64,000 bases of DNA from a virus, in IMG/VR virus record IMGVR_UViG_3300031812_000001, positions 2,474-66,473 of that record. The stretch is one strand, 5' to 3'. The translations under genes were made by a program, and so were the position numbers. Positions 1 through 64,000 of the stretch are shown in pieces; the first letter of the stretch is position 1, and each line of letters begins with the position of its first letter. The notes beneath the pieces were generated by a model. That model searched no databases, had not been told where the DNA came from, and worked only from the letters and a program-made list of their open reading frames with translations.

Positions 1-768
1 GGAACAGCCCCTTGGAACGCAGGTGTCTTTGGCGGTCCTGGCTCCACGGTCGGATCAGACATCATCTACCCTGCCCTTCGATTGATCCGAGTCATCCGCC
101 CGGGCCACGGACCCCAAAGCGAAATCCTAACCGAGGCGCTGGCTTGCCTGAATGCGCTGCTCGATGCATGGAATACAGAGCGGCTTACCATCCCATGCGT
201 CCTCGGGCGCACCTTTCAGGTCGTCTCCGGCCAGCAGTCCTACACGATTGGTCCGACCGGACAGTGGCTTCTGGAAGAGAGGCCGCAGCGCATTGAGGGC
301 GCGAGTCTGATCCGCAACCAGAGCGGTGGGTCACCCATAGAGATTCCGCTGAAGATCCTCATTTTGGATGAGTGGCAGGCCATCCCGGTTAAGGCCATTC
401 AATCGCCAGCCCCTCAGTCTCTCTATTACGATCCGTCACTAAATCTAGGAAATGGAACGGTTTACGTCTATCCCGTTCCGACTGAGGCCAACGACATCGT
501 GCTTCATCTTTGGAATCAGCTCAAGCAGTTTGAGTCACTTTCGGACCAGTTTGTGCTGCCTCAGGGATATCTCAAGGCGTTGCAGTACAGCCTGGCCGTC
601 GAGCTTGCCCCAAGGTATGAAAACTCAGTTCTGAGTCCGCTCGTGATCGACACGGCGGTGAAATCAAAAGCGCAAATCAAGTCAATGAACGTCGTCCCGC
701 TTCCGCTTCGGTGTGACGAAGCGCTGGTTGCGCGGCGCGGCGGATTCGATTGGAGAACCGGAAGATGA
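1..768 (+). CDS. Head-to-tail adaptor (P22 gp4-like), 5' truncated
   Basis: Frame is open from base 1 (GTAPWNAGVFGG...IIYPALRLIRV). LNALLDAW, YVYPVP and LPQGYLKALQYSLAVELAP are typical of podovirus adaptors. Lies upstream of a gp10-like gene. Confidence 0.7.
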   Translation, partial: GTAPWNAGVFGGPGSTVGSDIIYPALRLIRVIRPGHGPQSEILTEALACLNALLDAWNTERLTIPCVLGRTFQVVSGQQSYTIGPTGQWLLEERPQRIEGASLIRNQSGGSPIEIPLKILILDEWQAIPVKAIQSPAPQSLYYDPSLNLGNGTVYVYPVPTEANDIVLHLWNQLKQFESLSDQFVLPQGYLKALQYSLAVELAPRYENSVLSPLVIDTAVKSKAQIKSMNVVPLPLRCDEALVARRGGFDWRTGR

Positions 769-3359
769 GAAAAACCGCATTACTGATTCTCTCTGTTTCT
801 CTTCTCACTGCTGGCCTTCTTGCGCAGAATCCGAATCTGCCGGTGTTCCCGAACAGCATTGCGCAAGACAAGCACCTGCTCGTCGCCGTGGATTCTTCCA
901 TGTCGGTGCTCGCTGCAAACATCAACCAAACAACTCTTTCGATTCCGGTTGCGGACGGGACAAAATTCCGGGCCTATCAGGTGGTGAGAATCGACAACGA
1001 GAGCATTCTGATCTGCTCGGTGAACGGAAACATCCTCAATGTCTGCAATGATGGAAGGGGATTTGGCGGGTCAACCCCAGCAATACACGGAGCGGGAGCG
1101 GAGGTCAAGGGGCTGATATACGCTTGGCACCATAACCAATTGGCGGCTGAAATTAAGGCAATCCAGCAAGCGTTGGGGGTGAACCTGTCTTCTGTGGCCC
1201 CTGCCCAGCATAATCACGATGCCCAGAACATCACGTCTGGAACGCTCCCGGTCAGCCGCGGCGGTACCGGAGCCTCCACCCCTGAGGGAGCTCGACAGGC
1301 CCTCTCTACAGGCTACGTCAGGGTGCAGGCCAATCCACCCGCGAGCTGTTCCGTCGGCGACCTGTGGTTTGACTCCGACGCAACCCCAGGGAAAAATTGG
1401 TTCGGATGCACGGCTGCGAACACGTGGACGTTGCTTGGGTCCAGCTCCATCGAATGGGGGAGCATCACCGGAACGCTATCGAACCAGACGGACTTGCAGG
1501 CGGCCTTGGACGGAAAGGCCAACGCCACCCACAACCACGACAGCACCTATCAGGCCCTCAATCAAAAGAATCAGCCCAACGGCTACGCCGGACTGGACGG
1601 TTCTGGAAAGCTGTCTGCTTCGCAGGTTCCAGATTTGAGCAGCGTTTATCAGCCTCTCGACAGCGACCTGACGGTCATCGCCGGGCTGTCGTGCAGTTCT
1701 GGGCAAATCATCAAGCGCAACGCCAGCGGACTTTGGGAATGCGCGAATGACGCCACCGGAGGAAGCCCAACGTGGGGATCTATCACCGGAACGCTGTCGA
1801 ACCAGACGGACTTGCAGGCTGCTCTGGACGGCAAGGCCAACGCAACCCACAATCACGACAGCACCTATCAGGCGCTCAGCCAAAAGAACCAAGCCTATGG
1901 CTACGCCGGACTGGATGCCTCCGGCCTGCTGGCTGTTTCTCAAATCCCCGGCCTTCCAGCCTCCAAGATCACCAGCGGGCAGCTTTCGACAGCCTACGGC
2001 GGAACCGGACGAGGGGTGACCTGGACGCCCGGCTCCATGCTATTCATCAACTCCTCGAATGTCTTTGAACAGGACAATGCCAACCTGTTCTGGGACAACA
2101 CCAACAAGCGCCTGGGTATTGCAACAAACGCCCCGACGACTTCTCTGGATGTTAACGGCATCGTCCGCGCCAGAAATGGTTTCCGCATCAGCTCGTCGCC
2201 AGCGGCAGGCACATACCTGCGCAGTAATGGCTCTGAATTTGTGGAGAGTTCAATCCAGGCTTCCGATTTGCCTGATTTAAGCGAGACGTACCAGCCCAAA
2301 GACAGCGACTTAACCGCGATTGCTGGCTTGAGCTGTTCTAACGGGCAGGTGATCAAGCTGTCCAGCGGAGCGTGGGCCTGCGGCACAGACGAGCAGGGCG
2401 TCACGTCTGTTTCTGGCACAAGCAATGAGATCACGTCGAGCGGCGGGGCGACCCCCACTTTGAGCATCGCCGACACATTCCGCATCACAGGCAAAACAGC
2501 AACCGCCCCGGTGAAAGCCGCAACGTCTTTGCCGGCAACCTGTGCTATTGGCGACCTGTTCTTCAAAACAGACGCCACAGCAGGCCAGAACATGTATGGC
2601 TGTACGGCCACAAACACGTGGACCCTGTTGGGCGACGGAGGCGGCGGCAGCAGCGAGCCTTCTATCAATACATCTATCATCCAAGACTTTGAGGAATGGC
2701 TTTCACACGGAAATAACGCTACTGCACCCGTGGGCCGTTTGGGTTGGACCGTCAACATGGACAACGGCAGCGGTGCAGCTACGGCCGGATACGAGTCTTA
2801 TTCTTCTTATAACCTCATTGGTGTTGCGGAGATGGCCCCCGCTGGCGTCAACGCCCGCGTCACCCTGCATTTAGGCGCATATGGCATGGGCTATCGTTGG
2901 TTTGCCGCTGCCATTAACTCTTGGGAGTACCAGTTTGTCGTCCGCACCGATAACTACGAGAACACGCAAGTGTCATACATCGTCGGACTTGCTGACGCTG
3001 TAAGTCAGCAGCCGTCAAACGGAATCTGGGTGCGGTACCGTAATAACACCGGATGTACCGTAACAGGATCAGACTCCGGCTGGGTGTACGAAACGCGTTC
3101 CAGCGGCGCCAGCACCACTCAGGCGTCCGGCATGAGCGTGTCCACGGCTACGGTATACCGCATCCGAATCCGCAAGTCCGGCAGCGGCGTGGGATTTTCC
3201 ATGTGTTCCGGCGGGCCAACATGTACGTTGGGCAGCGAAACGGTTATCACAACCAATATTCCAACAGCTAACCTGTCGCCATATATTCAGTCCGTTAGTT
3301 GCGGCGCCGGCTATCACAAATTGTTTGCAGACCGCTTTGATGTTCTGATTCAGAGGTGA
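765..3359 (+). CDS. Tail fibre/spike-like protein with N-terminal signal-peptide-like sequence and internal duplicated modules
   Basis: ATGA overlap with the previous stop. G/S/T-rich, with fibre-like motifs (HNHDAQNITSGTLPVSRGGTG, WGSITGTLSNQTDLQAALDGK x2, NGYAGLD, LFWDNTNKRLGI). Confidence 0.65.
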   Translation: MRKTALLILSVSLLTAGLLAQNPNLPVFPNSIAQDKHLLVAVDSSMSVLAANINQTTLSIPVADGTKFRAYQVVRIDNESILICSVNGNILNVCNDGRGFGGSTPAIHGAGAEVKGLIYAWHHNQLAAEIKAIQQALGVNLSSVAPAQHNHDAQNITSGTLPVSRGGTGASTPEGARQALSTGYVRVQANPPASCSVGDLWFDSDATPGKNWFGCTAANTWTLLGSSSIEWGSITGTLSNQTDLQAALDGKANATHNHDSTYQALNQKNQPNGYAGLDGSGKLSASQVPDLSSVYQPLDSDLTVIAGLSCSSGQIIKRNASGLWECANDATGGSPTWGSITGTLSNQTDLQAALDGKANATHNHDSTYQALSQKNQAYGYAGLDASGLLAVSQIPGLPASKITSGQLSTAYGGTGRGVTWTPGSMLFINSSNVFEQDNANLFWDNTNKRLGIATNAPTTSLDVNGIVRARNGFRISSSPAAGTYLRSNGSEFVESSIQASDLPDLSETYQPKDSDLTAIAGLSCSNGQVIKLSSGAWACGTDEQGVTSVSGTSNEITSSGGATPTLSIADTFRITGKTATAPVKAATSLPATCAIGDLFFKTDATAGQNMYGCTATNTWTLLGDGGGGSSEPSINTSIIQDFEEWLSHGNNATAPVGRLGWTVNMDNGSGAATAGYESYSSYNLIGVAEMAPAGVNARVTLHLGAYGMGYRWFAAAINSWEYQFVVRTDNYENTQVSYIVGLADAVSQQPSNGIWVRYRNNTGCTVTGSDSGWVYETRSSGASTTQASGMSVSTATVYRIRIRKSGSGVGFSMCSGGPTCTLGSETVITTNIPTANLSPYIQSVSCGAGYHKLFADRFDVLIQR
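1452..1916 (+). repeat. Intragenic direct repeat of about 145 bp, two copies (about 1454-1598 and 1773-1916)
   Basis: Near-identical DNA encoding WGSITGTLSNQTDLQAALDGKANATHNHDSTYQAL.QKNQ..GYAGLD twice. Confidence 0.9.
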
Positions 3360-3381
3360 CCTGCATCGTAGCGCCCTTGCC

Positions 3382-3858
3382 ATGCCTCAATTCAACGAAG
3401 CGCTGTTTGGACAACATCTTTTCGGAGAACCAATCCCTCAGCCCGGGGCGTCTCAGGCGGCCTCGCTGCTCGGGGTTGTTTCTGTACTGCCTGTGCGATT
3501 CGGGGTTGTTTCAGTGCGGCCCATGCGATGCGGCTTCATCCGAATCAGCCGTTTTGTGAAGGACATGCAAATGAACCAACGTCCCATAGAACTCCGCCAA
3601 TACGACGCCAAAGACGTGTACTGGGAAATCTCGGACGGGACCATTCAGTCTGTAACCTGGTTCAGTCTCGTAATGTTCCCACAGTCCCCGCCCGGCACAC
3701 AAAGTCTTGTCATTCAGCCTCTCTCAAACACCAGCACCAAGGCTTTCGCCAGAATTTCGGGCGCCTCAAAGGGCTCGTTGCACAAGCTCACTGCGGTGAT
3801 CTGGCTTACGGACGGGCAGTCTAGGGAGTGTTCCCGGTTCGTGCTTGGAGTGGATTAA
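3382..3858 (+). CDS. Putative fibre-tail adaptor protein
   Basis: Position between fibre and gp10-like genes. The C-terminal ~95 aa (DVYWEISDGTIQSVTW...ARISG...LTDGQ) resembles small Ig-like adaptors. Possible internal start at 3565. Confidence 0.4.
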   Translation: MPQFNEALFGQHLFGEPIPQPGASQAASLLGVVSVLPVRFGVVSVRPMRCGFIRISRFVKDMQMNQRPIELRQYDAKDVYWEISDGTIQSVTWFSLVMFPQSPPGTQSLVIQPLSNTSTKAFARISGASKGSLHKLTAVIWLTDGQSRECSRFVLGVD

Positions 3859-5535
3859 ATGCAGGTTCCACTGTTCCAGGGCGGCAGCTACCTTTCGTCG
3901 AGTCCAAGATGGTCGGCGGACCGAACGCTGAATCTGTTCTCGGAGGTGGGCGAGAGCGGCGCGACCAGATCCAAAATGCGCCTGCGTGGGACCCCGGGAC
4001 TGTCGTGGTTCTGTCAACTTCCCTACGGTCCGGTTCGTGGTTTTTGGGCGAACGAGTACCGCCTGTTTGCCGCGTCCGGGTCGTATCTATATGAGATATT
4101 TCCCAATGCAAGTTATGCCTACCTTGGAAACATCGGGAACGACGCCTCGAATTCTCCGGTGCAAATGTTCGCAAACGGGACTCAGCTTTTTATCGTTTCG
4201 GCAGGCAACTGCTATATCCACACTGGCGTAAATCTAATACAATGTGTCCTTGCGCAGATAAGAGGAACAATTAAAACCGTATCGTATACCGCGCACACCC
4301 GCCGCGACAGAGAAGACGTTTATCGCCCAATGGAAGGCGTCTCATCCGGCACGACAGTTCAATGGACCGGCGGCGACCTGTTTGATCCGACAATGGTTGG
4401 CGGCACAATCAAAATCAACGGGCAGACAAAGCATGTGCTGTGGGTTAGCGACAACCGTGAGTTTCTTGTTGTGCAAGAAACCGATCTGGGAAGTCTGGTT
4501 GACGCACCGTATGAGGCCGACATCCCCGTCAAGGCAAAGACGGGCGCCTTCATAGACGGGTACTTTGTGGCGGCCCCGGAAAGCCACAAGTATTTTTACA
4601 TCAGTGACCTGTACAACGGACTGACCTGGGACCCGTTGGATTTTGCGGTGAAGGAGGGCTGGCCCGACAATATCGCGTGCGTTCTGACCGATCACGGGGA
4701 TCTCTGGTTGATGGGGAGGGAAACCATTGAAGTCTGGAGGAACACCGGGAACCCGGACTTTCCGTTCGAGAGGTTTCTTCCGGGCTTCATCCAACAAGGC
4801 GTTGTCGCGCCATTCAGCGTAGTCCGTTTCGCTGATGGAGTGGCATGGTTGGGCGGAGATACTCGCGGCAGGTTGAGCGCGTGGCTCGCGCGAGGATACC
4901 AGCCGGTCAGAATCTCCACTCATGCCATAGAGGAACAATGGGCCTCATATCAGGTGCCCGAAATCGCCGAAGCCTTCACCTACCGATACGAGGGACATGA
5001 GTTTTGGCAAATCACATTTCCGTACGACGAGAAGACTTGGGTTTTCGATGCAAACACTAAATTATGGCACGAGCGTTCTTCCAGGGCCGAGGACAACAGC
5101 CAGAAAAGGCACCGCGCCAGGTGTTGCGCTTCGGTGTGGGGGAAAATCTTTGTTGGCGATTGGTACGACGGAAACATCTATCAGATGACCGGATCTGCTT
5201 ATACAGACAATGGGACCCCCATCCTCAGAATGCGCCAGGCGCCCCACATGCTGGACGAGATGAAGAATCATTTCTACAGCCGCCTGCAACTCGATGTCGA
5301 GACCGGGGTTCAGGTCAGTTCGCCGGAGTTCAATCTATCGTGGTCCGATGATGGCGGCTATACCTTTAGACCTCCAATCACGGCCACCGGCGGCGACCTT
5401 AATGAGTACGCCAAACGCGTAGTCTGGCGCCGGCTTGGAAAGAGCAGGGACCGGGTTTTCAGGATCTCCTCGGAAGCGCCCATTCCGCATGTTTGGATTG
5501 ACGCATACGTGGACGTACTGCCTGGGAATAGCTGA
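3859..5535 (+). CDS. Packaged DNA stabilisation / tail hub protein (P22 gp10-like)
   Basis: LRGTPGL, IDGYFV, DPLDFA..EGWPDNI, GHEFW, LWHER, WSDDGG.TF and WRRLG.SRDRVFRI match the P22 gp10 family. Confidence 0.85.
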   Translation: MQVPLFQGGSYLSSSPRWSADRTLNLFSEVGESGATRSKMRLRGTPGLSWFCQLPYGPVRGFWANEYRLFAASGSYLYEIFPNASYAYLGNIGNDASNSPVQMFANGTQLFIVSAGNCYIHTGVNLIQCVLAQIRGTIKTVSYTAHTRRDREDVYRPMEGVSSGTTVQWTGGDLFDPTMVGGTIKINGQTKHVLWVSDNREFLVVQETDLGSLVDAPYEADIPVKAKTGAFIDGYFVAAPESHKYFYISDLYNGLTWDPLDFAVKEGWPDNIACVLTDHGDLWLMGRETIEVWRNTGNPDFPFERFLPGFIQQGVVAPFSVVRFADGVAWLGGDTRGRLSAWLARGYQPVRISTHAIEEQWASYQVPEIAEAFTYRYEGHEFWQITFPYDEKTWVFDANTKLWHERSSRAEDNSQKRHRARCCASVWGKIFVGDWYDGNIYQMTGSAYTDNGTPILRMRQAPHMLDEMKNHFYSRLQLDVETGVQVSSPEFNLSWSDDGGYTFRPPITATGGDLNEYAKRVVWRRLGKSRDRVFRISSEAPIPHVWIDAYVDVLPGNS

Positions 5536-6047
5536 TGCCATTCAACATCAGGCGCTCGCAACAGATTCAGGTTCCGGTTCGCAGCCCTCTCTTCGACGAA
5601 GTTGAAGGCGCAAGCGAGGGATCGAGGGAAAGATTTGCGCCCTTAAACCGAAACTGGATTCAGTTCTTTACGGCACTTGCGTCGAAAGCGACTTCAGCCG
5701 ATGAAAACAGATACCGACCAGTGATTGTTCTGTCCGTCAACGGAACACTCGGGATTGGCTCTGATCTGACCCCCCGGCTTCGCTTTCCATTGGACATCAA
5801 GCCGACCGGAGTTCTAGCTGAGGTCAAGCAGGCCCCGGTTGGGGACTCCATCGTCTTGAAAATCTTATCTAATGAGACACTGTGGATGCAGCTTTCCATT
5901 CCGGATGGGCAGACCTCGGTTTCGGCAGCCCCGCAAGAAGTCGAGGACGCCCGACCCATCCCTGCTGGAAACAACATCCGCTTAGACGTCGTTCAAGTCG
6001 GAACCACATTTCCGGGAGCAGACCTTGTCGTGCTCCTGTACACGTAA
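5535..6047 (+). CDS. Hypothetical virion protein
   Basis: Coupled to the gp10-like gene. N-terminal P.R.PL...NWIQFF motif is common downstream of gp10; C-terminal beta domain. Confidence 0.55.
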   Translation: MPFNIRRSQQIQVPVRSPLFDEVEGASEGSRERFAPLNRNWIQFFTALASKATSADENRYRPVIVLSVNGTLGIGSDLTPRLRFPLDIKPTGVLAEVKQAPVGDSIVLKILSNETLWMQLSIPDGQTSVSAAPQEVEDARPIPAGNNIRLDVVQVGTTFPGADLVVLLYT

Positions 6048-6077
6048 TGCGTCTCAGCAAGCGAATCGGCATTGTCA

Positions 6078-9000
6078 ATGGCAGCGGAAACGATATTTAA
6101 GCTCCAGCCCAATCGGACCATGTACTTGCGCGGGTTCGACCGCAGGGGGGCTTGCGCCGCACTCTGCGAAGCCACCGATACGTCCTTTAAGGTCTACGGC
6201 GTGTTTCGGGACATGGCCGATTTCGCGGTGGTGGTCCTGTGGGATGCGGACAACTTCTTCGAGCATTACTCGATGAAGTACTTGCCGGACTTCAACTTCA
6301 TGGGACTGGTCCTCACCTTTGACCTTCACTACCAGGGACTCCAGCCGATTGACAGTCCGAAGTACAACTGGATTGACTGGGCCACTCTGGACGTGCTTAA
6401 GCCAACCGGCGAGACGATGCAGGTTCGGCTCTGGGACCATGCGACGCTTCAAAGCGGAACGTTCTCGGTTGCCTCGGGGGAGATTACAGTTCAGGCGAAC
6501 TACGTGGCGCCGTATGACCGCATTACGCTGTGGCTCAACAACGTGGCCTTCGACCACATTGTTCCTTGGTTTCCCGAAAACTGCCTGCACGCCGTTTGGT
6601 GGCAGGGAGACCCAAATTACGTCCACTGGGTGAAGATCGGCGACACAACCTATTCATGCATCGAGGATGGCTACAGCAGCGCCCAGATTGCCCAGAACAT
6701 AGCGGCGCAGATCAACGCCAACGACCCCTACTGCACCGCGAGCACGGGTGGAACCTATGGAAACGAGATCACCATCAGGTTGCGCCCAGGCCAGTACGGT
6801 CCGGTGAACGTCACGAGTTCCGACGGCTCGGCCCCCTCTTCCATCTACCGCCCAAGTCCAGAATCAATGGCCGCAATCCTTAGAGACCAGATCAATGAGG
6901 CAAACTGGCCGGCGCTCGGACCGACGATTGCGGTGATGGCCAGCACGTCAGGCGCAACGCTCACCATCAAGGCGGCGCGTTACGGAACGGTCAACACGGA
7001 CGGGACTTCCGTCTCTTGGGTCAGCGGCGACAAGTTCACGGCCATAGCGCCCGGCTCGCCCATATTCATAAACGGCAATCAGTACACGGTGGACTCCGTA
7101 TCCAGCGCAACATCTCTGACGCTGACAACCTCGGCGGGCACGCAGTCAGGGGTCCGATACCTAGCCGAGCGCGGCGGCGACGACGGGAACATGGTCACGC
7201 TCTATGCCACGTGGAAGAACAACTATCTGAAATTCGACAAGTCGGTCCTGAAGTTGTCTGGAGGGTCTTCAGATGTGACGTGGCGCGTTTCCCTAGACTT
7301 CTCGGCCCTGGGCATTGATGAGGTGCGACAGATGTGGCTCACGCTCGCCCCGAAGCTGGCAGACGGCGCCGCCTATCAAGACACTGAGTGGACCGCAACT
7401 TTTACGAACTGGACCGTCAGCGGATTGCCTGAATTGCGCGCGCTGAAGGTTGCCGGGCCGGGAAGCGTCCGCGTCGGAAGCCGCGATGCACGTGTAAGAT
7501 ACAGAGGCTTAAGTTGGGAGCGTCAGTGGTCAAACAACCTGTATGGCGGAACCGCCATGCAGACCAGCGAGCCATTGAGCGAGCTGACCATCCAATACGC
7601 CTGCAACGCTTTCCACGACCTCTGGCTGGGGACGCGTCTTTATCGAGACTGTGGAATCGTTTATGTTAGCGTGGACGGGGGAGACCCAAGGCAACTGGAT
7701 TGCTACCTTGATTCCAATGAACCGATTTTGACTAGAAGGAGAATTTGGTCGGACCTCTTGCCTGGAACGCACTCCGTTACCATATATTTGTCAACAACGA
7801 AAAACCAAAACTCGACCGGAACTAATTTCCTGTTTGATTATTTGGAGGCCGTCGTTCCGTCTGACGTTCCCGATCCGCAACGGGTCTACCAAAACGTCTC
7901 GCTGGCAATAGACTACGACACGGACCACACCTACAAGATCCCACCCGCGCGTCTCGTTTGGAACCTTGACCGTCTCGGAATGCGCGGCGCCGTCAACGAG
8001 TACGTCGGCGTCTTCTGGTGGAATCAGAGGAAGCGCGTCGGAGGCTGGTGGAAGACCTGGGTGTTGAGGTTCGGAGGAACATGGCGGGACGGAGATGAGG
8101 TGTTTCTATCCATAGGCTCGTTCACGATGGGCAAGAGCGTCTTCCCGCAGGATACGGTTTCCACCATCGCAGCGCATTTCAAGTATTTCATAAACCACTC
8201 GCTGGTGAGCGTGTGGGCAGAGACCACAGAGGTGCCAGGGGAACTGAAGATCCACGTGCGCACGCCGATCTGGTCAGACACTAAGAGCGTGAGCAAGTCC
8301 TCGGCAAACGGAACGATTGCCCAGGTCGGCGACCTGTCGGCTGGAATCGAGGGGACGTGGGTCATTGACGACGAAGCCCAGAACCCGATCAACTGGCCGG
8401 CGAGGAAGTGGCACTCTGACCTCTTTGCGCAGGTGGCGGCAAAGGGCTGGGGTGCGGTTGCCGCGTTTTCTATGGAACTGGTCAACCCGCCTGATGACCC
8501 GGACGGCGGCAAGGTGTACGCAGCGCGGTTCTACGAGGGGAACCCGGTCGAGACAGACGTAGGCTTTGCCAATCTCAAGAGCACACACTGCGCGTTCTCC
8601 GCAACCATGCTCGAATACCAGAAGGCCGCCTACAAGGAAATGGCCAAGCTCATGTCCGATGCTGGCCTTACGCCTTGGCTCCAGTTCGGCGAGTTCCTCT
8701 GGTGGTTTTTCTCGTCTAAGGCGCTTGTGGTTACTGCCGTTGACGGCAACGAAATCACCGTGAACGCTGATCACGGATTCTCCTCTGGCGACCGGGTGGT
8801 GATTGCTGGCACTCGCGTGTTGGACGGGACTAGGACGGTCACCCCCCATGCAACGGACCCGAAAAAGTTCACCGTCGGCGGGGAGGTGAATCCCGGACCC
8901 TGGACCGGCACGGGGCAGGTTCGCGGCGGCTCAATGGCCTATTATGATGCCGACACGCAAGCCGCAGCCGTGTCCCAGCTTGGGCGACCGCTTGCCCGCT

Positions 9001-9545
9001 TCACCTGCCAGGATGATGATCCAGAGGTAAATGACGGACAGGATGCCAACTTTTTGGCCGAGCGGCTGAGGTCCCACATGGACGCGATCCGGGAACACGT
9101 GTTGGCGTCGTACCCAAACGCGAAGTTTGAGTGGCTGTTCCCTTACGACGTTAACCATCCGTCCTGCTACTACACCAATGCCCTTCCCTACCCTCAGGGC
9201 GGAAGGATGAACGCTCGCGTGAATCTGCCGCAAGCCCTCACCCAGAAGACAGGAAGCGGACTGTACAGAATCAAAATGGAGGCTTTGTCTTGGGGTTCCT
9301 TTTATCGGAACTGGAGCCGAGCAGCCGAGTCTATCTCGTTCCCATTCAACCAGTTACAGTGGCCCAAGGACTCCTGCGCCTACCTCATCCCGTGGTTCAA
9401 TGGCGGATGCTTCTGGGCTAAAGAGTACCTGGAGTGCATTAGACACGGCCTTCCCCTCATCAACTTCTGGGCCTTCGACCACGCTTGTCTAATGGGTTGG
9501 CCTCTTGCCTTTCCAGAAGAGGAACGCACGGCCCGGGTGATGTAG
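6078..9545 (+). CDS. Large tail-associated protein with C-terminal TIM-barrel-like domain
   Basis: 1155 aa, beta-rich N-terminus. DYDTDHTY, YVGVFWW and LQFGEFLWW resemble TIM-barrel tail proteins described for GTA/phiCbK-like elements. Confidence 0.55.
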   Translation: MAAETIFKLQPNRTMYLRGFDRRGACAALCEATDTSFKVYGVFRDMADFAVVVLWDADNFFEHYSMKYLPDFNFMGLVLTFDLHYQGLQPIDSPKYNWIDWATLDVLKPTGETMQVRLWDHATLQSGTFSVASGEITVQANYVAPYDRITLWLNNVAFDHIVPWFPENCLHAVWWQGDPNYVHWVKIGDTTYSCIEDGYSSAQIAQNIAAQINANDPYCTASTGGTYGNEITIRLRPGQYGPVNVTSSDGSAPSSIYRPSPESMAAILRDQINEANWPALGPTIAVMASTSGATLTIKAARYGTVNTDGTSVSWVSGDKFTAIAPGSPIFINGNQYTVDSVSSATSLTLTTSAGTQSGVRYLAERGGDDGNMVTLYATWKNNYLKFDKSVLKLSGGSSDVTWRVSLDFSALGIDEVRQMWLTLAPKLADGAAYQDTEWTATFTNWTVSGLPELRALKVAGPGSVRVGSRDARVRYRGLSWERQWSNNLYGGTAMQTSEPLSELTIQYACNAFHDLWLGTRLYRDCGIVYVSVDGGDPRQLDCYLDSNEPILTRRRIWSDLLPGTHSVTIYLSTTKNQNSTGTNFLFDYLEAVVPSDVPDPQRVYQNVSLAIDYDTDHTYKIPPARLVWNLDRLGMRGAVNEYVGVFWWNQRKRVGGWWKTWVLRFGGTWRDGDEVFLSIGSFTMGKSVFPQDTVSTIAAHFKYFINHSLVSVWAETTEVPGELKIHVRTPIWSDTKSVSKSSANGTIAQVGDLSAGIEGTWVIDDEAQNPINWPARKWHSDLFAQVAAKGWGAVAAFSMELVNPPDDPDGGKVYAARFYEGNPVETDVGFANLKSTHCAFSATMLEYQKAAYKEMAKLMSDAGLTPWLQFGEFLWWFFSSKALVVTAVDGNEITVNADHGFSSGDRVVIAGTRVLDGTRTVTPHATDPKKFTVGGEVNPGPWTGTGQVRGGSMAYYDADTQAAAVSQLGRPLARFTCQDDDPEVNDGQDANFLAERLRSHMDAIREHVLASYPNAKFEWLFPYDVNHPSCYYTNALPYPQGGRMNARVNLPQALTQKTGSGLYRIKMEALSWGSFYRNWSRAAESISFPFNQLQWPKDSCAYLIPWFNGGCFWAKEYLECIRHGLPLINFWAFDHACLMGWPLAFPEEERTARVM

Positions 9546-9589
9546 GAAGAGCCAGGGTTTCTTTTCGCACAACACTGGAGAGAAGTGTA

Positions 9590-9925
9590 ATGCAAATTGG
9601 AAACGCCGAACGCAGCGAACGAAAACCGATGTACCACAAGATACCCGCTTGTGCCTTGAGGCGACTGGCGGAGCGCTACACCGAAGGGTCCAGGTATGAC
9701 GGCCCCGACGGGTCGATGAAGATTCCGGCTGTGCAGAACTGGCAGCAGGGCAACGCTGAATTTTTTGCCGATGCCTTCAATCATCTGGTCGAACACCTGT
9801 TCCGGTGGGCCTCTGGAGACCGCACCGACGATCATCTGGCGGCAGCGGCATGGGGGTGCTTCGCTCTCATGTGGGCGCAAGAGCAAGGAATCATAGACCC
9901 TCCGCCAGGAAACCTGCGACTTTAG
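9590..9925 (+). CDS. dATP/dGTP diphosphohydrolase-like protein (DUF5664), 3' end interrupted by the IS605 mini-element
   Basis: ALRRLAERYTEG..Y...NWQQG...NHLVEHL..W..GD..DDHLAAAAWG. GGAG RBS. The original frame resumes at 10132 and ends at TGA 10213. Confidence 0.75.
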   Translation: MQIGNAERSERKPMYHKIPACALRRLAERYTEGSRYDGPDGSMKIPAVQNWQQGNAEFFADAFNHLVEHLFRWASGDRTDDHLAAAAWGCFALMWAQEQGIIDPPPGNLRL

Positions 9926-10131
9926 TCGCGGGAGGAATGGCGCTTGCGCGAAGCGCACCATAGTGTGGTTTCCGGGCGCACGCCGACTGCAATGCCAGTC
10001 GAAACCTTGCCCGGATTGGCAGTGGTGCCCCGCTGCCAAGGGCGGCTGTAAACACGCCTAATGTTGGGGATGCCAACCATGTCTGTTGCGTCTCACAATA
10101 AAGCCTTCGACTTCAGTCGAGGGTTGTTTAC
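9895..10131 (+). mobile_element. 237-bp non-autonomous IS200/IS605 (TnpB) mini-element: left end, tnpB 3' remnant/omegaRNA, right end
   Basis: Left hairpin cgccaggaaacctgcgac-ttta-gtcgcgggaggaatggcg. TnpB tail CGFRAHADCNASRNLARIG...RAAVNTPNV (9964-10101). Right hairpin ccttcgac-ttca-gtcgaggg followed by ttgtttac. Removal restores the interrupted ORF. Confidence 0.8.
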
Positions 10132-10151
10132 AGATGGACATCGCCATGACG
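9964..10151 (+). ncRNA. Putative TnpB omegaRNA (reRNA) scaffold plus ~20-nt guide agatggacatcgccatgacg
   Basis: TnpB guide RNAs overlap the tnpB 3' end and right end and extend into the flank, and this is exactly the part retained. Internal hairpin ggcagtggtgccccgctgcc. Boundaries approximate. Confidence 0.55.
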
Positions 10152-10209
10152 CCGAATCGCAAGACCGAAAGGCCATTGCAGGTCAAATTCCAATTTTCGG
10201 AGGACCGGT

Positions 10210-11052
10210 TTGACTCAGAGTAAAGCGATTTTAGTCGTCTCGGATCTCCACTGCGGAAGCATCTATGGGATGCTGCCGCCCGGGTTCAAGACCTCGGACG
10301 GGAAGATCCTTGGACAGAACAGCGGCCAAAAGTATTTGTGGAAATGCTGGCAGGAACTTTCCGCGAAAGTGGCCAGGCTGCCCATTGCAGCCGTAGTGAT
10401 CAACGGTGACATCGTGGACGGACGCCAGCAGGCGCAGCGCGGCACGGAACTGGCCCTGCCGCTGGTGGAAGATCAATCCGCGGCAGCCGAGATTGTTCTG
10501 TTGAACCTAATCTCTGGACTGCCCAAGAAGCCGAAGCTGTACTTCACTCAGGGAACGGAATTTCACGACCAGCGGGCAGGCCGAGAAGTCGAGGTTGTGG
10601 CTCGGGCGATGGGCGCCATCCCGTACTCTGGCGCTGGAACTGGGCGCTACTGCCGCGAGGTTTTGGACTTGGAGGTTGACGGGGTGGTGATCAATTTTGC
10701 GCACGGGATCTCCGTCGCCGGCGGACTTTACCGGGCCACGGCGCCAGACCGCGAGGGAGTGTGGTCAGCCCTGGCCGGCAAAGAGGGCAAGCTGCCTCGC
10801 GCGGATGCGGTTATCCGCAGTCATGCGCACCATTTCGTCCACGTTGAACACCAAAGCAAGCACATTGCCATCACTCCGTGCTGGCAATTGCAGACGCGCT
10901 ACATGCGCAGGCACTCCGTCTACCGAATGTTGCCGGACATAGGCGCCTTGATTCTGTGGATTGACGGCGCCGCCAAACGGAACGGCGGAGACGGAGTGTT
11001 CATTGAGAAGATACTGTGGCCATTGCCGCCAATTGGGACCGTAAAGCTATGA
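10210..11052 (+). CDS. Calcineurin-like metallophosphoesterase
   Basis: SDLHCG, NGDIVDG, GTEFH, AHG and RSHAH metal-binding motifs. TTG start with GGAGG RBS. Confidence 0.8.
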   Translation: MTQSKAILVVSDLHCGSIYGMLPPGFKTSDGKILGQNSGQKYLWKCWQELSAKVARLPIAAVVINGDIVDGRQQAQRGTELALPLVEDQSAAAEIVLLNLISGLPKKPKLYFTQGTEFHDQRAGREVEVVARAMGAIPYSGAGTGRYCREVLDLEVDGVVINFAHGISVAGGLYRATAPDREGVWSALAGKEGKLPRADAVIRSHAHHFVHVEHQSKHIAITPCWQLQTRYMRRHSVYRMLPDIGALILWIDGAAKRNGGDGVFIEKILWPLPPIGTVKL

Positions 11053-11342
11053 GCTCACAGGGTTTTTCTTGGGAGAAGTTCTGGGCTGAACTTGATCAGT
11101 ACCAGAGGTCGCAGACGGTGGCCCCAGAGGGCGCCTTTTCGGTCAACGACTACGCCAAACGCTACGGGATTCCGAGAGAAACAGCCAGGCGTCAACTGGA
11201 GGGGCTAGTTGAGTCTGGGTTGCTGAGAACCAGAATGGTGCTCTTGCCGAGCGCCTCTGGAGTACGTCGCACGACCAGGCTGTTCTGGCCCGCTGAATTG
11301 GAAACGGAGAAGAAAGCCAATGCCAAAAAGCCCAAGCGTTAG
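11049..11342 (+). CDS. Small winged-HTH protein
   Basis: FSVNDYAKRYGIPRETARRQLEGLVESGLL. ATGA coupling. Confidence 0.6.
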   Translation: MSSQGFSWEKFWAELDQYQRSQTVAPEGAFSVNDYAKRYGIPRETARRQLEGLVESGLLRTRMVLLPSASGVRRTTRLFWPAELETEKKANAKKPKR

Positions 11343-11784
11343 CTGGCGGCCGGCGACGCCGGAGGACATCCCGTCCCTTGAACCGCTGGCTCGACAATTC
11401 TACGAAGAATCGGTCAACCTCAAGGACCTTGATTGGGATCGGTTCCGGCAATTGTGGGAAGTTCTTCTGGGCAACCAGGTTGGTTTTATCGCGGTCGCCG
11501 AGAGGGATGGGCAGATCATTGCCGCGATTGGCGGGGTTATCTACCCGGACGCCTACAGTCAAAAAATGATTGCCACCGAGTTTTTCTGGTTCGCCCTGAA
11601 AGAACATCGTGGCTTTGGGTTGCCCCTGCTGCGAATGTTTGAGCAATGGGCGGCCTGCCAAGGCGCATCTGAGGTTCGCATGGTTCACTTGTCAGACGTG
11701 ATGTCGGACAAGCTGTCTCGGGTCTACCGGAAATTGGGCTACCGCCCGATAGAAACCCACTACGCAAAGGAGGTGTCGTCATGA
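11320..11784 (+). CDS. GNAT-fold virion assembly protein
   Basis: RPATPEDIP...EFFWF..KEHRG..GL.LL..FEQWA...VYRKLGY. GNAT genes typically precede podovirus ejection genes. Confidence 0.75.
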   Translation: MPKSPSVSWRPATPEDIPSLEPLARQFYEESVNLKDLDWDRFRQLWEVLLGNQVGFIAVAERDGQIIAAIGGVIYPDAYSQKMIATEFFWFALKEHRGFGLPLLRMFEQWAACQGASEVRMVHLSDVMSDKLSRVYRKLGYRPIETHYAKEVSS

Positions 11785-12599
11785 TTGGAACAACCACCGC
11801 CCTACTGCTGGCCGGAGGGCTTGGACTCGGAGGCAAGGCCTTATCCTCTCTCATTACATCAAGGGCAGCCCAGCAAGCAGCGGAAACTCAAGCCAGAGCC
11901 GCGCAGCACGCCGAAGATGTTGCCAACACGCAGGCGGGCTATATCTACGACACCGCCATGAGCATCAAGGACAACATCCTGGATGCAGGGAAGGAGGCGC
12001 AAGAGAAGCTCTCGGGGTCCTACGGAGAGGGACGCAAGGCCCTGTCTCCCTACATTCAGGCCGGGGAAGAGTCCCTCGGCGGACTTCTGAATCTTGCCCA
12101 AAAGGGCCTCTCTGCGCAAGACGTGTACGCCGACCCAGGCTATCAGTTCCGGTTGCAGGAGGGCGAGAAGGCGCTTCAGCGCTCAGCGGCAGCCAAGGGT
12201 GGAGCGCTTGGCGGCGCAGCGACGAAGGCGCTGGCCCGATACTCACAGGGACTCGCCTCTCAAGAATACCAGAACGCATTCAACCGAAAGTATGGCCTGC
12301 TGTCAACCATTACCGGCTTTGGACGGTCGGCGGCGTCAGAGGCGGCGGACCTTGCTCGATGGTACGGAACAACGTCCGCCACCTCCAAAATGGACACGGC
12401 GGTAAAGGCCGGACAGTTCGCTATGGGCGGAACGAGCGAGGCGGCAAACATGCGGCTCCGTGGCGCCGAATACGGCATCGCCGGAGCAAACGCAAGAGCA
12501 GCCGGAACGGTCGGATCTGGCAATGCTTGGGCGGCTGGCATTGGCGGGGCTACAAAATCAATCCAGGACGTGCTCATTCTTCAAGCGCTCTTGAAGTAA
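11781..12599 (+). CDS. DNA ejection protein (P22 gp7-like)
   Basis: Gly/Ala-rich. PYIQAG and DPGYQFRLQEGEKALQRSAAAKGG.LGGA..KAL.RY.Q.LASQEY motifs. Confidence 0.8.
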   Translation: MIGTTTALLLAGGLGLGGKALSSLITSRAAQQAAETQARAAQHAEDVANTQAGYIYDTAMSIKDNILDAGKEAQEKLSGSYGEGRKALSPYIQAGEESLGGLLNLAQKGLSAQDVYADPGYQFRLQEGEKALQRSAAAKGGALGGAATKALARYSQGLASQEYQNAFNRKYGLLSTITGFGRSAASEAADLARWYGTTSATSKMDTAVKAGQFAMGGTSEAANMRLRGAEYGIAGANARAAGTVGSGNAWAAGIGGATKSIQDVLILQALLK

Positions 12600-12630
12600 A
12601 CCTAAGTTCAGAGAAAAGAAAGGAGAAATC

Positions 12631-14193
12631 ATGCCTGTCGATGCATCCATCCCGCTGCGGGTTCAAACCGCGGACATTCCTTCTCCGCTCGATGTCTACG
12701 GGCGCTACCTGGGATTAAAGTCTGCCATCACAAGAGACAAAATCGCGGACATCCAGCTCCGCGATCTTCAGCGTCAAGAGAACGAGATTCAGCAACAGAA
12801 AAAGGACGAAGATGTTATCCGGCAGGCCCTTGCGGACGTGAATGGAGACTGGACCAAGCTCCCAGAGGCGGTTGCGGGCAAGGTTTCTCCGCAAACCTAC
12901 TCGAAGTTGCTCGCCGACATCGAGGCTCACCGCAAGCGCGTCTTGGACTCCAGCAAGGAACAGCTCGAGCTTGATCTGAAGAAGATGCAGGCGCTCGGGT
13001 CCATCGCCGGAAGCATTCAGGATGAGAATACCTACAAGGCTGGAGTCCAGCGGGCATATCAGATGGGACTGCTGGATAAAGATCAGGCTGAACGTCTCAT
13101 TGGCCAGCCCTGGAACGACGAAACCAAGTCTCTGGTGGAGCAGTTTCGGCAGTCCTCTCTCAGCGCCCAACAGCAGCTTGAAAATTCGATCAAGTATTGG
13201 GAGCAGCAAAGGGCCGCCCAGCGGCAATCAGCCGAACTGACCGGGATTCAGGCAGACGTTGAGCGCAAGCAACTGGAGAACGCCGCGTCGCAACTTGCCT
13301 CAGCCACCAACGCGCAAGAGTATCAAGCGATCTGGGAGCAACTCCCGGCTGGGATTGCGTTGAGATTTCCGAGGCCAGACCAATGGAACAAAGAGACCCC
13401 CAATCGGGTTCGGCTCATGGGCATGGCGCCCAAGGATCAAGCCGAAGCGCTCAAGGCATCCCGTCCGTTCCTTCAGGAGGGGGCGACGGGAACCTATCTC
13501 GTGGACCCGAACACCGGCGAAGCCAAGGAGGTCAAAACCCCCGCCGGCGAGCCCATTGTGAAGCCTGGATCTGTCCCGAGAACCCCTGAGGGGATGACCA
13601 TCGGGCAGGCCATTCGGAGGGCCGATGACGCCAAAAGGGAACACGACGAGCTCCAAATGAAGGAGCAAGAGCTTCACTCGAAGCGCATCAGGATTGGCCA
13701 AGCCATAACCGCTCTCAGAAAGGCTCAGTCCGAAGGGAAAGACCGCTATGTCGCCCCGGACGGGAAGGAATACCCAGCCACCGAAGAGCAGGCAAACGCA
13801 TTGGGGGCGGAGCTGGAGGGCGCGACCCGGCTCATTGACGTTCTGCAACGCCGCCAGCGAGACATCCGGGCTCAATTTGGCTGGGGCGAGTTCGGAAGAT
13901 CACCGCAGTTCGGAGCCCCGCCCTCGGACCTGGCGGAGAATTCTGGCCCGGAGCTTCCCAGCAAGTTTCGGTGGATGGCCTATCCTGCCAAGGTTGTGGA
14001 TTCTGAACAGCAGTCAAACGCCCAGGGGCCCGTCCCAAGCGTTACTCAGGACACGAAGATTCCAGCACGCGGGACCCCTGAAGGCAGACAGCGGATACGG
14101 GTTCGGCTGGCAGACGGGCGGACCGGCACCATCGAGGCCAGTGAATTCGATCCGAACACAATGACGAGACTCCCCTGGACACAGGTTCGCTAG
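12631..14193 (+). CDS. DNA ejection protein (gp20-like position)
   Basis: MPVDASIPL start, Q/E/A-rich coiled coil, between the gp7-like and giant genes. Confidence 0.6.
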   Translation: MPVDASIPLRVQTADIPSPLDVYGRYLGLKSAITRDKIADIQLRDLQRQENEIQQQKKDEDVIRQALADVNGDWTKLPEAVAGKVSPQTYSKLLADIEAHRKRVLDSSKEQLELDLKKMQALGSIAGSIQDENTYKAGVQRAYQMGLLDKDQAERLIGQPWNDETKSLVEQFRQSSLSAQQQLENSIKYWEQQRAAQRQSAELTGIQADVERKQLENAASQLASATNAQEYQAIWEQLPAGIALRFPRPDQWNKETPNRVRLMGMAPKDQAEALKASRPFLQEGATGTYLVDPNTGEAKEVKTPAGEPIVKPGSVPRTPEGMTIGQAIRRADDAKREHDELQMKEQELHSKRIRIGQAITALRKAQSEGKDRYVAPDGKEYPATEEQANALGAELEGATRLIDVLQRRQRDIRAQFGWGEFGRSPQFGAPPSDLAENSGPELPSKFRWMAYPAKVVDSEQQSNAQGPVPSVTQDTKIPARGTPEGRQRIRVRLADGRTGTIEASEFDPNTMTRLPWTQVR

Positions 14194-14201
14194 GAGGTTA
14201 G

Positions 14202-17200
14202 ATGTCGAACGTTCCTGCTTCCTTTATCCCAGATCCAACCCCAGACGAGGTCAAAGCCGAACTGCAACGGGCCGCTCAGCGCTATGGGGTTGACCCGAAC
14301 CTCGTGATAAGGGTTGCCCGTCAAGAGAGCGGCTTCCGAGCGGACCTTGCCAGTCCCAAAAACGCCCTGGGCATTATGCAACTTTTGCCCGGCACGGCCA
14401 GAGACCTTGGGGTTGATCCCGCAGACTGGCGGCAAAACATTGACGGCGGCGTTCGGTACCTCAGGCAAATGCTGAACCGCTATCAAGGCGATCTTCAAAA
14501 GGCTCTTGCCGCCTACAATGCCGGCATGAAGAACGTGGACCGATACGGCGGGGTTCCACCGTTCGAGGAAACGCGCAAGTATGTGAGGGCAATTACCGGA
14601 ACCCCGGCCACCTTTATTCCAGATGAAGGAAGCAAACCAACCGAGACCAAAGACCCGGCGCCCGGATATCGGGAGCCGAAGAGTTTCTCTCTGGACGAGA
14701 CCTTCCAGGCGCCAGCGGCGGATGGATTCCCGGAAGGCGTCGAGTCCGAGTCCAAGCCCCCAGAACCATTCGCTGGCCGAATTCCGAGCGCGGATGAGAT
14801 TGAGGCTGCGTCCATACGTATCAGCACGCTGAAGACCGTTCTGCAAAGCCAAGCGGAGGAACTTCGGAAGCGACAACAAGAACTCGCAAAAGAAGCGGAG
14901 CGCCTTAACTCCGTGGGGGCCACGCCTGAGCAGCTACAGGACTTCCAGCGCCGAGTCATGCTTCACGATGCGGACCGAATGCAACTGGAGCATGGCTTGA
15001 GGTCCCTTGAGGAACAGGTGAAGGATTACAACGCCGGGGTTTCAGCCTTCCAGGAAAACCTCAAGCGGTATGAGAGCCTGACTGTCCCGCCGGGCGCGGA
15101 GAAAACCGGGCTCCCCGGCGTCCCGATGCAGGTTCGTGAACCATCGAGAGGCGTTCCAGCCCAGGTGAAGGTCGGCAGGGGCGGCGCCGAATATGGCTAC
15201 GTTCCGCCGGAAGATGTCCCAAAGGGCGAGTTTCGGGACTACATGACCAAGGTTTTCACGGGCCAAGTTGTTGATGAAGCCCTCGCCCCCAAGCCAACCG
15301 ACACCACCGCCGAGTCCATCGCAAAGGGTGTCGTTAAGGTCGGCCTTGGCCTTGTCAGTCCTCAGGCATTGGCCACGATGTTGGCCGCCGGGGGACTCGC
15401 GGGCGCCCTTCGTGCAGCCGTGAATTCTCCGAAAGTAGCCAATGCCTTGAGCCGCCTCCCCAATTTTACTGGGATCATGAAGGCCACAGAGGTTGCCGCT
15501 GAGACTGCGGTCCCGGCGGCCTTTACCGCTCTGGCCGGAAAAGGCGCAGTAGAAGGAGCCCTTGCCACAAAATCGGCCTTCGAGAAAGGCGAGACCCCTG
15601 CTGCAACCCAGTACACGGTAGAGACCATCGCCAATGCAATTTTGGCCGCGCTGGGCGCCGCTGGAACAGCGAAGGCATACCTCAGAACAACTGAGGCATA
15701 CCCGGCTGGGCCGATACCGGAGTCCGACGCCGCCAGATACAGAAGGCTGAAGACCGGAGTTCAAGAGGGTTCGGCCCTTATGCGGTCTGGCCGAACAATG
15801 GCTGCGAAGGCTTGGCTGGAACAGGCAAGGCGGATTGCAGAAGAAGATTGGGCCAAGGTGTTTTCCGAGCCGATTCGACTACAGCTTGGTCAAAAGGTGG
15901 TCCGGGTAGAGTTTGCCGGCTCCACTCAGCCGAAGACCCATGATATGCGTGGTAGGCCCATATTCCAGGTTGTGGACGAGTCAACCGGAGCCATATTGAC
16001 CAGTGGCGAACCATCAAGCGTCGCGCATTACCTTGAACATAGAGGGGCCAAACGGATCGCTGCGCCCAAAGAGGAAGACGTTGCAAGCAAAATCGCAGAA
16101 CTTGAGGATGAACTTGCGGATGCCCGAGCTGCGGTTGAAAGTCGAAATTGGATCAGGACTGCCTCAGAGCAAGAGCTTCTGAAAGAAAAGGATCGGCTGG
16201 AGCGCTTCCTTGCAAAGGTCAGGGAAGTCAAGTCTTCGGGCCAAACCCCGAAAGATGAGGCTACGGTCTTTTCTGTTCAGCAAGATCTTGAACTGATTTC
16301 CCGTCGCCTTGCCGGGAAAGACGTTCCGCCAGACACGTTTTCGGAGCTGGAGGTCAAGGAACTCGAAGCTGAAATCAACAGACTGCGATCAAAGCCGGAT
16401 GCCGCGCAGGGCGGCAGCGCCACTCCCCAGACCCCCGGCACAGAACCGGCGCAAGCGCCGGGCGCAGAGCCGATGCCAGAGCCGGGAAAGGTTTATCTGG
16501 GAAGGGCTGGAGAGGTTAAGGTCGTTGAGGTCAAGGATGGCCACGTACGCTTTGAGCGCACGATTGGCAAAACCACCGTCATTGGCACCATGCCGCTGGA
16601 TTCCTTCCAGCGTAGTTTCACGAGGCTGCCTGAAACTGGTCAGGCGCCAGCCAGCGCGACGCAGACTCAGCAGCAACGGCCAGAGACCGGAACTCCGACC
16701 AGCGAGACGCCGCAGGCGCAATCATCCACAGCCCCATCCGAACCCGAGTCTACAGAACCGCCAACCACCCCAGAGGGAAGAATTGCCGATCACAAAAATC
16801 CTCAACCGGGCGACGTGTTTGAGATTCCGGGAGCCGGAAAGTTCCACGTCACGAACGTTGATTCGGAACGGGTCTACTATGATTTCTACCCGCACAACAA
16901 GAACAACAAGGTCAACAGGGGCCTTTCATTAGAACGCTCTGTGTTTGCCGGCTACAAGAGCATCAGGCCAGTTCTGTTCGAGCCCACGCAAGCCACAACT
17001 GCTGGCGCCGCCCAGTCCCATGAGGGGGCGGTCAGGGCGCGTTTGCCTCGTGATCTGGCCGGAGCCACCCCTCGCTACAACTACGGTTCGAAGTCATTTG
17101 AACTCCAGTTTGAGTCTGATCTTGACCGAGCCGCCTACATCGCCGCTCAACCCAAGCCGTCCAAGCGCGACGAAGACTACGTGCGCTTTGTATCCGAAGC

Positions 17201-20200
17201 GACTGGGATGAGCGAAGATGAGGTTCGGGCATACGGCAGACGAGTTCGAGACGCGATTAAGGGGTTGGCCAAGGGCTCAGAGTCGGGCAAGTTATTGATT
17301 CCTGATGATATCTCCGGCCAATTCCTGAGGCCGACCGCTCAAACTCCAGTGGGGGCCACGCAGACCCAGCCCGCTCCTCAGGAAGGTCCGGCTGCCCAAT
17401 CCACCGAACCAGCCACAGCCGTCCAGTCCCAGACCACCGAACAGACAGGTGCGCCGTCACAAGCGGAGTCCCCCACTGTTCAAAGCGCTCTACCGGAACC
17501 GCAGCCCGGTCAGGTCTACGAGGACGATTCCGGGTTAGTGAAGATCGTTGAGGTTCGTGATGGCCGGGTTGTCTATGAAGACGCCAGGGGCAGCGGGGAC
17601 CGCTGGACCAGAGGACTGGAGGCGTTCCTCAAAACCTTCCGTGGTCCGATTTTGCCCGCCCCCTCCGGGCCACGGGCGTCGTCTTCTGCGGCCCACACGG
17701 CTCCAGTAACGCCAGCTCCGACCGTTCGGCCAACGGCGACAACTGAGCCAGCTCAAACTGGCCAGCCCACCGAGACCACCAAAACCCCTGCGTCTTTCAT
17801 CCCTGACGAACCACAGCAGGCAGCCGAACCCCAGGCCGCCGAGACTACAGAACAGCAGGCCGGGGCCACGCTGGTTCAACCCCCCGCTCTGCCGTCTCAG
17901 CCTGAATCTAAGACTACCGAGACTCCAATTCAGACCGAGGGGATCTCGACCCCAGCAACGTTTGTCCCGGACCAGCGGATAGCATCGGGAGCGGAGTCTC
18001 CGTCACCTGCGAGGGGCGCATCCACGAATCGAAGGATTGAAGACCTCAAGGCCAAGATCAACATACTGGAGGGCGCCAACGCGAGACTTCTCGCGGCCTT
18101 CGCAGACAAGGATCACCCCGCCATTGTCGAGAACAACCAGAGCATTTCAGGGGCCAGAAAAGAACTGGAGCGTCTCCAGTCAGAAGGAGCCGCTCCACAG
18201 GAACCGACGCGGACCGAATCACCGCTGCCAGAGCTGGAACGCCAGATCGTCGAGCTGGAAAGCGACCTGAGGGATGCCTCTGCCAGGTATGAGCAGGCCG
18301 ACGAATACACGGTAGCCAGGGAAGAAGCTCTCCGCGACATGTACGAGATCTCCACAAAGCTAGACGCGCTTCGTCAAGAGGCGTCCCGGTTTAATCCGCT
18401 TCTGGTGGAACAAGAGGGTGCGCACCCACACCTTGGACTGCCAGAAATTCCACGGGGGAAGGACAGCTTCTACGACAGCATGATGGCTGAGGTCCCAGAC
18501 TTGGCACATGCGGCCTCAGAGTCCTATGGCTACGAATACGAAAAATGGCTTAAGGGCGGCAAGAGCGGCTCTCCGCCAAAGATCCCTTCCGGGACTGAGG
18601 TTGTGCAGAGGGAGTTTGCTGAGTACCCGGAGAAGTGGCGCAAGGCCGCCGCCCGCCGGTTCGACAACCGGTTCCTGGAAGACGCCCGGAATTTCTTGCA
18701 AGGCCTATATCGAGAGGGGGACATTTCAGAACTTCCTCCTGAATTGTTCCCCGAAGAGGCGGCATCCAAGCCACAGCCAACCCCCGCTGAACAGCTCCCG
18801 GCCCAGCCGGAGGGGGCCGGTCTACAGGAGCCTGAACCCCAAGCCGCCGAGACTTCTGAACCGGAATCCAGGTCTCCCGCCGAGACAGCGGCGCAGCCGT
18901 CTCCGCTGGCACAGATGACGCCAGCCGCCGCTCAGCCCACAGAGGCCAGCCTGCGCCCCTTTGCCGGCGCCGCCGAGTCCGTCATGGCGCAAGGCCCGTT
19001 CTCCAGAGCCACCCCGCCAGTGGGAACTCCAGAGAGGCAGGCGATGGTCGAGGGGGTGGAGAATGCCAGGAAAGACTACGAGCAGAAAGTCTGGGCTCTC
19101 AATGATCTCTATCGGGATCTGAACAAAACAAGTCCCAGGAGCCCGCTCTACTCGGAGATTGAGGACAAGATCTCCAGGCAGGCGATGGTCGTTGATGCCG
19201 CCAAAGAAGAACTGGAGGCCAAGAGAAGGTCTGTCGGCCTCGCCTTGCTCGAAGATGCGGCTGAAGCCAGCGGCAGTCCATTTCACAAAATCCTCGGACA
19301 CTTGCACCGATTCGGGACTGACCTAACTCAAGACCAAAGGAATGTTCTCCTTCGGGCAGCGGAAGAGGAAGTCCGCAGGCTCATGGCGCAGGTCAACACT
19401 GGCGGCTTAAGGTACGATGCCGAACTTACTCCGGAACAGCGAGAGCGGTCCATCCGCGCCGCCGCGCACGGTGTCGTCGCCCGCGCCCATGAGAATCCAG
19501 AGGTTGCGGCCAAACCGCTGACTCCAGAGGACCTAGCAACTGAAATTGACCGGCAACAGGACGAGATCTTTGCAGAAAAAGTCAAGGACCAGATCCGTGA
19601 AATCGCTCGGGAGCTTCGTGAGGCGGGCATAGACGGCGCGGACGAGATCAGCCGGCTCGTTGACTTTGTTCTACCGGGAGAAGATCATCGCGGGAGCCTG
19701 GAGAGTGCTCGGGCTAGAGCCAAGGAATTGAGGGAGAAACACGAGCAACGGGAACGGGAAAAAGCAGAGCGACAGAAATCTTTGATCGAGTCTCTGAAAC
19801 CCCTGTCCGAGGCCCCGAAAGGGACGTGGAAGGATTGGGGCGGAACGGCCTCTGCTCCCGGGCGTTTGGTTACAGATGGAGTTTTTATCTTTGATCGAGA
19901 GGCAGTAAAGACAAAGATCCCGGACTCTGTTCTCAAGCGACAAGAGGGCAAGCGCGAGGTATCACAGGAGGATGCGCGAAAACTCTGGACTCAAATCGTT
20001 GGGTCTGCCGGACAAGAACTGGTTCCGCTAGGGGCCGTCGCGGACCCGGAGCGCTCGTATTCCGACTTTGCGTTCTTTGCAACCCCTGATGGAACCAAGC
20101 TATATCCTGCCCCGCTCAAGCTTGTCAAACTTGCTTTTGACAAGATCGGCGCCACGTCTGCGCGCTCCGCTCTTCATAGATATAGGGGTCAGGGTCGGAC

Positions 20201-23200
20201 CGCAGATGCCATAGTTTTCTACAAAGGAGACGTTCCGCTTGCCCTGTGCTTGACGGCGCGAACCGACATCTATTTCGACCCCAAGCTGGCGATGGAGCGT
20301 CTCGGCATTCCAGTGGCTCCCCAACAGGCCAGCGGCCCCAATGCGGTGGATGAGATTCTGTCCCAGTACAGCGTGGTGCGCTCGACCCCTAGAGCGGGCG
20401 CCGAAAGGCGCGAACAGCTTGAGCAGAAACTCAAGGAGGCCCGCCAGAAGTACGAAGAGGCGCTCAGGGTGGAGCAGGCTCTCACCAAGGAACTAAGGAA
20501 AGAAGGGTCGATAGAGAAAAGAAAGCTCATCGAGGGGCGTCTCGAAAAGGCTGAAAATGATACCACTGAAACCAAAATCAAGTTTGATCAACTGAATGTC
20601 GAGTCTTTGGTTGCGGCCATAGAAGACGCGGCGGAACAACATCAAGATCGACTCGCAAGGCTTAGCGCCTTCCTGAACCTGTTCGGCGAACTCATCGAAT
20701 CGAAAGAGCATCAATGGAAGGCCATTAACTCCGAGCTGGAGAAAGAGGCCCTACAATACCTCTGGTCTATCGCCACCGACCTTGACCCACACCTGACAGA
20801 CGAACAGCGAAAGCAATCAAGGCAAGAAGCGGCCCGCACGCTTGTTCGCGCCGTCGGGCATGATCAGGAGGCCGCAGCCGACCCGCGGTCCGCGCTGAAA
20901 GGGCGGCTAGATCGGAACCAGCGCTCTTACATTGAACGGTGGGTCAAAGAGCAGGTTCAGCAAATCAAGGAATCCCTATGGGAAGAGCACGGCATTGTTC
21001 TTCCTGAAATCGAAGAGTTCCAACTCAACCCCGACGTAAACCCGCTGGAAGAATTCGAGAAGATCAAGCAAAGGGCCTCCCAGAAGATAGCAGAACTGTA
21101 TGAGGCTCCGGGGACCTCGCTGTTCCAGCAACCCGCAGAGACAAGGCAGCCAGAACCGGAACCGGAACCAGAACCAAAACCGAGTTCCCCGCCGTCCGGC
21201 GCCGAAACCGAGGCTCAAGGCCAGCCCGTCGCCATTCCAAACGAGATCCGGTCCATACTCTTGAAGTATCCGGTCGTCAGAACAACCCCTGCGCCGGGAA
21301 CCCCGGAAAGGGAGCGGCTCCAGAGCCAATATCAGAAGGCCGATGACACCTATGCCGGACTGGTGAATGCGGTGGCCCATGCCAAGCGCGATCTGGGGAA
21401 ATACCCCAGGGGCAGCAAGCGGTATGCCCTTGTGCAGAAGAGGCTTGAAAGGGCCGAAGAGAAGCAGGACGAATCCTTCCGAAAACTGAGGGAGCTTCGG
21501 GATCTCTTGCGTCAAGCCGAGCTGGAAGACTGGGCCCTGCAAGACGACAACCCACTCATAAAGGTCGGAAGCCACCTGTGGCTGCTCGGAGAACTGATGT
21601 TGCCTGACGACGCAAGCGAGCTCAGAGAATGGGTAGAGCGCCAGGCGTTCCGTCTGGTTCGCGCTGCAACGGACGATCAGTATGCGCCACACCTGACGCC
21701 GGAGGAATTGGAGCGGAGCAGGGAGAATGCGGCGCGGGAGCTTGCTTCCGAGATCATGAAAGCGTCTCCCGATATAGCTGCAAATCCGGTCGCAAGGGCC
21801 AACAAGTGGTTTACCCTAAGCAATAGAGACAAGCTGCTGCGGAAGGCGACCCTGGAAATCAGGGAGATGCTGGGGCGCCTCCGCAGGGACTATGGATTTG
21901 ACAGCCAAGAACTAAAAGACATTGCGGAGCAGCTCCGCATACTGACCATTGATCCGATCAAGGCCCTGGAAAAGGCTCGCAGTTACTTCGACGACACCAT
22001 CAAGACGCTTGACAATCAGCGGGATGCCTACACCCTGAGGCTCAAGCCGGTTCCGGCTCACGAGTCGTACGTGTCAGGGTGGCCTGGAAACCTTGTTAAG
22101 CCTGGACGATTCATTGGAGACAGGGACCGCGGCATAGACTCAAGGGCGTTGCCAGAGGAAATCAGGGCCGAGCTTTCGGAGGCGCAGGAGGGGGAGACTC
22201 CGCAGATCGACCAAAGCGAGATTGAGGTTTTGTTCGAGAGGGCCTTATCCGAACCCAAGACCCCGTTGGCTTCACTGGGAATTGTGGATGGGGCGCTTGC
22301 TTATTACGCAGAACCAGGTGGGAGCGCTGCTTACGCCATACCCGCACGAATCGCCACGCTAGCTGAAAACGTGATGGGGGCCGACGAGATCAGTTTGTTC
22401 GAGTGGGCCATGACCCCCCGCGTGGTGTTCTTCCGCTCGGGCAAGCCGGTTGCTGTAGCTTCGGCTGTTCAGGATGCGCCAAGGATCAACCCAAGACTCG
22501 CCCTAGACAGGGCAATGGGCACGAAGACGGTCCAGGCTGGATGGTCTCCGCGTTGGACGGAAACGGTCCCGGAAGAACTCAAGAAGAACTTTGGCGGAAG
22601 CGCGTGGCGCTACTTTGAGAGACTCCGGCATCAAGCCAGGGGGCTCTTGGCTTTCATTGAGGCGTTCCCGCAGCATGAGACAGAAGCCCGCTGGACACCC
22701 GGCGCCGATAAGCTGCGCCAAGAGAATCAGAGGCGCATAGACGCCGCCAAGCAGCAATACGTCAGCGTGTTGGCTGATGCGGAGAAGAACCTTGGCCGTG
22801 AGGCGCGCGAGTTGCTTCATGACCAGGTTATGAGAAAGAGTCCGCTGATGCCCCCTGGAGACCCAGAAGCATTTGATGACTTCTGGAACGGGCTTCGGGT
22901 GAACGACAGGATTGCCGTCCCGAATGGGGTTATCCGGGTCACCGACGTGGAATCGCTATCGCTTCAGGCGGTTGTCCCCGGCGTCGGTTCGTTCGGGTTG
23001 CCCTCCAGGAGAGTGACGAAGATTGCGGCCCACGTGCCGGGCGAGGATGGCGCAAAGTTCTTCTCAAGTTCCGATCTGAAGTCCTACCTGTATCCTGGAT
23101 CGGGTGTTTCCGGGGCGGACTCGATCCCGAGCCAGTCTCCGCAGCCGACGCCGGCCAAAAGTGAGAGTCCGTCGCGCTATGCCTTGAGCGGCGACACATA

Positions 23201-26200
23201 CCGGCACCGGCAACAGATCAAGAAGCTTGGGGGCAGGTGGATTCCAGAGGAAAAAGTCTGGGTGATCCCAGCCGAAAATGTATCCAAGGCACAAAGGCTG
23301 TCCCGCAAGATTGAGATCAAGCCGTACTGGGGCAAGGAACAGGCCACGGAAGGGGCAAAGGCAGCAACGCCGGAACCGCTCCCGCCGCAGGCGCCGAAGG
23401 AAGAGGCGGAGAATCCAAACCATCGGCCCGAGCGTGTGCTGGCGAAGGCCAAAGAGATCCTCTCAAAGTTGACGGATTCTCAGTGGACTGGCATCCGCCA
23501 CGGCATGTTCCCGGCAGAGGTCATGGATGAGGCCAGGGCGCAAGGGTATGACATGCCGGCCCTTACGAAGACTTTGATGGAGCTGGCATCCAAGAGGAAA
23601 CGCAGCGCGCTAGAGGCCGAAGAGGAAGAAAATGAAAGGCTGACAATCCTTTTTGCGATTGACAAGCGGGGGCCGATTGAGGTGTCGGAGCTGTTGGGTC
23701 TGCCTGAAGTGTCTGGCATCAAGCACACTCGCGTGCTTGATCACCTCTATCGGATGGAGTTCCACGGGCTTGTCAAGGAAGTTGAGGACGAAACATACGT
23801 CCTGACTGACACTGGACGATTGATGATTTCCAGTGGGTCAGAGACCACGGAAGGCGAACTTCCAAGCCCAAGCGGAGGGTTCACATACGAAATCCTGGTG
23901 AACGGCTCTTGGCAGCCGTCTGGTGCGGTCTTTGAGTCCAAGGAAGACGCTGAAATAGCCGCCACGTCTGAGCTGTCGCGGCTGCGGGAGTCGGAGGACT
24001 ACCGGATCATTGAGCTCAACCAGGGTGCGCCAATCGACCAAGAGGTCGTCGCCGAACTGAAGCGCAAAGGAACGGCGCAGCGGGGCGATGTTTCGGCCAA
24101 GATCGTGGTGCATCCGTCCATCGTAGGCGCGCCGGAAGCCGGGGAAGCACACTGGGCGGTCGAGCTTACCGCCGGCGGAAACCGGCAGATGCTGGAAGCG
24201 GAACCGATGACGTTCGAGCAGGCCGTGGAGTCGGCGGCCCGCGCTCTTGCGGAATCTGCTGGAAGTACAATCACTAAGGGGGATCAGTCTCATGGCGAAA
24301 CCCAAACCGAAACAGATCAACCAGGACGAAGACCCGGATCTGACTCTGGAAGTCGTCCGCAAAATGTCCGACGAGGAAGCCAAGGCCAATCTCAAGCACG
24401 TCCCGCTGAGCCTGACGATTCTAAAGCATTGGCGGGAGTTCTGTCCGAAAACCTATCGGAGTCTCAAGCGGGCAGGGCGCCTTCACAGCACGGTGCTGGA
24501 GCGGGCGATCATGACGATAGAGCTGGCGTGCAGTCTGTGGAAGGACGGACTGGACGCGGTTCGGGCGCGGGAGATAGCCGACCGGGAGTACTGGCTTCTC
24601 ACGGACAAAGAGCTGTTTCCGTAGACGCCACCCCAACCGGAAACATTGAGGGCGACTTCCATCTGAGCGTTGAGGAAGCCGTCCGGATCGAAACCGGCGG
24701 GGCCAAAACCAAGGCTCGCAACAACCTCGAAGCGATTCGTATCGCCAAGCAACTGATCGAAGAGAAGCGTCCGGCAACCCCAGAAGAACAGGAAAAGCTG
24801 GCCAGGTTTGTCGGCTGGGGCGACGCCGAACTGGTGACCGGCATGTTCACCGCCCGGGATAGTAGTTGGGACGAGCTGCGCGGGCAAATGGACAGCCTGT
24901 TGACCCTGGAGGAATATGAGGCGGCGCGGCTATCAACCCTTAACGCGCATTACACCAGGCGGGACTTGGCCTTCGAAATGTGGCAGCTTGCCAAGAGGCT
25001 TGGTTTCCGGGCCGGAGGGACTGTGCTGGAGCCGGGCATGGGCGTCGGCAACTTCTTCATGGTGATGCCGAAGGACTTAATGCCGGGAACGCGCAGGGTC
25101 GGCGTGGAGATGGACGAGCTAACGGGCGCGATTGCCAAGGCTCTATTCCCGAACTCGACCGTCCTCATCGAGCCCTTCCAGAAGACCTCCCTGCCGGACA
25201 ACTACTTCGACCTGGTAATCGGAAACGTTCCGTTTGGGAAAATCGAGGTTGTTGATCCGGCGTTCAGGCGCGAACCGTTCATCACCAGAAACATCCACAA
25301 CTACTTCCTGGCCAAGTCTCTGCTTAAGCTGCGTCCGGGCGGAGTGTTGATTGCCATTACATCGCGGCACACGATGGACGCCAAGACGGGCAAGTGGTTC
25401 CGGGCCTGGATGTCGGAAAGGGCAGAGCTGTTGGGCGCAATTCGTCTGCCGCGTGAAACCTTCCAGCGCAATGCCGGGACATCGGTTACGACCGACATTT
25501 TGGTCCTTCGCAAGAGGGTTCCGGGAGAAGCCCCGATCTCCAGTGAAACATGGATCGAGGCGCCGGAGATCACTACTGAGGACGGCCAGGAAACCTTCAG
25601 CATCAACGAGTACTTCTACCGCCACCCGGAAATGATGATGGGGGTGATGAGGCCGGGACAGCAGTACCGCAGGGGATACCCCGAATTGTTCGGAGTATTC
25701 AGCATTAAACACCTGACGGATCTGTTTGAGAAGTTCCCAGAAAACGTGATTCCAAGCTGGAGTGAGACCAGCCGCGCCGAGGCGGTTTCCGAACAGGCTT
25801 ACCCGGACGCCAGGTTCATCAAGGAGGGCCAGTTTGCCATCGTCAATGGACAGGTGGTCCAGAAAGACGGACTGCATTTGAGGCCGGTGGTCGAGAGCAA
25901 GCAAAAGCTGGAGAGGATCAAGGGCATGATTGAAATCCGCGGAGCCGCCCGAGAAGTGATCCGAACCCAGCTTTACAGCGACGACGACGCCGAGCTTGCA
26001 AAGGCGCAGAAGGAACTGAATGAGGTCTACGACCGCTTCGTTAAGCAGCACGGCTACATCAATGACCCCAGGAACGCCAAAGCCATGTCCGAAGACCCGG
26101 ACTGGCCCCTTCTGTCTGCTCTCGAAAACTGGGACCCGGTGAATAAGACCGCCACAAAGAGCGACCTTTTCTCTCGCAGGACCATCCACAAGCCGAAGCC

Positions 26201-29200
26201 CGTTGAAAAGGTTGACACCGCGCGGGAGGCGCTGGCGGTGAGTCTGGCGGAAACCGCTTCGGTGAACTGGGAGAGGATGAAGCAGCTTACCGGAAAGTCC
26301 GAATCAGAGCTGCAAGCAGAACTTACAGGGCTGGTATTCAAGGACCCATTAACGAACAACTGGGTCACGGCGGACCTTTACCTCAGTGGAAACGTCAGGC
26401 AAAAACTCCGGGATGCCGAGTTTGCGGCTCAGAGGGACCCATACTACCAAGTCAACGTGGATGCGCTCAGAAAGGTTCAGCCCAAAGAACTCAATCCGTC
26501 TGAAATTGATGCCGTCGTTGGCGCAACGTGGATTCCGGATGAGATCTACAGCAGATTCCTGCAAGAAACGTTTGGGGCCAGCACGAGGGAAAGCGAAAAA
26601 CCTGTACAGCAGGTTCCAATTTTGGGCACTTTCGTTGTGGCGAGGGACATAGTTGTTAGGAGCAGAGCCGCCAACGAGCTTGAGTATGGCACGCCCTATT
26701 TCACTGGAGTCGATCTTTTCACCCTAGCCTTGCACAAGAGGGTTCCCGTGGCCTACGACTACATCCGAGTCCCAACGGGTTCAGGAGGCTACCGGGATAT
26801 AAGGGTGCGAAACAACGACGCCACCATCGCCGCCGTGGAAAAGCAAATGAAGCTCATTGAGCGCTTCGAGCGGTGGTTCTGGGAAGACCCGGAGCGGGCC
26901 AAGGTGATGTCCGAGCTATACAATGAACTGCGCAACAACTTGCGGTTCCCGGAGTTTGACGGAAGCCACCTTACGTTTCCTGGGTTGAATCGGGACTGGC
27001 TTAGGAACGGAAAGCCGGACAAGCACCAAGTGGACGGGGTTTGGAGGATCATTCAGGTTGGCAACACCCTTTTGGCCCACTCGGTTGGAAGCGGCAAGAC
27101 CCTGACCATCATCATGGCAGTCATGGAGCTGCGCCGTCTGGGAATGGCGAGGAAGGCCATGATCATTGTCCCCAACCATTTGGTTGCTCACTGGGCGAGG
27201 GAATTCCTTCGGGCTTATCCGTCCGCTCAACTTCTGGTTCCAGACAAGGAGGACTATTCCCCCAAGAACCGGAAGAAGCTCATGGCCCGCATTGCGGTGG
27301 GGAACTTTGACGCGATCATTGTTCCGATGTCGAGTTTTGAAAAGCTGCCCGTGAAGCGTGAAACCTACGAGAGGTTCATGCGGGAGCAGCTTGCGGAAAT
27401 TGATGCTGCGATTGAGGAGCTCTCCCGGGGGTCTCAGGATGATGCCGAGCTGGGCACCAGAGCGAGTTCAAGCAGAAAAAAGCGCAAAAACGGCAATCCT
27501 ACTGTCAGGCGGCTGGAGAAGCGCCGGGCGCAGATTATGGCGAGACTGGAAAAGCGCCTAAGGCAATGGGAAAAGGATGACGGGGTAACGTTTGAAGAAC
27601 TGGGCGTGGACTGGCTGTTTGTGGACGAGGCCGACATGTACAAGAACCTCGGCTACATCAGTTCGATACGAAACGTAGCCGGCCTGCCGAACGCGGATGC
27701 GAACCGGTCCAACGATTTGCTCATGAAGGCCAGGCATGTCATGGGCTTGCATGGCGGACGCAGGGGACTGGTATTCGCAACCGGGACGCCCATTTCCAAT
27801 ACGCTGGCCGAAGTGTGGACCATGATGCGGTATCTGATGCCGGACTATTTGCATCAGGTCGGGTTCGATCAATTCGACGCATGGGCGGGCACGTTTGCCC
27901 AGCTCACCGCGCAGTTTGAGATTGCGCCGGAGTCAAACCGGCTGATGTCGCGCTTGAGGTTCCGCAGCTTCAACAATGCCCCAGAGCTCATGCAGATGTT
28001 CCGGCTGATTGCCGACGTGCGCACCAAGGAGCAGCTTGGACTGCCTTCCCCGCCGATCTATCAGGGGGGTCCGATCACGATCTCCGTTCCAGCGACCGAG
28101 GAACAGAAGGAGTACATCCGAAGTCTTGGAGATCGAGCCGACCAGATTCGATCTGGATTGGTTGAGCCCGAAGAAGACAACATGCTCAAGCTCTCCAGCG
28201 ACGGACGCAAGGCCGCCCTGGACATGCGGCTGATTGATCCCAAGCTTCCAAGGAACCCAAACGGCAAGGTGCAGCGGGCCATAGAGAACATCTTGCAGAT
28301 TGCCAAGGAGTTCGAACAATACAGGGCGACGCAGCTTGTGTTCTTGGATCTGTCGATCCCAAGGGCGGACGGGGGAGACGAGACCGGCGCGGGCGCCGAG
28401 GTTGAAGCAGGACCGGAAGCCGAGCGGTTCAACAGCGTCTATCACGACATCCGAAACGGACTAATTAAGGGCGGGATGAAGCCAAGCGAGGTTGTCTTCA
28501 TCCACGACTTCAAAACCAAAGAGGCCCTGAATGACCTTTACAAAAAAATGAACTCCGGGGAGATCCGGGTTTTGATTGGAAGCCGGTCTAAGATGGGGCC
28601 GGGCATGAACGTCCAAGAGCGGCTGATTGCAGTCCACCATCTGGATGTTCCGTGGCGTCCGCGAGATCTTGAGCAAGCCGACGGTCGCATTGAGCGCCCG
28701 GGGAACAAGCTGTGGGATGAGCACAAGATTCCGGTTCGGATCTACCGCTACGTTACCGAGGGAACCTTTGATGCCTTCATGTGGGAGGCGGTCACCAGCA
28801 AGGCCAAGCCCATTGAAATGTTCATGAAAGGAGATACGTCCGTTCGACGGATTGAGGACGTTTCGGAGGTGGTTCTCAGTTACGAGCAGGCGAAGGCGCT
28901 GGCGAGCGGAAGCCCGTTGATCCGGGAAAACATCATCTTGGGCCAGGAGATCCGCAAACTGCAACTTCTCCATTCCCAATGGATGGAAGAAATACGCATG
29001 GCCGAAGGCCAGCTTGCCCAAAGGACCGCGCACTTAAAACGGGTGCGAGAGCAAATCCCGCTGTACCGAGAGGCGAGCGAGGAGATCAAAAACAACCAGA
29101 CCTTTGAATGGGGCGACCACGTTTACAGCGGAGAAGACATCCGGGACAAGGGAATCCCGGCCATGATTGGGTACCTAAAGAGCCTTGGCCCAATCGAAAC

Positions 29201-32200
29201 GAAAATGACGCTCCGGGGGAGATATCGCGGCTTTGACCTGTCTGCGGAGCCAAACAGCAGGGTATTCTTCACGATTACGCTGCATAGTGACAGCAATGGA
29301 CTCAAGGCTGGAGTATATCATCACGACAAGTCAAGCGGAAAAGTATACAAGGTAAAATCTAGGCGGCCAGACAGGAAATTCATAACAGTCAATGACATAA
29401 TTTACGAGCAAGTCGAAGACCCTGAAGCGAAAGATAAGCTCATGAAAAGCGGCGGGGGAATGACCCTGGAGTCGCATTGGCCTCTGGATTACCCGAAGAT
29501 TGAATTGAAACGCGGAACCATTAGCGAGTCTGTGGAGATTGACTACAATAATCCAGGCCGGACCCACAAATCCATTGATGCGGCATTGGAGAGGGTCGCC
29601 TCACGCGTCAAGGAACTTGAGGAAGAAGCCGACAACACCGAAAAAGACATTGTCAAGCTGGAGAGCATGAGGAACAAGCCCTTTGATCGGGCGGAAGAGC
29701 TGCAAAGGAAACTCCAGCGGAAGCAGGAACTAGAGGATCTGTTGGGGATGAATCGAACGGACGCGCAGGCTGCGGCTGCTGTGGAGCAAGCCTCCGAGGA
29801 CGAGGTCTCGGAAGAAGTGGACGCGGCGGGCGACCGCGAGCCGGACGAAGCCGACGCGATTCGCGTCATGCAGAAAACGCCTGGCGTGCCTGTGCTTCCC
29901 GAGTGGTGCCGGTCCAGGATGATGATGGTGGAAACCGCCTATAATCACAAGGAGTCAAAGCAGGTTTACATGGTCGGCAGGTGGCTGGCGGCCTATCTAA
30001 GCGACAGAAGCACGCGCAGAAATAGGTGGAAAGTTGTTCACGCCGGGAGCGGAAAAGAAATAGCGTCGTTTGAATACCCCGCCGATGCTTCCTTGTTCGT
30101 GAAGACGCTCGAAGAGAAGATTCCCAGTGAGCTCTCACAGCCAGAGTTAAGCCATGAGGCTGAAGAGAAAATCTACAGGGAACTTAGGGAATACAAGCCC
30201 ACGCACCTGGACCCAATGTCCATCTTCCAAAGAACCCTTGAAGATCTCCGGGCCAAGTGGCGCGAGCAGAGGGGGCTCAATGCGCCGCCGCAAGAGAATC
30301 GTCTCGGACCGGAGGCCGGCTCTGCGCCGATGCTTGTGGACCTGGCTCAATGGCTGGCGAACCGGTTTGGGTCGGACGCTCCGAAGGCGAACTATACCGG
30401 ACTGGGCGCCTTTTCTTACGGCAAGGCAGTGGCCAAAAACTGGCTTGTGCGCAATCTATCCGTGCTTGAAAAGGTAAGCCCCGAGGCGCACGAGGCGGCG
30501 GTCCGGGCCGCCAGCGCAAAAGGTCAGGCCGTTGCGACCTTGCGCGCCGCCATCCCGCCCATACTGGATGCCCTGAAGGGCTCTGGTCACACATGGGAAG
30601 AGTTGCGGCTGGCCCTGATTGAATCTCGTCTGCGCGGCATCCGGCAGAGGTGGCTGAATCTTGCGGACCAAGCTGAGGAGATGACCGACGAACAGACCAA
30701 GCAAGCCTTCGATGATGCATTGGCCGACCTGGTGTCGGAGATCAGCGGCCGGGCGGGGTTGCCGAAGGAAGCCATTCAGACCGCCGCGGCTCTAGCTGAG
30801 GCTCAAGAGTGGGAGGGACTGAGGTTGTTCCTGGCCGATCTGTTCCGAGACGCGGCCAGCCGGGTCGCCACAGTCATGGAAGAGGGCTGGTTCGATGAGG
30901 TCAGGAACGACCCGAATGTGCGGCGCGCGCTGCAAATCTACAAGAGCACGGTGGAGGCGGCAATGGCGGAAAGCCATGCCCTTAACGAGGGCATCTTCTC
31001 TGATGCGCTCGGGCCGCTTCAAACGTATTACCCGTTGGTGCCAATCGGAAAAGAACGGCCATCGGCGCCGCTGCGCCGGGTTCCTTATCACAAGCCGAAG
31101 AACCTTGCGAATTACTTCGCCACAGGATTGTCTGAGGCTTATGATGTCGGGATGGAATCGCTGCGTGACCGGCTGACGGCCAACATTTTGGCCAATGATC
31201 GGGCGCACCTATTGAGGGTCCTTGAACAGGAAGGGCTCGTGACTCCGGCTGTCCCCGGTCAGAGGACGTTTATCGGCGAGAACGGTCAGGAATACCTTGG
31301 GGTTCGCGTGGAGATCCAGCCCGCAAGGACCATCATTCGGGAGACCGGGGAGGTGGTAAACATTCCTCCGAGAATGGGCGTCATGCCCGCCCAGCTTTAT
31401 GGAGAACTAAAGCCGATTTTGGAGTCCGACAACTGGTCTAAGGCTGATGTCATAGCGCGGATCTTGAAAGCAGTCAATGAGTTGGCCCTGGTTGGACCGT
31501 TCGACTTCGTGTTCCACACGGCCAACCTGATGGGCACCCTGGTCGCCAATACCCCGTTTCTGGAAAAATCCATCCGGGGAGGGGTTCTGTCGCTTCCGGT
31601 ATTGAAGCGCTTCTATGCCATCGTGAAATCCGTCTCGACGGACCCGACGACAGAAGAGGCCGCACGGGACATCATTGAAATGGCAAAAATCGGACTCGTC
31701 CCAGACCGATATGCGTCCGTAACCTTCAGCAAGCGGTTGGCTGAAGAGCTGGGTGCGAAGCAAAGGTTCACCCTCGGTCCCATCCTGTACGGACCGAGGG
31801 GACTGGACATCCGCGCCAGGCTATTGATGTACCGGTTGGCAAAAGAGATCAATCCGGATGCCGGAAAGCGGGAGATCCGGGAGTTCGTCAATCAACTTGG
31901 AAACTATGTTTTCTCGCTCCAGGGTGTGATCGAAAGGGCGCTGAAATCCACCTTCATCGCTCCGTTCTTCACCGCCGGAAGTTCCATGATCCGCAACGGG
32001 ATTAACGCATGGCTTGGAACCGGTCCGATTCCAAAGAAGGGACCGGCGCTTCGTCTCTACCAGCTTCTTGTCTCCGGTGCGATTGGGACGATTGCCCTGT
32101 GGGTGCTGGTTTACAACGCGCTCACGGGGAAATGGCCGTGGGAGGACCGCCGGGCGCGCTTGCTTCAGATTCCGGTTGGCGGAGGCGGTGGTCCGATTGA

Positions 32201-32819
32201 CAAATACCGGCACTCGACCTTGGGCCGCCTGATGTGGGGAGCAGGAAACGAGGTCGGATACCTGAACTTCGGGTTCTTCAATCCCATCGTCACGCGCGGC
32301 GCCAGGGCGCTTGGGCTCCAGGAGGCATTCAACACTCAAGCGCTGGGCGGAAATTTTGACCAGGCGCTGGAGGGCGCGGTCCGAGGCGCGATCAACACCT
32401 TTGCTCATCCGGCCTTAGGGCCGATCCCGAGGGCCACGTGGACGGCTCTTTCGGGGACCCGTCCGTATCTCACTGGCTACCGGGACATCACCGGCAGCAT
32501 TTCGCCTCAATTTTACAGGGTGATCCCGCGTGACACGAAGCCTGGACGCGAAACGTTTGGTCGGATGCTGCTGGCCGGAACGTCCGAGGTAAACCCGTTC
32601 TATCAGTCCCTGGCTGAGGCGACCGGGCTGGTGGGGGCAGATCGTGAGAACCGGGGCAACGCATACTTGCGGATGATCCTAGACCTAACGGCGCCAGGTT
32701 TGGTTGGTGAAGCCTCAAAGTGGGAGGTTCGGGCGGAGACGCTGAGGAGGCAACAGCAACGGTTTTGGGGCCTTCGGTCTGGCCGCGTGCCGGACTTCAG
32801 CAAGGCATCTGGGTTCTAG
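14202..32819 (+). CDS. Giant (6205 aa) injected polyvalent protein: SLT lytic transglycosylase + repeats + DarB-like N6-adenine methyltransferase/SNF2 helicase + C-terminal helical domain
   Basis: SLT: QESGF, GIMQL, ALAAYNAG, ETRKYV (about 14250-14600). MTase: VLEPGMGVGNF and VIGNVPFG (about 25020-25240). Helicase: HSVGSGKT, LFVDEAD, ATGTPISN, GMNVQ, EQADGRIER (about 27070-28700). GGAGG RBS. Confidence 0.85.
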   Translation: MSNVPASFIPDPTPDEVKAELQRAAQRYGVDPNLVIRVARQESGFRADLASPKNALGIMQLLPGTARDLGVDPADWRQNIDGGVRYLRQMLNRYQGDLQKALAAYNAGMKNVDRYGGVPPFEETRKYVRAITGTPATFIPDEGSKPTETKDPAPGYREPKSFSLDETFQAPAADGFPEGVESESKPPEPFAGRIPSADEIEAASIRISTLKTVLQSQAEELRKRQQELAKEAERLNSVGATPEQLQDFQRRVMLHDADRMQLEHGLRSLEEQVKDYNAGVSAFQENLKRYESLTVPPGAEKTGLPGVPMQVREPSRGVPAQVKVGRGGAEYGYVPPEDVPKGEFRDYMTKVFTGQVVDEALAPKPTDTTAESIAKGVVKVGLGLVSPQALATMLAAGGLAGALRAAVNSPKVANALSRLPNFTGIMKATEVAAETAVPAAFTALAGKGAVEGALATKSAFEKGETPAATQYTVETIANAILAALGAAGTAKAYLRTTEAYPAGPIPESDAARYRRLKTGVQEGSALMRSGRTMAAKAWLEQARRIAEEDWAKVFSEPIRLQLGQKVVRVEFAGSTQPKTHDMRGRPIFQVVDESTGAILTSGEPSSVAHYLEHRGAKRIAAPKEEDVASKIAELEDELADARAAVESRNWIRTASEQELLKEKDRLERFLAKVREVKSSGQTPKDEATVFSVQQDLELISRRLAGKDVPPDTFSELEVKELEAEINRLRSKPDAAQGGSATPQTPGTEPAQAPGAEPMPEPGKVYLGRAGEVKVVEVKDGHVRFERTIGKTTVIGTMPLDSFQRSFTRLPETGQAPASATQTQQQRPETGTPTSETPQAQSSTAPSEPESTEPPTTPEGRIADHKNPQPGDVFEIPGAGKFHVTNVDSERVYYDFYPHNKNNKVNRGLSLERSVFAGYKSIRPVLFEPTQATTAGAAQSHEGAVRARLPRDLAGATPRYNYGSKSFELQFESDLDRAAYIAAQPKPSKRDEDYVRFVSEATGMSEDEVRAYGRRVRDAIKGLAKGSESGKLLIPDDISGQFLRPTAQTPVGATQTQPAPQEGPAAQSTEPATAVQSQTTEQTGAPSQAESPTVQSALPEPQPGQVYEDDSGLVKIVEVRDGRVVYEDARGSGDRWTRGLEAFLKTFRGPILPAPSGPRASSSAAHTAPVTPAPTVRPTATTEPAQTGQPTETTKTPASFIPDEPQQAAEPQAAETTEQQAGATLVQPPALPSQPESKTTETPIQTEGISTPATFVPDQRIASGAESPSPARGASTNRRIEDLKAKINILEGANARLLAAFADKDHPAIVENNQSISGARKELERLQSEGAAPQEPTRTESPLPELERQIVELESDLRDASARYEQADEYTVAREEALRDMYEISTKLDALRQEASRFNPLLVEQEGAHPHLGLPEIPRGKDSFYDSMMAEVPDLAHAASESYGYEYEKWLKGGKSGSPPKIPSGTEVVQREFAEYPEKWRKAAARRFDNRFLEDARNFLQGLYREGDISELPPELFPEEAASKPQPTPAEQLPAQPEGAGLQEPEPQAAETSEPESRSPAETAAQPSPLAQMTPAAAQPTEASLRPFAGAAESVMAQGPFSRATPPVGTPERQAMVEGVENARKDYEQKVWALNDLYRDLNKTSPRSPLYSEIEDKISRQAMVVDAAKEELEAKRRSVGLALLEDAAEASGSPFHKILGHLHRFGTDLTQDQRNVLLRAAEEEVRRLMAQVNTGGLRYDAELTPEQRERSIRAAAHGVVARAHENPEVAAKPLTPEDLATEIDRQQDEIFAEKVKDQIREIARELREAGIDGADEISRLVDFVLPGEDHRGSLESARARAKELREKHEQREREKAERQKSLIESLKPLSEAPKGTWKDWGGTASAPGRLVTDGVFIFDREAVKTKIPDSVLKRQEGKREVSQEDARKLWTQIVGSAGQELVPLGAVADPERSYSDFAFFATPDGTKLYPAPLKLVKLAFDKIGATSARSALHRYRGQGRTADAIVFYKGDVPLALCLTARTDIYFDPKLAMERLGIPVAPQQASGPNAVDEILSQYSVVRSTPRAGAERREQLEQKLKEARQKYEEALRVEQALTKELRKEGSIEKRKLIEGRLEKAENDTTETKIKFDQLNVESLVAAIEDAAEQHQDRLARLSAFLNLFGELIESKEHQWKAINSELEKEALQYLWSIATDLDPHLTDEQRKQSRQEAARTLVRAVGHDQEAAADPRSALKGRLDRNQRSYIERWVKEQVQQIKESLWEEHGIVLPEIEEFQLNPDVNPLEEFEKIKQRASQKIAELYEAPGTSLFQQPAETRQPEPEPEPEPKPSSPPSGAETEAQGQPVAIPNEIRSILLKYPVVRTTPAPGTPERERLQSQYQKADDTYAGLVNAVAHAKRDLGKYPRGSKRYALVQKRLERAEEKQDESFRKLRELRDLLRQAELEDWALQDDNPLIKVGSHLWLLGELMLPDDASELREWVERQAFRLVRAATDDQYAPHLTPEELERSRENAARELASEIMKASPDIAANPVARANKWFTLSNRDKLLRKATLEIREMLGRLRRDYGFDSQELKDIAEQLRILTIDPIKALEKARSYFDDTIKTLDNQRDAYTLRLKPVPAHESYVSGWPGNLVKPGRFIGDRDRGIDSRALPEEIRAELSEAQEGETPQIDQSEIEVLFERALSEPKTPLASLGIVDGALAYYAEPGGSAAYAIPARIATLAENVMGADEISLFEWAMTPRVVFFRSGKPVAVASAVQDAPRINPRLALDRAMGTKTVQAGWSPRWTETVPEELKKNFGGSAWRYFERLRHQARGLLAFIEAFPQHETEARWTPGADKLRQENQRRIDAAKQQYVSVLADAEKNLGREARELLHDQVMRKSPLMPPGDPEAFDDFWNGLRVNDRIAVPNGVIRVTDVESLSLQAVVPGVGSFGLPSRRVTKIAAHVPGEDGAKFFSSSDLKSYLYPGSGVSGADSIPSQSPQPTPAKSESPSRYALSGDTYRHRQQIKKLGGRWIPEEKVWVIPAENVSKAQRLSRKIEIKPYWGKEQATEGAKAATPEPLPPQAPKEEAENPNHRPERVLAKAKEILSKLTDSQWTGIRHGMFPAEVMDEARAQGYDMPALTKTLMELASKRKRSALEAEEEENERLTILFAIDKRGPIEVSELLGLPEVSGIKHTRVLDHLYRMEFHGLVKEVEDETYVLTDTGRLMISSGSETTEGELPSPSGGFTYEILVNGSWQPSGAVFESKEDAEIAATSELSRLRESEDYRIIELNQGAPIDQEVVAELKRKGTAQRGDVSAKIVVHPSIVGAPEAGEAHWAVELTAGGNRQMLEAEPMTFEQAVESAARALAESAGSTITKGDQSHGETQTETDQPGRRPGSDSGSRPQNVRRGSQGQSQARPAEPDDSKALAGVLSENLSESQAGRAPSQHGAGAGDHDDRAGVQSVEGRTGRGSGAGDSRPGVLASHGQRAVSVDATPTGNIEGDFHLSVEEAVRIETGGAKTKARNNLEAIRIAKQLIEEKRPATPEEQEKLARFVGWGDAELVTGMFTARDSSWDELRGQMDSLLTLEEYEAARLSTLNAHYTRRDLAFEMWQLAKRLGFRAGGTVLEPGMGVGNFFMVMPKDLMPGTRRVGVEMDELTGAIAKALFPNSTVLIEPFQKTSLPDNYFDLVIGNVPFGKIEVVDPAFRREPFITRNIHNYFLAKSLLKLRPGGVLIAITSRHTMDAKTGKWFRAWMSERAELLGAIRLPRETFQRNAGTSVTTDILVLRKRVPGEAPISSETWIEAPEITTEDGQETFSINEYFYRHPEMMMGVMRPGQQYRRGYPELFGVFSIKHLTDLFEKFPENVIPSWSETSRAEAVSEQAYPDARFIKEGQFAIVNGQVVQKDGLHLRPVVESKQKLERIKGMIEIRGAAREVIRTQLYSDDDAELAKAQKELNEVYDRFVKQHGYINDPRNAKAMSEDPDWPLLSALENWDPVNKTATKSDLFSRRTIHKPKPVEKVDTAREALAVSLAETASVNWERMKQLTGKSESELQAELTGLVFKDPLTNNWVTADLYLSGNVRQKLRDAEFAAQRDPYYQVNVDALRKVQPKELNPSEIDAVVGATWIPDEIYSRFLQETFGASTRESEKPVQQVPILGTFVVARDIVVRSRAANELEYGTPYFTGVDLFTLALHKRVPVAYDYIRVPTGSGGYRDIRVRNNDATIAAVEKQMKLIERFERWFWEDPERAKVMSELYNELRNNLRFPEFDGSHLTFPGLNRDWLRNGKPDKHQVDGVWRIIQVGNTLLAHSVGSGKTLTIIMAVMELRRLGMARKAMIIVPNHLVAHWAREFLRAYPSAQLLVPDKEDYSPKNRKKLMARIAVGNFDAIIVPMSSFEKLPVKRETYERFMREQLAEIDAAIEELSRGSQDDAELGTRASSSRKKRKNGNPTVRRLEKRRAQIMARLEKRLRQWEKDDGVTFEELGVDWLFVDEADMYKNLGYISSIRNVAGLPNADANRSNDLLMKARHVMGLHGGRRGLVFATGTPISNTLAEVWTMMRYLMPDYLHQVGFDQFDAWAGTFAQLTAQFEIAPESNRLMSRLRFRSFNNAPELMQMFRLIADVRTKEQLGLPSPPIYQGGPITISVPATEEQKEYIRSLGDRADQIRSGLVEPEEDNMLKLSSDGRKAALDMRLIDPKLPRNPNGKVQRAIENILQIAKEFEQYRATQLVFLDLSIPRADGGDETGAGAEVEAGPEAERFNSVYHDIRNGLIKGGMKPSEVVFIHDFKTKEALNDLYKKMNSGEIRVLIGSRSKMGPGMNVQERLIAVHHLDVPWRPRDLEQADGRIERPGNKLWDEHKIPVRIYRYVTEGTFDAFMWEAVTSKAKPIEMFMKGDTSVRRIEDVSEVVLSYEQAKALASGSPLIRENIILGQEIRKLQLLHSQWMEEIRMAEGQLAQRTAHLKRVREQIPLYREASEEIKNNQTFEWGDHVYSGEDIRDKGIPAMIGYLKSLGPIETKMTLRGRYRGFDLSAEPNSRVFFTITLHSDSNGLKAGVYHHDKSSGKVYKVKSRRPDRKFITVNDIIYEQVEDPEAKDKLMKSGGGMTLESHWPLDYPKIELKRGTISESVEIDYNNPGRTHKSIDAALERVASRVKELEEEADNTEKDIVKLESMRNKPFDRAEELQRKLQRKQELEDLLGMNRTDAQAAAAVEQASEDEVSEEVDAAGDREPDEADAIRVMQKTPGVPVLPEWCRSRMMMVETAYNHKESKQVYMVGRWLAAYLSDRSTRRNRWKVVHAGSGKEIASFEYPADASLFVKTLEEKIPSELSQPELSHEAEEKIYRELREYKPTHLDPMSIFQRTLEDLRAKWREQRGLNAPPQENRLGPEAGSAPMLVDLAQWLANRFGSDAPKANYTGLGAFSYGKAVAKNWLVRNLSVLEKVSPEAHEAAVRAASAKGQAVATLRAAIPPILDALKGSGHTWEELRLALIESRLRGIRQRWLNLADQAEEMTDEQTKQAFDDALADLVSEISGRAGLPKEAIQTAAALAEAQEWEGLRLFLADLFRDAASRVATVMEEGWFDEVRNDPNVRRALQIYKSTVEAAMAESHALNEGIFSDALGPLQTYYPLVPIGKERPSAPLRRVPYHKPKNLANYFATGLSEAYDVGMESLRDRLTANILANDRAHLLRVLEQEGLVTPAVPGQRTFIGENGQEYLGVRVEIQPARTIIRETGEVVNIPPRMGVMPAQLYGELKPILESDNWSKADVIARILKAVNELALVGPFDFVFHTANLMGTLVANTPFLEKSIRGGVLSLPVLKRFYAIVKSVSTDPTTEEAARDIIEMAKIGLVPDRYASVTFSKRLAEELGAKQRFTLGPILYGPRGLDIRARLLMYRLAKEINPDAGKREIREFVNQLGNYVFSLQGVIERALKSTFIAPFFTAGSSMIRNGINAWLGTGPIPKKGPALRLYQLLVSGAIGTIALWVLVYNALTGKWPWEDRRARLLQIPVGGGGGPIDKYRHSTLGRLMWGAGNEVGYLNFGFFNPIVTRGARALGLQEAFNTQALGGNFDQALEGAVRGAINTFAHPALGPIPRATWTALSGTRPYLTGYRDITGSISPQFYRVIPRDTKPGRETFGRMLLAGTSEVNPFYQSLAEATGLVGADRENRGNAYLRMILDLTAPGLVGEASKWEVRAETLRRQQQRFWGLRSGRVPDFSKASGF
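24292..24624 (+). CDS. Nested out-of-frame gene (TnpV-like helical protein) inside the giant ORF
   Basis: AAGGGGGA RBS 8 nt upstream. Globular helical sequence (HWREFCPKTYRSLKRAGRL...AREIADREYWLL), while the host frame here is low-complexity G/S/R/Q. Confidence 0.6.
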   Translation: MAKPKPKQINQDEDPDLTLEVVRKMSDEEAKANLKHVPLSLTILKHWREFCPKTYRSLKRAGRLHSTVLERAIMTIELACSLWKDGLDAVRAREIADREYWLLTDKELFP

Positions 32820-32851
32820 ATCCCAGAGGATTTCTCTGCTTGGAGGTGACA

Positions 32852-33265
32852 ATGGAACGGGTCTGTCTATACCTTGCCGGCGGACTGCTCGGCTTGATCG
32901 GCGCGGTGCTTGGGGGGGTGCCGGACGTCATCGTAGCTCTGCTGGTTTTGATGGGAATTGACATCCTCACGGGCGTACTGGCCGCGACAGTGAGCAAAAA
33001 CGTGCGCAGCTCGAGCTATTGGGTGGGCGTGGTTCGGAAGCTGGTGACGCTCTGTATTCTGTCTGCGGTGGCCGTTCTGGACATGATGGACGCAATGCCG
33101 GTGAAGCTGTTGTCGGTTTCGGCGGGCGCCTTCTGTGCGCACGAGTTCATCAGCATCATTGAAAACGCGGGAAAGAGCGGCCTTTGGCTGCCGCGCCAGG
33201 TGCTCGATGCGGTTGCGGTGCTGAGGGGGCGAGAAGTGGGCGAAAAAACCAGTGACAGGGAATAG
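32852..33265 (+). CDS. Phage holin (holin family 4-like)
   Basis: LLVLMGIDILTGV..A, SS..W.GV.RK and EFISIIENAGK.GL.LP motifs. Transmembrane segments; GGAGG RBS. Confidence 0.85.
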   Translation: MERVCLYLAGGLLGLIGAVLGGVPDVIVALLVLMGIDILTGVLAATVSKNVRSSSYWVGVVRKLVTLCILSAVAVLDMMDAMPVKLLSVSAGAFCAHEFISIIENAGKSGLWLPRQVLDAVAVLRGREVGEKTSDRE

Positions 33266-33280
33266 CTGTCATGGTATAAT
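33252..33280 (+). promoter_or_regulatory. Sigma70-like promoter for a leaderless gene, overlapped by the palindrome TGACAG-N7-CTGTCA
   Basis: GTGACA-17-TATAAT with an extended -10 TG; ATG 6 nt downstream. Confidence 0.7.
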
Positions 33281-33286
33281 CTGGTC

Positions 33287-33529
33287 ATGAAGATTGACCA
33301 ACGTGTTCGTGCGTTTTTGAGTCACATCGGGAAAATTGGCGCCCAAAGGGGCGGATTCAGGGCGTGGCAGGCAAAGCTCACCCCTGAGCAGAAAAGGGAG
33401 CACGCCAGGCGTGCGTCCAAGGCTCGATGGGCGAAGATGAGCCCGGAGGAGCGTTCTGAGCACATGAAGAAGGTTCGCGCCGGGGTCAAGATCTCGGCAG
33501 AGCGCAAGCAGTCCAGGCCCAAGTCCTAG
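33287..33529 (+). CDS. Small basic helical-repeat protein, candidate regulator
   Basis: GKIG..RGG..AW.AKLTPEQKREHARRASKARWAKMSPEERSEHMKK. Own leaderless promoter; directly upstream of int. Confidence 0.65.
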   Translation: MKIDQRVRAFLSHIGKIGAQRGGFRAWQAKLTPEQKREHARRASKARWAKMSPEERSEHMKKVRAGVKISAERKQSRPKS

Positions 33530-33599
33530 CCGCCGCTTTAGCCAAGTCAACCGCAAGTCATTGTCTGCAAGGGACTTATCTCTAGTCGCAGAAAAACCA

Positions 33600-33628
33600 T
33601 TGCAAATTTTTAGGTTCAGTGGTACTAT
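33600..33628 (+). promoter_or_regulatory. Integrase promoter
   Basis: TTGCAA-17-TACTAT, with an IHF-like caagtcattg element upstream. Confidence 0.55.
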
Positions 33629-33751
33629 CTAGTACCGGTACCGTTATGGTACTGAGCGGATTGGGACCGAGGTCCCATTACCACGCGACGAGGAGAATTT
33701 TCTGTGTCATCTGCGGTTCGGTTTGCTATGCTCCCATGTGAGGAGGAGAGC

Positions 33752-34942
33752 ATGGCGAGGAAACGATTGCAGAGGTTGGGACACCTCAGAAAAAAGGGCG
33801 GTAGCTGGATTCTGGAGTGGAGAGAGTACCGCCGGGACGAAAATGGGAACACGGTTGCGGTGAGGCGGTCCGCGGCGATTGCGCGGTACATTGGTCCGGG
33901 CGCAATCACGTCCGAACGTCAGGTCCGCCGGGAGATCGTGGACCCGATGCTTCGGGAGATCGACCAGAGGGCGATTCGCCCGGAGACCCTCATGACGCTC
34001 GCGGATTTCTGGCGGACGAAATTCGCGGCCTACCACATTTGGAAGCTAAAACCGGCTGGGCAAAAGCACTATTCCTATGTGTGGAGGAAGCTGGAGCCGG
34101 TGATTGGGCAGCGGAGGCTGGCTGATGTCACGCCGGAGGACATTGAAGAAGTTCTGGCTCAGTTTCATCGCAACGGCTTTTCCAGCCAGACCGTAAGGCA
34201 CTTTCGAAATGCGCTCTCGGCCCTGTTCCGGTGCGCCAGGAGGCTCGGCTTGTATTGCCGGGAGAACCCGGTTTCGCTTACCGAAGCTCCTCCGGTGGAG
34301 GCAGCGCGCAGGCCGGGCTACACGGTTGAGCAAGCCCGCCGGGTTTTGGCTTCGCTTCCTTCGCCGGTACGGGAAATGGCGACACTGAGCCTGGCGTGCA
34401 GCTTGAATGTGTCAGAGATGTGCGGTCTTCGCCGGAAGTGGGTGAATGTTGGCGAGGCTGCCGCTGTCGTAGACGGGGAGGTTTTGGCGCCCATGAGTCT
34501 GGCCGTGCGCGAGCACTACTACAATGGGCGCTACGGAAGTCTGAAGACTGGCCGGCGACGGCGCATCGTGCCTCTCACGCCGGAGCTGGTGGAGATGCTG
34601 CGGGGCGTGATGCTCCGCAGCCGGGACCAGTCGCCCGAGGCCCCGGTGTTCCAGAGCCGCAGCGGAACCCCCATTGATTCCCACAACGTTTCGAATCGAA
34701 TTTTCAAGCCCCTTGCCGAGCGCCTAGGCTTTCCGGTCACGTGGCACGCATTCCGGCGTGCTCACTCCACGCTGGCCGGACAGCTCGAGGGCATCCCGGT
34801 GGAAGACCGGGTGGCGATGATGGGGCACTCGGATGCGTCCATGACCCTTTACTATTCGATCTCCGACACGGAGCGGCGGCGGGAACTGCCGCGCCGGATT
34901 CTGGAGGAACTGGTGGGTGGCGCGGGAAATCGGACGCAGTAA
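33752..34942 (+). CDS. int: Tyrosine integrase
   Basis: N-terminal arm-binding and SAM-like domains; LKT, HAFRR, MGH and terminal Tyr (MTLYY). Adjacent to attP. The first catalytic Arg position reads Asn (SLNVSE). Confidence 0.9.
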   Translation: MARKRLQRLGHLRKKGGSWILEWREYRRDENGNTVAVRRSAAIARYIGPGAITSERQVRREIVDPMLREIDQRAIRPETLMTLADFWRTKFAAYHIWKLKPAGQKHYSYVWRKLEPVIGQRRLADVTPEDIEEVLAQFHRNGFSSQTVRHFRNALSALFRCARRLGLYCRENPVSLTEAPPVEAARRPGYTVEQARRVLASLPSPVREMATLSLACSLNVSEMCGLRRKWVNVGEAAAVVDGEVLAPMSLAVREHYYNGRYGSLKTGRRRRIVPLTPELVEMLRGVMLRSRDQSPEAPVFQSRSGTPIDSHNVSNRIFKPLAERLGFPVTWHAFRRAHSTLAGQLEGIPVEDRVAMMGHSDASMTLYYSISDTERRRELPRRILEELVGGAGNRTQ

Positions 34943-34962
34943 AAAAAAATCGCACCGGGGGC

Positions 34963-34991
34963 TTGACAAGCCAATACAGTCATGGTACATT
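34963..34991 (+). promoter_or_regulatory. Promoter facing attP and the early operon
   Basis: TTGACA-17-TACATT with an upstream A-tract; contains TGAC-N11-GTCA. Confidence 0.7.
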
Positions 34992-35057
34992 GGGCTTGAG
35001 AACGGCGATGAGGAACGGCGAGGACAGGCCGATTGGGGCGAAAAAAAGCAACGGATT

Positions 35058-35261
35058 TTGCCGTACCGTTGCCGTACCGCTCCATGCAAGCTCCTGGAAA
35101 CAGGCGGCTTACGTACAAGACGATCTGCCTTCTAAGCAGATGGTCGCAGGTTCGAGTCCTGCCGGGCCTACCAGTTTTCAATCACTTGCGGCTTCCTCCT
35201 CTCACGGCGCATCTGCCATGTTTTCGGCAGATGCGCCGTTTTTGCCGTCCTATTGCCGTAC
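35058..35261 (+). mobile_element. attP: core = 3' two-thirds of tRNA-Arg(UCU) (35123-35173), flanked by paired arm-type repeats
   Basis: atctgcctTCTaagcagatggtcgcaggttcgagtcctgccgggcctacca gives anticodon arm, T arm and CCA but no 5' part. TTGCCGT(A/C)C at 35058, 35069, 35242 and 35253. Confidence 0.9.
35204..35243 (+). terminator. Intrinsic terminator after the att core
   Basis: acggcgcatctgcc-loop-ggcagatgcgccgt followed by a T-tract. Confidence 0.75.
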
Positions 35262-35289
35262 TCAATCCACTTCGTCCTGCGGAGGAGCT

Positions 35290-35604
35290 ATGTCTTTCAA
35301 CCACCCCATCATGCTGATCCCAACGCGCGAGATGGTGGAGAACCTGAAGGTCGGCGACCTGGCGCTGGACTGCTTTGGCAACATGAGCCCGGTTGTCGAG
35401 ATCACCCGGCGCTGTGACGATGCGCGTGGACGCGCCGTGGTCTTCTTCTATACCGCCCTTGGCAGCGGGCGGGTGTCTGGCCATTACAAAGAGGGCAGCC
35501 TGGTGCGGACGGTCCCGCTGAGCCGCCTATACACCTCATGGGATCTGGACAAGCTGGAGCGGGAACTGTCGGGTTCTCCTGTTCCTGTTGGGGGGAGGCC
35601 ATGA
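35290..35604 (+). CDS. Hypothetical protein
   Basis: GGAGGAG RBS; ATGA coupling to the next gene. Confidence 0.65.
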   Translation: MSFNHPIMLIPTREMVENLKVGDLALDCFGNMSPVVEITRRCDDARGRAVVFFYTALGSGRVSGHYKEGSLVRTVPLSRLYTSWDLDKLERELSGSPVPVGGRP

Positions 35605-36182
35605 ACCTGACCTTCCACGAGGACACCCACGCCTACCGTCTGGACGGGGTTCCTGTTCCATCGGTGACGCAGATTCTCCACCGCGCCGGGCTGATCGACG
35701 ACACCTGGTTCACGCGCTATTCGGCTGAGCGCGGCAGCCGGGTGCACCTGGCCCTGCGCTATCTGGATGAGGACCGCCTGCGCGATGAAACGGTTTCTCC
35801 CTACGAGCAGGGGTTCGTGGATGCCTACAAAAGGTTCCTGGCGGATACGGATTTTGTTCCGGCCCTGATTGAGAAGCGGGTGGCGCATGAAGTCTACCGC
35901 TACGCCGGAACTCTGGACAGAACGGGTTCGCTTGGCGGTCCGTTTGGCGGTGCGATGTGCCTGATCGACATCAAAACAGGACACGCTCAGCCGTGGGCCG
36001 CCCTGCAAACCGCCGCTTACGCGGCATGTCTTCCCAAGGGCGCAAAATACCGGCGCTTTGCGCTTGAGCTGCGCGGGGACGGAACTTACCGTCTCATTGA
36101 GCACAGGGATTGGGGCCGGGATTTTCGGGTGTTTCTGGCGGCGCTGGAGATCGCCGCATGGAAAGGAGAGCAGGAGAGATGA
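35601..36182 (+). CDS. PD-(D/E)XK exonuclease
   Basis: H.YRLDG..VPSVTQIL, RGSRVH, YAGTLDR, IDIKTG and LQTAAY motifs. Confidence 0.85.
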   Translation: MNLTFHEDTHAYRLDGVPVPSVTQILHRAGLIDDTWFTRYSAERGSRVHLALRYLDEDRLRDETVSPYEQGFVDAYKRFLADTDFVPALIEKRVAHEVYRYAGTLDRTGSLGGPFGGAMCLIDIKTGHAQPWAALQTAAYAACLPKGAKYRRFALELRGDGTYRLIEHRDWGRDFRVFLAALEIAAWKGEQER

Positions 36183-36883
36183 GTGAGGCGGTAGTTGTTG
36201 TGGGGTTGGAGCCGGAGGCGATGGAGCTGGAACGGGCTGCGGTTAGCTGGCCCGAGAGAGCCAAGGCTCTGGTGGTCACGGACGAGCAAACCTTGAGCTT
36301 GGCATCAGACGCGCTGGCCGGCATCAAGTCGTTGCGAGCCAAAATTGAAGAGACCTTTGGCCCGATCATCAAGCGGGCTTACGAGGCGCACCGCGAGGCT
36401 GTTGCGCAGCGGAAGAAGGTGGAGGCGCCGCTGGAAGAGGCCGAGCGCATCATCAAGGGTTCGGTTGCGGCGTACCTGGCGGAACAGGAAAGGCTCCGGC
36501 AGGAAGCCGAGCGCCGGGCGCGGGAGGAAGCCGAGCGCAGGGCGGCGGAGGCGCTGGAGCGGCAGATTGAAGACGCGGAATCCGCAGGTGCAAGCCCAGA
36601 GGATATCGAGGCGATGATCGACTCTGCGCCAACCGTCGTTCCCGTTGTTTCGGAACCGAGGCCGCGGAAGCCGGAGGGGATTTCGGTCCGGACCACCTAC
36701 AAGGCTGAGGTGACGGACATGCTGGCGTTGGTGCGCTGGGTGGCGAGCAACAACCGGTACATCAACCTTCTGTCGGTCAATCAGTCGGCGTTGAATCAAC
36801 TGGTCCGCAGTTTGGGACCGACGGCGAAGATTCCAGGCGTGCGCCTGGTGGCACAAGGGACAGTAGCAGTTAGGACAAGGTAG
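36179..36883 (+). CDS. Coiled-coil recombination-module protein (Gp157/Gam-like)
   Basis: Coiled coil ending in KIPGVR; lies between the nuclease and annealase-like genes. Confidence 0.6.
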   Translation: MSEAVVVVGLEPEAMELERAAVSWPERAKALVVTDEQTLSLASDALAGIKSLRAKIEETFGPIIKRAYEAHREAVAQRKKVEAPLEEAERIIKGSVAAYLAEQERLRQEAERRAREEAERRAAEALERQIEDAESAGASPEDIEAMIDSAPTVVPVVSEPRPRKPEGISVRTTYKAEVTDMLALVRWVASNNRYINLLSVNQSALNQLVRSLGPTAKIPGVRLVAQGTVAVRTR

Positions 36884-36895
36884 TAGGAGGACAAC

Positions 36896-37657
36896 ATGGA
36901 GAACGTTACGGAGAATCAATTGGTTCCTTTCGACGGCGGCGGCGACATCTATCAGGTTCCCCGTCCGCCGGAGGCGGTGTTGGCTGAGGCGCAGGCTTGC
37001 GCCAAGGCGTTGAAGCGGGTCGTGTCGGCAACCAAGGCGGTGAGCGTCTTCGGCGGGCGAGAGCACCTGCATTTCACGGCGTGGCAGACGCTTGCCACGT
37101 TTTTCAGGCTATCGCCGAGAATCCGAGAGACCCGGCTGATCGACGTGAACGGAGTTGTGGGATATGAGGCGTTCGCCGAGGTGGTGCATATCCCCACCGG
37201 GCAGGTGGTTTCCTCCGGTGAGGGGATGTGCCTGAATGACGAGGCGAACTGGGGCACGCGACCGAAGTACGAGTGGCGCGACGGCAAGAAGGTCAAGGTG
37301 GGCGACGAGCGGGTTCCGTTGTTTCAGCTTCGGTCGATGGCCCAAACCAGGGCTGCGGCCAAGGCGCTGCGGAACGTTCTCTCATGGGTTGTGGTGATGG
37401 CCGGTTATGAGCCGACCGCCGCCGAAGAGATGGACGGAACCGCCGACATGTCTGGTCCGATTCCTCAACCGCAACCCAAGGAGAGCACGGGGACGATCTC
37501 CGAAAAGCAGGCCAAGCGGCTGTGGGCGCTGGCTCACCAAGCTGGAAAGCCGAAGGATGAGGTTGTGGCAATCATCAAGAGCCACGGTTTCTCCAGCACC
37601 GCCGAAATCACCACGGACGTTTACGAGAAGATCTGCGAGGAGGTGTCGGCGTCATGA
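36896..37657 (+). CDS. Putative single-strand annealing protein
   Basis: RSMAQTRA..KALR and PTAAEEM motifs, C-terminal ISEKQAKRLWA domain; recombination context. Confidence 0.55.
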   Translation: MENVTENQLVPFDGGGDIYQVPRPPEAVLAEAQACAKALKRVVSATKAVSVFGGREHLHFTAWQTLATFFRLSPRIRETRLIDVNGVVGYEAFAEVVHIPTGQVVSSGEGMCLNDEANWGTRPKYEWRDGKKVKVGDERVPLFQLRSMAQTRAAAKALRNVLSWVVVMAGYEPTAAEEMDGTADMSGPIPQPQPKESTGTISEKQAKRLWALAHQAGKPKDEVVAIIKSHGFSSTAEITTDVYEKICEEVSAS

Positions 37658-38067
37658 CCACCCAAGAGGCGCGAGACCTGTACGCGGACGAGGGCGTTGT
37701 CGGTTGCAGGTGCGGGTGGCAGTCGGGGTACGACAGCCACCCCGTCTGTTCTGAATGCGGCCGGGACATGTGTTTGGACCGAAGCGAACTGGAGTTTGCA
37801 ATGGGCGTCTGCGCGGCTTGCATGATGCCGGAACTCCGGGAACTCTACAAGATGCTTGGTTCGTGCTTGACGGAGCTGCGGCTCATCCGGGTGTCTCTGA
37901 TGATGGGGCGTCCGGTGGACGTAGAGCGGTTGGAGAAGCTGATCACGAAGCTGGACGAATCTGGCGTTGGACTCTCGGCGGAGGACATTCTGCGGCGAGA
38001 GGAAGACATTGAGATCGCCAAGCAAGAGGCGCGAGAGCGCAGGGAAATGGAGGCGGAATGTCGGTAA
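37654..38067 (+). CDS. Hypothetical Cys-rich protein
   Basis: Coupled ORF with CxC and CxxC motifs. Confidence 0.55.
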   Translation: MTTQEARDLYADEGVVGCRCGWQSGYDSHPVCSECGRDMCLDRSELEFAMGVCAACMMPELRELYKMLGSCLTELRLIRVSLMMGRPVDVERLEKLITKLDESGVGLSAEDILRREEDIEIAKQEARERREMEAECR

Positions 38068-38203
38068 TTGAGAGAATCAGGCGCTTTATCAGGAAATGGC
38101 AGGGGCCTAGGGTTCGGCCCCTGACCGAGAAAGACATCCGGGCGATTCGGGAAAGCCTGTCCAGAGAGGACGTGGTGAGCCCGGCGTTCAGAAGGAGGGT
38201 GCG

Positions 38204-38434
38204 ATGGTCGTAATGTCGGAAATCAGCGGCGGGCGGCGGCGGAGGTGCGATGCTCGCTGCTACAACGGAAAGCCAACAAGCCGCTGCAAGTGCATTTGCG
38301 GCGGCCACAACCACGCCGTTGGCGAGAAAAGGGCCATCGAGAACATCCGGGACTTGTTCCTCAGGAAGGAGGAAGGGGTTCATGAAGCGCAAGAGCAAGC
38401 AGCCGGCAATGTTGGCGTGGGCTGTCACCTATGA
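38204..38434 (+). CDS. Small Zn-binding protein
   Basis: CDARCYN....CKCICGGHNH; RBS upstream. Confidence 0.6.
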   Translation: MVVMSEISGGRRRRCDARCYNGKPTSRCKCICGGHNHAVGEKRAIENIRDLFLRKEEGVHEAQEQAAGNVGVGCHL

Positions 38435-38630
38435 GGAACACGGCACGGCGTTCGGGTTCATCCCGAAGTGGGGCAACGGTCACGAGTTGCAGTACCCGGT
38501 CTTTCCGACGCAGGAAGAGGCGCGGCGCTGGAAGAAGCGGCACCAAGTGGGACTGTCTGGACGGCTTGGGGTTGTTCCGGTGGCAATCGTTGTAGGGAGA
38601 GACGGCGGTGACCAAAAAGAGGACAATTGA
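38382..38630 (+). CDS. Hypothetical protein
   Basis: Purine-rich RBS; operon context. Confidence 0.45.
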   Translation: MKRKSKQPAMLAWAVTYEEHGTAFGFIPKWGNGHELQYPVFPTQEEARRWKKRHQVGLSGRLGVVPVAIVVGRDGGDQKEDN

Positions 38631-38814
38631 GTACGAAACGGCGGCTGGTGTTTGGGACGCCGGTAGGACACGACCCTTGATTGTCACCCTGCACCCGGGG
38701 TTCATTGAGGTCCGACAGAAGGCGAGCCGGACCTCTTACACCATCACATACGATTCCGTGTACAGGATGGCGGCGGCTGTGGGAGGGAGAAAGCAAAAGG
38801 AGGCAAGAGGGTGA
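38608..38814 (+). CDS. Hypothetical protein
   Basis: RPLIVTL...IEVRQK..R.SY.I; coupled to the next gene. Confidence 0.55.
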   Translation: MTKKRTIEYETAAGVWDAGRTRPLIVTLHPGFIEVRQKASRTSYTITYDSVYRMAAAVGGRKQKEARG

Positions 38815-39026
38815 TCTTCATTTACGCGATTGGATTGTGTTTAGGGGCCGGAGCGCTTGCCTGCATCGTGTCGTCGAGTGCGGCCCGCGCCTTGGCCACC
38901 ATGTTGTTGTGCCACGCGGAGGCTCTGGAGAGCGGACGGCGGGCGAGGAAGGCGGCATGGAAGAAATGGAGCCGAGGTTTAATCCCCGACCTGGTGACCA
39001 CGGAGGCAGAGCGATGGCGGGCGTGA
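38811..39026 (+). CDS. Small membrane protein
   Basis: N-terminal hydrophobic segment; GTGA coupling. Confidence 0.45.
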   Translation: MIFIYAIGLCLGAGALACIVSSSAARALATMLLCHAEALESGRRARKAAWKKWSRGLIPDLVTTEAERWRA

Positions 39027-39637
39027 TGGGGTTGCCTTACGACTCCGGGGTTAGGGCCGTCCCCGACACGGAAGGCTCGCAGGCCCCTGGGCCTTGGATT
39101 CTGACGTTCACTGGGATCGAGTTTTATCCGCTGGACCCGAGGCCGGATGACATCCGGGTGACGGACATTGCGCACGCGCTGGCGAACCAGTGTCGGTACA
39201 GCGGTCACACCTTGTTTTTCTATTCGGTTGCGGAACACTGCGTTCACGTGAGCCGCATGGTTCATGAGGCGACAAACAGCTCTGTGGCGGCGCTGGATGC
39301 GCTTCTGCATGATGCATCGGAGGCTTACCTGGTGGATTTGCCGGGGCCGCTCAAGATGCAGTGGGCGGTTGGCCAAGAATACAGAAAAGCGGAGCATCGG
39401 CTTCAGTCCGCAATCCGGTCGGCGTTCGGACTGGACGGGGAGATTCCGGAGGTTGTGGGCAAGGCGGACAAGGCGATGCTCTGGTTTGAGTACAGGACTC
39501 TGATGCAGAGGCACGAGGGGTTCGAGAAGTGGAGCCGGTTCACGGGTAGGTTTAGCGAGCCGAAGATTGAGTGTTGGGACCCCGGCGTGGCTGAAATGCG
39601 GTTTTTGGGAAGGTTTCTGGAGCTTAGCGAAAAATGA
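39014..39637 (+). CDS. HD-domain phosphohydrolase (YfbR-like, phage type)
   Basis: DIAHALANQCRYSGH, YSVAEHCV and ALLHDASEAYLVDLP.PLK motifs. Confidence 0.85.
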   Translation: MAGVMGLPYDSGVRAVPDTEGSQAPGPWILTFTGIEFYPLDPRPDDIRVTDIAHALANQCRYSGHTLFFYSVAEHCVHVSRMVHEATNSSVAALDALLHDASEAYLVDLPGPLKMQWAVGQEYRKAEHRLQSAIRSAFGLDGEIPEVVGKADKAMLWFEYRTLMQRHEGFEKWSRFTGRFSEPKIECWDPGVAEMRFLGRFLELSEK

Positions 39638-39739
39638 ACCAAGTACAAAGACAACCGAGCGAAAAATGAACCAAGTACAAAGCGAGTACAAAGCAAGCAC
39701 AAACGGGGCCGAGAAAAAAATGAAGCGAGTACAAAGCGG
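39626..39739 (+). repeat. A-rich direct repeats: 25-bp unit x2 plus further AGTACAAAG copies
   Basis: agcgaaaaatgaaccaagtacaaag at 39626 and 39658; gcgagtacaaagc at 39682 and 39725. Confidence 0.85.
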
Positions 39740-39950
39740 AACGGCGCGGGTGGTGGTTGAGGGCGGACAGATCAAGCTGCTGTTCCTTGACGAAAGCGGC
39801 AAGCGGGTTTTTAGCGCGATTCCGACGGCGGAAATGGCGATTCGGCTTGCGGTTTCGCTGGTGAACGCCGTCAAGCAAACGGGGAGAAAACTGGAGTTTA
39901 GGATCGAAGACGGTGTTCGGCAGAGCCTGGACATTGTTGTACTGAACTGA
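39666..39950 (+). CDS. Hypothetical protein
   Basis: ORF in operon; start uncertain because it lies within the repeats. Confidence 0.45.
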   Translation: MNQVQSEYKASTNGAEKKMKRVQSGTARVVVEGGQIKLLFLDESGKRVFSAIPTAEMAIRLAVSLVNAVKQTGRKLEFRIEDGVRQSLDIVVLN

Positions 39951-39953
39951 GCT

Positions 39954-40274
39954 ATGGGGGAGAAAATCCTGACGCGCCAAGACGTGGCCTGGCTGAAGGC
40001 GATTGGCATCGTGCCCGATTTGGGCGCAAGCGGAACGGTCCAAAGCGACATCCGCGTGGAAGATGAAATCCATCCAGACAAGGGTTCGCCCAAGCAAAGA
40101 TGGGTGGACCGCTCTGTTTACGACCGGCAGGGCAGGATGCTGCAAGCGGCGTGGCAGGAGGAAGAGCGGCTGGCGATTGCCGTAAAACGTCTGCGGATCT
40201 ATCTCGCGTTGTCGCTGGCCGCAACCGCTGCGTCTCTGACGGTAGCGGTCCTTTCATTGAGGGGGCAAATCTAA
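39954..40274 (+). CDS. Hypothetical protein with C-terminal TM segment
   Basis: IYLALSLAATAASLTVAVLSL. Confidence 0.5.
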   Translation: MGEKILTRQDVAWLKAIGIVPDLGASGTVQSDIRVEDEIHPDKGSPKQRWVDRSVYDRQGRMLQAAWQEEERLAIAVKRLRIYLALSLAATAASLTVAVLSLRGQI

Positions 40275-40334
40275 GCGCTGGCGGGGACAGGGCGCCATCG
40301 GAGCGGCGTCCAAGACGCTTGAGGTGTAAGAGCG

Positions 40335-40778
40335 ATGGAAAAGACGGAAACGCATGAACCTGAAGCAGTTATTCACCTGAGCACGGTCAGGCTTCCGGTC
40401 AAACCCAGCGGTCCAAAGGTCCCCGGCGACGTGAAGGCGTCCATTGAGTCCATTACGTGGCAGGCCCGAGCGCAATGGGCGGGCGCGCGACCGATGGAAA
40501 ACCCGGCGGTGGCGTATGAACTGCACCTGAGGGACTTGCGCCGGGACCCGGACGAGATCCTGCGCACGATTCAAGATGCGCTGTGTGACGCCGGGGTGAT
40601 CAAGGGCGGGGTTTCGGAAAAGCACCGCGGTCCTCAAATCAAGCTCCCCATTGTCCACATTGGCAGCCGGGCGCTTTTGGAAGAGGCTCACGTCTATCTC
40701 TGGCGCGATTGGGTGTCGTTTGCTCTCTGGATGCAGGCAAACTCCGAGCGTCTGAAGGGGGTAGTGAGAACCAAATGA
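40335..40778 (+). CDS. Hypothetical protein (possibly degenerate RusA-like)
   Basis: RRDPDEILRTIQDALCDAGVI resembles the RusA D.DN..K...DAL..AGV motif; GAGG RBS. Confidence 0.45.
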   Translation: MEKTETHEPEAVIHLSTVRLPVKPSGPKVPGDVKASIESITWQARAQWAGARPMENPAVAYELHLRDLRRDPDEILRTIQDALCDAGVIKGGVSEKHRGPQIKLPIVHIGSRALLEEAHVYLWRDWVSFALWMQANSERLKGVVRTK

Positions 40779-41239
40779 TCTTCGAGGCAACTGGCGATGT
40801 TTTCGACTACGAGGCCGCCGTGGTTCCTGTGAACTGCTCTGGGATTGCCGGAGCTGGCCTTGCTCTTCAGTTTCGGCGGCGGTTTCCAGATTCGTATGCG
40901 GTCTACCGGGAGCTGTGCGAGAGGCATGGCTTGAGGATTGGAACGGTGGCGGCGATTCGGCGGCAAGAGCCGTGTGATGTTCCGCTGTGGCTGGTGATGT
41001 TCCCGACCAAGCAGCATCCTTGGCAGAAGTCGCGGTTGGAGTGGATTGAGGCTGGCGTGGACGATCTAGTTCGGAAGTGCGCCGAGTGCGGGATGACCTC
41101 GGTGGGCATTCCGCGTCTTGGGTGTGGACTGGGCGGCCTGAAATGGAGGGAGGTTCGGGCGGTGCTGGTACGAGCTTTTTCGGCCTGCCCGGAGATTGGG
41201 TGGACGCTGGTCAGCGAAGGAGGGGGTGGGGCGTGTTGA
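40775..41239 (+). CDS. Macro-domain ADP-ribosyl hydrolase (DarG/Poa1p-like)
   Basis: GDVF, VPVNCSG.AGAGLALQFR..FP, FPTK.H and IPRLGCGLGGL.W motifs. Confidence 0.85.
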   Translation: MIFEATGDVFDYEAAVVPVNCSGIAGAGLALQFRRRFPDSYAVYRELCERHGLRIGTVAAIRRQEPCDVPLWLVMFPTKQHPWQKSRLEWIEAGVDDLVRKCAECGMTSVGIPRLGCGLGGLKWREVRAVLVRAFSACPEIGWTLVSEGGGGAC

Positions 41240-41709
41240 CGCTGCGGAAGCGGCAGAGCATCCGGGCCGCGGTTGATCGGGCGATTGGGGCGGTTGCTGA
41301 GGTGGCCGGCGAGGGATACCCGAGGGCGACGACGAGGGCGAGGGACCGGGAGAGCGTAGAGGTGCGGCACGCGGTGATTTGGGTGGCCAAGCAGCTAGTT
41401 CCGTGGGCGAGCGCGGCGGCGCTGGGCAGGGCGCTGGGTGGGATGCATCACACCAGCGTCAGGTATGCGCTGCGGCGGATGGAGTCTGGCGAGTGTCAGC
41501 GGGCCTTGGAGATTGCGGTTGAGGCGCTGAAGGCTGCTACGCGCCCAAGCTGGTCTAGGCCGGTGGGGCGCGGGGACGCCGAGGCCAAGGCTCTGGTGGC
41601 GGAGCTGGGACTGTTGATTCAGCAGTGTCGGCTGGTGATGGATCGGGCCTCTCGGATCATGGACGGATTTCAGGCGGCCATAGATGATGACCGCCGTCAA
41701 GCAGCGTGA
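41233..41709 (+). CDS. DnaA C-terminal (domain IV)-like HTH protein
   Basis: RH.VIW.AK.L...S...LGRALGGMHHTSVRYA matches the DnaA domain IV signature (GGRDHTTV). Confidence 0.7.
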   Translation: MLTLRKRQSIRAAVDRAIGAVAEVAGEGYPRATTRARDRESVEVRHAVIWVAKQLVPWASAAALGRALGGMHHTSVRYALRRMESGECQRALEIAVEALKAATRPSWSRPVGRGDAEAKALVAELGLLIQQCRLVMDRASRIMDGFQAAIDDDRRQAA

Positions 41710-41724
41710 AAGGAGTGAAGGGAC

Positions 41725-42051
41725 GTGACGTTTAACGAGTACCAATTGGGAGCAAGAGAGTTTGCGGTTTACCCCGCCGTTGGGGAGAACCTGATCTATC
41801 CGGTTCTGGGCTTGGTTGGGGAGGCTGGAGAGCTGGCGAACAAGGTGAAGAAGATCCAGCGCGACGGCGGGGCACTGACGGATGAGATCCGGTCGGCGCT
41901 GATTTCCGAACTTGGCGACGTTCTGTGGTATGTGGCGGCGGTGTGCGGCGAGCTGGGGGTTCGGATGGGAGACGTGGCGGAGTCGAATCTGTCGAAGCTG
42001 TCGGGACGGCTGGAGCGCGGGACTCTGCGCGGGAGCGGGGATAGAAGGTAG
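41725..42051 (+). CDS. MazG-like NTP pyrophosphohydrolase
   Basis: LGLVGEAGELANKVKK, ELGDVLWY and N..KL..R..RG...GSGD.R motifs. Confidence 0.9.
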   Translation: MTFNEYQLGAREFAVYPAVGENLIYPVLGLVGEAGELANKVKKIQRDGGALTDEIRSALISELGDVLWYVAAVCGELGVRMGDVAESNLSKLSGRLERGTLRGSGDRR

Positions 42052-42126
42052 GGGTGGATGTGGCTTTACGTTCCTTGTCTCTCTGCTAAGGATTGGGTGC
42101 TAGGCGGGGGCAGGAGGGGGTGAAGC

Positions 42127-43059
42127 ATGGCGCGAACAAAGATTGAATGGGCGGACGCGGTTTGGAACCCCATTCGTGGTTGCAGCGCGGTGAGCGAGGG
42201 CTGCCGGAACTGCTACGCGGCGCGGATGGCGGCGCGCTTCTGGCATGGCGACTGGGGACTGGCGGAGTTTGGCGCGGATGGAAGGGCGCGCTGGACTGGG
42301 CGGATAGAGAAGGTGGACGTGAACAAGCTGCTGGAGCCGCTCGGATGGCGCAAACCGCGGCGAGTGTTTGTGAACTCGATGGGCGATTTGTTTCACGAGG
42401 GGGTGCGGCGGGAGTGGATTGAGCAGGCGTTTGGGGTGATGGCGCTGGCGCGGCAGCATGTCTTTATGGTGCTGACGAAGCGTGCGCTGCGGATGCGGAT
42501 GCTTTTGGCGGACGATGTTGCCATGAGGAAGGGTGTCCATAGGGCGGCTCGAATGATTGGGCGCTCCTTGGGACTGGAAACGTGGCCGACTCGCAATGTT
42601 TGGCTGGGGGTTAGCGTGGAGGACCAGCGGGCGGCGGACGAGCGCATCCCTGAACTGCTTGCGACGCCGGCGGCGATGCGGTTTGTGAGCTGCGAGCCAT
42701 TGCTTGGGCCGGTGGATTTGAAGCCCTGGTTGGGTGAGAGGCGGCGGCTGGACTGGGTGATTGTTGGCGGAGAGACCGGACCGGGGGCCAGGCCGATGCA
42801 TCCGGATTGGGCGCGATCACTGAGGGATCAGTGTACGGCGGCGGGCGTGCCATTCTTTTTCAAGCAATGGGGGGAGTGGCTGCCGGAGGGCCAGTTTGGT
42901 GCGGATGGCGACACGCCGACGCCGGCCAATACGGGTTGCCAGCGGGCGCTGGTGGGGCTCCTGGAGGGGGGCGACGGAGTGGTGTGCTACCGGGTTGGGC
43001 GGCGCAACGCCGGGCGGCTGCTGGATGGTCGCACTTGGGACGAGTCTCCGATTGAATGA
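42127..43059 (+). CDS. Phage Gp37/Gp68 (DUF5131) radical-SAM-like protein
   Basis: IEWAD..WNP..GC..VSEGC.NCYA, FVNSMGDLFH, SCEPLLG, WVIVGGETG and FFFKQWG motifs. Confidence 0.9.
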   Translation: MARTKIEWADAVWNPIRGCSAVSEGCRNCYAARMAARFWHGDWGLAEFGADGRARWTGRIEKVDVNKLLEPLGWRKPRRVFVNSMGDLFHEGVRREWIEQAFGVMALARQHVFMVLTKRALRMRMLLADDVAMRKGVHRAARMIGRSLGLETWPTRNVWLGVSVEDQRAADERIPELLATPAAMRFVSCEPLLGPVDLKPWLGERRRLDWVIVGGETGPGARPMHPDWARSLRDQCTAAGVPFFFKQWGEWLPEGQFGADGDTPTPANTGCQRALVGLLEGGDGVVCYRVGRRNAGRLLDGRTWDESPIE

Positions 43060-43069
43060 GGTGAACGAC

Positions 43070-43558
43070 ATGGATTATTACGATGATCTGATCAGACAAC
43101 GCGGAGAGGCGGAGGCCTCCGCGATCATTGCAGACGATGCGCGAAAGCTGCGCCGCCACTTGTGCCTCATCCGGCTCATGGCGGCTGTGGCTGCTGCGCG
43201 GGAATTGTGTCGGCATGGCATCAAGGCGCCCTCCGGCACTTGGCAGTTCGAACAGGGCTGGATGGGTCTCATGCGGGAGGCGCGCTACGCGAAGGTGGCG
43301 GACGGACCGGCGCCGGAGTACGTCGTGCGCATAATCGCGTCCGGCGTTCCGATAGACGATACTGAGCACATCGTCTTGAATGCTGGCCTCTTGCTCAGCC
43401 GGATGCAACACGGATTCATTCCGTCCGCTCCGTTCCCGTCCGAGGACTATCAGCGCGGCTGGGAAGCCGCATGTCAGGCGCTGCGGGAATCCCATGAGGC
43501 GCGCCTTTTGGCCGAGGCGTTGGAGGAGATCAGGGGCATGTGCGGTGATGGATTCTAA
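43070..43558 (+). CDS. Hypothetical protein
   Basis: GAGG RBS; operon context. Confidence 0.55.
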   Translation: MDYYDDLIRQRGEAEASAIIADDARKLRRHLCLIRLMAAVAAARELCRHGIKAPSGTWQFEQGWMGLMREARYAKVADGPAPEYVVRIIASGVPIDDTEHIVLNAGLLLSRMQHGFIPSAPFPSEDYQRGWEAACQALRESHEARLLAEALEEIRGMCGDGF

Positions 43559-43778
43559 GGCAGACGCGCCACTGTGGGAATTGGCCGGCCCACGGCTGGA
43601 GGCCGGCCTCGAGCCCCGGTCCGCCAAGCTAATGATGGCCATTGAGCGGCACGTCGCGCGGCGGACGCGTCACGGGCGCGGGTGCCGTTGTATGCGGTGT
43701 GCGGCGTGGCGCGTTCGACTGAAGCGCTACGCCAGGATCATCGGGCTGGCGGAGGCGAGAGGGGCGCTGGAGGCGTAA
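43548..43778 (+). CDS. Small Zn-finger-like protein
   Basis: HGRGCRCMRC. Confidence 0.45.
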   Translation: MDSKADAPLWELAGPRLEAGLEPRSAKLMMAIERHVARRTRHGRGCRCMRCAAWRVRLKRYARIIGLAEARGALEA

Positions 43779-43781
43779 GGG

Positions 43782-43976
43782 ATGGATCAATCGGTTAAGC
43801 TGAGGCGGCTGCGGCAGGAGTGGTTGAGGGAGACGCGGCGGGAGTTGACGCAGTTGGCGATGCGGATGGTGGAACTGCGCGACCGGGAGCGGAGGCTGTT
43901 GTGTGAACTGAAGCAGGATGAGGCGAGTGGCGGGGGAGCAGAAGCGTCTGGTCTAGCGGGGCGGGGCGATGAGTAA
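43782..43976 (+). CDS. Small coiled-coil protein
   Basis: Operon context. Confidence 0.45.
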   Translation: MDQSVKLRRLRQEWLRETRRELTQLAMRMVELRDRERRLLCELKQDEASGGGAEASGLAGRGDE

Positions 43977-44430
43977 GGACGTTGCGGCGAGGCAACGCTG
44001 GCGGCATCCGAACGACCGGAACCTGGCGATTCTGCGCGAGCGGCTGGAGGGGGTCTCGATGGGGGACCTGGCTGAGAAGCACGGGATCAGCCGGGCGAGG
44101 GTTAAGCAGATCGTGGACTCAACATCCCTATTGATAAGGTGGGCGTCCTACGAGATCGAGCGTTTGACGTACAGGGTCGAGCGGCTGGAGAAGCTGCTGC
44201 TTTTGGCGAGGCGGATTCGTGGCCGGAATTTCGAGAGGATTCCGGTGACGGAACTCCACATACCACCGCAGAACGTAAAGCTGCTGGTGGGCGCGGGCCT
44301 TACGACGGTGGGGTCCGTAGAAAAGGCTACAAATGAACAACTTAAGGAGATTGGTCTATCGAAATTTTCGGTAAAGGGCCTTCGGGCTGAATGCTTGCGG
44401 CTGCGTGCTGCATGGAGGTCGCGTCGATGA
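43969..44430 (+). CDS. HTH + RNA polymerase alpha-CTD-like fusion
   Basis: RN.AI...R.EG.SM.DLAEKHGISRARVKQI (sigma4-like HTH), then PVTELHIPP....LL..AGLTTVG.V..AT.EQL.EIGL...S (alpha-CTD-like). Confidence 0.6.
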   Translation: MSKDVAARQRWRHPNDRNLAILRERLEGVSMGDLAEKHGISRARVKQIVDSTSLLIRWASYEIERLTYRVERLEKLLLLARRIRGRNFERIPVTELHIPPQNVKLLVGAGLTTVGSVEKATNEQLKEIGLSKFSVKGLRAECLRLRAAWRSRR

Positions 44431-44635
44431 TGGACAAGGACTTGAAATACCTGTTTACGATGCTGATGCTGTTCGGGCTTGAGAGCCTGGCGATATGGCT
44501 GCTGGCGGTTGCGTCGGTAGCGATTGGTGGACTGGCCGGCGTGCTGGTCGTTGGGCTGGTGATCATACCGGGGATTGTGGTGGTTGTGGATCGGTGGGGC
44601 AAGGGCGGCGGCAGGCGGCCGGTTGGGGGTGGAAA

Positions 44636-44639
<4 letters not shown>
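44427..44639 (+). CDS. Small membrane protein
   Basis: Two hydrophobic segments; coupled on both sides. Confidence 0.5.
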
Positions 44640-45856
<1,217 letters not shown>

Positions 45857-45867
45857 AAGGAGATAAC

Positions 45868-46317
45868 ATGGCAAGAAGCATCAACAGGGTGATCCTGCTC
45901 GGGTACATCGGCAGCGAACCCGAGATCAAGCACACCGCGAGCGGCACGCCAGTGGCCCAGTTCAGCATCGCCACAAACCGGCGATGGAAAGACAGAAACA
46001 CGGGCCTGCTGCGGGAAGAAACCGATTGGCATCGGGTCGTGCTGTGGCAGCCGGAGAACGTAAAGCCATTTCTGCGCAAGGGTGCACTTGTGGCTGTCGA
46101 GGGCAGACTGCAAACCCGTAGCTGGGATGACAAGAACGGAATTACGCGCTATATCACTGAAATCATTGCGGAAAGCCTGTCGTTCTGCGGCGGACCGGCG
46201 GGCTCCGGTGACAAGCAGGCTAAGCCGCCGGCAGGGGCCGCGGCGGTCGAGGCCGAAGGAGCGCAAGCCAATGAAAATAAACCGTTTGAGGCTACCGATG
46301 ATGATGTTCCGTTCTGA
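45868..46317 (+). CDS. ssb: Single-stranded DNA-binding protein
   Basis: SINRVILLG, FSIATN, TDWHRVV, VEGRLQTRSW and C-terminal DDDVPF. Confidence 0.95.
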   Translation: MARSINRVILLGYIGSEPEIKHTASGTPVAQFSIATNRRWKDRNTGLLREETDWHRVVLWQPENVKPFLRKGALVAVEGRLQTRSWDDKNGITRYITEIIAESLSFCGGPAGSGDKQAKPPAGAAAVEAEGAQANENKPFEATDDDVPF

Positions 46318-46320
46318 GGC

Positions 46321-46349
46321 TTGACAAGCATTGACGGTCATGGCATAAA
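46321..46349 (+). promoter_or_regulatory. Cassette promoter (TGAC-N11-GTCA class)
   Basis: TTGACA-17-CATAAA followed by AGGAGG. Confidence 0.7.
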
Positions 46350-46366
46350 GGGTTCAGGAGGAAAAC

Positions 46367-46648
46367 ATGCAGTACCCGCTGATTCACCTGAACGGAACAA
46401 GCCCCGAGCGGTTGCTCGACGACTACTGCCGGGCCGCCAATGCTGTTCGCGCCGCTATCGAGGCCGTCCAACTGGCGGCGCCCAACCTGCGGGACTACTA
46501 CCCGCTCGAACCCGCGTGCTGGAATACCGCCATCGGCGAACACCAGGCGCGCATGGACCGGCTGCGGTCCGTGCTGGCCGAGCTGGAGCAACTGGCCGAG
46601 TATGCCTGCGATTGGGCAGATCGAAAGGGGGCGTCCGTGGGCGGATAG
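46367..46648 (+). CDS. Hypothetical early protein
   Basis: P.IHLNGTS and PN.RDYYP motifs; strong RBS. Confidence 0.7.
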   Translation: MQYPLIHLNGTSPERLLDDYCRAANAVRAAIEAVQLAAPNLRDYYPLEPACWNTAIGEHQARMDRLRSVLAELEQLAEYACDWADRKGASVGG

Positions 46649-46906
46649 TCGAATTTGCGCATTAGAGGCGCTAGGATCAATCGGCGGGCCGGGGGCGGTA
46701 TAAACCCCTTGCCCGCCGCTTTCGTTTCAATGGCGGGGCTCTAATGCGCAGCAATGGGCATTTCTCGCGGCGGTCTGGACGCAGGGGTGCGGGGGTGGGG
46801 GTGGACATGGCTGCGGAGGCGGGCGGTTGGTCTTGCCGGCTGAACGGGCACGGTGGCCGGCGGAAGGCCGGGGGTTCTGAATGGACCAGCACCTCAGAGT
46901 GAGAAT

Positions 46907-47330
46907 GAATAAGTGTCCTAAAATCAACAACTTGCAAGCCAAAGTTAAAGTAATACTTGAAGTGGCTTGCGGCCCATCGCCTTTTCTCTGCCGGACACAG
47001 GACTTCGGGGCAGGTGACGCCAGCGAGCGCGAGTTAACAAGTCCTGTATTTTCAGCAAGATGCAGCCACAACTTCAAGTACCGCATGGGGTTGTTTCCGG
47101 CTGGTTCTGGTGTGCCAGCATTATCAGCAGCTTGCCGTGGAATTGCGATGTGCTACTTTAGGTTTGGCTTGCAATCTACTGATTTTAAAGGGTTTACGTG
47201 TTGCAGAATTGTGCTGGTTCTGGCTTGCCTGTATTATCATCGGCTTGCGGTTGGATTTGTGTGTGTTACTTTAAGTTTGGCTTGTAATTTACTGATTGCA
47301 ATGGAGTTAGGCGTTGCAGAATTTTGCGGG
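46907..47330. repeat. AT-rich non-coding region with inverted ~22-bp repeats and IHF-like sites
   Basis: ttgcaagccaaagttaaagtaa (46932) versus inverted ctactttaggtttggcttgcaa (47153) and ttactttaagtttggcttgtaa (47266). aatcaacaacttg matches WATCAANNNNTTR. Confidence 0.7.
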
Positions 47331-47386
47331 CCACGTGGCCTTGCCTCTGGCCATTGGCGTGCTACGATGTCTGAGTTGGAGGGATC

Positions 47387-47722
47387 ATGAGATACATCCT
47401 CAACAGCGCTGTTGTTACTTCGCCCGGCGACTACCGCTATACGCTTCTGACCGTCGATGAGGCCAGATCGTGGGTGTGCGATGGGCCGTATTTGTCCACG
47501 ATGGGGTATCAAGAGACGGCGGAGCTGGCGCAGGAGATCCTCGGAGTGCCCGTGCCCATGAACCGGGTGATGATCCGGATGGAGCCCGGCGACGAAGCGC
47601 TGGTGGTGCGGATTAATCTGCCGCCGGGCAGCCCGAGGCTGAACCCACGCGACAAGGGCCGGCTGCGGGAGGTGCTGCGTCAGCAGCAGATCGAGATCGG
47701 ACTACTGAAGAGAACGGCGTAG
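47387..47722 (+). CDS. DUF1874 / AcrIII-1-like protein, divergent (GY instead of GH)
   Basis: MRYILNS, STMGYQETA..ILG..VPMNR..I.MEPGDEALV. Own promoter TTGCCT-16-TACGAT at 47341. Confidence 0.7.
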   Translation: MRYILNSAVVTSPGDYRYTLLTVDEARSWVCDGPYLSTMGYQETAELAQEILGVPVPMNRVMIRMEPGDEALVVRINLPPGSPRLNPRDKGRLREVLRQQQIEIGLLKRTA

Positions 47723-47761
47723 TCTTCTTGTAATACGCTGATGCTGCGGCATTTTTGTCTC

Positions 47762-47790
47762 TTGACACACAATGGCGGTCATTGTATATT
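47762..47790 (+). promoter_or_regulatory. Cassette promoter (TGAC-N11-GTCA class)
   Basis: TTGACA-17-TATATT. Confidence 0.75.
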
Positions 47791-47806
47791 GTGGGGGGAG
47801 GAAAAA

Positions 47807-48124
47807 ATGAGAGCCTACACTCCAACCCGTTACGAGATCGTGGCACAAAAGGACGGCGTCGCGCTTCTGGTCGCATACACCAGCCGCCGGAGCCTGAGAA
47901 CGCTTGTGCGGGCCTGCCAAGCTGTCGGACGCGATCTTCTGGCGGCTCTTGGTGGCCTGCCTGAGGATTCGGTGATGACACGGCGCAGCGGGGAGATTGC
48001 GCTGGACCTATCTGGTTGGACCATCCGATACTCGGGCCGAACACAAAGAGAGGCGGAACTCGAGGGGGAACTCCCTTGGGTTCGGGATCTGGCAAAAAAG
48101 CGCTTGACATGCCCTGTCGGATAG
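47807..48124 (+). CDS. Hypothetical early protein
   Basis: GGAGG RBS and own promoter; SGRTQRE motif. Confidence 0.7.
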   Translation: MRAYTPTRYEIVAQKDGVALLVAYTSRRSLRTLVRACQAVGRDLLAALGGLPEDSVMTRRSGEIALDLSGWTIRYSGRTQREAELEGELPWVRDLAKKRLTCPVG

Positions 48125-48132
48125 GGCATAAT
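48104..48132 (+). promoter_or_regulatory. Cassette promoter (TGAC-N11-GATA class)
   Basis: TTGACA-17-CATAAT. Confidence 0.75.
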
Positions 48133-48197
48133 GAGCGCATGGAGGAAACGATGCTATACAGGACATGCAAGATCGAAAAGTTCATGGAGGTGCGTCC

Positions 48198-48431
48198 GTG
48201 AAGCGAGATCCGGTGATTCACCTCCCCATACCCGGAGTGACTCGCGGTCTGGTCGGACTCGCGCGCTGCGGTCGCGTTGTCACGTGGTGGAGCGGGGACC
48301 ACCAGCAGACGCTCCGCGATTTTGCGCGAGATTCAGCCCGCGGGGACACCGCGGGCTACTGTCGGGCCTGCATCAGAGCGCTGGTGGCCACTCGCCGCCG
48401 GCGCGCCAAGAGCAAGATCGGACGAGGATGA
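48198..48431 (+). CDS. Small Zn-binding protein
   Basis: H...ARCG...CRAC; GGAGG RBS; coupled to the next gene. Confidence 0.5.
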   Translation: MKRDPVIHLPIPGVTRGLVGLARCGRVVTWWSGDHQQTLRDFARDSARGDTAGYCRACIRALVATRRRRAKSKIGRG

Positions 48432-49123
48432 GCATGAACCTAGACTTTCAGGAAGTGGTTAAGCGCGCCAAACAAGCCGCAGCCTACAGGGAAGTCATGG
48501 AGGATCTCGAATCCATGAGCGGATGGGATGATTTTGTCCGCCACCCGAAGGCTCATGATTTGGCCTGCTGGTATGCCAGACGTATCGCCACGGGGCCTGT
48601 GCCAGACCTGGAACCGATCATCGCGCGGGATGCCGCCGCTGCGTGCGAGTACGCCAGAGACATCCTGCGCGCAAGGTTTCCCGAAGCGGAGCCGACCATC
48701 GCCGCGCACCCGGATTGGGCGTGCAACTACGCCCGAGAAATTATTGGCGGGCTGTGGCCGGAGGCGGAGGAAGCCATCGCCAGCCAACCGGGATCTGCAT
48801 ACTACTATGCCCGCAACCTCATCCGGGGACGCTGGCCAAACGGTGAACCAGCGGTTTCCCGGAGCCCGCGCTACTCGTACTGCTACGCCAGAGACATTAT
48901 CCGTGGCCGCTGGCCGGAGGCTGAGCATACCATTGCTCAGGACTGCATTTACGCGCTTCAATACGCCCGGGATGTGATCAAAGACCGCTGGCCGGAGGCA
49001 GAACCCGTGATTGTTAAAGATCCACTTCAGGCGTACTTCTATGCTCGTGAGGTCCTGAAATGCAGTCCGCGGGAGGCGCGAAGGGGCTTCCTTCCGAAGC
49101 CGCGTCAAGGGGCGCGGCGCTGA
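48428..49123 (+). CDS. 26-aa tandem repeat protein, paralogue 1
   Basis: Cap plus 5 full repeats of xxxxAxxYARxVIxGRWPEAEPxIAx. Confidence 0.85.
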   Translation: MSMNLDFQEVVKRAKQAAAYREVMEDLESMSGWDDFVRHPKAHDLACWYARRIATGPVPDLEPIIARDAAAACEYARDILRARFPEAEPTIAAHPDWACNYAREIIGGLWPEAEEAIASQPGSAYYYARNLIRGRWPNGEPAVSRSPRYSYCYARDIIRGRWPEAEHTIAQDCIYALQYARDVIKDRWPEAEPVIVKDPLQAYFYAREVLKCSPREARRGFLPKPRQGARR

Positions 49124-49134
49124 TAAGATCCTGC

Positions 49135-49196
49135 TTGACACACTATGCCAGATAGTGTATGATGCAAGCAGCGGGAAGCCGCAAAGAGGAGGAAAG
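49135..49196 (+). promoter_or_regulatory. Cassette promoter + 5' hairpin + RBS
   Basis: TTGACA-17-TATGAT; gcgg-gaag-ccgc; agaggaggaaag. Confidence 0.75.
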
Positions 49197-49916
49197 ATGA
49201 ACTTAAGCTTTCACGATGCAGTTAAGCGCGCAAGGGACGCCGGAGCCTGCCGGGAGGTGGTCCGAAAGCTGGAAGCCATGACCGGCTGGGACGAATTCGC
49301 CCGGCATCCGATGGCCCCCGATTGGGCCTGCTGGTATGCCATCCGTGTCGTCAGGCAGCCCGTGCCCGACCTGGAGCCGATCATCGCGCGAAACGCCAGA
49401 GACGCTTATATGTATGCCGAGGGCATTCTCCGCCGCAGATTCGAGCCTGGAGAGCCCGCCATTGCAACCAGATCAACCTACGCCTATTACTACGCCCGCG
49501 ACGTGATCCGCGCCCGCTGGCCGCAAGGGGAGCCGGCAATTGCCCGGAGCGCGGTGACGGCATCATTGTATGCTATTGACCTGATCGGAGGAAGGTGGCC
49601 CCAAGCCGAGACCACCATCATGAAAGATCCCGGATCAGCATGTTTGTATGCTCGGCAGGCCATTCGGGGCCGCTGGCCGGAAGCGGAGCCGGTCATCGCC
49701 AGCGAGCCTTGGGCTGCTATGATGTACGCCCGAGAGGTTCTGCGGTCTAGATGGCCCGAGGCAGAGCCCCTGGTTTCTCGGGAGCCGGAGTCGGCCTTCC
49801 ACTACGCTCGGGATGTGATCGGCGGCCGCTGGCCGGAAGCCGAACCGGTCATCCTGTCGGATGACGACTACGCCTGGCGTTATGAGCACGAGGTTTTAGA
49901 GAGAGCTGAACCTTAA
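49197..49916 (+). CDS. 26-aa tandem repeat protein, paralogue 2
   Basis: Same cap plus 6 full repeats. Confidence 0.85.
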   Translation: MNLSFHDAVKRARDAGACREVVRKLEAMTGWDEFARHPMAPDWACWYAIRVVRQPVPDLEPIIARNARDAYMYAEGILRRRFEPGEPAIATRSTYAYYYARDVIRARWPQGEPAIARSAVTASLYAIDLIGGRWPQAETTIMKDPGSACLYARQAIRGRWPEAEPVIASEPWAAMMYAREVLRSRWPEAEPLVSREPESAFHYARDVIGGRWPEAEPVILSDDDYAWRYEHEVLERAEP

Positions 49917-49953
49917 CGGTCAGCGGCAAACCGCAGAGAGAGGAGGAAAGAAC

Positions 49954-50682
49954 ATGGAATTTCACGACGCAATCGCGCGCGCCCGCCAAGCCGGAGCCTG
50001 CCGGGAGGCGCTTGAGGCTGTGGAGTCTATGAGCGGCTGGAATGAATTCGCACTCCATCCAAGGGCCGCAGAATGGGCCATGTGGTATGCGTCCAACGTG
50101 ATGCAGGACCGTGTCCGGCGGCTGGAACCGATCATCGCGCGCCATCCTGAGTACGCCTACCGCTATGCCAGTGAAGTGATCCGCGCCCGCTGGCCTCAGG
50201 GGGAGGCGGCAATCGCCAAGGACGCGCAGTGGGCGTGGCGATACGCCAAGCACGTGATCGGCGGACCGTGGCCTCAGGCGGAACCAGCAATCTCCCAACA
50301 TCCTGAGTGGGCGTGCTGCTACGCCGTTGATGTGATCCGCGCTCGCTGGCCCCAAGGGGAACCGGCGATTGCGCGCAACCCATACTACGCTTACTACTAC
50401 GCACGAAAAATTATCCGCGCCCCCTGGCCGGAGGCGGAGCCTGTCATGGCCCAACATGCGCAGTGGGCTTACTGCTACGCCCGCGACGTGATCCGCGGGC
50501 GGTGGACTCAAGTGGAGGCAGCCATCGCCAAGCATCCGCATTGGGCGTACTGCTACGCTCGGCACGTGATTGGCGGCCGCTGGCCAGAGGCGGAACCGGT
50601 CATTGCCAGAGATGGGTTCGCTGCGCACTACTACGACTGCACAGTTCGAGGCGTTTTAGGCCGCAAGGAGGAGGAGAAATGA
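49954..50682 (+). CDS. 26-aa tandem repeat protein, paralogue 3
   Basis: Same cap plus 6 full repeats; same hairpin-RBS leader (49923-49950). Confidence 0.85.
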   Translation: MEFHDAIARARQAGACREALEAVESMSGWNEFALHPRAAEWAMWYASNVMQDRVRRLEPIIARHPEYAYRYASEVIRARWPQGEAAIAKDAQWAWRYAKHVIGGPWPQAEPAISQHPEWACCYAVDVIRARWPQGEPAIARNPYYAYYYARKIIRAPWPEAEPVMAQHAQWAYCYARDVIRGRWTQVEAAIAKHPHWAYCYARHVIGGRWPEAEPVIARDGFAAHYYDCTVRGVLGRKEEEK

Positions 50683-51023
50683 CTGACGAGTTGATCACTG
50701 CATTCGGCCCCGATATCCCCATGCAGGAAATCGCGGCCGCGCTCTGGTACTACGACCGCGGCGAGATCGAGGACATCATCGAGCTGGCCAACACGGACAT
50801 ACAAGAGGCCTGCCAGCGGCTGATGCAGGCAAAAAAAGAGGCCGATGAAGCGTTCGGCGAGGGCTGGCAGGTTGTCGAGACCGTCAGCCCAGAAACACCG
50901 TGGGCCGTGGAAAAGCGGTTGTGGGACATGGATTTGTCTTGTGGTCGAGACGGCGCGGTGACGTATTGGTTGGTGCCCAAGAGGAGGCTCCGCCGGGTGC
51001 AGAGGCTGCTGGACAAGTGTTAG
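50679..51023 (+). CDS. Hypothetical early protein
   Basis: GGAGGAG RBS; ATGA coupling. Confidence 0.65.
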   Translation: MTDELITAFGPDIPMQEIAAALWYYDRGEIEDIIELANTDIQEACQRLMQAKKEADEAFGEGWQVVETVSPETPWAVEKRLWDMDLSCGRDGAVTYWLVPKRRLRRVQRLLDKC

Positions 51024-51058
51024 TCTGGGCAGATCTGAGCCCGTGTAACCAGAGGTCC

Positions 51059-51123
51059 TTGACACGCGTTGCCAGATATAGTATATTGAGGATGCGGCAA
51101 TAGGCCGCAGAGGAGGAAGAGAC
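51059..51123 (+). promoter_or_regulatory. Cassette promoter + 5' hairpin + RBS
   Basis: TTGACA-17-TATATT; gaggatgcggc-aatag-gccgca-gaggaggaagagac. Confidence 0.8.
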
Positions 51124-51591
51124 ATGGAAAACACGATCATTGATCAACTTCGCGCCGTGATAAAGGCGCATCAGGACTCGCTGGCTGCACTCCGCGAGCG
51201 CATTGCCGACCTGCTTGATCCAATCCCCGTGGGGGTGACCCTTTCAGACGCCGACGGCGAGGTCTGCCGGATCGTCCCAGTCTGCACGGGGGCCTCCCAG
51301 TGGGCCAATCGCACGTGGGATGTCACCATACGCGGAAAGGGCGCGCTGAGCCCACAGGGAAAGCTGATCTGCGAGTGGCTCAAAGACGCGTATTGGGACG
51401 GCAATAACTTACACCGCCGGAAGACCGAGGCTACGTGTAGCTACGAGCGCGGCGAGATCGGCGATGAACTCCAGTGGCTCTCAAGCCGTGAAACGCGCGC
51501 TCTGGCTGTGCGACTGCCGGCCGCAATTGCCAAATACATGCAGGAGTGCGAGGAAGAGACCAAGGCCAACCACGCGACGCTAGCCCGCTGA
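51124..51591 (+). CDS. Hypothetical early protein
   Basis: Own promoter, RBS and terminator. Confidence 0.7.
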   Translation: MENTIIDQLRAVIKAHQDSLAALRERIADLLDPIPVGVTLSDADGEVCRIVPVCTGASQWANRTWDVTIRGKGALSPQGKLICEWLKDAYWDGNNLHRRKTEATCSYERGEIGDELQWLSSRETRALAVRLPAAIAKYMQECEEETKANHATLAR

Positions 51592-51603
51592 TCACCATCC
51601 CAC

Positions 51604-51647
51604 GCCCCCGGACCGCCGGCGAGCGGTCCCGGGGGCTTTGTTTTTTC
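51604..51647 (+). terminator. Intrinsic terminator
   Basis: gcccccggaccgc-loop-gcggtcccgggggc followed by tttgtttttt. Confidence 0.75.
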
Positions 51648-51662
51648 TGGTGCAGCCGAATC

Positions 51663-51731
51663 TTGACAAGCCATGCCGGATATAGTATTATGAGGATGCG
51701 GCGCAAGCCGCAGAGAGAGGAGGAAGAGACG
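51663..51731 (+). promoter_or_regulatory. Cassette promoter + 5' hairpin + RBS
   Basis: TTGACA-17-TATTAT; gaggatgcggc-gcaa-gccgca-gagagaggaggaagagac. Confidence 0.8.
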
Positions 51732-52367
51732 ATGGAGCCTATGGACATGATGAAAGAGCTGGCCAGCCGGGTGGCTGCTGGGCAGACCACGATTGACGCG
51801 CTTGCCGCTGAGCGCGGCTGGCGGATCATCGAGGACTGGAGGGAGGGCCGCTGCGTGCTGCCGGAGCCCCCGCTGTGGTGTGTCGCCGATGAAGGCGGTG
51901 TCTGGCCGTGCCCGGATGCCCGGACGCCGGAAGAGACCGCTCGGGAGTACCTCTACGGGGCAGACTGGATCGAGCCCAGCTCGCGCACCCAGTGGGCGAA
52001 CGTCACTGTATTCCGCCCGGCGATAGACGCCGATGGGTTCCTCTGCCGGGTGGACGACCAGATCGTGAAAGTCAGCATCCACCCGGACGAGCCCCCCTGC
52101 GTGGACGACGACGACCATGATTGGCGCGCGCCACACGAGATCGTAGGCGGCTGCGAGTCCAATCCGGGCGTTTGGGCGAGCGGCGGCGGAGTCATGATCG
52201 TCGAGGTCTGCGTCCGCTGCGGGTGCGGGAAAATCACGGATACATGGGCACAAGACCCGCAGGATGGGACGCAGGGACTTGAGAGCGTGGAGTATCAGCC
52301 CGGGCGCTATACGGACAAGCTGAGGAAGCGGAGGAACCGAAAGGCTCCATCACAGGAGGTAAAGTGA
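51732..52367 (+). CDS. Hypothetical early protein with C-terminal Zn-binding motif
   Basis: PDEPPC...HDW..P...GGC..NPGV...GGG....EVC..CG motif. Confidence 0.7.
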   Translation: MEPMDMMKELASRVAAGQTTIDALAAERGWRIIEDWREGRCVLPEPPLWCVADEGGVWPCPDARTPEETAREYLYGADWIEPSSRTQWANVTVFRPAIDADGFLCRVDDQIVKVSIHPDEPPCVDDDDHDWRAPHEIVGGCESNPGVWASGGGVMIVEVCVRCGCGKITDTWAQDPQDGTQGLESVEYQPGRYTDKLRKRRNRKAPSQEVK

Positions 52368-52861
52368 TGATTTTACGAGACCTATTGGCCCTGCGCAGGG
52401 CCATCCAGAGCCTGACCGAGTCGACTAGGGCCACGCTCGTCCTTGGCGGCGTGGCCGCCCACCTCGACGGCCGGCGTAGTCCCTACGTCTCGGGCCGCCG
52501 CGTGGAGTACCAATGCGCCGTCGAGGTCGACGGCGCGAAAAACCTCAGGTATCAACTGGCGTTTTCGGGGCCCACGGCCCGGCCGGAGCCCCTCGAGGGC
52601 TACGAGCATGAGTGGCGCGCCCTGGTCGTCCCGGAGTCCCTGCTCACACCGCTCCGGGATGAGTTCATTCTCTATTTCGGCCGGGCACCGTGGAGCCCCG
52701 GCTGCGGACTGGTGCACGTCTGGGTAGCGGTGCGGGTGCTCGAGGGATGGGAGTCCGATGGCCGCCCGCGGTACAGGTATGCGCCAGCAGACCAGCCGGA
52801 GCCTGGCCTCGTACTCCCGCCGCTCTGCCCGCCGCCGCCGAGCTGGCCAGCAGCTCAGTGA
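52364..52861 (+). CDS. Hypothetical protein
   Basis: AGGAGG RBS; coupled; followed by a terminator-like hairpin (about 52892-52930). Confidence 0.55.
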   Translation: MMILRDLLALRRAIQSLTESTRATLVLGGVAAHLDGRRSPYVSGRRVEYQCAVEVDGAKNLRYQLAFSGPTARPEPLEGYEHEWRALVVPESLLTPLRDEFILYFGRAPWSPGCGLVHVWVAVRVLEGWESDGRPRYRYAPADQPEPGLVLPPLCPPPPSWPAAQ

Positions 52862-52956
52862 GCCCACCCGCCTGATGAGGCCGGGGGGCGGCCCCCGGCC
52901 CCTTCCCGGGGCCGGGGCTCCGATTTTTTTGCCCATTTTTTTCGCGCGGGGGGGGC

Positions 52957-52985
52957 TTGACATGCCATGCCTGCCATGCTATAAC
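52957..52985 (+). promoter_or_regulatory. Cassette promoter
   Basis: TTGACA-17-TATAAC. Confidence 0.75.
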
Positions 52986-53024
52986 TTAGGCATGGCGCAC
53001 CTGGCGCGGAGAGGAGGTGAGAAA

Positions 53025-53360
53025 ATGATGACCCGTGAGCTATTTCTCGAAGGCCTCCGCCGGTGGCAGGAGTCCGCGCCCGAGGAGTCGCTGATAACAG
53101 CGGTGCGCTTCAACGAGTGGTCCAATGACGGGCCCACAAAGATGGCCCTATACCCCGGCCATCTTGTCGGTTCGCTGAGGACCCGCGGGCGCGAGGTGGA
53201 GGTCTCATTTCTGCGTGGCCCCGATGGGAACCTCATCGATGTCTGCTCTTGGTGCGGCCCCCGGGCTGCCTGCCGGCACGCCGCCGGGCTCGCGGAATGG
53301 GCCTTGAAGGTCCAGCTCGCGCCCGGAGCGTTGGCCAACTGGCCCGTCACAACTTTCTGA
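53025..53360 (+). CDS. SWIM-like zinc finger protein
   Basis: CSWCGPRAACRH; GAGGAGG RBS. Confidence 0.6.
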   Translation: MMTRELFLEGLRRWQESAPEESLITAVRFNEWSNDGPTKMALYPGHLVGSLRTRGREVEVSFLRGPDGNLIDVCSWCGPRAACRHAAGLAEWALKVQLAPGALANWPVTTF

Positions 53361-53509
53361 TCCCAGCCCCCTGCAATGGGGGCTTCCGGAAGACCTAATT
53401 CCCGGCCCCCGGGCCCCGTCGATGGGGCTCCGGGGGCTTCGACTTTCTTGGCGGCAATCCGCCGCCGCGCCAAGCCCAATCCCTGCCGGCATCCCGCAGC
53501 GTGAGCCCC

Positions 53510-53551
53510 AAAAAAGCAAAAGCCCCCTGCCCCGAGAAGGGGCAGGGGGCT
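53510..53551 (-). terminator. Terminator of the minus-strand AcrIII-1 cassette
   Basis: agccccctgcccc stem followed by ttttgctttttt on the minus strand. Confidence 0.75.
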
Positions 53552-53591
53552 ATGGTCTCTCGGAAGCCCCCCCTTTTAGGGGGGGGCGGGC

Positions 53592-53942
53592 CTACCCGTC
53601 CCAGTCCTCCGGGTAGGGTGCATACAGCCTTACGAGAAAGTACCGGATCTCGGCCCCGGGAGGCAGGGCGGTTGCCCCCTCAGGGAGCCGCGGGCCAGTG
53701 TACTGCGCCACAACCAGCGAGTCCCCCGGCTCGAGCGAGATCGAGGTCCGGTTCACCTCGACCTCCAGACCTAACTGCGAGGCGATCAACCGGGCAGTGT
53801 CCGCGTGGCCGACCGCGGACACAAAGCCCTCGGATAGAAGGGCCTTGGCGTTCTGCGGATGAACCGGGAAAACACTGAAGTTGTGCACGAAGCCCCCTTG
53901 CGGGAGCATGTTGAGCGAAAAGGCGTTTGTAAGGTATCTCAT
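53592..53942 (-). CDS. acrIII-1: AcrIII-1 / DUF1874 viral ring nuclease (cA4-degrading anti-CRISPR)
   Basis: YLTNAFSLNML, FVSAVGHADTA (catalytic His), VNR..I.L.PGD and GPRLPEG match the STIV B116/SIRV1 gp29/YddF family. Leaderless promoter TTGACA-17-TACGAT (53977-53949). Confidence 0.9.
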   Translation of the reverse strand: MRYLTNAFSLNMLPQGGFVHNFSVFPVHPQNAKALLSEGFVSAVGHADTARLIASQLGLEVEVNRTSISLEPGDSLVVAQYTGPRLPEGATALPPGAEIRYFLVRLYAPYPEDWDG

Positions 53943-54302
53943 GCCCTAATCGTACACTGATAGCTAGCGCATGTCAAGCCCCAATCCCTGCCGGCTGCCC
54001 GCCGCGCTCGCGGCGCGCGCCCCGCGCGACGCCGCCCAACCCACACCCCACACGCGTCCCGCGCGCCAAGCCCGATGCCGCCGCCCCCCCACACCCCCCA
54101 TTTAAAAAAGGAAGCCCCCCCGCCCCCTAAGGTTTACCGATCTTTTTTCTCGGCCACTTTTTCAGAAACCGATTCACGGACAAAGCCAGCCATAGCACGT
54201 AAAACACAAGCGTTACCTTAGATCCATGACCCCCAGTACCAAACCACAGAATCCACCTGAACTTTCGTCGCCAAGTCATTGATTCCACTGCAAATAAAAA
54301 TC

Positions 54303-54331
54303 TTGACAATTCACCTTCACGGTGCTATAAA
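54303..54331 (+). promoter_or_regulatory. Promoter for the tRNA/packaging/head operon
   Basis: TTGACA-17-TATAAA, preceded by IHF-like caagtcattgatt and an A-rich UP element. Confidence 0.75.
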
Positions 54332-54419
54332 ATTGGCTTATACATAGCGGTAGACTCCGCTCCGCCTGGCGCCGGGTGGGATAGGCCGACCGAACCGGCT
54401 AAAGTTCGGGCGCAGAAAT

Positions 54420-54707
54420 ATGTACGCTAGGCGTGTTCGAATACTGGCGAGCCGGGCGGTTCAGCGGACGGTGAGGGTTGTACATGCGGACGAGGCTGAG
54501 CGTCTGGTTAAGGCTGGATATGCGAAGCCCGAGTGGGTAGATGGTGGAGTGATCCGGGCGGTGGCACTGACTGTGGGGAGCGGCGGTTCTGGTTTGTTGG
54601 CGCCGTATTCGACGGCGATTTGGCAGGAGCTTAGGCGCGGGGACGAGGTAATTGGGCACGCTTGGGCGATGAAGTTTGTGAGTGAGGGGGAGTCATGGGT
54701 ATTATAG
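54420..54707 (+). CDS. Hypothetical protein
   Basis: First ORF after the promoter. Confidence 0.45.
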   Translation: MYARRVRILASRAVQRTVRVVHADEAERLVKAGYAKPEWVDGGVIRAVALTVGSGGSGLLAPYSTAIWQELRRGDEVIGHAWAMKFVSEGESWVL

Positions 54708-55042
54708 AGTTTCCGTTCTCTCCGCAGCGCAACACAGAGGCGGCTCCGGCCTCTGCGATTCCTCCTTCTCCCTCCTCTCAACCTCCTCGTCTAGGGGGGC
54801 AGTCTGAGGCTGCCCCCCGCGCTTTTAGTGCGAAGGACATGGAGGAAGCGGAGGAGATAGTGGCGTGGCTGGTGATTCAGTATGGGGTGCCGGAGGGGGG
54901 TGGGAGATACCATTCTGGGTATTTGACTGCGATGGCGGACGCGATGCGGTGGCTGGCATCGCGGGGCAAGGCCGAGATGGTGAAAGACGGTCCTGGGCGG
55001 AACGTAGTGATTCGGATACCTTGGGCTGAGGATCTTTGTTGA
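54695..55042 (+). CDS. Hypothetical protein
   Basis: GGGGGAG RBS. Confidence 0.5.
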   Translation: MGIIEFPFSPQRNTEAAPASAIPPSPSSQPPRLGGQSEAAPRAFSAKDMEEAEEIVAWLVIQYGVPEGGGRYHSGYLTAMADAMRWLASRGKAEMVKDGPGRNVVIRIPWAEDLC

Positions 55043-55045
55043 AGG

Positions 55046-55120
55046 CGCGGGGTAGCGCAGCGGTAGCGCGGCGGACTCATAATCCGCAGGCCGTGGGTTC
55101 GATTCCCACCCCCGCAACCA
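55046..55120 (+). tRNA. tRNA-Met (CAT), initiator-like acceptor stem
   Basis: Full cloverleaf: cgcgggg acceptor, gcgga-ctCATaa-tccgc anticodon arm, ggttcgattcc T arm, encoded CCA. Confidence 0.9.
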
Positions 55121-55127
55121 GGTTTAG

Positions 55128-55475
55128 ATGCAGAGAAGGCCGCGTCTTACAGAAAACCAGATTGCGCAGCAGATAGTGGATTATCTGCGGCTGCGCGGCT
55201 GGCGGGTGCATCGTCTGGAGGCGGACTTACGTGGTCCGAAGGCGCGGGTCAAGAGGGAGGAACCCGGGACTCCGGACTACATTGCGGTGCGGACCGCGAC
55301 GGGGGTTGCGTCTTTTGTGCGCGGTTACGATGTGGTCTACATCGAGGTCAAGCGTCCTGGCGCGAAGTTGCGTCGCTCGCAGGAGATTTGGATTTCTCGG
55401 GCGCGGGATGAAGGTTGGGACGTAGTGGTGGCGACTGGCGTTGAGGACTTGATTAACTCTGGTTATGGACTTTGA
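55128..55475 (+). CDS. VRR-NUC domain nuclease
   Basis: E..I...I..YL...GW, GTPDY and IEVKRPG..LR.SQ motifs. Confidence 0.85.
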   Translation: MQRRPRLTENQIAQQIVDYLRLRGWRVHRLEADLRGPKARVKREEPGTPDYIAVRTATGVASFVRGYDVVYIEVKRPGAKLRRSQEIWISRARDEGWDVVVATGVEDLINSGYGL

Positions 55476-55755
55476 GAGAACGACGGTACAGCCCAGATAC
55501 GTGTACGACTATCAGGGGGAGGTGAGGGCGGCGGCGGCTGAGCGCGCCGAGTTGCTGATTGGGGCGGCCAAGAGGCTGCCACGACCGCAGCGGCTGATGG
55601 TGTTATTTGAACTGGAGGATTGGCCGCCGGAGAAGATTCAGCGGTTTCTGGGGATGTCGAAGAGCGCCTATTACCGGAACCGCAGCGAGGCGCTGGAGCA
55701 GATGAGGGCGCTTTTAGCGGAGAAGGGGGTCACGGAATCATGGCAAGTTCTTTGA
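55465..55755 (+). CDS. Sigma70 region-4-like HTH regulator (candidate late activator)
   Basis: RLPRPQR..V.FELE....EKI...LGMSKS..Y..RS.AL..MR. Confidence 0.65.
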   Translation: MDFERTTVQPRYVYDYQGEVRAAAAERAELLIGAAKRLPRPQRLMVLFELEDWPPEKIQRFLGMSKSAYYRNRSEALEQMRALLAEKGVTESWQVL

Positions 55756-55773
55756 TTTCAGAGAGTTGATGAT

Positions 55774-55950
55774 ATGCCTGCAAAGACAGCGAAGCAGTAC
55801 CGGCTCATGGCGGCCATCGCGCATGGGGCGAAACCGAAGGGTGGCAGGGGGCCAAGCCGGGAGGTGGCCAAGGAATTCGTGAAGGAGACCCCGCCGGCCA
55901 AGAGGCGCGAATTCATGGCGCAGCTCAAGGGGCGGGGCAAGCGCAGGTGA
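55774..55950 (+). CDS. Small basic protein upstream of terminase
   Basis: MPAKTAKQYRLMAAIAHG...PSREVAKEFV; 58 aa, below the ORF-track cutoff. Confidence 0.65.
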   Translation: MPAKTAKQYRLMAAIAHGAKPKGGRGPSREVAKEFVKETPPAKRREFMAQLKGRGKRR

Positions 55951-55954
55951 AGCA

Positions 55955-56488
55955 ATGCCGCGCAAACGTGAGACATACGCCAAGACTGCGCTGTTAGAGG
56001 ACAGCGACGATGAAATCCGCGAACTGGAAACGCGGCAGATGGCCCGCGGGAAGTTGCGCCAGAGGGCGTTCTTGGCGGCGTTTCGTGAGACCGGCTCGGT
56101 TACGGTGGCGGCTCGCGCCGCGCGGGTTTCCAAGAATGCGCATGTCAAATGGATGAAAGATCCGGAGTACGCCGCCGAGTTCGAGAAGGCGCGTGCCGAG
56201 GCCGCACAAAGCCTCGAAGACGAAGCCGTCCGCCGGGCGCGAGAAGGCTGGAAGGAACCGGTTTTTTATCGGGGGAAGATTTGCGGTTATACGCATCGGT
56301 ACTCGGACCCCTTGCTTATGTTCTTGCTGAGGGGCTGGCAGCCGGCGCGCTACAGGGATCGGACCGAGATCAGCGGACCCGAGGGCGGCCCGATTCGGAT
56401 CGACCAGAAGGTGGTGGCGCTGGCTAAGGTATTGACGGTAGATGAGCTCAACGAACTCCGTTCTCGACTTGAGGCTGTCGATAGCTGA
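55955..56488 (+). CDS. terS: Terminase small subunit
   Basis: FL.AF..TGSVT.AA..A.V, LEDEA.RRA.EG, YSD.LL.FLL and EISG..GGPI motifs; directly upstream of terL. Confidence 0.8.
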   Translation: MPRKRETYAKTALLEDSDDEIRELETRQMARGKLRQRAFLAAFRETGSVTVAARAARVSKNAHVKWMKDPEYAAEFEKARAEAAQSLEDEAVRRAREGWKEPVFYRGKICGYTHRYSDPLLMFLLRGWQPARYRDRTEISGPEGGPIRIDQKVVALAKVLTVDELNELRSRLEAVDS

Positions 56489-57968
56489 TATCGACGCGGC
56501 GATTCAGTGGAGACGCCAGCACAGGATACTCGATTACTACCCGGACAGGGGCTCGCTGGCGAGGGAGAAGTACGTGAAGCACATGGCGTACTTCGCCGCT
56601 GGCGGAAAACATGAACCCGTCGAGGGCGCCTGCCCCGAAGGATGCTCCGGGGAACCGCACCGGGAGAGGCTGTTTCTGGCGGCCAACCGCGTTGGCAAGA
56701 CCGAGGGAGTCGGCGCCTATGAACTGACCCTTCACCTGACCGGGGATTATCCGAAGTGGTGGCCCGGCAGACGCTTCGACCGCCCCATCACCGCTTGGGC
56801 CGCCGGCCAGACAAACAGCACCACCAGGGACATTCTCCAGTCCAAGCTGCTTGGACGGATGGTCCGGCAGCCCGGCGATTCGCCCAATGAGGCGATTGGC
56901 CTTGGGACCGGAATGATCCCCGCCGACACCATCATCACCATGCGGCCCAAGGCTGGAATCCCCAACGCCATTGAGACCGTCTGGGTGCGCCACGTCTCCG
57001 GCGGAGCCTCAACGCTCGTGTTCAAGAGCTACGAGCAGGGCGTCGAGGCTTTCATGGGAACCGAGATTGATTGCGTCTGGTTTGACGAAGAACCACCAGA
57101 GGACGTGTATTTCGAGGGACTCGTCCGAACCATGCAGACGTCCCGCTTCGGCGGCGGCCTGGTTATGGTCACCTTTACCCCCCTGATGGGATGGACCAAC
57201 GTCGTCCGCCGCTACCTGGATGACGCCGAACGCAAGGCCGGACACAGGTTTGTCGTGCAAGCCGGATGGGACGACGCTCCACACCTGTCCGAAAGCGAAA
57301 AGGCTGACATGGCCTCCAAGCTCCCGCCGCACCAGCGGGACGCCAGAAGCAAAGGCATTCCGAGTCTGGGGTCGGGCGCCATTTATCCGGTGGAAGAGTC
57401 CAATCTGATCGTCGAACCGTTCGATATCCCAGAGACGTGGCCGCGCGGCTTTGCGATGGATGTCGGCTGGAACCGCACAGCCGCAGTCTGGGGCGCCCTG
57501 GACCGCGACAACGACACCCTGTACATCTACAGCGAGTACTTGCGCGGCGACGCCGAACCATCCGTCCATGCCGCCGCAATCCGCGCCAGAGGGGAATGGA
57601 TACCCGGCGTCATCGACCCCGCCGCCCGTGGCCGCAGCCAGGTGGACGGTCGCAGCCTCATGGAAATGTACCAGCAACTTGGCTTGAAGCTCGAACCCGC
57701 CGAGAATGCGGTCGAGGCCGGCATCTACGAGGTCTGGATGCGCATGTGCTCCGGGCGCCTGAAGGTCTTCAAGAACCTCAATCATTGGCTTGAGGAACTC
57801 CGCCAGTATCACAGGGACGACAAGGGGCGCATCGTCAAACAAAACGACCACCTGATGGATTGCACAAGGTATTTGTGCATGTCGCTGGACCGCATGAGCG
57901 CCAAGCCGCAGGCCAAGACTCCGGTTATGGTCATGGCCTATCCCCACGAAGCCTCTTGGATGAACTGA
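56442..57968 (+). CDS. terL: Terminase large subunit (P22-like)
   Basis: Walker A AANRVGKT, Walker B VWFDEEPP, TFTPL.G, MDVGW and DHLMDCTRY. Confidence 0.95.
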   Translation: MSSTNSVLDLRLSIADIDAAIQWRRQHRILDYYPDRGSLAREKYVKHMAYFAAGGKHEPVEGACPEGCSGEPHRERLFLAANRVGKTEGVGAYELTLHLTGDYPKWWPGRRFDRPITAWAAGQTNSTTRDILQSKLLGRMVRQPGDSPNEAIGLGTGMIPADTIITMRPKAGIPNAIETVWVRHVSGGASTLVFKSYEQGVEAFMGTEIDCVWFDEEPPEDVYFEGLVRTMQTSRFGGGLVMVTFTPLMGWTNVVRRYLDDAERKAGHRFVVQAGWDDAPHLSESEKADMASKLPPHQRDARSKGIPSLGSGAIYPVEESNLIVEPFDIPETWPRGFAMDVGWNRTAAVWGALDRDNDTLYIYSEYLRGDAEPSVHAAAIRARGEWIPGVIDPAARGRSQVDGRSLMEMYQQLGLKLEPAENAVEAGIYEVWMRMCSGRLKVFKNLNHWLEELRQYHRDDKGRIVKQNDHLMDCTRYLCMSLDRMSAKPQAKTPVMVMAYPHEASWMN

Positions 57969-57986
57969 CCGAAAGGAGAAAAAGTT

Positions 57987-58262
57987 ATGCCCCAAATCGT
58001 AATCGCTAAAGCATCCGCCCCGCTGGACAGTGGCCGGATTGAGGCCATCCACATCGACGCAGCCGCAAACGGCTACGTCTTGCGCGTTTATCGTGCAGGC
58101 TCCGGCCCGGGGAACAACGAGGTCTTCCAGGGCAAAGAAGAATTGCTCAGCCGCTTGTCGGAGATCCTGGACGGGACTAAGCAGGGCAAGGCAAAGGCTG
58201 CCCCTCCCCAGGAGGAAGAGCCCGAGGAACTCGAAGAAGAGGAACTCGAAGAAGAGGAATAG
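57987..58262 (+). CDS. Small acidic-tailed protein
   Basis: AAGGAG RBS; I..AANGY motif; poly-Glu tail. Confidence 0.65.
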   Translation: MPQIVIAKASAPLDSGRIEAIHIDAAANGYVLRVYRAGSGPGNNEVFQGKEELLSRLSEILDGTKQGKAKAAPPQEEEPEELEEEELEEEE

Positions 58263-58265
58263 CCC

Positions 58266-60362
58266 ATGAGCGTCTTCCAGCAGGGCGCCGAGGACCTGGT
58301 CATCGTCAGGACATCGCCAGAGAACCCTGAGCCTGACTCGCGGGCCTCCGATGAAAGCCTCATCCGCACCGCCTTGGACCGTTGGCGTCTCGCAGATGAG
58401 GCCGAACGGGAGATCCGGCTCAAGGCGATGGAGGATCTGCGCTTCTTTGCCGGAGACCAGTGGCCAGCCGAGATCCGCGAACAGCGGGCCATCGCCGGGC
58501 GCCCTTGCCTGGAATTGAATCGCCTGCCAGAGCTGGTTTCCGTCATCGTCAACCAGCAGCGGCAGGCCAAACCCCAGATCCAAATCAACCCTCGCGGCGG
58601 CGGAGCAACCCTTGAAATGGCACAGATCATGCAGGGCTTGGTCCGCCACATCGAGGTCAGCTCCGACGCCGAGAGAGCCTACGACTGGGCCTTCCAGTAT
58701 GCCGTCATCTCAGGCTTCCCCGGCTACATCAGGGTGATCACCGAATACGTGGACGCCGACACCTTCGACCAGCAAATCCGCATCAAGCGCGTCCTGAACC
58801 CGTTCTCAATCTACATGGACCCCGGCGCCCAAGAGATGGACGCCTCCGATGCTAAGTGGTGCCTCGTCGTAGAGGACATCAGTCACGACGAGTTCAAACG
58901 GCGATACCCGAACTCCGAATTGGCGGGCCTCCGCTCCATGTCCAGCCTGGGAGACAGAGAACCAAACTGGTTCACCCGGGAGTCCATCCGCATCGCCGAG
59001 TACTGGCACATCGAGACCGTCGAGCGCACCCTCGTCGCCCTGTCCGACGGCTCCGCCGTCTTCGAGGAAGACCTCACCCCGGATGCATCCATCGCCGTCG
59101 GACCCGATGGACCTATCCGCCGCACCGTTCAGGTTCCCCAGGTCTACTGCGACATCATCAGCGCCGCCGAGGTCTTGGAGCGGCACCTCTGGCCCGGACG
59201 CTACATTCCAATCGTTCCGGTCATCGGCGAAGAACTCTACCTGGATGGCAAACGCATCCTGTCCGGCATGGTCCGCTTCGCCAAGGACGCCCAGCGGCAG
59301 TACAACTACTTCCGCTCCGCCTTGGCCGAAGCAATTGCCTTGGCTCCCAAGGCGCCGTTCGTCGCCGAATGGAGCCAGATCGAAGGCTTTGAGGAAATCT
59401 GGAAATCCGCCAACCGCAACAACGTGGCCGTACTTCCATACCGGGCCGTAACCTCCGGCGGACAGTTGGTCCCCCCACCCCAGCGGCAATTCGGGGAGGC
59501 CGCCATTGGGCAAATCGCCGCCGCCATCCAGTTGTCTGACCAAGACTTGAAGGCCACCACCCGCATCCGGGAACCGCTCATCGGCCTCAGCTCCGGCGAA
59601 CAGTCCGGAAGAGCAATCCGCCTGCGTCAAGCCCAAGGAAGTCTGGCGAACTTCGCCTACATGGACAACTTGGCCCGCTCGATCCAGCACGTGGGCAGGA
59701 TTATCGTTGACCTGGCCCCGAAAATCTACGACCGCCCAGGCCGTCTCATCCGCATCATAAGGCCGGATTCAACCAGCGTGGTCATACCGCTTAAGCAGCA
59801 GGTCCAAGAGCGCGAAGGCGTCATCAAGTTTTATGACCTCTCTTCCGGCACCTACGACGTGACGATCAGCGTCGGCCCCGGCTACGAGACCAGACGGCAG
59901 GAGTTCGTCGAGAGCGTGATGCAGTTGATTCAAACCGCTCCGCAGGTCGCCCAGTACATCCTGCACTTGGTCGTTCGCAACATGGATTGGCCCGGCGCAG
60001 AACAGATCGCAGAGCAACTCGAAAGGTTGCTGCCTGCCCACCTGAGAAGCCAAAAGCCGGATGAGGATGGTTCTGGCGGCGCAGAGTTGCCGCCCGAGTG
60101 GAAGGAAAAGTTCGCTCAGCTCATGCAGCAACACCAGGCCCTCACCGAACAGCTCAATGCGGCCAAGGAAATCATCAGCAACCGCCGCATGGAGATCGAA
60201 AGCCGGGAGCGGATCGCGGCGCTGCAAGAGCAAACCAAGCTCATGATCGCCGAGCTTAAGGCGCAAAGTTCGGAGTCTATCGAACGGCTCCGCCAACAGG
60301 TCGCTTCCATCGACCAGAAGCTCAACGCTTTTGAAAAGTATGGCCTAGCGGCCGGCCAGTAG
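58266..60362 (+). CDS. Portal protein (P22 gp1-like)
   Basis: DLRF..GDQW, RPCL..N, WPG.YIP.VP, KDAQR.YNY, SG.AI..RQ.QG and GPGY.TRRQE motifs. Confidence 0.95.
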   Translation: MSVFQQGAEDLVIVRTSPENPEPDSRASDESLIRTALDRWRLADEAEREIRLKAMEDLRFFAGDQWPAEIREQRAIAGRPCLELNRLPELVSVIVNQQRQAKPQIQINPRGGGATLEMAQIMQGLVRHIEVSSDAERAYDWAFQYAVISGFPGYIRVITEYVDADTFDQQIRIKRVLNPFSIYMDPGAQEMDASDAKWCLVVEDISHDEFKRRYPNSELAGLRSMSSLGDREPNWFTRESIRIAEYWHIETVERTLVALSDGSAVFEEDLTPDASIAVGPDGPIRRTVQVPQVYCDIISAAEVLERHLWPGRYIPIVPVIGEELYLDGKRILSGMVRFAKDAQRQYNYFRSALAEAIALAPKAPFVAEWSQIEGFEEIWKSANRNNVAVLPYRAVTSGGQLVPPPQRQFGEAAIGQIAAAIQLSDQDLKATTRIREPLIGLSSGEQSGRAIRLRQAQGSLANFAYMDNLARSIQHVGRIIVDLAPKIYDRPGRLIRIIRPDSTSVVIPLKQQVQEREGVIKFYDLSSGTYDVTISVGPGYETRRQEFVESVMQLIQTAPQVAQYILHLVVRNMDWPGAEQIAEQLERLLPAHLRSQKPDEDGSGGAELPPEWKEKFAQLMQQHQALTEQLNAAKEIISNRRMEIESRERIAALQEQTKLMIAELKAQSSESIERLRQQVASIDQKLNAFEKYGLAAGQ

Positions 60363-60393
60363 AGTAGACCGCGCAAACCCCAAGGGAGAATAC

Positions 60394-61473
60394 ATGTCGG
60401 TAACCGTAAGCAGCACAACGGACAGTCCAGAGCAGATCCAAGACGCTCTGGCCCACTACGGAGAAAAAACCTCCGAGGTGGAAATCATTCAAACCAAAGC
60501 GACGCCCGAGCCGCAACCGGGCGCCGAACCGTCCGCGCCTGCCGAACCGGAACCTCCAGAGGCGGGCATAACCGCCGGCGAGCCGGACACGCCGGAAGAC
60601 CACGACCAGGGCGTTCAGCGCAAGCCCAGAAAGCCCAAGAAGGGCATCGAACAGAGATTCAGCGAGCTAACCAAGGCGCGGCGCGAAGCAGAGCGCCAAA
60701 GAGACGAACTGAAGGCGTACCTTGAGGAACTGCGCAACGAACTCCGCGAGCTGAAGCAAGGGAGCAAGCCTGCCGAAGCAACCCAGCCCAGCCAGCCGCC
60801 GCCGGAAACCAAGGCGGCGCAACCTGTCGCCGAACAGGACAAAGAGCCCCAGCTTGAGGACTTTGACACCTATGAAGAATGGGTCAAAGAGCATCAGGCA
60901 TGGCTGGTCCGCAAGGAGACGGCGCCGCTCCGCTCCCAAGTCGAGATTCTCCAGAAGGAACTCGAACGGGAACGGAGCAAACAACAGCAAGCGGAGCTGG
61001 AAGAAAAGCGACGGGCCGAGATTGAGGCCTGGGAAAAGCGAATCGCGCAAGCCAAGGCCAAGTACCCCGACTTCGATGAGGCTATTGAAGCCGCAGACAA
61101 GTCCGGCGTGACCGTCACCGGCGCGTTCCAGCAGGAAATCCACAACTCGGAATACGGACCCGAGATCGCCTATTGGTTGGCCAAGCACCCAGATGAAGCG
61201 GCTCGAATCGCGGAACAGACAGCCGTTCCCGAAAACCCCACGCCGCAACAGATCATGGCCGCCCAGAGAGCGGCGGCCAGAGAAGTGGGGAGAATCGAAG
61301 CCCTTCTCGCCTCTGGCTTGACGAGAACCCCCGGTAAACCGTCAACCCGGCTGAGCAGCGCACCGCCGCCAATCCGCCCCGTAAGCACAAAAACCGCCGG
61401 CGGAGTCGTCGATCCCGAATCCATGACTCCAGCCGAATACATGCGGTGGCGAGATCAGCAGCGTGGCGGCTGA
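60394..61473 (+). CDS. Scaffolding protein
   Basis: RF.ELT, P..EDF..YE, YPDFDE, GPEIAY.L.KHP and S.APPPI.P motifs; between portal and coat. Confidence 0.85.
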   Translation: MSVTVSSTTDSPEQIQDALAHYGEKTSEVEIIQTKATPEPQPGAEPSAPAEPEPPEAGITAGEPDTPEDHDQGVQRKPRKPKKGIEQRFSELTKARREAERQRDELKAYLEELRNELRELKQGSKPAEATQPSQPPPETKAAQPVAEQDKEPQLEDFDTYEEWVKEHQAWLVRKETAPLRSQVEILQKELERERSKQQQAELEEKRRAEIEAWEKRIAQAKAKYPDFDEAIEAADKSGVTVTGAFQQEIHNSEYGPEIAYWLAKHPDEAARIAEQTAVPENPTPQQIMAAQRAAAREVGRIEALLASGLTRTPGKPSTRLSSAPPPIRPVSTKTAGGVVDPESMTPAEYMRWRDQQRGG

Positions 61474-61516
61474 CGGCCACAACCGCCGCTCTATGCGGCA
61501 GAAGGAGTTTTGACGC

Positions 61517-62743
61517 ATGGCGAACACCCTTCTCACCATCTCGATGATTACCCGCGAGGCGCTGTATGTCTTGCGGAACCAGTTGTCTTTTGCCCGCCGG
61601 GTCCGGCGCGACTATGACGACAGCTTCGGAATCGAGGGCGCCAAAATCGGCGACACCCTGAATGTCCGCAAGCCCCCCCGTTACCTGGGCCGCACCGGTC
61701 CCAACCTCTCCATCGAGGACGCGACCGAAACCAGCGTGCCCGTCGTTCTCAACCAGCAGGTCGGAGTGGACATCAGCTTCACCTCCAAGGACCTGGCGTT
61801 GAGCATCGACGATTTCAGCGAGCGCTTCATTCAGCCCGCTGTGGCCGCTATCGCCAACAAGATCGACGCCGACGGCCTGCAACTCTACAAGCAGGTGGCC
61901 GACTACGTTGGCACTCCCGGCGCCGTCCCTAACTCGCTCATGACCTATCTTCAGGCAGGAGTAAAGTTGGACGACAACGCTGCTCCGATGGACGGCAATC
62001 GCTACATCACCATCAACCCCTTGATGCAGGCCACCATCGTCGATGCCCTCAAGGGCTTGTTCCAGAGCTCCGAGGAAATCCGCAAGCAGTACCTCAAGGG
62101 GCGCATGGGAACCGCTGCGGGCTTCGAGTGGGCAATGGACCAAAACTGCCCCTCCCATACCGTCGGAAACGTCGGCGGCACGCCGCAGGTCAACGGCGCC
62201 AACCAAACCGGGAATACCCTGATCACGAATGGATGGACCTCTGGCTCTACCCTCAAGGCCGGCGACATCATTACGATCGCCGGCGTCAACAAGGTCAATC
62301 CGCAGAACCGGCAGGATGTCGGCTACCAACAGCAGTTTGTGGTCACCGCAGACGCGACCGCAGACGCCAGCGGAAACATGACCATCAACATTTACCCGGC
62401 AATCACCCCGAGCGGCGCATTCAAGACCGTCACGGCGTCCCCGGCGCACAATGCCGCCATCCAAGTCTTCGGCAAGCCCAGTACAAACTTCAGCGATGTG
62501 GCCGGCAAGACCTTCCGTGAAGGCTTGGCTTTCCATCGGGACGCCTTCACTCTGGCCTGCGCTGACCTGCCCCTGCCGCAAGGCGTTGACATGGCGGCTC
62601 GCGTGAGCGACAAGGAACTGGGCCTGTCTATCCGCATGGTCCGGGCCTACGACATCAGCACCGACAAGTTCCCCTGCCGCTTGGACGTGCTGTACGGCTG
62701 GGCCGCCCTACGGCCCGAACTGGCTTGCCGCATCGGAAGCTAG
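61517..62743 (+). CDS. Major capsid protein (P22 coat-like)
   Basis: MANTLLT...ITRE, GAKIGDTL..RKP, MDQN, FHRDAF and RLDVLYG...RPE.ACRI motifs. Confidence 0.95.
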   Translation: MANTLLTISMITREALYVLRNQLSFARRVRRDYDDSFGIEGAKIGDTLNVRKPPRYLGRTGPNLSIEDATETSVPVVLNQQVGVDISFTSKDLALSIDDFSERFIQPAVAAIANKIDADGLQLYKQVADYVGTPGAVPNSLMTYLQAGVKLDDNAAPMDGNRYITINPLMQATIVDALKGLFQSSEEIRKQYLKGRMGTAAGFEWAMDQNCPSHTVGNVGGTPQVNGANQTGNTLITNGWTSGSTLKAGDIITIAGVNKVNPQNRQDVGYQQQFVVTADATADASGNMTINIYPAITPSGAFKTVTASPAHNAAIQVFGKPSTNFSDVAGKTFREGLAFHRDAFTLACADLPLPQGVDMAARVSDKELGLSIRMVRAYDISTDKFPCRLDVLYGWAALRPELACRIGS

Positions 62744-62772
62744 CTCCGCTCCCTCGCTTGAACCATAACCTT

Positions 62773-62806
62773 TCCGCCGGGCGGGGCGTACCCCCGCTCG
62801 GCGGAC
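62773..62806 (+). terminator. Strong hairpin after the coat gene
   Basis: tccgccgggcgggg-cgta-ccccgctcggcgga; no clear U-tract. Confidence 0.45.
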
Positions 62807-62952
62807 CGAACACCATGAAAGAGCACCTCTGGACCCTCGGCGGTTACGTATTCAAGAAATACCCAGTTTTCGGATTTGTGTGGGTCGTTCCTGTGTTTCC
62901 GGCAGGGCACACGCCCCTGATCGTATTTACCTCAATGAATTGAGAAACGAAC

Positions 62953-63216
62953 ATGCAATACCCCAAGTGGAAGTATCACCGAACAAAAGAACCGGTCATT
63001 GTCCATGACCCAGAGCAAGAAGCGGCCCTCGGCCCTGGATGGTACGAGAGCCCGGCTGACGCCGAACGTGAGGCCGAACGTGAGACTGAACGTGAGGCTG
63101 AACCTGTGTCTAAGATCGAACCCGTCCCTGGGCCTACGGTCCAGACTCCCGTTGTCGCCCAGGTGGACTCCGCGGGCGAGCAACAGTCCCGCAGGCGGAG
63201 GGCGCGGCTGCAATGA
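62953..63216 (+). CDS. Small head-associated hypothetical protein
   Basis: YPKW.YH....V....E..LG.GW..SP motif, typical after P22-like coat genes. Confidence 0.65.
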   Translation: MQYPKWKYHRTKEPVIVHDPEQEAALGPGWYESPADAEREAERETEREAEPVSKIEPVPGPTVQTPVVAQVDSAGEQQSRRRRARLQ

Positions 63217-63785
63217 ACAAGGCGACCGTCTCGGCGTGGCTGAAACAGCATGAGGGCGTAGTCCCCTGGATGTATCTCGACACCGCCGGAGTCGTTACCG
63301 TCGGCGTCGGCCATGCCCTAGAAACAGAAGAGGATGCGGCATCGCTTCCGTTCAGGCTTAAAGACACCGGAGAACCAGCGCACGAGAGCGTCATCCGAGC
63401 CGATTGGCGGGCGGTCAAGGCCGCCCAGCCCGGCCTCTTGGCCGAAAAGTACTCTCGCCTTACAAATACGATCTTGAGCAAGGAGCATATTGACTGGCTC
63501 CTGGACTACGACATTGAGAAGCATTGGGTTTCGCTGTTGGCCCGGAGGCCAGAACTGTCCACCCTGCCAGAGCAGGCGCAGAACGTTCTGGCGGAAATGG
63601 CCTTCAATCTTGGCGTCGGGGGCCTTCTCCAGTACCGCAGGATGATCGCCTGCATGATGATCGGAGATTGGGAGCAGGCCGCCGAAGAAAGCTCGCGCCT
63701 CGGAGTAAGCCCAAAGCGCAACAACCAGACGGCGCAGTTGATCCGGGCGTTGAGCGTTGGACAAAGCGAAGGGGCAAACTCATGA
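63213..63785 (+). CDS. Lysozyme (GH24 / T4-like endolysin)
   Basis: HEG...MYLDT.G..TVGVGH, MAFNLG..GL and W..AA.E motifs. Confidence 0.85.
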   Translation: MNKATVSAWLKQHEGVVPWMYLDTAGVVTVGVGHALETEEDAASLPFRLKDTGEPAHESVIRADWRAVKAAQPGLLAEKYSRLTNTILSKEHIDWLLDYDIEKHWVSLLARRPELSTLPEQAQNVLAEMAFNLGVGGLLQYRRMIACMMIGDWEQAAEESSRLGVSPKRNNQTAQLIRALSVGQSEGANS

Positions 63786-64000
63786 TCCAGAGTCCCAGAA
63801 TGGTTCTGCTTCCCATGCTCTATGCGGCGATGACCGTCGTTCTGCTCCAGCTCGCCCTCCTGCTGCATGAAGCAACCAGAGCAATCAGAACCCTGCCCGA
63901 CCGGATCATCGAACTCGCCAGCTCCGAGTGCCAGGCCACAAGAGAGGCCGCGCTTCAGGCCATTGCCGCACTTCAGAAAGATGCGGTCAAAGAGATTGAT
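63782..64000 (+). CDS. Membrane-anchored coiled-coil protein (possible spanin/lysis accessory), 3' truncated
   Basis: ATGA coupling; N-terminal TM segment followed by a helical region. Confidence 0.5.
   Translation, partial: MIQSPRMVLLPMLYAAMTVVLLQLALLLHEATRAIRTLPDRIIELASSECQATREAALQAIAALQKDAVKEID

What the first reader, a model, noticed from the sequence alone, without database searches (positions are those of the whole stretch)
9891..10213. Protein-free TnpB omegaRNA mini-element whose guide targets the empty allele of the phage gene it interrupts
Seen: a 237-bp insert (9895-10131, junction ambiguous by 3 bp) with matching GAC-TT(T/C)A-GTC hairpins at both ends. Between them only the last ~45 codons of tnpB remain (CGFRAHADCNASRNL...AAVN.P). 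Deleting the insert fuses ...GGA ATC AT|A GAT GGA CAT... into an open frame ending at TGA 10211-10213, which overlaps the TTG start of the next gene (TTGA coupling), so the empty site can be reconstructed. Established: IS200/IS605 elements insert 3' of a short motif without duplication, and the TnpB guide RNA spans the tnpB tail, right end and flank. Inference: deletion removed the protein-coding region but kept both ends and the RNA scaffold. A TnpB supplied in trans would cut TCAT+AGATGGACATCGCCATG, i.e. insert-free sibling phages, making this an RNA-only homing or phage-competition device.
Basis: partly seen in the sequence, partly recalled or inferred. Interest (0 to 1): 0.85.

Follow-up and report, generated by a model that had tools for sequence, protein, structure and literature searches.

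The report
Gene-less IS605 mini-transposon in phage

Summary
The sequence features are real. Window 9895-10131 is an internally deleted IS200/IS605 (IS605-type) element. Its first 67 nt match the left end, and its last 168 nt match the tnpB tail plus right end, of ~1.68-kb bacterial elements encoding a Y1 TnpA and a 380-aa TnpB. A covariance model built only from 12 bacterial parents matches window 9958-10131 end to end (175.5 bits, model positions 1-174 of 174). The structure shows strong covariation, including a pseudoknot.

All five insert-free sources found (two contigs and Logan contigs of three hot-springs runs) read TCAT-TTCCT-AGATGG, not TCAT|AGATGG. The "fused" frame has GC3 of 0.35, against 0.65-0.73 for the phage's genes. 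The guide-matching 18-mer is present in siblings, but it lies next to TTCCT. That is one base off the family's invariant TCAT (consensus TTCAT), so cutting of known siblings is unlikely.

PATEs that encode omegaRNAs used in trans are already in print (Meers 2023). This scan has noted similar phage mini-elements on other DNA. Verdict: a new member of a known kind. No RNA, TnpB or host evidence was obtained.

The parts
9590..9925 (+). Upstream phage gene (dATP/dGTP diphosphohydrolase N-terminal domain family). Codons from 9895 on (the last 9 residues, DPPPGNLRL, and the stop) are read from the element's left end.
   Evidence: Translation. Pfam PF18909, E 6.5e-11, residues 6-100 = profile 5-93 of 99. 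In siblings the gene ends ...GIIS-TAG.
9890..9894 (+). Transposon-adjacent motif as it now stands (ATCAT). TCAT is invariant in the family; the consensus is TTCAT.
   Evidence: TCAT in 16 of 16 bacterial copies and all 5 viral copies. T precedes it in 15 of 16 bacterial copies; the window has A.
9895..10131 (+). The 237-nt protein-less IS605-family mini-element (PATE-like).
   Evidence: Sibling alignments break exactly at 9894|10132. Homology to full-length IS ends. Single copy in its own record.
9895..9961 (+). Left-end segment (67 nt) homologous to the left end of full-length elements, stopping before the tnpA start.
   Evidence: Window 9891-9961 = L068 294-364, 84.5%, E 7e-17. Metagenome copies diverge after 9959/9961 into ...ATGGTTGAC, which is the tnpA start MVD.
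9913..9932 (+). Left-end subterminal hairpin (presumed TnpA binding site).
   Evidence: (I17), and (second hit, model positions 147-166).
9964..10101 (+). Last 45 codons plus stop of tnpB. No start codon, and a TAG lies directly upstream at 9961-9963.
   Evidence: matches residues 334-380 of P0008, 89%.
9971..10131 (+). Conserved structured block, the inferred omegaRNA scaffold: eight helices, including a pseudoknot between 10048-10053 and 10126-10131.
   Evidence: RNAalifold. Pair counts: 98.0% of 744 cells paired, 18 of 58 pairs compensatory, 0 of 500 shuffles as high. Covariance-model match to 1-174 of 174 positions, 175.5 bits.
10104..10123 (+). Right-end subterminal hairpin, 8 nt from the element's end.
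   Evidence: I19; helix 8. The right end ...GGGTT(G/A)TTTAC is found in 20 of 20 bacterial copies.
10132..10151 (+). Flank that would be the omegaRNA guide if transcription runs through. The identical 18-mer is present in sibling phages.
   Evidence: Position is inferred from established TnpB biology. The 18-mer occurs once in the window and in one other IMG/VR contig.
10134..10223 (+). 29-aa small ORF (MDIAMTPNRKTERPLQVKFQFSEDRFDSE). In siblings it is in frame with the upstream gene across a single TAG, so it may be that gene's detached C-terminal tail.
   Evidence: GC by codon position 0.48/0.34/0.72. Three of 5 sibling substitutions fall on its third positions. An HMM of 41 homologues aligns across the stop to residue 111 at posterior ~0.5-0.6.
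10210..11052 (+). Next phage gene (metallophosphoesterase-like), with a TTG start behind GGAGGA.
   Evidence: The Pfam PF00149 hit is weak (E 0.0022, 18.9 bits, below the 21.5 cut-off).

Best explanation
Window 9895-10131 is a non-autonomous, internally deleted IS605-type element (a PATE). One deletion of about 1.44 kb removed tnpA and the first ~335 codons of tnpB. It left the 67-nt left end with its hairpin and the last 168 nt: the TnpB tail, the whole conserved RNA-structure block and the right-end hairpin. The element sits 3' of a TCAT motif at the boundary between a dGTP-diphosphohydrolase-like gene and a 29-aa ORF in a hot-spring phage, in the same orientation as the surrounding genes.

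Shown: its identity, its boundaries, the deletion junction, the intactness of both ends and of the structured block, the existence of empty sibling alleles, and the absence of a nuclease or transposase gene in the record.

Inferred: it arrived by TnpA-mediated single-strand insertion from a host IS. It can still be moved by a host TnpA. When read through from the phage operon, its RNA could be trimmed and loaded by a host TnpB, which would then cut only the exact TCAT|AGATGG... joint left by its own excision. That is the ordinary 'cut-and-copy' retention of IS605 elements. It would not cut the known sibling phages, whose site reads TTCCT|AGATGG....
For: - TnpB tail: 93% identity over all 45 aa to the C-termini of 362-380-aa TnpBs carrying PF01385 and PF07282.
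- Both ends are homologous to full-length elements. In L068 the element spans 294-1973 and has tnpA (PF01797, E 8e-41) plus tnpB (380 aa).
- The right end stops at TTTAC in 20 of 20 copies and TCAT precedes the left end in 16 of 16.
- A covariance model built without the window hits 9958-10131 at 175.5 bits, E 2e-47, over positions 1-174 of 174, not truncated.
- Covariation: 18 of 58 pairs compensatory and 98% of cells paired, against 37-44% when partners are slid.
- Identical-codon use among same-residue pairs rises from 0.59 (2924/4950) before the junction to 0.77 (484/627) after it.
- Related mini forms occur in other viral contigs, one of them twice in a single contig, so minis of this family do move.
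- Element-like sequence is at summed depth 230-4600, against 3-33 for the phage, in the same hot-springs runs. Copies there continue into tnpA after 9959/9961.
- The element is co-oriented with all flanking ORFs.
- Literature: PATEs often encode omegaRNAs that need TnpB in trans (Meers 2023 preprint, passage). TnpB 5'-processes longer transcripts into omegaRNA, with scaffolds of 79-466 nt (Nety 2023, abstract and section 13).
Against: - Only one copy of this 237-nt form is known, so its own mobility is unproven.
- The flanks do not rejoin into any observed empty allele; there is a 5-nt TTCCT discrepancy. A clean single TnpA insertion into a sibling-like site is therefore not what is seen, and a second event or an unseen ancestral allele is needed.
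- A weaker upstream helix of the parents (A4 columns 79-106, just upstream of the retained block) is not retained. It shows 90% of 140 cells paired and 3 of 10 pairs compensatory; 56 of 500 shuffles reach that pair count. The natural 5' end of this family's omegaRNA is unknown.
- No promoter-like site was found in 9300-10500.
- No RNA data, no identified host, and no TnpB or TnpA in the 79%-complete record.
- No Rfam family matches.
- Shorter minis lacking helices 1-4 also persist, so keeping the scaffold is not required and may be an accident of where the deletion ended.
Confidence: 0.62

Rival explanations
1. Dead relic. The element is a decayed IS fragment that is no longer moved by TnpA and makes no functional RNA. 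Retention of the structured block reflects only the youth of the deletion and where it happened to end.
For: - Single copy.
- The 5-nt mismatch with every empty allele.
- No promoter-like site.
- No TnpA or TnpB in the record.
- The non-consensus A at the -5 motif position.
- Other minis of the family have lost most of the scaffold.
- One weakly supported upstream helix is missing.
Against: - Both ends, both hairpins and the cleavage motifs are intact and close to those of full-length copies.
- All eight helices are kept, with no disrupting change.
- The deletion ends only 7-10 nt before helix 1.
- Closely related full-length copies are abundant in the same samples.
Confidence: 0.28
2. The element is an RNA-only homing or phage-competition device: with host TnpB its guide cuts insert-free sibling phages, which are destroyed or converted.
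For: - Sibling phages without the insert exist and carry the identical 18-nt protospacer.
- The scaffold block is complete.
- TnpB-bearing relatives are abundant in the same communities.
- 'Transposon non-restorative homing' into coinfecting phages is listed as a category in a 2026 review (Table 1 passage).
- A thermophilic archaeal TnpB tolerates weak TAMs for editing (abstract only).
Against: - In all five empty sources the 5 nt before the protospacer are TTCCT. The A of TCAT, invariant in 21 of 21 copies, is a C there.
- The TCAT that is present in siblings lies 5 nt too far upstream, so the guide is out of register.
- The predicted target string occurs in no IMG/VR contig.
- TnpB2 and IscB cleavage is reported as highly sensitive to TAM mutations (Meers 2023, figure legend passage).
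- The fused ORF used to justify the reconstruction is not a real frame.
Confidence: 0.07

Closest known systems
PATE-like minimal IS200/IS605 elements of Geobacillus stearothermophilus (Meers et al. 2023 preprint, PMC10055086; passages read)
   Same: Protein-less, bounded by left and right ends like those of resident IS605-family elements, and said there to 'often encode omegaRNAs' that must be used in trans by TnpB from other elements. Mobilisation is by a TnpA encoded elsewhere.
   Different: This one lies in a phage genome rather than a bacterial chromosome, and its record has no TnpB at all. Natural empty alleles are available, and they do not match the element's own flanks exactly. The paper's Extended Data figure on PATEs and its supplements were not seen.
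Full-length IS605-type elements with Y1 TnpA plus TnpB, e.g. the copy in Ectothiorhodospira shaposhnikovii (L068 294-1973). The canonical references IS608 and ISDra2 are recalled, not fetched.
   Same: The same ends, hairpins, TCAT target motif and TTTAC right-end cleavage motif. Insertion without duplication. The guide RNA overlaps the tnpB 3' end and the right end.
   Different: It lacks tnpA and about 335 of 380 tnpB codons (about 1.44 kb deleted).
Shorter minis of the same family in other viral contigs: a ~117-nt form (L006/L002) and a ~50-nt single-hairpin form (L003/L007)
   Same: The same TCATAG left junction and TTTACA right junction. All are protein-less and in viral contigs.
   Different: They lack helices 1-4 and the pseudoknot (the ~117-nt form) or everything but one hybrid hairpin (the ~50-nt form). 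Of the loci tested with the model, only the window's mini keeps the full structured block.
Free-standing homing endonuclease genes and 'intronless homing' of T-even phages (review PMC13565253; passages)
   Different: Here the nuclease would have to come from the host, recognition would be by RNA plus TAM, and the known competitor alleles lack the TAM. This is a resemblance in idea only.

Membership tests
IS200/IS605 family, non-autonomous derivative (PATE) | Subterminal imperfect hairpins at both ends and no terminal inverted repeats | tested here: met
   Hairpins at 9913-9932 and 10104-10123, present as direct (not inverted) copies, 83% over 23 nt. The DNA fold has z = -3.78.
IS200/IS605 family, non-autonomous derivative (PATE) | Ends homologous to those of elements encoding a Y1 (HUH) TnpA | tested here: met
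   Window 9891-9961 and 9964-10131 match L068 294-364 and 1806-1973. L068 384-797 is PF01797 Y1_Tnp, E 8e-41.
IS200/IS605 family, non-autonomous derivative (PATE) | Insertion 3' of a conserved 4-5-nt motif | tested here: met
   TCAT in 21 of 21 copies, and T before it in 15 of 16 bacterial copies.
IS200/IS605 family, non-autonomous derivative (PATE) | Scarless relation to the empty site (no duplication, no loss) | tested here: not met
   There is no duplication, but all five empty sources carry an extra TTCCT that the insertion allele lacks. A second event or an unseen ancestral allele must be assumed.
IS200/IS605 family, non-autonomous derivative (PATE) | No transposase or nuclease gene inside | tested here: met
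   Only a start-less 45-codon TnpB tail. The own record matches only residues 334-380 of P0008.
IS200/IS605 family, non-autonomous derivative (PATE) | Evidence of mobility (several copies of the same form, or excision products) | tested here: inconclusive
   One copy in the 66.5-kb record. The insertion is polymorphic among ~95.5%-identical phages. The ~117-nt relative has two copies in one contig. No excision junction was looked for in raw reads.
TnpB omegaRNA (OMEGA guide RNA) | Lies on the tnpB strand, overlaps the tnpB 3' end and the right end, with a 3' hairpin within ~10 nt of the guide | tested here: met
   The tail is at 9964-10101 and the hairpin ends at 10123, 8 nt before the element's end. 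The feature is as described by Nety 2023, section 13.
TnpB omegaRNA (OMEGA guide RNA) | Conserved secondary structure supported by covariation | tested here: met
   58 pairs, 98.0% of cells paired, 18 pairs compensatory, 0 of 500 shuffles as high, slid controls 37-44% paired.
TnpB omegaRNA (OMEGA guide RNA) | Scaffold complete relative to the parent | tested here: inconclusive
   The full model match covers 1-174 of 174 positions. However, a weaker helix upstream of the retained block is absent, and the family's true 5' end is unknown.
TnpB omegaRNA (OMEGA guide RNA) | Transcribed, processed and bound by a TnpB | not testable with these tools
   Reads were laid on DNA runs.
TnpB omegaRNA (OMEGA guide RNA) | Guide matches a natural target that carries the TAM | tested here: not met
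   Siblings have the protospacer but with TTCCT before it. The TCAT-adjacent target is absent from IMG/VR.
Rfam-curated RNA families | Score at or above a family's gathering threshold | tested here: not met
   The window has only two tRNA hits. In 9700-10400 the best hit is Acido-Lenti-1 on the minus strand: 16.6 bits against a threshold of 37, E 0.35.

The most novel reading that the evidence does not exclude
The element is, or recently was, an RNA-only gene drive in a hot-spring phage population. It entered at a consensus TTCAT|AGATGG site, and with host TnpB it cut and converted insert-free genomes. The only empty alleles that survive carry TTCCT, a synonymous TCA-to-TCC change in the last Ser codon that destroys the TAM. 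On this reading they are natural drive-resistance alleles. The sibling string TTCCTAG differs at one of seven positions from the family's left-junction string TTCATAG. The window's present ATCAT flank would have arisen by a 5-nt slippage between the two TCAT repeats.
Probability: 0.06. Interest if true: 0.8.

Novelty: new member of a known kind. Interest (0 to 1): 0.36.

Why it matters
This is a clean natural example in which four things are all visible in public data: a protein-less IS605 derivative with an intact guide-RNA block, its full-length parents, shorter decay products, and insert-free sibling genomes. It could serve as a test case for whether PATE-borne omegaRNAs are really used in trans, and whether such elements behave as drives between co-infecting phages. 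It also shows that a reconstructed empty site must be checked against real empty alleles: here the reconstruction was 5 nt and one reading frame off. As a kind of element it is already described, so it does not open a new class.

Tried and rejected
Searches that gave nothing:
- Rfam at gathering and at E<=10 found no omegaRNA family. The Acido-Lenti-1 hit is far below threshold and was dropped.
- BLASTN of the insert against 50,697 phage records found no match.
The closest parents' ends were therefore never seen. Parents at 63-74% protein identity from genome contigs were used instead.
- The scaffold pattern scan of viral contigs gave 53 loci. None of the 53 matched the model at E<=0.01, so they were treated as chance.
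- A TnpB scan of viral contigs found only one relative, L133, at 61%.
- The promoter scan found 0 sites.
No contig listed spans the whole stretch, and X1 contigs break inside the element. This says nothing about absence.

Readings considered and rejected:
- Boundaries one to two nt further right (TCATA(G)...TTTACA(N)), suggested by A after TTTAC in all 5 viral copies. The 20 bacterial copies give TTTAC|. The conclusion about the sibling motif holds in every register.
- Non-IS explanations (terminator, REP-like repeat, intron), given the homology to IS ends.

Left unexplained: how the 5-nt difference arose. Three routes need two or three events each. (1) Insertion after TTCAT in a TCA allele, then TCAT-TCAT slippage. 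(2) Insertion after ATCAT, then loss of TTCCT. (3) An unseen TCAT|AGATGG ancestor.

Supplements of Meers 2023 and Nety 2023 (the PATE figure, and per-ortholog omegaRNA lengths and TAMs) were not seen and may bear on the scaffold boundary and the TAM.
Full report
WHAT IS THERE. The window is bases 2474-66473 of a 66,473-base IMG/VR virus record estimated 79% complete. Between 9894 and 10132 lies a 237-nt insert. It has a hairpin near each end, CCTGCGAC-TTTA-GTCGCGGG at 9913-9932 and CCTTCGAC-TTCA-GTCGAGGG at 10104-10123. The two are direct copies of each other, 83% identical over 23 nt. The frame 9964-10098 followed by TAA reads CGFRAHADCNASRNLARIGSGAPLPRAAVNTPNVGDANHVCCVSQ. It has no start codon, and a TAG lies directly upstream. 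Searched against longer proteins, 142 of 146 candidates scored E<=0.01. The 12 best (P0004-P0015, 362-380 aa, PF01385 plus PF07282) are 93% identical over all 45 residues. The named relatives include Thermochromatium tepidum (91%) and Hydrogenophilus. The record holds no other copy of the insert and nothing else like TnpB: only residues 334-380 of P0008 match.

This gave 68 loci in bacterial genomes at 47-74% protein identity, from Ectothiorhodospira, Methylocaldum, Nitrospirae, Gemmataceae, Thermomonas hydrothermalis, 9 loci in Verrucomicrobium sp. 3C and 21 in one Chlamydiae MAG. BLAST of window 9890-10140 against them splits the insert into two blocks. Window 9891-9961 matches the stretch upstream of the genes (L068 294-364, 84.5%, E 7e-17). 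Window 9964-10131 matches the last 168 nt (L068 1806-1973, 85.4%, E 5e-50). L068 carries a 137-aa Y1 transposase at 384-797 (PF01797, E 8e-41) and a 380-aa TnpB at 801-1943. The parent is therefore a canonical IS605-type element of about 1.68 kb, and the window's element is that element minus about 1.44 kb. In 20 of 20 bacterial copies the right end stops at ...GGGTT(G/A)TTTAC with a variable next base. In 16 of 16 the left end is preceded by TCAT, and by T before that in 15 of 16. This fixes the element at 9895-10131 and gives the motif as TCAT (consensus TTCAT); the window has ATCAT. One reservation: all five viral copies (the window, L006, L002, L007, L003) have A after TTTAC, against 0 of 20 bacterial copies. 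The boundary could therefore be 1-2 nt further right in this subfamily.

IS THE GUIDE-RNA BLOCK COMPLETE? An alignment of the last ~260 nt of 15 parents becomes much more conserved from TGTGGT onward. That is exactly where the window's retained part begins. Among 7 TnpB lineages, the fraction of same-residue pairs using the identical codon is 0.59 (2924/4950) before the junction and 0.77 (484/627) after it. RNAalifold on 12 parents plus the window predicts a series of stems. I added a pseudoknot between the loop GTAAA(Y) and the last six bases G(R)TTTAC (UA:7, CG:5, UG:1 at the variable pair). Counting then gave 58 pairs, 98.0% of 744 cells paired, 18 pairs with compensatory changes, and 0 of 500 shuffles as high. 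Slid controls were 37-44% paired. A covariance model built from the 12 parents alone hits window 9958-10131 at 175.5 bits, E 2e-47, over model positions 1-174 of 174, not truncated. The structured block that is clearly conserved is thus fully present, and the deletion ends only 7-10 nt before its first helix. Against completeness, RNAalifold on the longer alignment adds one more hairpin just upstream (A4 columns 79-106). It has weaker support: 90% of 140 cells paired, 3 of 10 pairs compensatory, and 56 of 500 shuffles reaching that pair count. The window lacks this hairpin. Published scaffolds range from 79 to 466 nt, and the only constant feature is the 3' hairpin within 10 nt of the guide (Nety 2023, section 13). 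So 168 nt is in range but not proven sufficient. No Rfam family covers this RNA.

THE EMPTY SITE. The upstream gene (9590-) belongs to PF18909, the dATP/dGTP diphosphohydrolase N-terminal domain. Residues 6-100 align to profile positions 5-93 of 99, so the junction at residue 102 is at the domain's very end. A scan of viral contigs with this protein gave 55 loci. One of them, L008, is 100% identical over residues 1-102. Alignment shows that L008 lacks the insert but reads GGAATCAT-TTCCT-AGATGGAC. A 25-mer scan of metagenome contigs found one more contig, L132, with the same allele. Logan contigs of four hot-springs runs were laid on 9400-10700. X2 (depth 4.8) and X4 (depth 23.2, a 12-kb contig) join 9894 to 10132 with TTCCT between. 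X3 joins 9894 to 10135 with TTCCTAGG. X1, the best holder (0.88 of the words), has the phage at depth ~33 with contigs that break inside the element. These sources may not all be independent samples. The string TCAT+AGATGGACATCGCC occurs in no IMG/VR contig. The 18-nt protospacer occurs in one other contig, that of L008. The siblings are 95.5-96.5% identical to the window over 5-13 kb of flanks, and the alignments break exactly at 9894 and 10132.

With TTCCT present, the upstream gene reads ...QEQGIIS-TAG. The next codon, in the same frame, is the ATG of a 29-aa ORF (window 10134-10223). That frame has GC by codon position of 0.48/0.34/0.72, like the neighbouring genes, whose GC3 is 0.65-0.73. 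But an HMM of 41 of the 54 homologues (those of 150 aa or less, non-identical) aligns across the TAG (read as X) into MDIAMT..., up to residue 111, at posterior ~0.5-0.6. In the window the element makes the upstream protein end ...GII-DPPPGNLRL and leaves the small ORF's ATG intact.

WHAT THE GUIDE WOULD HIT. By established TnpB biology, the guide is the ~16-20 nt after the right end (10132 onward), and cleavage needs the motif directly 5' of the matching target. That combination, (A/T)TCAT+AGATGG..., exists only as the joint that precise excision of this element would leave. In every known sibling the protospacer is preceded by TTCCT, and the sibling's own TCAT lies 5 nt upstream, out of register. 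[quoted passage not shown] Feng et al. report that an archaeal TnpB accepts weak TAMs for editing (abstract). Cutting of siblings is therefore unlikely but not excluded. Notably, the sibling string TTCCTAG is one base from the family's left junction TTCATAG, and the difference (TCC against TCA) is synonymous. This is the basis of the low-probability 'drive and resistance allele' reading. How the 5-nt difference arose is unexplained, since each scenario needs at least two events.

CONTEXT. All ORFs from 6072 to 12599 are on the + strand, as is the element. No promoter-like site lies in 9300-10500. Any RNA would therefore come from phage read-through and would need 5' processing, which TnpB can do on its own mRNA (Nety 2023, abstract). 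In runs X1-X3 the element's columns have summed contig depth of 230-4600, against 3-33 for the flanks. Contigs that match 9891-9959/9961 with 3 differences then continue into ...ATGGTTGAC, the tnpA start. Full-length relatives are thus abundant in the same communities, although the phage's host was not identified. Other viral contigs hold shorter relatives. One is a ~117-nt form, present twice in one contig, that keeps 43 nt of the left end and the last 72 nt. Another is a ~50-nt single-hairpin form. Neither keeps the scaffold.

COMPARISON AND VERDICT. This is a PATE-type derivative of an IS605-family element. [quoted passage not shown] 2023. Homing into coinfecting phages appears as a category in a 2026 review table. 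This scan's own notes list many similar phage mini-elements on other DNA: 103 findings in at least 79 genomes hold the search words (unchecked here). None shares sequence with this one. I rate it a new member of a known kind. It is well documented because parents, decay series and empty alleles are all at hand.

Noticed in passing
window 10214-10237: The start of the metallophosphoesterase-like gene (CTCAGAGTAAAGCGATTTTAGTCG) resembles the right-end region 10092-10119, matching 20 of 24 positions with one 4-nt gap (D1 and D6). Siblings have it too, with one A-to-G change. It may be chance, or a trace of target or recombination preference.
   Followed up: no
window 9893-10136 and L008 2800-2815: In insert-free siblings the dGTP-diphosphohydrolase-like gene and the 29-aa ORF are one reading frame interrupted only by a TAG directly followed by ATG. 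Homologues run on past this point, so this looks like a split gene or a stop-start coupling site. The element landed exactly there.
   Followed up: partly
L006 7215-7336 and L002 5578-5701 (one IMG/VR contig): Two copies, in opposite orientation, of a ~117-nt mini-element of the same family: 43 nt of left end joined to the last 72 nt. This shows that minis lacking the scaffold still multiply.
   Followed up: partly
L007 10265-10316 and L003 727-777: Elements of ~50 nt made of TCATAG, one hairpin of the left-end type, and TTTACA. They look like the product of recombination between the left-end and right-end hairpins.
   Followed up: no
right junctions: window 10132; L006, L002, L007, L003: All 5 viral copies have A (3 of 5 have ACG) after TTTAC, whereas 0 of 20 bacterial copies have A. 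Most metagenome copies also match through 10132. The right end of this hot-spring/viral subfamily may be a base or two longer.
   Followed up: partly
Read laying loose ends before 9895 (runs X1, X3): Some metagenome copies have ...CTTAC rather than TCAT directly before the left end's first base. They are a subfamily with a different target motif, or right-end-to-left-end junctions of some kind.
   Followed up: no
L080-L104, L125, L126 (OY970369.1) and L071-L118 (Verrucomicrobium sp. 3C): Large expansions of related TnpB elements: 21 of the 68 loci come from one Chlamydiae MAG chromosome and 9 from Verrucomicrobium sp. 3C. Several copies have broken tnpB (L071, L077, L116).
   Followed up: no
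window 55046-55117 and 35106-35169: A full tRNA (71.2 bits, anticodon loop CUCAUAA) and a weak partial tRNA-like match (31.1 bits) elsewhere in the phage.
   Followed up: no
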